Below are positions 1 to 25,380 of a stretch of DNA of 25,380 bases, piece by piece. The notes under the pieces were generated by a model. It ran no database searches. It was not told the DNA's origin and saw nothing but the letters and a program-made list of their open reading frames with translations. The first letter of the stretch is position 1; each line of letters starts with the position of its first letter. The translations under genes and the position numbers were made by a program. Source of the DNA: a virus (taxonomy: Duplodnaviria; Caudoviricetes); IMG/VR virus record IMGVR_UViG_3300033067_000103, positions 1 to 25,380 of that record, one strand, 5' to 3'.

Positions 1-1979
1 GCCGTCGAGCGGCAGCGAACCGTGATCCCGAGCGCGACGATCTTGTCCCAGGCGGCGTTGTCGGAAGTCGTCCCGTCGCCCTTGGCGCCGAACGCTTCCG
101 GCCGCCACACGTCCATATCGACCGTGCCCGACGCATCCCAAACCGGCGCGATGGTCGCCTGTGGCGCATAGTTGCCGCGCATGACGCCGCCCGACACGCT
201 GGATGCGGCGTAGATGAAATAGTCAGCCGAGCCCAGCAGTTCCTCAAGGACGTTCCCCGTCGCCGAGAAGCCCGTCGTGTTGGTCAGCCGCACCATGCCG
301 CCCGAGGCAGCGCATTCGATGAAGCGGTTGTTGGCGAACACCAGGTTCTTGTCGCGATCCAGCACGACCGGCTGGGACAGCGCGTTGGCGAAGAAGCAGC
401 CGATGAACGACCAGTCGTCGATTGCCGCCGTGGAGCCGACGATCGAGTTCACCATGAAGTAGCCAACATCCGTCGCGCGGAAGAAGCAGTTGGTGAACAT
501 CACGTCCGATGAGGCCGTGCCGTTGACGAACTGGCGCACCACCCGGTCGCGCGTATAGCCCGCGCCGGTCGGATGGAACTGACACTTGTCGAACCACAGG
601 TCGTCAAGCAGCGCGCCGCTGGCCAGCAGCTCAAGGCTCAACGTGCGAGCCCCGCCGTAGAACTGGCACGCCGTGAATTGCAGCGCGAAGATCTCGCCGC
701 CGTTCTGCGAATGCCCCAGCACCACCGACTTGCCCGTGGTCGCCGGCCCGACGAACTGGCAGGACTTCCAGTCCATGTCCCCGGTCCCGGCGCCCGAGCT
801 AAGCGTCACCTGAAGGGCGACGCCGTTGGTCACCTGGTCTGCCCAGCCCGAGCAATTCTCGAACGAGAGCAGGCGGCTGTTCTGCACCAGCCAGCAGACG
901 GCGAAGTTGTTGACGTGGACGTTGACGATGCGGTTTTTCTGGACGCCGATCAGATCCTTGCCGGACGTGCCGATGATGAGGCCGTAGGCGCACGTCGTCG
1001 CCGTCTCGCCGACAATCTGAAGATCCTCGATCCCCCAGTTGGCGATGGCCGCGTTGTCGCCGATCGTCTGCCCGTTGACCAGCAGGCCGACCGTGCCAGT
1101 GAATACCGCAGCGCAGGTAAGGCGCGAGACGCCATTGCCGAGGCCGCCGCGCACGCCCTTCAGCTTGATCGGATTGGTCGAGGTCGGCGACATCTGGAGC
1201 GACGCCGCAATGCGCGAATTGCCGACAATGCCGGTGCGGTCATAGGGATAGGACGCAGCACTGATCGTGTCGATCATGGCCTGAATGGCAGCGGAGTCAT
1301 CGCCCGTGCCATCCTGCACCGCACCCCACCAGCTCGCGATCGCCTCACTGTTGTAGATGCGCTTCCAGCGCCGGGCAAAGGCATCGACGATGATCGTGCC
1401 GCCGTTGTCCGCGGACGTGCTGTCGCCACTATCGTACTCGAAATACCCGCCCTGGCCGATGACATCGCCGATGACGTAGGTCTGCGTGCCGTTCGGGATC
1501 GGCGCCAGCGACGCATAGAGCGCCCGGAGCGCCGCGTAGTTGGCCACCGTGACCGACGGCGAGATGATCGTCGTGCCCGCACTGAACACGATTTGATCGG
1601 CGATCTGCTGAAGCTGCATCAGCAGTCGGTCAAATTCCCCCTCGATCTCCTTGGGGTAGTAGCCGCTCATATTGGGCAGCAGGAGCGGCTGCGTCAGCGG
1701 CAGGTTGCGGGCGATGGTGATCGTCCAGCCGACCGGCAGGGGCGACCCGGCCAGCGGATAGGTGACCACGCCACCCGTCCCGCCAATGCCGGTGATCGAG
1801 TACGCCGAGGGCGCGACCGTCGTGGTGACGTTCGGCACGACCAACGTGTTGGTGATCGTCACCCGCACATTGGTCTGATCGTCAGCCGAAACGCCCGGAA
1901 TCGTGAAGGCGTAGGTGAAAGCCGTCGTCAGCCCGTTGCCGGCCTGCGTCGTATAGGAAGCAGTAGTGGCAACAGTCAT
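1..1979 (-). CDS. Tail fiber/tailspike with T7 gp17-type N-terminal anchor and beta-helix (pectate-lyase-like) depolymerase domain(s); 3' end outside window
   Basis: Not in the ORF track because it runs off the edge. Hand-translated from ATG 1979 (G-rich SD upstream): MTVATTASYTTQAGNGLTTAFTYAF...TITIARNLPLTQ...YYPKEIEGEFDRLLMQLQQI (T7-type anchor), then ADNGGTIIVDAFARRWKR, WWGAVQDGTGDDSAAIQAMID and beta-helix-like segments (WSFIGCFFAN, LVFANNRFIEC). Both ends translated in the same frame; the middle was only spot-checked. Confidence 0.88.
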   Translation of the reverse strand, partial: MTVATTASYTTQAGNGLTTAFTYAFTIPGVSADDQTNVRVTITNTLVVPNVTTTVAPSAYSITGIGGTGGVVTYPLAGSPLPVGWTITIARNLPLTQPLLLPNMSGYYPKEIEGEFDRLLMQLQQIADQIVFSAGTTIISPSVTVANYAALRALYASLAPIPNGTQTYVIGDVIGQGGYFEYDSGDSTSADNGGTIIVDAFARRWKRIYNSEAIASWWGAVQDGTGDDSAAIQAMIDTISAASYPYDRTGIVGNSRIAASLQMSPTSTNPIKLKGVRGGLGNGVSRLTCAAVFTGTVGLLVNGQTIGDNAAIANWGIEDLQIVGETATTCAYGLIIGTSGKDLIGVQKNRIVNVHVNNFAVCWLVQNSRLLSFENCSGWADQVTNGVALQVTLSSGAGTGDMDWKSCQFVGPATTGKSVVLGHSQNGGEIFALQFTACQFYGGARTLSLELLASGALLDDLWFDKCQFHPTGAGYTRDRVVRQFVNGTASSDVMFTNCFFRATDVGYFMVNSIVGSTAAIDDWSFIGCFFANALSQPVVLDRDKNLVFANNRFIECAASGGMVRLTNTTGFSATGNVLEELLGSADYFIYAASSVSGGVMRGNYAPQATIAPVWDASGTVDMDVWRPEAFGAKGDGTTSDNAAWDKIVALGITVRCRST

Positions 1980-2000
1980 CCGGCCCCCCAGCCCTTGGGG

Positions 2001-2017
2001 GTGTTATATCATAACGC
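2001..2017. promoter_or_regulatory. Palindromic motif copy 1 (GTGTTATATCATAACGC)
   Basis: GTTA-N5-TAAC inverted repeat in the intergenic gap, 21 nt upstream of the tailspike ATG; one of five copies. Confidence 0.75.
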
Positions 2018-2027
2018 TTGGCGGACG

Positions 2028-5000
2028 CTACTTTGGAGGCGAGCCGCCCAGTTCCTCCCGGACCAAATCCCACAGCCAGCGCAGGTAGAACAGGTTTTGC
2101 GTGGGGACTTGCCGGACAGCCGTATTCACCGCCGAGGCCGGGAATTGGCCGGTGCTGACGGAATAGATGATGCTCAGCAAGTCCTGAAACTTGCCGACCG
2201 TCGGCCCGAAGATGCGGCCAAAGGTGTTCTCGGAGGCGGCGCGCGTGCCCTGCGGCGTGCCCATCAGCCGCGCCAGACCGATCGTGTTGCCGCTCGCCCG
2301 CTCCATGATCGCGTTGGCCTCCATGACCCAGCCCAGCACACCGGAGCGGTCCACGCCCTCGCGGATCCAGACGGCCGGATCGTCGGAGAGCGCCCGGCCG
2401 CGGTTCTCGCTGTCCAGATAGTAGGCCAGCATCCCGAGCCCGACCATCGAGACGAGGCCCTGCATCACGTTCCGGTCGCGCCGTTGTGCCGCCAGGATGG
2501 TCGTCTTGGCCGTGCCGCTGAAGATGAACGAGCGGAACTGGCCGAACACGCTGCCCAGCGCCTGCGACATCCACAGCGGCTTGTCCTGCATCGGCTGCTG
2601 GATCGCCTTGCGCTGGCCCTTGCCCAGTCCTGCGACAAAGCGCCGCGCGGCATCTTGGTCCTTCCACGAGCGCGCGTCAGCCTGAAGGAAGCCGTCGGCC
2701 TCTTTCCAGTTGGCCCGCTCCTTCCACATAAGCGGTGCCGAGGTCCGGTCGATGCCATGCTCGGCCAGCCACGTCATTTCGTGCTGGGGCACTTCCTTGC
2801 CGGTCATCAGCGCCTCGACGCCCTGAAGCATCCGCCGCTGGCCGATCAGCCCCGACAGCGCCGAGATCGTGTCGGTCCAGAGCGCCATGCCGTTCCAGAC
2901 GTTGAACTTGCGGCTGGCCGAATCCATGAACCGCTCCACCCGCCCGGTCGGCTGATAGATTTGATCCATGCCGTTCCACGCCTGAAGCCGCGCGTCGTTC
3001 ACCAGCTCAAGCCCCTGCCCGGTCAGGCGCACCTCATCGAGCAGTGCCTTCCGTTCCGACCGGCTCATCTTCACCATCGCCTTCACAAACGGCACGAGGC
3101 CATCGCCGAAGAACCGGGTGATGCCGTGCTCGAAGATCACGCGGCCGGCGTCCGACACCGAGGAGGGCAGCGCGGCCCCACCCATCATGGCCAGATGGTT
3201 CAACTGCTTGGTGATCCGCAGCGCTCGCCAGCCCATGTTGCCCGGATCCTTGGGAATGCCATAGGTGCCCCGGATGCGATCGCGCATGTCGCCGAGGTTT
3301 TGGATGTCCTGCTGCTCCTGCTGCTCCAGCCTCGCCAGCGCCTTTTCCTTGTCGCGCGGCTCCATGCTGTTAGACCCGCTGATGCGCTCGCGGCGGATGG
3401 CGTAATCCTCCCGGATCGACTCCAGCACGTTTTTCATGTCCGGCCGCCCGAACTGGCGCGCAATCTCGATGTCGGCACCCACCTGGTGCGCCAGCCGGCG
3501 CATGAGGTCGTCGGCGTTGTTGTTCAGGTACGGCTCAAGCTCGGTGTCCTTCACGAACGTCAGCAGGCGCGGGGCGAGCGAGCCGCGCGCATTGCTCACC
3601 AGCCCCTTCGGCAGCGCGCCCAGCGAGTCCGTATGGCCGAGAATGTTGTCGGTGATCTGCCGGGCAATGTCCTTCAGGTCGTTCTCATCGGCGCTGTTCA
3701 GGAATTGCAGCGCATCGACCTTGTTGTTGGCCAACTCGTACTGATAGTCGGCCTTCGCCTTGGCCTTGTAGAGCGCGTCCTTGGTGCCATAGGCGTGCAG
3801 CGCGTCCAGCCGCTCGTTGACCTTCTCGCTCGCCGCCTTCTGTTCGGCCTTCGCCTTGGACACCAGCGCGTCGATCTTCTCCTTCGCCATGCCCTTCACG
3901 TCGATGGCGAGCGCGTCGGCAATCTCGGCGTCGGACATGCCCTTTTGCCGCGCCTCCTTAAACTTGCCCGCATACTCAGCAGGCAGTTCGGCATTCTGGC
4001 CAACATCGTTGATGTCGTCCCATGCACGCAGACGAACCGCCTCATCCTTGGGAAGGTCGATGTAATAAACCTTACCCGCAGCCCCGGACTTATTGGCGTA
4101 TCCTTCGGCATAAGAACGCTCGGCCGACACAAACCGCTTGCCCGTCGGCGTGTCCGCTCCACCGTGATAGAGGCGCACATACCCGTCCTTCACGGGAGGC
4201 GCACCGTCAACGCTTAGGCCCAGCCGGTCCATCTGCTCGACCAGCGAGTTGCGCGCCTCGACCGCGCCAACCTTGTCTTCCTCCAGCGCCGAATAGACCT
4301 TCTTGCCGGTGGCGTCCCGGTCCAGTGCCTCCAGCAAATCGCTGATTTCCGGCCGCTCACCGCCCGGCGTGCCGATAAAGCCATTCTCCCACGCCAGCAG
4401 GGTCATGTCGTCCAGCGTGCGGCCCTTCTCTGGATTGGTGATCGCAAAGCCGGGGCGGCGGTGGCTGTCACGCAGCCGCTCAACCTCGCCCGCCAGGTCC
4501 AGCCGGTTGCCCAGCGCGTCGCGCGTCTTGATGCCACCCTCGCCGATCACGAAACTGGTCAGCGACATCGGCGGCTTGGGCGAACGGCCGGCGCGAATGT
4601 CGGACAGTTCCTTGGTCAGCCATTGCGGGACTTCGCGCTTGGCCTCATCGCTGCCCAGCCCGCGCGCATCCAACAGATCGGCCTTCCGCGTCGCCTCATC
4701 CAGAACCCGCTGCGACTTGGCGAAATCCTTGCGCGCCTTCTGCAAGTCCCGGCTCAGCTTGGCCCGGTCGGAACCGTCGAAATTCTTGATCTTGTCGCGC
4801 AGGATGTCGATCTTGTCGGCCAGCTCGCGCGTCTTGGCCAGCGCCGCCTCGTAATCAGCCGCCGCAGTCGCCTGCACGCGCTGGAGGCCGTTGACGACGA
4901 TGCCCTCAAAGCCACCCCCACCATTCGGGTCATAGTTGCGCTGGGCGATGATCTTGTCGTGCAGATAGTTACGCGGCATGTACGACGGCGCGGTCTTGAC

Positions 5001-7013
5001 CGTCACATCTTCCGGCAACACCGCCGTCTCAATCGCGGCTTTCTGGAGCGGATCGTAGAACCGCTTGCGCTGTTCCTGCGCCGCCCGCGTGACGAACGGC
5101 TTGGCCGCATCGGGAATGTTCAGTTCATCCGCCCGATCACCCCGGCGCCCGGCCTTGGTGACGGCGGCCTGAAATTCCTGCTCCTTCATGTGTTCCGGGT
5201 TGGCCAGACCCAGCTTGTCCTGCCACCACAGCTTGCTCTCAGTCAGCATCCCCGGCGGCTTGCCGGTGCGGTACTCGGCGAAGATGTCGGCGATGGCACG
5301 GGTGGCGTCGTACTGCCCGAAGCGCCAGGCATGGGCGAGCGATTCCGCCGCCGGTTCCGTCGCCCGCGCGCTCTCGCCCAGCGTGTTCTTGCGCTGGAGA
5401 AACGGCAGTTCGGCCAGCCGCTCGCCCGCGTCGCGCACCACGCTGCTTACCGACGACATGACCTGCATGATCGGCGAGCGCATGAGCGGCACCCGCTGAA
5501 GGCGCGACAGGCCGAAGGACGAGGCCAGTTCATTGCCCGTCAGGTTACGCACCGCCGCCGAGGACAGGCTGCCAGCCGCGCCGCTGCCAAGCGCATTGTC
5601 GTTGCTCGGCTCGCCCGGCGCCGTTTCATGTGAAACATCCCGGAAGTCCACCGAGGCCGCAGCTGCCTTGGCGTCCGCCTCACGCTTCAAAAACTCAGGC
5701 GTCTGCGTAAACTCGCGAAGACGCTGGAGTTCGATTTCGGCATTTGCCTGATTTTGCGTCAGAAGATCGCGCATCTCCTGCGCGGAAATGCCTTGATCAG
5801 CAGCATATTGAGTCAGCTTTTGCTCATCGCCGAGCAGCCCAGCCCGCTTCTCCTGCTCTTGCGTCATTCGCTCGATAGCAGCGCGCGTTGCTCGCGGATG
5901 CGCCAGGTCACGATCAGTTTCATCGAACCCAGTGATCGACCCACCTTCCTTGGCCGCGCGCATGGCGTCCGCAGCCCCAGCCAAGTCGATGACGTGCGGC
6001 TGACCGTCGATGTCGGCCAGAACCGTGCCCGACCGGGGCGACGGCCTTCCGGCCAGGGAGTCGCCGAGATCGGCCGCAGCTTCCGCCGGCGCACCGTGGA
6101 AATAGCGCAGCGCACCACCCATCAGGCCGCCGAACACCGTAGCCGCGCCGACATTGAACGCCTTTTCGCCCGGCGTTTCGTCCCGGTAGGCTTCCGGCAG
6201 CAGCCCTTCCTCGGCCGCCGTGCCGCCGCCGATGACAGCCGCCGATGACAGCGCCGCCTCAGCGACCGACTTGGCCTTCAGGATGCCGCCCAGCGGCAGC
6301 AGGTTCACCGGATCGACGAGCGCCGCGGCAAACGACATGGCGTGCCCGAGGACGCCGGACTCGCCGATTACCTCTTTGGCGTGGTTCTGACGGTCGATCT
6401 GCGTCTTGATCGCCTGCGTCTCACCCGGCGAGCCGGAATGCACGAACGCGCTGGCATAGTCCTCATAGCCCGCAATATCGCCCTTGTAGGGGTCGTAGCC
6501 CGGCACGTCGCCGAACTCGGATGCGCGCCACGCCTCAGCCGCCCAGTCGCCTAGCCGCCCGACAAAGCTGCCCCGGATCGCCGCGTTGGCTTCCTGCCCG
6601 AGCGAGTAATCGGTGCCCGTCTCAAGGTCCGGCGCGCGGCCCGTCGGCGCGGCGATCAGACTGTTAGGGGGCGCTCGATCTGCACCGTAGAACTTTGCCT
6701 GTGCCTCATGCAGCGTTTGGGCGTAGGCGTCGGCAGCGTCGGCATTCTTGAAGATGCCGAGATGTTTTCCCGTCTTTTCGTAGTTCGCCCACGCCTCATC
6801 GTTTGACATGATGCGCCCGTCATCACTGACAGTCGGCACCAAGACCTCGCGGCCGTTGTCATCCTGAAACGAGGCAGAGCGCACAGTGCTAATGCTGCCG
6901 TCGGCGTTTTTCACGACAGGGCGATGGGCAAGGTCAATGTTGCCCGGCTCGACCATCCCGTTGGCGCTCACCGGGCCGGGGTTTGCCGCTGCTTCGGGCG
7001 CGAGAAAAGGCAT
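2028..7013 (-). CDS. Large internal virion/DNA ejection protein (T7 gp16 position), multi-domain, 1661 aa
   Basis: Last and largest of three Ala-rich helical ORFs between tail tubular B and the tail fiber. C-terminal region (KPLWM...FGQFRSFIF...EGVDRSG...GPTVG) resembles gp16-like ejection proteins. Confidence 0.8.
5622..5637. other. parS-like palindrome CGTTTCATGTGAAACA
   Basis: 14/16 match to the bacterial chromosomal parS consensus TGTTTCACGTGAAACA; reads as VSHET within the ejection-protein gene. Confidence 0.5.
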
Positions 7014-9146
7014 CTACTGCCCCTTCTTTACGAACGTCGTCTGCTCATCGAACAGCGCGCCAGCGCCTTCCTTGCGCACCTTGTCCAGAAGCTCGATCTT
7101 GCGCTTCTGCTCATCAAGACGGCGCTGGTTCGCGGGCGAGGTTTCCCAGTCAGGATGCCATGCCATCGGGTTGCCATCGCCGCCGATCAGCGGGCGCCAG
7201 ACGCCATCTTGCCCCTTCAGCGACACGACATACGTGGGCAGCCCATCGGAGCGCGTGGTCGTCGGGTCGCGCATCAGCGCCAGCCGCCCGCTCAGCGACT
7301 CATCGCCCGCCAGACCGCCAGCAAGAACCTTGCCCACGTCGGCCTCCAGCTGGTCGCGCATCCAACTCGCATTCTCGCTCTGGCTCATGCTCGGCAGCCC
7401 GTAGAACTTCTCCGGCGGATAGGCCATGACATCGGTATAGTTCGAGAAATAGCCGGGCTTGGTCGCCACCTGCGTCGCGCCGTACTTGCCCTGGATCAAC
7501 TGGAGCGCCTGCGCCTGCGCCCGGTCCAGCGGCATCCCGGCGATCAGCTCGCGCTTCACGAGATCGGTCAAATCCTGCTGCGCCTCGTAGGAGAGCGGCG
7601 CACCATCGACCTTCTGGCTTTCCGTCCACTTCTTGAGGCCCGACGGATCGCTTTCGTTCATCGCTTGGCTGAAGGACTTTTCGCGCGCGTCCCGCTCAGT
7701 CGGCGTGCCCTGAAGCATGTCGCTCGCCCACTTTACCGGATCTTCGGCGCCATGCTCCTGCGCGGTCAGGATCAGGTCGGCCATGCGGCGCGTATCGGCC
7801 GGAAACTGGTTGGCCAGTTCGGGATTGACCGAGCGGATCGCGCCATAGATTTGCGCGCTGGCCAGCTTGGAAGACGGTCCGCCGCTGGTCAGCGAGCCGG
7901 TCACGCTGGAAGCCAGCGCCGGCGGGACCACGCCAGACTTGAAAACGAACGACGCGATCTGGCTCGCCTGCTGCGCTGGCGTCCCGGTCAGAGTCGGCAG
8001 GATGTCCTGCACGAATACCTGATCGACGCCCTTCTTGTTCTTTTCGTCCGTCGGGTCCAAGCCGCCGCTGGCAATGCCCTCGATGATGCGGGAATGCTCG
8101 ACATTTGCCGCCGACACCTTGGCCAGCGCATCGTCGGCGCCGCGGATCGGCGCGTCCACATAGCGCATTCCGATCTGGCCGCCGATCGCATACAGCCCAT
8201 CCTTCGCCTTCTGGATACCGGCAATGTCACCCGCGTTCTGCGCGTTGTTCAAGTCGATGGTGAGTTGCGCAATGTCGTTCTGCTTCTGAATAAGCAGCGC
8301 GTTCTGCGCCTTGGCCTGCGCCGCTTCAGCCTCGTTTTGCGCCTGACGCGCCTGCGCCTCGAAATGCTCCTGCTGGGCCGTCGCGAACCGAAGCAGCCCT
8401 TCGGTGTCCTTGGCGTTCAGCGCCGCCTTGCCAGCATCCGAATTGATATAGGACAGCACCGACCCCGGATCAGTCTGCGCCATCCGCTCCAGCCGCATCG
8501 ACGTGATCTGCGACACGGTGTCGCGGACGAATACCGCCCGCGCTTCCGGCGACATGCCCTTGATGTCGGCGAGGTTCTGCGCCTCGCTGACGGCGACTTG
8601 CAGGCTCTCCCGAAACTTGGCCTCATTGTTCCAGTTGTCGGCCGCATCCTCACCGGCTTGGTCTTTCCGCGCTTCCGCCGTCGAGATCAGCAGATCCTTG
8701 CGCTTCTCAGTGACGAACCGCGCCGCGCCGTCCTGAAAGCCCAATTCGCGCTGGTCGAGCGCGCGGGCGAGCATCTGGCGCACCCGGTCATTCGGTGCCT
8801 TGGCGAGAACCTGGTCCTTCAGCTTTCCGGCCTGGTCGATGACATTGCCGTAGCCATCGACGGCGGCCTGCCCTTCCTTGGCGAAATACCCGTCCGGCCC
8901 GAAACCGAGGTTCTGGATCGCCTTGGCGTATTCCGTGTCGGCCTGGTTGAAGTCGATCGTGTTCTGCTCGTCCTGCGCCACCAGCGCGTTCTTGGCGAAC
9001 ACGTCCGCCGTCTGCTGCCCGGCCGCGGCAAGCTGCGACAGCCCGCGCGCCGAGGCGCCGCCAAAGGCGTCAGCCGAGCCCGCCGGTGCCTGAAGCGCCG
9101 TCAGCGGGGAATTGGGGAGAACCCCTTGCGTCGGGATCGTGGCCAT
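7014..9146 (-). CDS. Internal virion/ejection protein (T7 gp15 position), 710 aa
   Basis: Position and size; Ala/Gln-rich helical sequence with a typical N-terminus (MATIPT...SADAFGG...GL.QL). Confidence 0.72.
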   Translation of the reverse strand: MATIPTQGVLPNSPLTALQAPAGSADAFGGASARGLSQLAAAGQQTADVFAKNALVAQDEQNTIDFNQADTEYAKAIQNLGFGPDGYFAKEGQAAVDGYGNVIDQAGKLKDQVLAKAPNDRVRQMLARALDQRELGFQDGAARFVTEKRKDLLISTAEARKDQAGEDAADNWNNEAKFRESLQVAVSEAQNLADIKGMSPEARAVFVRDTVSQITSMRLERMAQTDPGSVLSYINSDAGKAALNAKDTEGLLRFATAQQEHFEAQARQAQNEAEAAQAKAQNALLIQKQNDIAQLTIDLNNAQNAGDIAGIQKAKDGLYAIGGQIGMRYVDAPIRGADDALAKVSAANVEHSRIIEGIASGGLDPTDEKNKKGVDQVFVQDILPTLTGTPAQQASQIASFVFKSGVVPPALASSVTGSLTSGGPSSKLASAQIYGAIRSVNPELANQFPADTRRMADLILTAQEHGAEDPVKWASDMLQGTPTERDAREKSFSQAMNESDPSGLKKWTESQKVDGAPLSYEAQQDLTDLVKRELIAGMPLDRAQAQALQLIQGKYGATQVATKPGYFSNYTDVMAYPPEKFYGLPSMSQSENASWMRDQLEADVGKVLAGGLAGDESLSGRLALMRDPTTTRSDGLPTYVVSLKGQDGVWRPLIGGDGNPMAWHPDWETSPANQRRLDEQKRKIELLDKVRKEGAGALFDEQTTFVKKGQ

Positions 9147-9691
9147 CAGCCGAACACGCCGTCTTTCTGGAAAGCCATGAACTTGTCGCCGAAGCTGGAA
9201 GCCGTCGAGAGCAGCGAGGAGTAGCCCGCCAGCCGCGTCGCCTTTTTCACGTTCGCCGATTCAGCCGTCAAAAGCTGCGACTGGCTGGCCAGATTGTCGC
9301 TTTCGATCAGCGCGTTCCGGCGGTTCACCAGCGCGTTGTAGCGCGTCGTGTCCTCATCCAGCTTGCCGATCTTGGTCAGGTCCGCCTGCACGTCCAGCGG
9401 CGAGCCGGAATTGGGATCGACCCCCGACGCCGCGGCGCTCGCCCGAGCGCGCGCCACCGCCTGCGCCCGCTCCTGCTGCTGCTTCTGTGCCGCCACCTCG
9501 CCTTCCTGGGCGATGCGCGTGGCGTCCTGCTGGCGAAGGACCGAGTTGTTGCGCGACACCTGCGCGTTGTAGTTGAGCTGTGCCTGCTCGGCCGCGCCCT
9601 GCTGCTGCTGGCCCATGTAGCCGACCACGCCCGAGGCCACCGTCGTCGCGAGCGACACCGCGGCCAGAACCGGCGCTATTGCGAAGCACAT
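9146..9691 (-). CDS. Internal virion/ejection protein (T7 gp14 position), 181 aa
   Basis: MC- start, hydrophobic N-terminus, Gln/Ala coiled coil and ARASAAASGVD..SGSPLDV motif; TGATG overlap with the next gene. Confidence 0.8.
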   Translation of the reverse strand: MCFAIAPVLAAVSLATTVASGVVGYMGQQQQGAAEQAQLNYNAQVSRNNSVLRQQDATRIAQEGEVAAQKQQQERAQAVARARASAAASGVDPNSGSPLDVQADLTKIGKLDEDTTRYNALVNRRNALIESDNLASQSQLLTAESANVKKATRLAGYSSLLSTASSFGDKFMAFQKDGVFG

Positions 9692-9694
9692 CCC

Positions 9695-10159
9695 CTAGGC
9701 CCCCTTCATCTCAAACCGATGCGCCGGCAGCCGCTTCGGCCCCGCGGGCACCGGATCGTCCAGAACGAACCCCAGCCGCTTGAGCCAGCCGATGCTCACC
9801 GCGTGCCGGGCATCCACCCAGTTTTCCAGCAGCCCCCGCTCACCCCGCCAGCGCCGGACCAGCCGCGAGGCCGTCCGGTGCAGTGTTACTCTATAACACG
9901 GGATTGCGTCTGTCCCCACCATCCACGGCCTCGCCGTGTCGGAGAACAGGCTGCCGCCATAGCCCAGCCCAAAGATCAGCAGCGGATCCCCATCGGCCAG
10001 CGCCAGGGTGCATTCGGACGAGACGGCGACGGACTTCCGCAGCGCCGTCAGCGCGTCCTGCCCGGAAAAGTCCTCTGCTTCGGCAATGTCGGCGGCGCGC
10101 AAATGGTCCGCCAGCCAGATCAGGTCGGCGTCCGTCGGCTCGCGAAGCTCAATTGTCAT
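9695..10159 (-). CDS. GNAT-fold protein (T7 gp13/'internal virion protein A'-like)
   Basis: LRAADIAE, PWMVGT and LENWVDARHAVSIGWLKRLGF motifs; immediately downstream of tail tubular B. Confidence 0.85.
   Translation of the reverse strand: MTIELREPTDADLIWLADHLRAADIAEAEDFSGQDALTALRKSVAVSSECTLALADGDPLLIFGLGYGGSLFSDTARPWMVGTDAIPCYRVTLHRTASRLVRRWRGERGLLENWVDARHAVSIGWLKRLGFVLDDPVPAGPKRLPAHRFEMKGA
9883..9899. promoter_or_regulatory. Palindromic motif copy 2 (GTGTTACTCTATAACAC)
   Basis: Perfect 6-bp inverted repeat with 5-nt spacer inside the GNAT gene, about 190 nt upstream of the first ejection gene; shares 15 identical nt with copy 3. Confidence 0.7.
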
Positions 10160-12857
10160 CGCCCAGCGTTACCACCGGGATCACCGCCAGCACAGTCGCC
10201 GGCAGCGGATTGGTCTGCCGGAAGCGCACCGCGCCGCGGGCGGCCCAACTGGAGTATGCGACACCCTGCCGCATCCCCGTGAACAGCGGGACCGGCGAGC
10301 CCATCGCCTCCGTCGTCCGCTCGGCAAACTGCGCATAGGTGCCCGGCGAATAGGTGTCGTCCACGTTCTTGTTCATCGTCGCATATTCGAGCCCGCGCGT
10401 GTTCTCGACCAGCACCGACAGGCTGGAGATCTTCTTGCGCTTGCCCTGCGTCGTCGGCTCGCCCGTGTCGATCGGGAGCATCTGGAGCGCGCATTCATAG
10501 GCGAGACCGGTCAGCACAAAGGACGCCGCGTTGGTCAGCGTGATCGCCCCGCCCGCCACCGTAAACGGCCCCTGCACCGACCCGTCCGCCAAGCACATCA
10601 CCGACGCGCCGTTCAGATGATCGAGTCCCGTGATCGAGGTCGTCGAAACGCCGTCATAGCGCAGTGCGGAATCGAGGCACCATGCCAGCCGGACATCGGC
10701 CACGCCGTTGACGAGGAAATTGCGGCTGGAAAAGCGTTCGGTGAAATACAGCTCGTTGCCATACCCGGCACCGGGAATCGTCCGCGCCACCGTGACGTAG
10801 CAGACATCCTCATTGGCTTCCGGGATCGAGGCGCACGACACAATGCGATCGGTGCCCGACACGCCGAGCGAGACGTAGCGCGACCATGCGTAAACGTCCT
10901 GCTCCTTCAGATAGGTGAAGCACAGCATCGCGCCGTCGTTCCGGCACGCAAGCACCTGATAGAACGGCTCCTCGCAATAGCACCAGTCGGTGATCGTGTA
11001 GCCGTAGAAGAAGTGGCTCGACAGCACCGACACGTCGTTGCCGGAGAAGATGTTGTTGTAGAAATTGTAGGCGATGTCGCGCACCTTGCCGCCGCGCGCC
11101 TGCACATAGAGCAGGTCTGCGTTGATCGAGAGCGGCGCCGGCTGGTCCGCCGTGCCGTTGAACGTCTGCGGCTTGGCATTGATCGAAAGCGGCGTGATCG
11201 TGTCCGAATTGCTGCCCGGCCGGATCGCCCAAACGCCGCCCGACGTGAAGGCCAGCAGCCGCTCGGACGGGACCATATGCTTGATCGCGTTGACCTGGCG
11301 GCTTGCCAGTTCGAACGTGAACGCATCGTCCTCTTGCACGGGCGAGCGCACGTCCATGTTGTTGTAGTTGCCGATCACCGTGCCGTAGATGGTCTGCGGC
11401 TGCGAAGTCGGCGCGGCATAGACTCGGCGCGCGTCGAAATAGGTGGCGCAGGACGGGTTCACGCCACCCGCGAACGGATTTGTCGCGAGCGGCGGCGAGC
11501 GCGTGAAGTCCGGCGCGATGTTGCTGTCGAGAAAGCTGGTCGTCTCGCTCTGGCCGATATAGCCGAACGTCTGCGTCGGCGTGATGCCGTAATGCGTGGG
11601 GTTGGAGCGATAGATGTAGTAGCGGTTCGGCGCGGGGCCGGTCGCAGGCGCGGCCCACGTCACCTGGTTGCCGACGCCGCTGTCTTGGTTCAGCGCCGCG
11701 TTGAAGCACTCGCCGACGCCCGAGGCGACGCTTTCCTCGAACGGCGAGTCCACCACCGAGGTCACGACATAATCATAGACGAGCTGCTGCGGATCGACGG
11801 CGCCGAAGTACCGCCCAACCAGGCCGCCGGTCGTGTAAACGCCATAGCTGGTCGTGTCGATCTGGTTGCCGCCGCCGCTGTTCAGGTCGTTCAGCGTGAA
11901 CGTCGTCGGCGAGCCCACCGCCCGCACCTTGTAGAGCCGCCCGCCACTGGAGTTGATCTGCGTCATCCCCAGGCAGCCGTAGATATAGACCGGATCGTTC
12001 ACGTTGAAGCCGTGCGCCAGCGCCGTCGTGATGACGCCGGGATTGGCATTCGTGATCGCAGAGATCGACACCGACGTTTGCAGCGGATCGTTCACCGACG
12101 CCGCCCCGACAAACAACGGCGGCTGCACCTCCGCAGCGAACGTCGTGGTCGTCAGCGTCCAGACGTAATGCGCCGTGCGCGTCAGGTCCGCCGGCGCATA
12201 GCTCGGATGGGTGATGGTCAGCGTATCGGCGTTCTGCACGTATTTCAGCAGCGCCAGATCGGCCGCCAGATACGGTGTCGGCAGCGTGAAAACCCGCGCG
12301 ACGATGGCCCCGCCGAGGAAGGCAGGCAGTGCCGCCGCATTGAACGGCACGCCATCCAGATCGACCACCTGAAACGTGTCCGCCGTCGGCACGTTGTTGA
12401 CGATCCAGACCTTGCCCGGTGACGTGTTGGCCTGCGTCATGCCGAGCGCGCCGGTGACCCACAGCCAGTCGCCGAACACATAGCCGTGCGCCGTCACGTT
12501 GAACGTCGCGGGATCGGTGTTGGAGATGGAATTGACCAGCTTGGCAGGCTCCAGCACATAGCCGCCGTTCATCAGCACGCGCATCCACTGGTCGCCGAAC
12601 TCCAGCACATAGGCTTGGACGGTCGAATAGATGAACGGGATCAGGCGAGGGCGCGGGTTGCTCGCGTACTGCTGCTTGGACCGCATGATCGCCTGCGTCC
12701 CGGCGCGCGTTGCGGCCCCGCCGTAGTGCAGCGAGAAGAAATTGGTCATCTCGGCCGCACCGACGCGGTACTTCGCCAGATCGACGCGGCCCTGCACCGA
12801 CGGGGCCAGCTCGCCCGCCGCGAAGCTCGGTTGGATCAGCCAGCCGCGGTCGCCCAT
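10149..12857 (-). CDS. Tail tubular protein B / nozzle (T7 gp12-like), 902 aa
   Basis: QPSFAAGELAPSVQGRVDLAKY...NF....GGAATRAGT N-terminus, RLIPF..S..QAYVLEFG, YVQNADTL.ITHP.Y.P, TYLKEQDVYAWSR and C-terminal QTNPLPATVLAV. Confidence 0.92.
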   Translation of the reverse strand: MGDRGWLIQPSFAAGELAPSVQGRVDLAKYRVGAAEMTNFFSLHYGGAATRAGTQAIMRSKQQYASNPRPRLIPFIYSTVQAYVLEFGDQWMRVLMNGGYVLEPAKLVNSISNTDPATFNVTAHGYVFGDWLWVTGALGMTQANTSPGKVWIVNNVPTADTFQVVDLDGVPFNAAALPAFLGGAIVARVFTLPTPYLAADLALLKYVQNADTLTITHPSYAPADLTRTAHYVWTLTTTTFAAEVQPPLFVGAASVNDPLQTSVSISAITNANPGVITTALAHGFNVNDPVYIYGCLGMTQINSSGGRLYKVRAVGSPTTFTLNDLNSGGGNQIDTTSYGVYTTGGLVGRYFGAVDPQQLVYDYVVTSVVDSPFEESVASGVGECFNAALNQDSGVGNQVTWAAPATGPAPNRYYIYRSNPTHYGITPTQTFGYIGQSETTSFLDSNIAPDFTRSPPLATNPFAGGVNPSCATYFDARRVYAAPTSQPQTIYGTVIGNYNNMDVRSPVQEDDAFTFELASRQVNAIKHMVPSERLLAFTSGGVWAIRPGSNSDTITPLSINAKPQTFNGTADQPAPLSINADLLYVQARGGKVRDIAYNFYNNIFSGNDVSVLSSHFFYGYTITDWCYCEEPFYQVLACRNDGAMLCFTYLKEQDVYAWSRYVSLGVSGTDRIVSCASIPEANEDVCYVTVARTIPGAGYGNELYFTERFSSRNFLVNGVADVRLAWCLDSALRYDGVSTTSITGLDHLNGASVMCLADGSVQGPFTVAGGAITLTNAASFVLTGLAYECALQMLPIDTGEPTTQGKRKKISSLSVLVENTRGLEYATMNKNVDDTYSPGTYAQFAERTTEAMGSPVPLFTGMRQGVAYSSWAARGAVRFRQTNPLPATVLAVIPVVTLGDDN

Positions 12858-13624
12858 CAGATCAGGTCCGTGGTGACGCCGTTGCCGCTAAACACGTCGC
12901 TTTCCGTCGGGTCGATCCAGCCGCGCACGCCCAGCCAGTCAGGGTTGGTGTCCTGCACCTGAATGCCCTCCTGGCCGTCGCTCTCCTCAGCCTCGATCTC
13001 GGCCTGCTTACCGGCGTCCATCGCCATCTTGGCCAGCGTCTTGTCGCCCGAGAGGACGAACACGACCTTGGCCGCCAGCCGCCCGACCAGCGCCGTGACG
13101 AACTGGTCATCGAACAGGTTGGGCTCGGTGATGTAGCGCGTATAGACGAGGATCGCGTCCTGCCAGTTGCTCAGGATCACCCTGATCTTGTTGGCCGGCG
13201 TCGCCGTGTCGTTGTCCGACGCCACCACATAGCGGATGTTGGATACCTGCGTGTAGGCCGGCTGCGACTGGCCGCTCGAGAAGATCGGCACCGTGGTCGT
13301 CTCGAGCCCGGCGATGATCGGCACGATCGCACGCGGCGCCGCGCAGTCCGACGGATAGGCGTATTCGTAGGCCCACGGCACGGGCGGAATCGGCAGCGTC
13401 GTCCCGGTCGGGTTTTCCGGCGTGCCCTGCGCGGCCTTCAGCACCGAAAGCGCCGCCTGGTAGCGGGCAAAGCCCCAGTTATACTTGCGCAGCAGCTCGC
13501 GCAGGGTTTGATCGTACACAGTCGAAATGGCGTTCGCGCCCGGCGTCGGCTCGGTCGGCGACGAAACAGGCTGCTGCACCCCAATGGCTTGCAGCGTCAT
13601 GTTGTAGATCTGCGTAACGTCCAT
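12857..13624 (-). CDS. Tail tubular protein A / head-tail adaptor (T7 gp11-like)
   Basis: TQIYNMTLQAIG, YDQT.RELLRKYNWGFAR, WAYEYAYPSDC and FDDQFVTALVGRLAAK motifs; TGATG overlap with tubular B. Confidence 0.9.
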   Translation of the reverse strand: MDVTQIYNMTLQAIGVQQPVSSPTEPTPGANAISTVYDQTLRELLRKYNWGFARYQAALSVLKAAQGTPENPTGTTLPIPPVPWAYEYAYPSDCAAPRAIVPIIAGLETTTVPIFSSGQSQPAYTQVSNIRYVVASDNDTATPANKIRVILSNWQDAILVYTRYITEPNLFDDQFVTALVGRLAAKVVFVLSGDKTLAKMAMDAGKQAEIEAEESDGQEGIQVQDTNPDWLGVRGWIDPTESDVFSGNGVTTDLI

Positions 13625-13636
13625 GTCGGCCCCCGC

Positions 13637-13653
13637 CCGTTACTCTATAACAC
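13637..13653. promoter_or_regulatory. Palindromic motif copy 3 (CCGTTACTCTATAACAC)
   Basis: Intergenic, 12 nt upstream of the tail tubular A ATG, abutting the G-rich SD. Confidence 0.75.
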
Positions 13654-13668
13654 AGGCGCGGCGAGCGG

Positions 13669-14145
13669 CTAGGACAGCACGTACCCGCCAATGTAGAGAT
13701 CGGCCGTCGCGGCTGCGCCCTGCCCGGTCGTGAGGCTGAGAAACACCGTGTCCAGCGTGCGGACGCCCGCCGCTACCGCAGTCGTGGTGAGGTTGAAGCC
13801 GAGATTGGCAGCCGTCAGTGCCGAATAGGTCTGCCCGGCAGCGACGAGAATGTCGCCCGTCTTGCCCGCGCCCGCTGAGCCGACCGCCCACGTCATGGTC
13901 TCGCCGTTGTCGGCTGAGACGTTGATGGTGCGCTGCGAGTAGCCTCCGCCTCCCCCGCCATGCGAGAGATTGGCCGAGGAGCGTCCTCCGCCCCCACCAG
14001 CGCCCCAGAGGGTAGCGAGGCAGGAGGTTGCGCCCGTGGGCACAACCACCGAGCCGGAGCCGGAATCGAACTGCTGCGTGTAGGCGGCAAAGCCACCGCC
14101 CGACCCGCGATGAAGATTGGCGCGCCCGACCAGTCCCCCGATCAT
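13669..14145 (-). CDS. Gly-rich virion accessory protein, possibly chimeric
   Basis: VVPTGATS...LWGAGGGGG...GGGGGGYS pattern of phage Gly-rich fiber domains followed by a beta-rich C-terminal half; ATGA overlap with the upstream gene. Confidence 0.6.
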   Translation of the reverse strand: MIGGLVGRANLHRGSGGGFAAYTQQFDSGSGSVVVPTGATSCLATLWGAGGGGGRSSANLSHGGGGGGYSQRTINVSADNGETMTWAVGSAGAGKTGDILVAAGQTYSALTAANLGFNLTTTAVAAGVRTLDTVFLSLTTGQGAAATADLYIGGYVLS

Positions 14146-14969
14146 GGGTTGTCGTTCGGGCGAACAAGGTTGATGAGGAAGTCGATACGGATCAGCTTCG
14201 CGGGGTTCGCGTGAGAGCCACCCGGCACAAGGCGCTTGACCTCGAAATAGAGGCTTGTCCCCGCTGCGGCATTGGAGGGCGTGAAGTTGTCGTAAGCCGA
14301 AATCTGCTCGACGTTCAGCGCAGGAACGACTTCCGCGATGCCGAGCAGCGACCCGTAGGCAACGTCCAGACTCGCCCCATCCGCAATGCAGGCCCCGGAG
14401 ATGCCCCAGGTGAGGCCATCGCCCGCCGAGCCCGCCGTCTCGACATGATGGAAGCGAACCCCGATTGGCCCGCCGTCATAGGCGTTGGGGAGGGTGAAGT
14501 GTCCGCACCCGCCCTGCTCCGTCGCGTTGTCGAATATCGCGACCGTGAGAGTGCGGAAGTAGGTTGCGCTCGAAAATGTCCCGAACGTGCAGCCGTTGGT
14601 GGAGCGGGCCGTCAGGGCGTCTGCATTGAAGCTATAGAGGAACGGCCCGAGCTGCACCGCGCCGGGATCTGTGATCCATGTCGCGCCGGTCGAGCGAAGC
14701 AGGCGCGTCTGGCCGGGATAGATCGTGAGGCTCGATAGCCCGTCGATAAAGCCCGATGACGCAACCGAGAGGACAAGGTTCTTTGCGGTCGTGTCATTGT
14801 GGATGGAGAGGAAGAACGAACTCCCGACCGATGACGCCGCTGGCAGAACATCGGACATGTTCGCCGAGTGCGAGCGATGGACATTCGCCCCGGCGAAAGA
14901 GGCGTCATAGGTCTTGGAGGCTTGGATGTAGTACGCGACAAGCTGCGCGGGTGCGCCGTAATAGGCCAT
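14142..14969 (-). CDS. Putative head/tail fiber or decoration protein, 275 aa
   Basis: LPAASSVG..F.....N.....L......IDG.SSLTIYPGQ......G..W module common in phage fibers, followed by a beta-rich region. Confidence 0.6.
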   Translation of the reverse strand: MAYYGAPAQLVAYYIQASKTYDASFAGANVHRSHSANMSDVLPAASSVGSSFFLSIHNDTTAKNLVLSVASSGFIDGLSSLTIYPGQTRLLRSTGATWITDPGAVQLGPFLYSFNADALTARSTNGCTFGTFSSATYFRTLTVAIFDNATEQGGCGHFTLPNAYDGGPIGVRFHHVETAGSAGDGLTWGISGACIADGASLDVAYGSLLGIAEVVPALNVEQISAYDNFTPSNAAAGTSLYFEVKRLVPGGSHANPAKLIRIDFLINLVRPNDNP

Positions 14970-14973
14970 CGCC

Positions 14974-15210
14974 CTATCCCTTCAGACCAAGCCGCTTGGC
15001 GATCTCGGCCTTCACGTCGGCCTCTGTCATGTCCGCGCCGCCGGCGATGACTTCGGTGCTGCGCAGATGCCCAGCCGTGCCGTCCGCCTGCATGGCCACC
15101 AGCCAGTAGCCCGGCGTGCCTTCCCGCGCGACATGCTCCTTCGACACGACCGAGATGGTCGTCTCATGCTCGTAGCCGGTCTTGGTCTTGGCGCCGTGCT
15201 TGATCTTCAT
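14974..15210 (-). CDS. Hypothetical protein, about 78 aa (MKIKHG...)
   Basis: GGGAGG SD before ATG 15210; the track's start at 15264 overlaps the upstream gene. Confidence 0.65.
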   Translation of the reverse strand: MKIKHGAKTKTGYEHETTISVVSKEHVAREGTPGYWLVAMQADGTAGHLRSTEVIAGGADMTEADVKAEIAKRLGLKG

Positions 15211-15220
15211 CGTCGCCTCC

Positions 15221-15718
15221 CTACGCCGCCTGATAGCCGTGGACGTTGACATAGACCGCGCCACTCGCGCCGGTCGCCGTGATCGTGACGAACTCCAGCA
15301 GCGTTGCCGCCGTGCCCCGAAGCGGGTTGGGGAAAGTGATCGCCCGGTCGCCGGCCGCGCCAGCGATCAGGTTCTGCCGCCAGATGACCGTGCCCGACGC
15401 CCCGTCGCGCAACGCGATTTCGGTGCCCGTGGTCAGCGCCGACCAGGACAGGTCGATCGCCGTCACGTAGTTGCGGATGCCCGCCGCCCCGGCCGTCTTG
15501 ACCGTGACCGCCGTGGTGGTGTTGCTGATGCCGCTTGCCGCCGCCGCATACGCCCACTCGTTCGCAGGCGTCGCATAGCCGGAACCGCTTGGGCTCACGG
15601 CGAACGAATAGGTCGTCGGCGTGTCGCCGTTATCGACCAGCAGGATGCCCCATGACTGGGGCAGCGTCCCGTTGTTGATCCCGGTCGGGTTCAGCAGCGG
15701 ATATGCGGAATTAGCCAT
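15221..15718 (-). CDS. Putative virion decoration protein (beta-rich), 165 aa
   Basis: Thr/Ala/Gly-rich beta-strand pattern ending VYVNVHGY; lies in the head gene cluster; GGGGG SD. Confidence 0.6.
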   Translation of the reverse strand: MANSAYPLLNPTGINNGTLPQSWGILLVDNGDTPTTYSFAVSPSGSGYATPANEWAYAAAASGISNTTTAVTVKTAGAAGIRNYVTAIDLSWSALTTGTEIALRDGASGTVIWRQNLIAGAAGDRAITFPNPLRGTAATLLEFVTITATGASGAVYVNVHGYQAA

Positions 15719-15747
15719 GCGCTATCCCCCGACGCGCGAGGCGCGCG

Positions 15748-16215
15748 TTACTTGTAGAGCAACTGCACCGTGATGCCGGTCGTCGCCGACGTGTTGTCGT
15801 TGTCTGCCTGGTTGGCGACGATGCAAAAGCCCACGCCGGACGAAAACGCGATACCGGCCGCCGGCTCGATCGTGGAGGCGACGTTCTGGATCAGCGGCAC
15901 GACCACACCGGGCGTATCGGTGCCGCAGGTCGGCGCCGTCGCCTTGTCGTAGAGCTTCAGATATGCCGCCGTGGCGTTGGTCGAAAACCCGCGCACCAGA
16001 TAGATCGTGTGTGAACCGGCGATGACCGACGTGGAATTGTTGGTCGCCGCGGAGAAATACTTGTACGGCGTCGAACCGCCCTGCGGAATCGCGATGATGC
16101 CCGTCACGCCACCCTGCGGTGCCACCGTGACCTGCGCGCCGGCCGGGACCGAAGCAAGGATCGCCATAAAGGCGACCGCGAACACGCCAACAAGGCTGGC
16201 AATAAACGTCTTCAT
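15748..16215 (-). CDS. Beta-rich putative decoration protein with signal-peptide-like N-terminus, 155 aa
   Basis: MKTF + hydrophobic core + AGA|QV; mature part contains N.TAAYLKLYDKATAPT.GTD.P. Confidence 0.65.
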   Translation of the reverse strand: MKTFIASLVGVFAVAFMAILASVPAGAQVTVAPQGGVTGIIAIPQGGSTPYKYFSAATNNSTSVIAGSHTIYLVRGFSTNATAAYLKLYDKATAPTCGTDTPGVVVPLIQNVASTIEPAAGIAFSSGVGFCIVANQADNDNTSATTGITVQLLYK

Positions 16216-16226
16216 GGTGTCCCCCT

Positions 16227-16667
16227 TCAGGCAGCCTTGCGGCCACCCTGCTGATTTCCAACAGCCGCAGCCATCGCCGCGGCGATGCCGGCCCCGATGC
16301 TCTTGCCCATCGCCTCGATCGAGGCGTTTTGTTCCTCGCGCTCGGCCTTTTTCTGCGCGGCTTCCATCTGCTTGGCCAGATCCTCGACCACATCCGGCAC
16401 GATGCCGGTATAGGCGACGGAGCGGTACTTGCAGAGATCCTTGGCTTCCGCGTCCACAGGCTCCCAGTGCGGGCCGGGAACGTCATAGCACTCGCGCGGA
16501 TCTTCCTCGCCCACGCGCTTGCGGCGAGGGGCAAGCTCGAACTCGCCCTTCGTCTTGGGATCGTCCGGCACGCGCGCCACATCCGGGTCCACGAACGTAT
16601 CCACCATCATCCCGCCCGGCCCGACAGGAAGCTGGAGGTACGAAATCTGGCTGACCCGAAACAGCAT
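16227..16667 (-). CDS. Hypothetical protein of the head cluster, 146 aa
   Basis: ORF with typical codon usage directly after the cement gene; GAGGAAGG SD. Confidence 0.7.
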   Translation of the reverse strand: MLFRVSQISYLQLPVGPGGMMVDTFVDPDVARVPDDPKTKGEFELAPRRKRVGEEDPRECYDVPGPHWEPVDAEAKDLCKYRSVAYTGIVPDVVEDLAKQMEAAQKKAEREEQNASIEAMGKSIGAGIAAAMAAAVGNQQGGRKAA

Positions 16668-16682
16668 GACGCGGTGCCTTCC

Positions 16683-17156
16683 TCAGTTGGTGACGGTGAA
16701 GCCGGACGTGTAGCTGTAGTTGTTCTGGCGTCCGGTGTGCGAGATCAGACCCGCATAGATCGTGCCCGCGCCGTAGGTGCCGACGATCGTATAGACGATC
16801 TTCAGGAAGCGGTACGGCTTGTTGGAGTCCGCGCCGGCGTCCTGGAGATAGGGAAGTGGCACGCGCAGCAGTTCGCGGCCTGCCAGAAGGCGAGCCGTAA
16901 CGATCGCCGGCGTCTGGACCAGCGTGACATAGGTGCCTTCCGCGCCGGAGCCGTTGTCGGGCGCACCCTGGATGGCGACCTGAAGCGAAGTGCCGCCGGT
17001 CAGCGAGGTGATGATCTGCACCAGCACATCGAGCGTCTGGCCATCGACGCCGAGATCGCGATTGGCGCCGAGGTCGAGGCGGTTGGTCGAGTCCGCCGTG
17101 GTGGTCAGCGCCGTGCCCGTCGGATCGAACTCAAGCAGCTTGTCGAGAATGGTCAT
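16683..17156 (-). CDS. Capsid cement protein (BPP-1 Bbp16-like)
   Basis: MTILDKLLEF...T.TADSTN.LDLG..RDLG...RFLKIVYT..GT..AG.I.AGL; directly downstream of the capsid gene. Confidence 0.82.
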   Translation of the reverse strand: MTILDKLLEFDPTGTALTTTADSTNRLDLGANRDLGVDGQTLDVLVQIITSLTGGTSLQVAIQGAPDNGSGAEGTYVTLVQTPAIVTARLLAGRELLRVPLPYLQDAGADSNKPYRFLKIVYTIVGTYGAGTIYAGLISHTGRQNNYSYTSGFTVTN

Positions 17157-17180
17157 GTGATTTCCCCCCTTCCGACCCGC

Positions 17181-18230
17181 TCAGATGATCCGGGCTTCGG
17201 TGTTCAGCAGCGCGTCGCAGGTGCGGATCGGCACGCCGCGGAAAGTGGTGATCGGCTTGCCGTCCCACTCATCGAAGTTCAGCAGCACGTTCACCTTGTT
17301 CACCGCCTGGATGTCCAGATAGGTGCGGATCGTGCGGTTGCAGTAGATGCCGAGACGGCCGTTGTTGGTCTGGCCGCCGTTCGGCGCATCCGTCTTCTGC
17401 TCGGTGCCCACGCCCGGAGGCTGGGTCGGCAGACGATGGACGGCACGGATCAGCGCAGTGATCAGGTTCGGCGGGGTCGCGCCCGAGAGCGTGGTCACGT
17501 CGATGTTGCACATGCGCACGATGTAGCGCCAGTCGCGGACGCTGAGGCCGTTGTCCCACTTGAAGTGGGTCGTGTACGCCTCGTAGCGGTTGTTGTTCAC
17601 GTCGGTCGCCGGCGTGTAGGTGCCCTTGTCTTCCATGCGGAAGCCGGACATGCCGCCCTTCGGGAAGATGCCGTGGCAGGTGCGCGGTCCCCACGTCACC
17701 ATCCACATGGAGGTGTTGGCCGATCCGGTGCCCTGGCAGTCGATGACGTTCGCCGCCGAGAGCGCGGTCGAAGTCGAAACGGTGTTGTAGCGCGGCGCGA
17801 GGCCCATGAACCGCTCGGGGTTCACCGCCGTATTCCCGTAGAACACGGTGGACGCCATCTGCTGCGTCATGCCTTCGAGGAAGGCCATGTCTTCGGACAG
17901 GCGGAACTCCGGCGCGTTGCCGTTCAGATCGGCCAGCGCGCGATCGACAACCGAGTACGTCTCCAGCATACCGATCGAGTCGGTGATCTTGGCCGTGGTG
18001 GACTTGGCCGTCGGCACGCCGTAGTTCAGCAGGCGCCACGTCGCGGACGGGATGCCCGTGCGAACCGTGGTGACGTGGCCGGTCGTGCCATTCGCCTCGA
18101 CGACAAGCATGTCATCGAGAACGTCGTTGGTCTGCGACAAAAGCTCGATAATCATCGAGATCTTGCCATCGCCTTCGTGGCGCTTGGCCCAGTCGGCGTA
18201 AGTGAGAGCGAGCGCCCCGATCAGTGCCAT
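17181..18230 (-). CDS. Major capsid protein (BPP-1 Bbp17-like), 349 aa
   Basis: IIELLSQTNDVLDDM, TTVRTGIP..TWR.LN.GV, VDRALADLNGN...FRLSED.AFLEGM, GLSVRDWRYIVR.CNID and F.GVPIR.CDALLNTEA. Confidence 0.95.
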   Translation of the reverse strand: MALIGALALTYADWAKRHEGDGKISMIIELLSQTNDVLDDMLVVEANGTTGHVTTVRTGIPSATWRLLNYGVPTAKSTTAKITDSIGMLETYSVVDRALADLNGNAPEFRLSEDMAFLEGMTQQMASTVFYGNTAVNPERFMGLAPRYNTVSTSTALSAANVIDCQGTGSANTSMWMVTWGPRTCHGIFPKGGMSGFRMEDKGTYTPATDVNNNRYEAYTTHFKWDNGLSVRDWRYIVRMCNIDVTTLSGATPPNLITALIRAVHRLPTQPPGVGTEQKTDAPNGGQTNNGRLGIYCNRTIRTYLDIQAVNKVNVLLNFDEWDGKPITTFRGVPIRTCDALLNTEARII

Positions 18231-18243
18231 TGGTTTCCCCCCC

Positions 18244-18993
18244 CTAGGCCGTCTTCGACTGCATCGACGGATAATAGTCAGCCGCCGAAGGTTGTTTCGC
18301 GGGCTTGCCGCCGATTACCGGCTTGCCTTCCGCGGTCTGCTTGCCGAGGCGCACCAGAAAGAGCGCCATCTGCGGATTGTAGCCTGCACCCGTTGTGTCC
18401 AGCATTTGCCGGAACGACTGCGCCTGTTCGCCCATCACGGCGTCGATTGCTCGCGCCGCCATGCCGAGATTCTGCTGCATCTTCGGGCCGCCGATCTCGG
18501 GATGCGCCTTGACCTCGCCCACCCAAGCTTCAACCTGGTCGGCCCACGCCTTGTAGGGCGCGTTCACCATTTCGGCGATCTTCGGCGCGAAAACATCGGT
18601 CAGGCCCTGAAGCCCTTCCGCATCCAGTCCGCGGCCTGCCGCCCAGTCCTTCAGCTCGGTCATCACCGGCTGGCCGGCGTCGATTCCTTCGGGCAGCTTC
18701 AGCCCGTCATACGTCTTGAGCAGGTCGGCCTTGGCCGTTTCCTTCGCCGCCGCGTCGGCCGCCTCACGCTCGGCCTTGGCTTCCGGCGTTTCCGCCGCAG
18801 CCGCCTCCGGCTTGGCTTCGGTCGCGGCAGCTTCCGGCTTCGCGCCATCGGCCGGCGGCGTATCGCTCGCGCCAGCTTCGACCGTCGCGGTAGCGAGCGG
18901 CGACTTCAGCTCAGCAGTTGCAGGCGCAGCGCCAGCCCCGGCCACCGCGCCCGCTTCCGCCGCCTCAGCCCCCGCTGCGACCACATCAGCCAT
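18244..18993 (-). CDS. Capsid scaffolding protein
   Basis: Acidic Ala-rich N-terminus, Y..LKLPEG, W...VKAHPEIGG, LD.TGAGYNP, SAAD.YP; precedes the capsid gene. ATG 18993 has better spacing from AAGGAG than ATG 19002. Confidence 0.85.
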   Translation of the reverse strand: MADVVAAGAEAAEAGAVAGAGAAPATAELKSPLATATVEAGASDTPPADGAKPEAAATEAKPEAAAAETPEAKAEREAADAAAKETAKADLLKTYDGLKLPEGIDAGQPVMTELKDWAAGRGLDAEGLQGLTDVFAPKIAEMVNAPYKAWADQVEAWVGEVKAHPEIGGPKMQQNLGMAARAIDAVMGEQAQSFRQMLDTTGAGYNPQMALFLVRLGKQTAEGKPVIGGKPAKQPSAADYYPSMQSKTA

Positions 18994-19441
18994 TGGCTGC
19001 ATTCTCCTTGGCCATCAGCGCGTACTCGGCCGCGCAATGCGCCATCAGATTCGTGAAATAGGGCAGACCGACATTGGCCGCGCCGTCAGCGAACGCCATC
19101 GCAAGCGCGACGCGCATTCCGTCAGCATGTCCCCCGGCGTCTGCCATACGTCCCCGAAAGATCCCCGTCGCCCCCAGCAAACGCCACATCTGGCGCCGCC
19201 CGGCCTCGCTCGACATCTGCCACTTCAGGTCGTCCACCTCGCTTGCGGCTTTGGCTTTCGACTTTCGCGACCGACGCCCAACCGAGGCGCTGTCACCAGC
19301 GTTATAATGTAACGCTTCGGTTTGCGCTAGTGGTTGTGTGTCGGAAGCCTCGGCACGCAATTTCTCGGCTTCGGTGTGTTCGCAAACACCCTCGCCGCAG
19401 ATCGGACACGACACGCCGTCGGTTAGAACCCGAGCAGCCAT
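18986..19441 (-). CDS. Bbp19-like protein with Cys/His-containing N-terminal extension
   Basis: DDLKWQMSSEAGRR.MWRLL...GIFR...MAFADG..NVGL...HC...Y..M.KE; lies between portal and scaffold. Start uncertain. Confidence 0.75.
   Translation of the reverse strand: MAARVLTDGVSCPICGEGVCEHTEAEKLRAEASDTQPLAQTEALHYNAGDSASVGRRSRKSKAKAASEVDDLKWQMSSEAGRRQMWRLLGATGIFRGRMADAGGHADGMRVALAMAFADGAANVGLPYFTNLMAHCAAEYALMAKENAANG
19299..19315. promoter_or_regulatory. Palindromic motif copy 4 (GCGTTATAATGTAACGC)
   Basis: Perfect 7-bp inverted repeat AGCGTTA-N5-TAACGCT (19298-19316), about 300 nt upstream of the scaffold/capsid genes; imposes a TTA Leu codon in a high-GC gene. Confidence 0.72.
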
Positions 19442-19599
19442 TTGATCCTCTGCCAGAGCGTCTTGGGCTGCGGCATCGGCGCTGACTGCTCAGCCTCATC
19501 CAGCGCGAACTCCTCCTCCAGCGTGCCGCCGCGGATCACGCCTTGCGCGAACCGGCCAAAGCGCGTCGAAGGATCAATGTCGTATTCTGGATCGCTCAT
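19423..19599 (-). CDS. Small hypothetical protein, 58 aa (MSDPEYDIDP...TLWQRIKWLLGF)
   Basis: Hand-translated; ATGA overlap with the portal stop and fills the gap to the next gene. Confidence 0.6.
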   Translation of the reverse strand: MSDPEYDIDPSTRFGRFAQGVIRGGTLEEEFALDEAEQSAPMPQPKTLWQRIKWLLGF

Positions 19600-21323
19600 C
19601 GGCCAAGGATCTGCTGAAGCGCGTTCTGCCCGGCGCCGGTCTGCGTCTCGCTCAGCACCTTGCCCGCGTTCGCCGCTTCCGTGCCAGCCTGGAGCGCCAT
19701 CTGCGCGTTCTTTTGCTGCGCCGCCTGCGCTCGCATCACAGCCACGTCGTCGTCGCTGCGCAGGATCTTCGGGCTCACGCCCAGCGCGTCGGCGTATTCG
19801 TTGATCGCCTCATCGGAATTGATCTTGTCGATCGCGCCCGGCACCACCGGCACAATGTTGCCGACAAACCCGAGCAGCCGCTCGATGCCCGTGGTCGCCG
19901 TCGCCTTCTGCGCTTGCGCCAGAACCGACACGAAATCCACCTTCAGCGCCTTGCCCTGAAGCGATGGCGGGATCGGCTGCGGCAGCATCTTGTTGCGCAC
20001 CATGATGCCGTAGAGCCGCATCACCGCGACCGTCAGCACCTCGCCATTCTCGCGCTCCAGCGCCGGGCCGAGCATCAGCATCTTTTCGTTGTTGCGGATC
20101 GCGATGTCCGTCGCGCTATGCACCTTGTCGATCTGCGAAATCGGAAGGAACAGGTCGTAGAAGAACGCATCCCGGATGCGCTTTTTCACTTCCTCCAGGT
20201 CGGCCGTGATCGCCTGCAAGCCCTGCGGATGCACCTCGTAGGCGGGCTTGAAGCCGATGCCGTTCGGGTTGGCGATATACGTCACGCCGCCGGGGATCGA
20301 AGTCGCCGGCTCATTCTTGAGCGACGGGTCCGCCACCATCGGCGGATTGACCAGCTTATCGACGAGCTGCGCCTTGCGCTTTGTCTCGACCTGAAGCTGC
20401 AACACGTCGCCGATCGCGTCGTGCCCACAGCCGCGGCCATAGGGATCGTTGCCGGTCACGTTCCAGCGTGCGCCGACAAACGGCTTGTCGCTGAAGCCCT
20501 TGCGGCGCAGGAAGCGTCCGGCCGCCCGGCCATACTCCCAGTAGTATTCGACCCACGGCATCCCGTCGGCGCCGAGCTTGCCCAACACCTGCTGCGCGTT
20601 CGGGCACACGAGATGGGCCACCATGAACTCGGTGTCCCAGTTGTTGTCCTTGTAGAGCCGCTGCACCTCATCGGAGCAGTTCTCGACGCCGAACTCACCG
20701 ACCATCTGCTCGACGGTCCAGCTCGACTTGCGCGCCAGGGTATCGACCTCCAGCCGCTCGTTCACCGCCATGTAATACTGGCCGATGGCGAACGGGTAGC
20801 AGCGGATGATGTCGTCGTAGTCCTCGTACATCATCATGGCACCGGTCCCGAACACCCCGAGATCGGTGCAGAGATCGCCCATGCAGACGTAGAAATTCGA
20901 CCCGGCGAAAATGGCGTACATCCGCTTGGTCAGGTCATGCAGCCAGATCTGCTCCGGGCTGCCGTCGGCGAACTTCTGATTGAAGATGCCGAGCGCAAAC
21001 CATGGCCGCGCTGGCGACACCATGCCCGCCATCAGTCCGGCGCCGAAGCGGTCGGCCGCAATGGTCGCCGTGTTGTCGAGGATGCGGTTGTTCTTTTGGC
21101 GTCCGCGCGTGCCCTCGTTCGGGCTCTCCAGAAAGCGCGACGCACGCGGCAGGATGTTGTTGGCGATGGTCACCCACTCGGTCCACCACGACCAGCGCAC
21201 CGTTTCGAGCAGCGTCATGCGCAGGTCGAGCTTGCGGCGCAGGTCCACATCCGACTGCGGAACGTCCGCTTCCGATGTCGTCTCCTTGACCGCGACCGCC
21301 CTTGCCCCCCGGCGCTGCGCCAT
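19596..21323 (-). CDS. Portal (head-to-tail connector), T7 gp8/BPP-1 type, 575 aa
   Basis: ILDNTA..A...GAGLMAGMVSPARPWF, SNFY.....L..FGTG, ARW.V.G.D.YGRG.G.DA.GD...LQ, R.AFF.DLF and SAT.I..R..EK..MLGP.LER. Confidence 0.95.
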   Translation of the reverse strand: MAQRRGARAVAVKETTSEADVPQSDVDLRRKLDLRMTLLETVRWSWWTEWVTIANNILPRASRFLESPNEGTRGRQKNNRILDNTATIAADRFGAGLMAGMVSPARPWFALGIFNQKFADGSPEQIWLHDLTKRMYAIFAGSNFYVCMGDLCTDLGVFGTGAMMMYEDYDDIIRCYPFAIGQYYMAVNERLEVDTLARKSSWTVEQMVGEFGVENCSDEVQRLYKDNNWDTEFMVAHLVCPNAQQVLGKLGADGMPWVEYYWEYGRAAGRFLRRKGFSDKPFVGARWNVTGNDPYGRGCGHDAIGDVLQLQVETKRKAQLVDKLVNPPMVADPSLKNEPATSIPGGVTYIANPNGIGFKPAYEVHPQGLQAITADLEEVKKRIRDAFFYDLFLPISQIDKVHSATDIAIRNNEKMLMLGPALERENGEVLTVAVMRLYGIMVRNKMLPQPIPPSLQGKALKVDFVSVLAQAQKATATTGIERLLGFVGNIVPVVPGAIDKINSDEAINEYADALGVSPKILRSDDDVAVMRAQAAQQKNAQMALQAGTEAANAGKVLSETQTGAGQNALQQILGR

Positions 21324-21324
21324 G

Positions 21325-21600
21325 TCAGCCCTCGTGCGTCAGCGGATCGTAGTCGGCCACCATCCGGCCAGCCTCATCGCGCGGCTGATAGGGCACATGC
21401 GACACCTTTGCCTCGCTGCCCGGCCCAGTGAACAGTCCGCGGTGCGCGTGCCGTGCCGCCGTCAGCCACGACTCGCCGTCGTCCTGCGACTGGAACGAGA
21501 GCGCGGCCGAGCGCAACGGCGTCCACCCGGCCTGGCCGAGATAGAGCGGCTGCTGCCCGACTTGCGCGTTCTGGATCACAAAGGGAGGGAGTGCGCTCAT
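21325..21600 (-). CDS. Hypothetical protein, 91 aa, ending DYDPLTHEG
   Basis: ATGA overlap with the upstream gene; stop 1 nt before the portal ATG. Confidence 0.65.
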   Translation of the reverse strand: MSALPPFVIQNAQVGQQPLYLGQAGWTPLRSAALSFQSQDDGESWLTAARHAHRGLFTGPGSEAKVSHVPYQPRDEAGRMVADYDPLTHEG

Positions 21601-21824
21601 CCGCCGAGCGTCATCTTCGCGGACGTGCTGGCAGGCGTCACAAGGCCCGCCGCGCCACCCGAATTGACGATCGCGCCCATGTCGGAGCCGATGTTCTTGA
21701 TGCGCTTGCGATAGTCGGCACCCGCCTGCTGGATGCCCGAGTCAGGCAGGGTCGGCGGAGGAGGGGGCGGTGGCGGCACGGGCGGCGGGTTTACGGCCTG
21801 CGCCTTCCGCGCTCCAAAGCACAT
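21597..21824 (-). CDS. Small Pro-rich virion protein (T7 gp7.3 position), 75 aa
   Basis: MC- start, poly-Pro run and C-terminal K.TLGG, typical of the small gene preceding podovirus portals. Confidence 0.75.
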   Translation of the reverse strand: MCFGARKAQAVNPPPVPPPPPPPPTLPDSGIQQAGADYRKRIKNIGSDMGAIVNSGGAAGLVTPASTSAKMTLGG

Positions 21825-21836
21825 CGTCCTGCCCCC

Positions 21837-21853
21837 GTGTTACAACATAACGC
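21837..21853. promoter_or_regulatory. Palindromic motif copy 5 (GTGTTACAACATAACGC)
   Basis: Intergenic, 12 nt upstream of ATG 21824 at the head of the portal-capsid genes. Confidence 0.75.
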
Positions 21854-21928
21854 TCCCGCCTCTATACCGCGCTTGCGCCGAAGCGGCAATGGGAGCATGT
21901 TGAGCGCCTTGTGGCTAAGCGCATCCTT

Positions 21929-21955
21929 GCCCCGGCATTCGTGCCGGGGTTTTTT
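21929..21955 (+). terminator. Intrinsic terminator with plus-strand polarity
   Basis: GCCCCGGCA-TTCG-TGCCGGGGT stem-loop with a T6 run (21950-21955) on +; no U-tract follows the stem on the minus strand. Confidence 0.8.
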
Positions 21956-22685
21956 AATTCGCCGTCAACGGGTCATAGTCGCCGACATCGGCGCGCGCAC
22001 CAACAGCGCCGGCGGGCTTGGTCATCATCAGCGGGATGCCGGACACGCAGAGATATTTTGTGCTGTCCATTAAATGGTCAGCCTTCTTGACGATGTTGCC
22101 CTTCTCGTCGCGGTGATAGACGCGAAACTCCGACCACCAGTTCACCAAGGTCGAAAACACCTTCAGCCGCCCGCTGCCCATCCGCGACCACACCTCATAG
22201 ATGCCAGCCTCGACAGCGTTCACCGCAGGCGTCACCGTCAGCCCGAGATCGCGGTACACCTGAAGCAGTTGCTCACCGTCCTTCTGGCCGCGACCGCGCG
22301 CCGCCGGGTCGATCACCCCGTGCATCCACCCGCCGCGGCGCCGGATCGCATCGGCGACAAACACCGGCTCGCGCTGCTTGGCGTACACCTCCTCATACAG
22401 ATAGAGCGTGTCCGTCTCCCGGTCGTGCGCACCGAACAGGCCGGCCGTCACGTTCCAGCCCACGTCCAGCGCATAGCCGCGCGGCCAGTAAACCGGGATC
22501 TTGAACGGCTCGACTCGAAGGTCCGATTCCGGCACCGCGTAGATCGCGCCGGCGCCCAGCGTCGGAATGCCCTTCGACCGCGCATCCCGCTGATATTCCG
22601 GGATGCCCTCCAGCAGGTCTTTCTTGTCCGCTTCCGTGAGGTGGGGAACATCGTCCCAGCTCGCCATCACGAGCGCCTTGGTCAT
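21954..22685 (-). CDS. terL: Terminase large subunit, C-terminal part (end of ATPase region plus RNase H-like nuclease), 243 aa
   Basis: MTKALVMASWDDVPHL...RDARSKGIP.LG.G.IY, ALDVGW, IDPA and DHLMDS.KY; P22 gp2-like. Start set at ATG 22685 (ATGA overlap with the micro-ORF). Confidence 0.9.
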   Translation of the reverse strand: MTKALVMASWDDVPHLTEADKKDLLEGIPEYQRDARSKGIPTLGAGAIYAVPESDLRVEPFKIPVYWPRGYALDVGWNVTAGLFGAHDRETDTLYLYEEVYAKQREPVFVADAIRRRGGWMHGVIDPAARGRGQKDGEQLLQVYRDLGLTVTPAVNAVEAGIYEVWSRMGSGRLKVFSTLVNWWSEFRVYHRDEKGNIVKKADHLMDSTKYLCVSGIPLMMTKPAGAVGARADVGDYDPLTAN

Positions 22686-22771
22686 TTCCAAAACCTCGTC
22701 AGAATGCTCGCCAGCCCCATCGCAGCCGCCACGCCGCCAAAGTACCAGGCCATATGCCCCCAAATGCTCAT
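22682..22771 (-). CDS. 29-aa hydrophobic micro-protein (MSIWGHMAWYFGGVAAAMGLASILTRFWK)
   Basis: Hand-translated; G-rich SD (GGGGGATAGG), one TM-like segment with basic C-terminus, ATGA overlap with terL-C. Confidence 0.6.
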   Translation of the reverse strand: MSIWGHMAWYFGGVAAAMGLASILTRFWK

Positions 22772-22773
22772 CC

Positions 22774-22817
22774 GCCTATCCCCCTAGGGATAATACTTAC
22801 CCCAAAATCGGATAGGC
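22774..22817. promoter_or_regulatory. Hairpin between the terL halves overlapping the micro-ORF SD
   Basis: Outer arms GCCTATCC/GGATAGGC (8 bp) with inner stem GGGGUAA-GUA-UUAUCCC in the minus-strand RNA. Confidence 0.55.
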
Positions 22818-22843
22818 TGCTGCTTCCGTATGGTTACGCACGC

Positions 22844-23650
22844 TCACTCAATGTCCGGGTCGAACGCCAGCCGCTCGTCCGCCATGGCGCTGCCGTCCCC
22901 CATGAACGACTTGACCACGTTGCTGAGGCCCGCCATCGGCGTGAACAGAACCATCACGATCCCGCCCGTCGTCATCGTGCGGACCAGGCACTCCGAATAG
23001 ACATCCTCCGGCGGCTCCTCATCCAGCAGCACCATCTCCTGCTCGGTGCCCTCGAAACTGCCGCGGCCCATCTCGTAGCTCTTAAACCCGACCTTCGACC
23101 AGCCGTCGAAATTCCCCTTTGCGTCAAAATGCCGCACCCTCGCCCGGTCGATCAGGTCGATGCCGCGCCGCCAGGTAATCGCACCGATCATCCGCTTCGG
23201 CACCATGCCCATGCCGTCCATGGACTTCGTGCCGTTCGGATTGGAGATGATCTCGCCAAACAGCCCGGTCAGCAGGATGTCGCGCGTCGTCGTCGTGTCC
23301 TTGCCCGCCACCCACGCACGGATCGGCTTGTCGAAGCGCCGCCCCTCCCACCAGTCCGGATAGCAGCCGGTCAGGTGCGCCGTCGCCTCGAACATGCCGC
23401 CCTGACTCTTGCCGACGCGGTTGCCGGCCATGAACAGGCGCTCGCGGTGAATGGCGCCGAGGCGGAAAAACTGGACGTGCTTGGGATACAGCTCGCGGCG
23501 GAACGGACCCTCATTAGGAAACATCCCGTAGAACTTGTTTTCCCGGTTGCTCTGCGCGACCGCCTCCAGCGCCTTCAGGTACTCGGCCGCCTCGTTTGGC
23601 TTCAGCCGCGCGACAACCTCATCCGGCAGGACCGGCGCCTTGAGCAGCAT
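22844..23650 (-). CDS. terL: Terminase large subunit, N-terminal ATPase part, 268 aa
   Basis: YPKH motif, Walker A FMAGNRVGKS, HLTG.YPDWWEGRRF, Walker B VLLDEEP, coupling motif LFTP; P22 gp2-like. Confidence 0.93.
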   Translation of the reverse strand: MLLKAPVLPDEVVARLKPNEAAEYLKALEAVAQSNRENKFYGMFPNEGPFRRELYPKHVQFFRLGAIHRERLFMAGNRVGKSQGGMFEATAHLTGCYPDWWEGRRFDKPIRAWVAGKDTTTTRDILLTGLFGEIISNPNGTKSMDGMGMVPKRMIGAITWRRGIDLIDRARVRHFDAKGNFDGWSKVGFKSYEMGRGSFEGTEQEMVLLDEEPPEDVYSECLVRTMTTGGIVMVLFTPMAGLSNVVKSFMGDGSAMADERLAFDPDIE

Positions 23651-23763
23651 CAGTCCAGCCAGAACAGCACGGTCTTAACCACCAGCACCGCTGCCGCCAT
23701 CGTCGCCAGAAGCGACACGCAGAACAGCGCCAGCCACGCCGCGAACGGCTTGTCCCCCTCCAT
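23650..23763 (-). CDS. 37-aa single-TM micro-protein (MEGDKPFAAWLALFCVSLLATMAAAVLVVKTVLFWLD)
   Basis: GAGGGGG SD before ATG 23763; TGATG overlap with terL-N. Confidence 0.6.
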   Translation of the reverse strand: MEGDKPFAAWLALFCVSLLATMAAAVLVVKTVLFWLD

Positions 23764-23774
23764 CGCACGCCCCC

Positions 23775-23864
23775 TCACCACTTCATCCCCTTCGACCCCA
23801 CCACGATAAGCCCAAAGATCGCCAGTGTCGCGAGGACGTGCAGGTAGAAGGATGCGGCGGTCAT
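23775..23864 (-). CDS. 29-aa single-TM micro-protein (MTAASFYLHVLATLAIFGLIVVGSKGMKW)
   Basis: ATGA overlap with the upstream gene; hydrophobic core. Confidence 0.55.
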   Translation of the reverse strand: MTAASFYLHVLATLAIFGLIVVGSKGMKW

Positions 23865-24313
23865 GTCTTGAACCCCACTTCGCCGAGCCGCCATTCCTTG
23901 CCGTCCCATTCGGCCAGCACAGGATCGCCAAAATCGCGTGTTGCAAAAATCATGATGCTGGTCCGGCTTGCGAGCCACATATGCATCGGCTTCAGGCCGT
24001 CGGGCAATTTCGTGATGGGCTCGGCGTCCGCTCGCCGCGGGTATGAAACGCGAGGATCTGCGCCAGGCTGCATCAGCTCTGCCAGCTTCATCGCCGGCGC
24101 CCGCTTCGGCCCCGGCTCCGCGCCAACCCGGATCAGCCACTCCTCCGGCCCATAGCTCTCCCACCAGTGCCGCGCCTGCGACACGTTGGCAGCGTCGATG
24201 TAATTGTCCGACACCGGCTCGCCCGCCGTGTTGAAGTCGTGCCGCAGGTCAGGACGACTCTTTACGAAATCCATCCACTCCGCTTGACTCACCGCGCGCC
24301 ATTCGTCGCTCAT
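23861..24313 (-). CDS. Hypothetical protein, 150 aa
   Basis: ATGA overlaps at both ends; no recognisable motif. Confidence 0.65.
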   Translation of the reverse strand: MSDEWRAVSQAEWMDFVKSRPDLRHDFNTAGEPVSDNYIDAANVSQARHWWESYGPEEWLIRVGAEPGPKRAPAMKLAELMQPGADPRVSYPRRADAEPITKLPDGLKPMHMWLASRTSIMIFATRDFGDPVLAEWDGKEWRLGEVGFKT

Positions 24314-24516
24314 CCCTTCAGCCCCACCGTCATCCGCCCGATCACCACACCAGCCTCACGCAGCGCACCGGCCAGCTTCTCCACCGTCGCATCGTCCACG
24401 CTCTCGCCGCCCTCGTAGCGGTCGATCGTCTTGCTCGACACGCCAGCGGCCTCAGCCAGCCGCGGGCGCGACCAGTCGAGCAGCGCGCGGCCGGCGCGGC
24501 ACTGGACGGGCGTCAT
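24310..24516 (-). CDS. XRE-family helix-turn-helix regulator, 68 aa
   Basis: MTPVQCRAGRALLDWSRPRLAEAAGVSSKTIDRYEGG...L..AL.EAGV, a pattern common in alphaproteobacteria. Start at ATG 24516 (ATGA overlap), not the track's 24837. Confidence 0.88.
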   Translation of the reverse strand: MTPVQCRAGRALLDWSRPRLAEAAGVSSKTIDRYEGGESVDDATVEKLAGALREAGVVIGRMTVGLKG

Positions 24517-24689
24517 GGCCACAGCAACCCAACCGCTACCAAGATGCTGCACACAACCGAAATGGCCTGCAAAATAATCACCGCCTTCCACGATATCCGG
24601 CGCCTGCGTTCGCGAGCCGCCATCTGGCTGAAAAATTCCGCATCCATCTCCGCTTCGATGCGGCGGCGCTCGTCTGCCCAGTCGCTCAC
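24513..24689 (-). CDS. 58-aa protein with C-terminal TM helix (MSDWADERRR...AVIILQAISVVCSILVAVGLLWP)
   Basis: Hand-translated from GTG 24689; ATGA overlap with the XRE gene. Confidence 0.55.
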   Translation of the reverse strand: MSDWADERRRIEAEMDAEFFSQMAARERRRRISWKAVIILQAISVVCSILVAVGLLWP

Positions 24690-24707
24690 GGACGGCCTCG
24701 CCCTGCC

Positions 24708-24860
24708 CTAGCCATGGCAGGGGCTCTTTTCTGGCCACGAGTTCACCACGATCCAGAACCCGCCCGCCGTCCAGAAGCCTTGGTCCCATTCGCCAATGTG
24801 CATCGCCCTCGTGGCGAACATCACAGCGGCCGCACAAAGCGACCCGACGATAAACTTCAT
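24708..24860 (-). CDS. 50-aa hydrophobic protein (MKFIVGSLCAAAVMFATRAMHIGEWDQGFWTAGGFWIVVNSW...)
   Basis: Hand-translated; GGGGG SD and ATGA overlap with the upstream gene. Confidence 0.5.
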   Translation of the reverse strand: MKFIVGSLCAAAVMFATRAMHIGEWDQGFWTAGGFWIVVNSWPEKSPCHG

Positions 24861-25201
24861 TCCCCCGCCCTCCCCGGACGATCCGAGTCTTCGGCGAATT
24901 GGCCTTCTACCATCTCGACCGTGCCGACCAGCACATACGGCTCACGCAAGGACCGTTCGGCCATCGGCACCCAATGCTTGTTGTCGCCCGACCGATACAG
25001 CCACACCTTCACCCGCGCCGGCTCGCGCCACTCGGAGACAAGCGTCAGCTCGTCGCCATTGCGGGGCGAATAGGCTTCGCATTCGACCCAAACCTGAGCC
25101 GCCCCGTCATGCCAGCCAAAGGCGAGGCCATTTCCGAGCGCGTCGATCTTGACCTTCCACCCCTCCCGCGTCCGGTAGTGCTTTCCAGCTTCAATCTTCA
25201 T
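24857..25201 (-). CDS. Phage hypothetical protein, 114 aa
   Basis: MKIEAGKHYRTREG.KV...LVSEW.EP pattern resembling small phage hypothetical proteins; ATGA overlap downstream. Confidence 0.7.
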   Translation of the reverse strand: MKIEAGKHYRTREGWKVKIDALGNGLAFGWHDGAAQVWVECEAYSPRNGDELTLVSEWREPARVKVWLYRSGDNKHWVPMAERSLREPYVLVGTVEMVEGQFAEDSDRPGRAGE

Positions 25202-25380
25202 GGCTGATGAACTCCATGGCGGCCAGGACCTCGTTCGTCGAACTCAGCAGCTTCAGCCACGTTGTATCCGGCAACGCCGTCATCACCGCCGTCCACATCG
25301 GATACCTCACGCTCCAGCCGATACACCCGAAGCCGGCGCCGGATCTCATCCAGCCCATTCCATACCGCCGCCTCACTCGA
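25198..25380 (-). CDS. 3' end of a hypothetical gene entering from outside the window (frame uncertain)
   Basis: Open frame SSEAAVWNGLDEIRRRLR...HQP* ends in an ATGA overlap with ATG 25201; an alternative frame (25191..25376) is also open. Confidence 0.35.
   Translation of the reverse strand, partial: SSEAAVWNGLDEIRRRLRVYRLEREVSDVDGGDDGVAGYNVAEAAEFDERGPGRHGVHQP

Follow-up and report, generated by a model that had tools for sequence, protein, structure and literature searches.

A phage large terminase probably built from two chains, with its gene cut at the same loop as in many relatives

The large terminase subunit, TerL, is treated as a universal one-chain marker that joins an N-terminal ATPase to a C-terminal nuclease (PMC7824862). 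In P74-26 TerL the ATPase domain comprises residues 1-256, with a lid that contains residues 228-245, and this lid has been proposed to be the generator of packaging force (PMC5389665). The tubular tail B of the Pseudoalteromonas phage phiRIO-1 is split into gp44 and gp40 (PMC4819975), the Twort terminase is recorded in three CDS (PMC13729910), and Arthrobacter cluster AT phages carry two terminase-large-subunit-related genes that lie several genes apart (PMC5513430). Here we describe a TerL that appears as two genes in a virus record of 25,380 bases, which was analysed at its full length and is called the window below. We put the odds at roughly four in five that this is a two-gene TerL of the P22 gp2 type, translated by ordinary coupling, in which the DNA between the genes is a small cargo insert.

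The two genes, terL-N and terL-C (Table 1), together provide the P-loop ATPase and the RNase H-fold nuclease of a P22 gp2-type terminase, and the feature of that type that is absent is the single polypeptide for both domains. The terL-N product carries GNRVGKS at residues 76-82, DEE at 210-212 and FTP at 236-238, which on general knowledge we take to be Walker A, Walker B and the coupling motif, and it ends with a 30-residue tail beyond FTP. An earlier note on this DNA had placed the stop about 26 codons after the coupling motif; the position soon after FTP stands, and the distance is corrected to 30 codons past the P. The terL-C product holds the linker GIPTLGAG and the RNase H-type nuclease residues D74 and D203-H204-x-x-D207, of which D74, D203 and D207 are presumably catalytic. 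Its residues 42-212 match the P22 nuclease 4dkw (E 3.8e-21), and the gene has a Shine-Dalgarno sequence (SD) of its own, GAGG (22697-22694), 8 nt ahead of the ATG. The same note had judged the catalytic motifs of both halves to be intact, and the near-invariant columns of 79 split sequences agree: GNRVGKS, DEE and FTP hardly vary among the N halves, and in the C halves D74 is found in 79/79, D203 in 78/79 and D207, which the window's terL-C retains, in 54/79. The last nuclease motif (terL-C 203-207) has two main variants, DHxxD and DDxx(S/A/C), both of which occur among split and among fused proteins, with the final Asp mostly missing where His is replaced by Asp. Searches with terL-N gave no phmmer match to PDB sequences and, as a lone query against viral contigs, no locus. 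NCBIfam returned weak matches only, far under the cut-off.

Table 1. Features of the terminase region and their positions in the window
Feature	Position	Strand	Remarks
Portal (head-tail connector) gene, full-length	19596..21323	-	PF12236, E 9e-139
terL-C, 243 aa	21954..22685	-	ATG at 22685; Pfam PF17289 (Terminase_6C), E 1.1e-9
Hairpin 2 (predicted)	22669..22699	-	terL-C SD paired with early terL-C codons; AUGA in loop
29-codon micro-ORF	22682..22771	-	G-run SD; ATGA overlap with terL-C start
Gap between terL halves, 158 nt	22686..22843	-	seen in contigs of runs X1, X2 and X6
Hairpin 1, 44 nt	22774..22817	-	8-bp lower stem, 6x5 internal loop, 7-bp upper stem
16-codon ORF	22797..22847	-	terL-C frame; start GTG AGC; GTGA overlap with terL-N stop
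terL-N, 268 aa	22844..23650	-	P22 gp2-type ATPase core; Pfam PF03237 (Terminase_6N), E 1.3e-10
37-codon ORF	23650-23763	-	strongly hydrophobic; strong SD; TGATG overlap with terL-N start

The frames of the two genes differ, and the gap between them holds a TAG in the terL-N frame and a TAA and a TAG in the terL-C frame; G+C falls to 53% in 22750-22849. Support for the gap comes from assembled contigs, not raw reads, at a depth of 2-4 in all runs except X1. In X1, which may be the record's source, a 9,891-nt contig is identical across 22400-23100. A second sample of the same study (X2) gave a 671-nt contig (22353-23023) with one difference, which lies inside the 29-codon micro-ORF at a depth of 4. 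Another study (X6) gave a 243-nt contig that spans the whole gap and is identical over 22614-22856, while X7 is identical over part of the gap (22636-22786), and the RNA run X9 yielded one contig, covering only 23023-23100 and stopping short of the gap. The description in the earlier note of a split with a 158-nt gap, a change of frame and stops in both frames is thus matched by the ORFs and by the contigs, and the continuous ORF that it named as a refuting outcome is at odds with the separately assembled contigs, which carry all or part of the gap. Identical short contigs at a depth of 2-5 recur in runs X2-X7 and X9, from several studies with unlike labels. This could reflect wide dispersal or carry-over between samples, and carry-over is what an assembly artefact would have on its side, since contigs other than that of X1 are of low depth and identical across unlike studies. 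Given the separate assemblies, we consider misassembly of the gap unlikely.

The record carries a podophage head-tail module on the minus strand, with both terL halves upstream of the portal gene, a capsid gene assigned to PF20911, and tail and internal virion genes recognised by PHROGs matches; the portal, capsid, tail tube, internal virion and tail fibre genes are all long open frames. The module at 16683-21323 is a mosaic, in which Bbp16-like and Bbp19-like genes and a GP7-type capsid sit next to the P22-type terminase. The four upstream ORFs scanned (23650-25380, where the record ends) include none that was recognised as a small terminase. One of the small ORFs of the region, the 37-codon ORF without a family match, places a membrane-type ORF before terL-N too. 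Just past the terL-C stop, a plus-strand hairpin with a T run (21929-21960) resembles a terminator and faces against the late genes; one terminator-like hairpin was found where 1.5 are expected by chance. No sigma-70-like promoter was found in 21700-24000.

The cut recurs in relatives of this terminase. Among the best non-self matches to terL-N, 117/119 end 20-47 residues past the F of FTP, a figure that is no ratio of split to fused genes because the search was confined to proteins of 147-469 aa. From viral, metagenome and genome collections we fetched 272 loci, of which 149 are split at the same loop, the feature that the earlier note had suggested looking for in homologues, 79 are fused and 38 are without a C half inside the locus; the rest are cut by a contig end (4) or lack an N half (2). 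These counts are not population shares, since the collections overlap and the split-form queries inflate the split share. Among five loci without a C half that were followed up, one genome gave no match and one gave a match at another locus. The C gene of 92 of the 102 non-redundant split loci begins 2 or 7 codons ahead of a conserved strand, K-Y-L-V-x-A-x-W-D-D-V-P-H-L, so that the second gene has a conserved Met or Val start of its own; the start analysis met 8 split loci, out of 150, in which the nearest 15 codons contain no start codon. The start of the window's terL-C, MTKALVMASWDDVPHL, belongs to the 2-codon class, and its MTKALV fits the MSK/MSR/MTR class. Split-type prophage loci are present in several cultured bacteria, namely Acetobacter musti (L198), Comamonas sp. 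B-9 (L216), Fulvimarina endophytica (L206) and Mesorhizobium strains (L257-L266), and among the matches listed (40, 60, 60 and 60 of about 420 records) no isolated phage carries the split. Two isolated phages were considered and set aside: in Xanthomonas phage DES1 (L034, OK624832) terL is broken near its N-terminus by a 498-nt ORF, and in Escherichia phage HC-25922 the two-piece record is broken near the C-terminus. On the evidence of these gene sequences, about a hundred distinct relatives cut terL at the same loop, and the split is a family trait.

What lies between the halves is far less constant. Among the 102 non-redundant split loci the genes overlap in 50, lie 0-30 nt apart in 11, 31-300 nt apart in 11 and more than 300 nt apart in 30, so that the spacing has a 4-nt overlap at one extreme and at least 5.5 kb at the other; the non-negative gaps are spread evenly across the three frames (26/27/22 among 142 redundant loci). 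Two whole genomes place the halves at distances of 4.0 kb and 5.5 kb and have the usual C start, and a third genome places them 14.2 kb apart. Near-identical Mesorhizobium pairs have unequal gaps (1296 vs 279 nt, and 390 vs 1068 nt). Of 55 ORFs in the larger gaps, 48 have no Pfam match and seven match six unrelated kinds of domain, namely LPD23, HNH, MotA/ExbB, gp49/66, beta-helix and LCCL (loci L014, L056, L197, L202 and L243). An ORF ends at the terL-C start in 83/102 loci, and in 60 this ORF is terL-N itself. Where the gap exceeds 100 nt, a cargo ORF ends there in 23/37 loci vs 11/111 control positions, a weak control because phage genes are densely packed anyway.

This variability bears on whether the two genes might still yield one polypeptide, by ribosomal bypassing or by splicing across the gap. 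T4 gene 60-type bypassing involves matched take-off and landing codons, a stop after take-off, a hairpin at take-off and a fixed gap. Of these features the matched codons and the stop are present in the window: the last terL-N codon before the stop is GAG, and GAG recurs in the open terL-C frame at +77, +137 and +149 nt, the first of these just behind hairpin 1. The take-off hairpin and the fixed gap length are absent, the take-off site being unpaired in the centroid fold, and a matched codon pair is a common feature, found in 13/41 gapped loci. Splicing has a precedent in the Jug phages, whose terL is split by spliced group I introns (PMC12880540). Rfam, by contrast, gave no match within 22686-22843 up to an E of 5, and relatives whose halves overlap or are widely separated have no room for an intron. 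Both routes to a single chain are at odds with the family, in which the halves overlap in every second relative and in others are separated by kilobases, whatever the frame, and with a terL-C that has the family's own start. The earlier note had ranked bypassing and splicing as less likely; with variable gaps, overlaps and no Rfam match, we regard a single restored polypeptide as very unlikely.

Selection and descent speak to a different alternative, namely that the locus is a dead gene, left by an insertion into the terL of a decaying prophage. Among 18 split pairs the N half has a median dN/dS of 0.078 and the C half one of 0.082 (maximum 0.32), and among 13 fused pairs the medians are 0.059 and 0.029; all pairs are drawn from relatives, with the window's copy in none, its nearest relative being 60.6% identical. 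The low values in split pairs indicate that both halves are kept under selection, so that relaxed selection, which the earlier note had named as a sign of decay, is not what these 18 pairs of relatives show. The higher value for the C half in split than in fused pairs (0.082 vs 0.029) may mean that the C half of split relatives is perhaps under less tight selection. Decay would fit a gap that is unique to the window's phage among the fetched loci. It fits poorly with a cut that falls exactly at the family's split loop, with intact catalytic motifs, with the long open frames of the portal, capsid, tail and internal virion genes, and with purifying selection in split relatives. We therefore hold a dead gene or an assembly artefact to be very unlikely, and return to the reading in which two genes make a working TerL.

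How often the family has passed between the two forms can be gauged from a tree. A length filter removed 23 of the 229 split or fused loci (the window included), and clustering at 90% reduced the remaining 206 to 146 rows (104 split, 42 fused). A FastTree tree of the joined cores implies no fewer than 12 switches between the two forms, 6 of them forced by well-supported branches, where shuffled labels require about 37; as the root was not inferred, gains and losses of the split are indistinguishable in this count. A gap of 1,885 nt separates the halves in the sister row of the window, and most of the nearest rows (about 60% identity) overlap by 4 nt. One fused TerL (L039:4016-5512) branches within a group of 26 split rows. 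Its linker, DAVASRVSDSKYLV, looks like an N-chain end followed by the leader of a free C chain. This position and the leader-like linker suggest a re-fusion.

Structural models place the cut inside the ATPase domain, before the linker between ATPase and nuclease. Mapped onto the model of a fused relative (pLDDT 92), it falls in the loop between the helix that follows the coupling-motif strand and the next strand. The terL-N model matches the folds of P74-26, D6E, T4 and Sf6 TerL; it aligns with residues 11-209 of P74-26 TerL (Z 15.6, rmsd 3.6, 175 aligned) and with residues 64-305 of T4 gp17, and the fused-relative model continues to residue 255 of the former and 358 of the latter. These two alignments bear out the earlier note, which had put the break ahead of the linker. 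Residues 3-8 of terL-C are predicted to form the last ATPase strand, and the lid helices are predicted to lie in the same chain. Since the cut is inside the ATPase fold and not at the flexible linker, the lid would travel with the nuclease. A complex of the window's two chains, modelled as the earlier note had suggested, scored 0.80 vs 0.08 for the best of three controls, against a mark that is reached by 116/157 solved complexes and 2/215 mismatched pairs. The runs agree in at least 67% of contacts, with a partner pLDDT of at least 79, and the best predicted contacts set terL-C 3-8 against terL-N 70-76, in the strand just before Walker A. Two halves of one gene tend to reach this mark through their likeness to solved one-chain terminases, so that the score speaks of fit and not of binding.

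Within the gap itself, the 44-nt hairpin and the 29-codon ORF that meets the terL-C start as ATGA are both present, as the earlier note had seen. Hairpin 1 has a z of -3.05 in a 71-nt frame chosen around it and of -0.68 with 111 nt; when windows are tiled without selection, the one with hairpin 1 comes 15th of 724 (z -2.62). Hairpin 2, which that note did not contain, lies over the terL-C SD, with a z of -2.18 in a 66-nt frame and a tiling window ranked 7th of 724 (z -3.17). Across the tiling, the greatest stability belongs to a 71-nt segment elsewhere, early in the tail fibre gene (1825-1895 on the minus strand, z -5.65). Hairpin 1 had been said to mask the SD of the micro-ORF, which holds in part, with 2 of 5 G in the stem and 3 of 5 in the internal loop. 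This SD has a duplex value of -9.3, and the opening energy of the start, 17.1 kcal/mol, is the second highest among 25 valid starts. The micro-ORF's codon score exceeds that of all 174 open off-frame windows, yet lies in the lowest 2% of 175 in-frame windows. Its predicted product had been called a transmembrane peptide of 29 aa; the ORF is there, and the membrane call is marginal, with a best 19-residue hydropathy of 1.42 vs 2.66 in the 37-aa ORF upstream of terL-N. We consider the 29-codon ORF probably a small cargo gene. The 16-codon ORF stops at the top of the 5' arm of hairpin 1. Its start shares the junction gag-TGA-gc with L003 and L198, in which the identical site begins terL-C, and this start may for that reason be a relic, possibly of the original terL-C start, followed by an in-frame insertion of 162 nt.

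These elements could be arranged into a gate that is selected in, and private to, the window's phage and that controls the second chain of a two-chain TerL. Ribosomes finishing terL-N would restart on the 16-codon ORF and melt hairpin 1, which would free the SD of the 29-codon ORF, whose translation would in turn melt hairpin 2 over the terL-C SD. The chain of overlaps from terL-N through the 16-codon and 29-codon ORFs to terL-C is unbroken (GTGA, the stop at the hairpin top, ATGA), the micro-ORF SD is strong but partly masked, and the codon score above all open off-frame windows is on the same side. Both hairpin windows, moreover, are in about the top 2% of 724, which is more than a reading as incidental cargo needs. 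Against such a gate, neither the gap DNA (blastn, best E 0.058) nor the 29-aa peptide (tblastn, best E 0.23) matched any of the fetched loci above chance level, the closest relative available for the gap comparison being at 61% identity. The SDs of the micro-ORF and of terL-C are partly or wholly paired in predicted folds, but the opening energies are no outliers: five other starts in the window come within 1.5 kcal/mol of the micro-ORF's, one of them higher, and the terL-C start is average, at rank 47 of 102 split family loci. A start codon that overlaps the terL-N stop is common (19/41 gapped loci), the micro-ORF's hydropathy is marginal, and the sole gap variant alters a micro-ORF codon, although at depth 4 this may be an error. 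The proposal of the earlier note that the nuclease half is gated by a hairpin through a leader peptide, as a designed feature, is not supported: hairpin and peptide lack a counterpart in the fetched loci, and the gate does not carry over to the family, where 50/102 split loci overlap and have no gap and where it is usual for some ORF to end at the terL-C start. We therefore think the gate unlikely. The same doubt attaches to a switchable motor, in which the ATPase core would stay incomplete until chain two is made and a relay of two hairpins and two micro-ORFs would meter that chain by translation, which would thereby govern both the activity of the motor and the cutting of DNA.

Our preferred reading is the simpler one of a two-gene TerL with a cargo insert. 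The packaging motor is likely built from two chains that are predicted to complete one ATPase fold, chains that we infer from DNA. The family-wide split, the C gene's own start, purifying selection and the models together uphold the two-chain reading, and the corresponding claim of the earlier note, that this is a two-chain TerL and not decay, gains support from family recurrence, intact motifs, selection and modelling. Under this two-gene reading, the two TerL proteins would reassemble into one working subunit, the second chain completing the ATPase sheet with its last strand and adding lid and nuclease, in a predicted complementation. Once the gene had been cut, the junction would have become a slot that gains and loses cargo DNA, and the 158-nt gap would be a small insert in this slot. 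terL-C would be translated by ordinary coupling to whatever ORF reaches its start, which in the window is the 29-codon ORF, and the SD of terL-C would likely aid translation. The hairpins possibly tune terL-C translation, and are unnecessary to explain the locus.

If the two chains do work together, split TerLs would offer a natural test of whether the domains must be covalently linked, whether a ring can function with a reduced number of nuclease chains, and how ATP is coupled through the lid to the movement of DNA. Split terL pairs also risk being misread as pseudogenes or as half-length markers, and the terL junction deserves attention as a slot for cargo genes; the window's hairpin and micro-ORF add little to this unless gating is real. 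Avs1-3 defences recognise TerL (PMC11564622), and as a speculation, terminase-sensing Avs defences might see a motor that stays in two chains until assembly differently.

In the literature searched, in which subscription journals were thinly covered, we found no description of fission at this loop, and the available parts of PMC11564622, PMC5679792, PMC8508860, 10.1101/672428, PMC10386132 and PMC4837284 do not describe this fission. The closest one-chain counterparts, EBPR podovirus 1 gp39 and the TerL of Chlorobiaceae phage CV-1-33, have the same motifs and the same P22 gp2-type fold, and each of the window's halves is 42-55% identical to these records. In the annotated records examined, the one-chain type is a single CDS, whereas the window's phage has two genes. 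The terL of Jug phages likewise lies in several ORFs, but there splicing restores one chain (PMC12880540); unlike a terL interrupted by group I introns, the window's gap has no intron match. Cluster AT phages are isolated phages with two terL-like genes, and the available account does not state that these are complementary halves (PMC5513430). A parallel in arrangement is phiRIO-1 B, an essential protein of a podophage that consists of two polypeptides; their genes are separated by unrelated ones, with no intron, and both chains were seen on SDS-PAGE (PMC4819975), while the window's terL chains are deduced from DNA. phiRIO-1 B is a structural protein whose split is rare in its family (PMC4819975), whereas the protein described here is an enzyme, apparently cut within its ATPase fold across a large clade.
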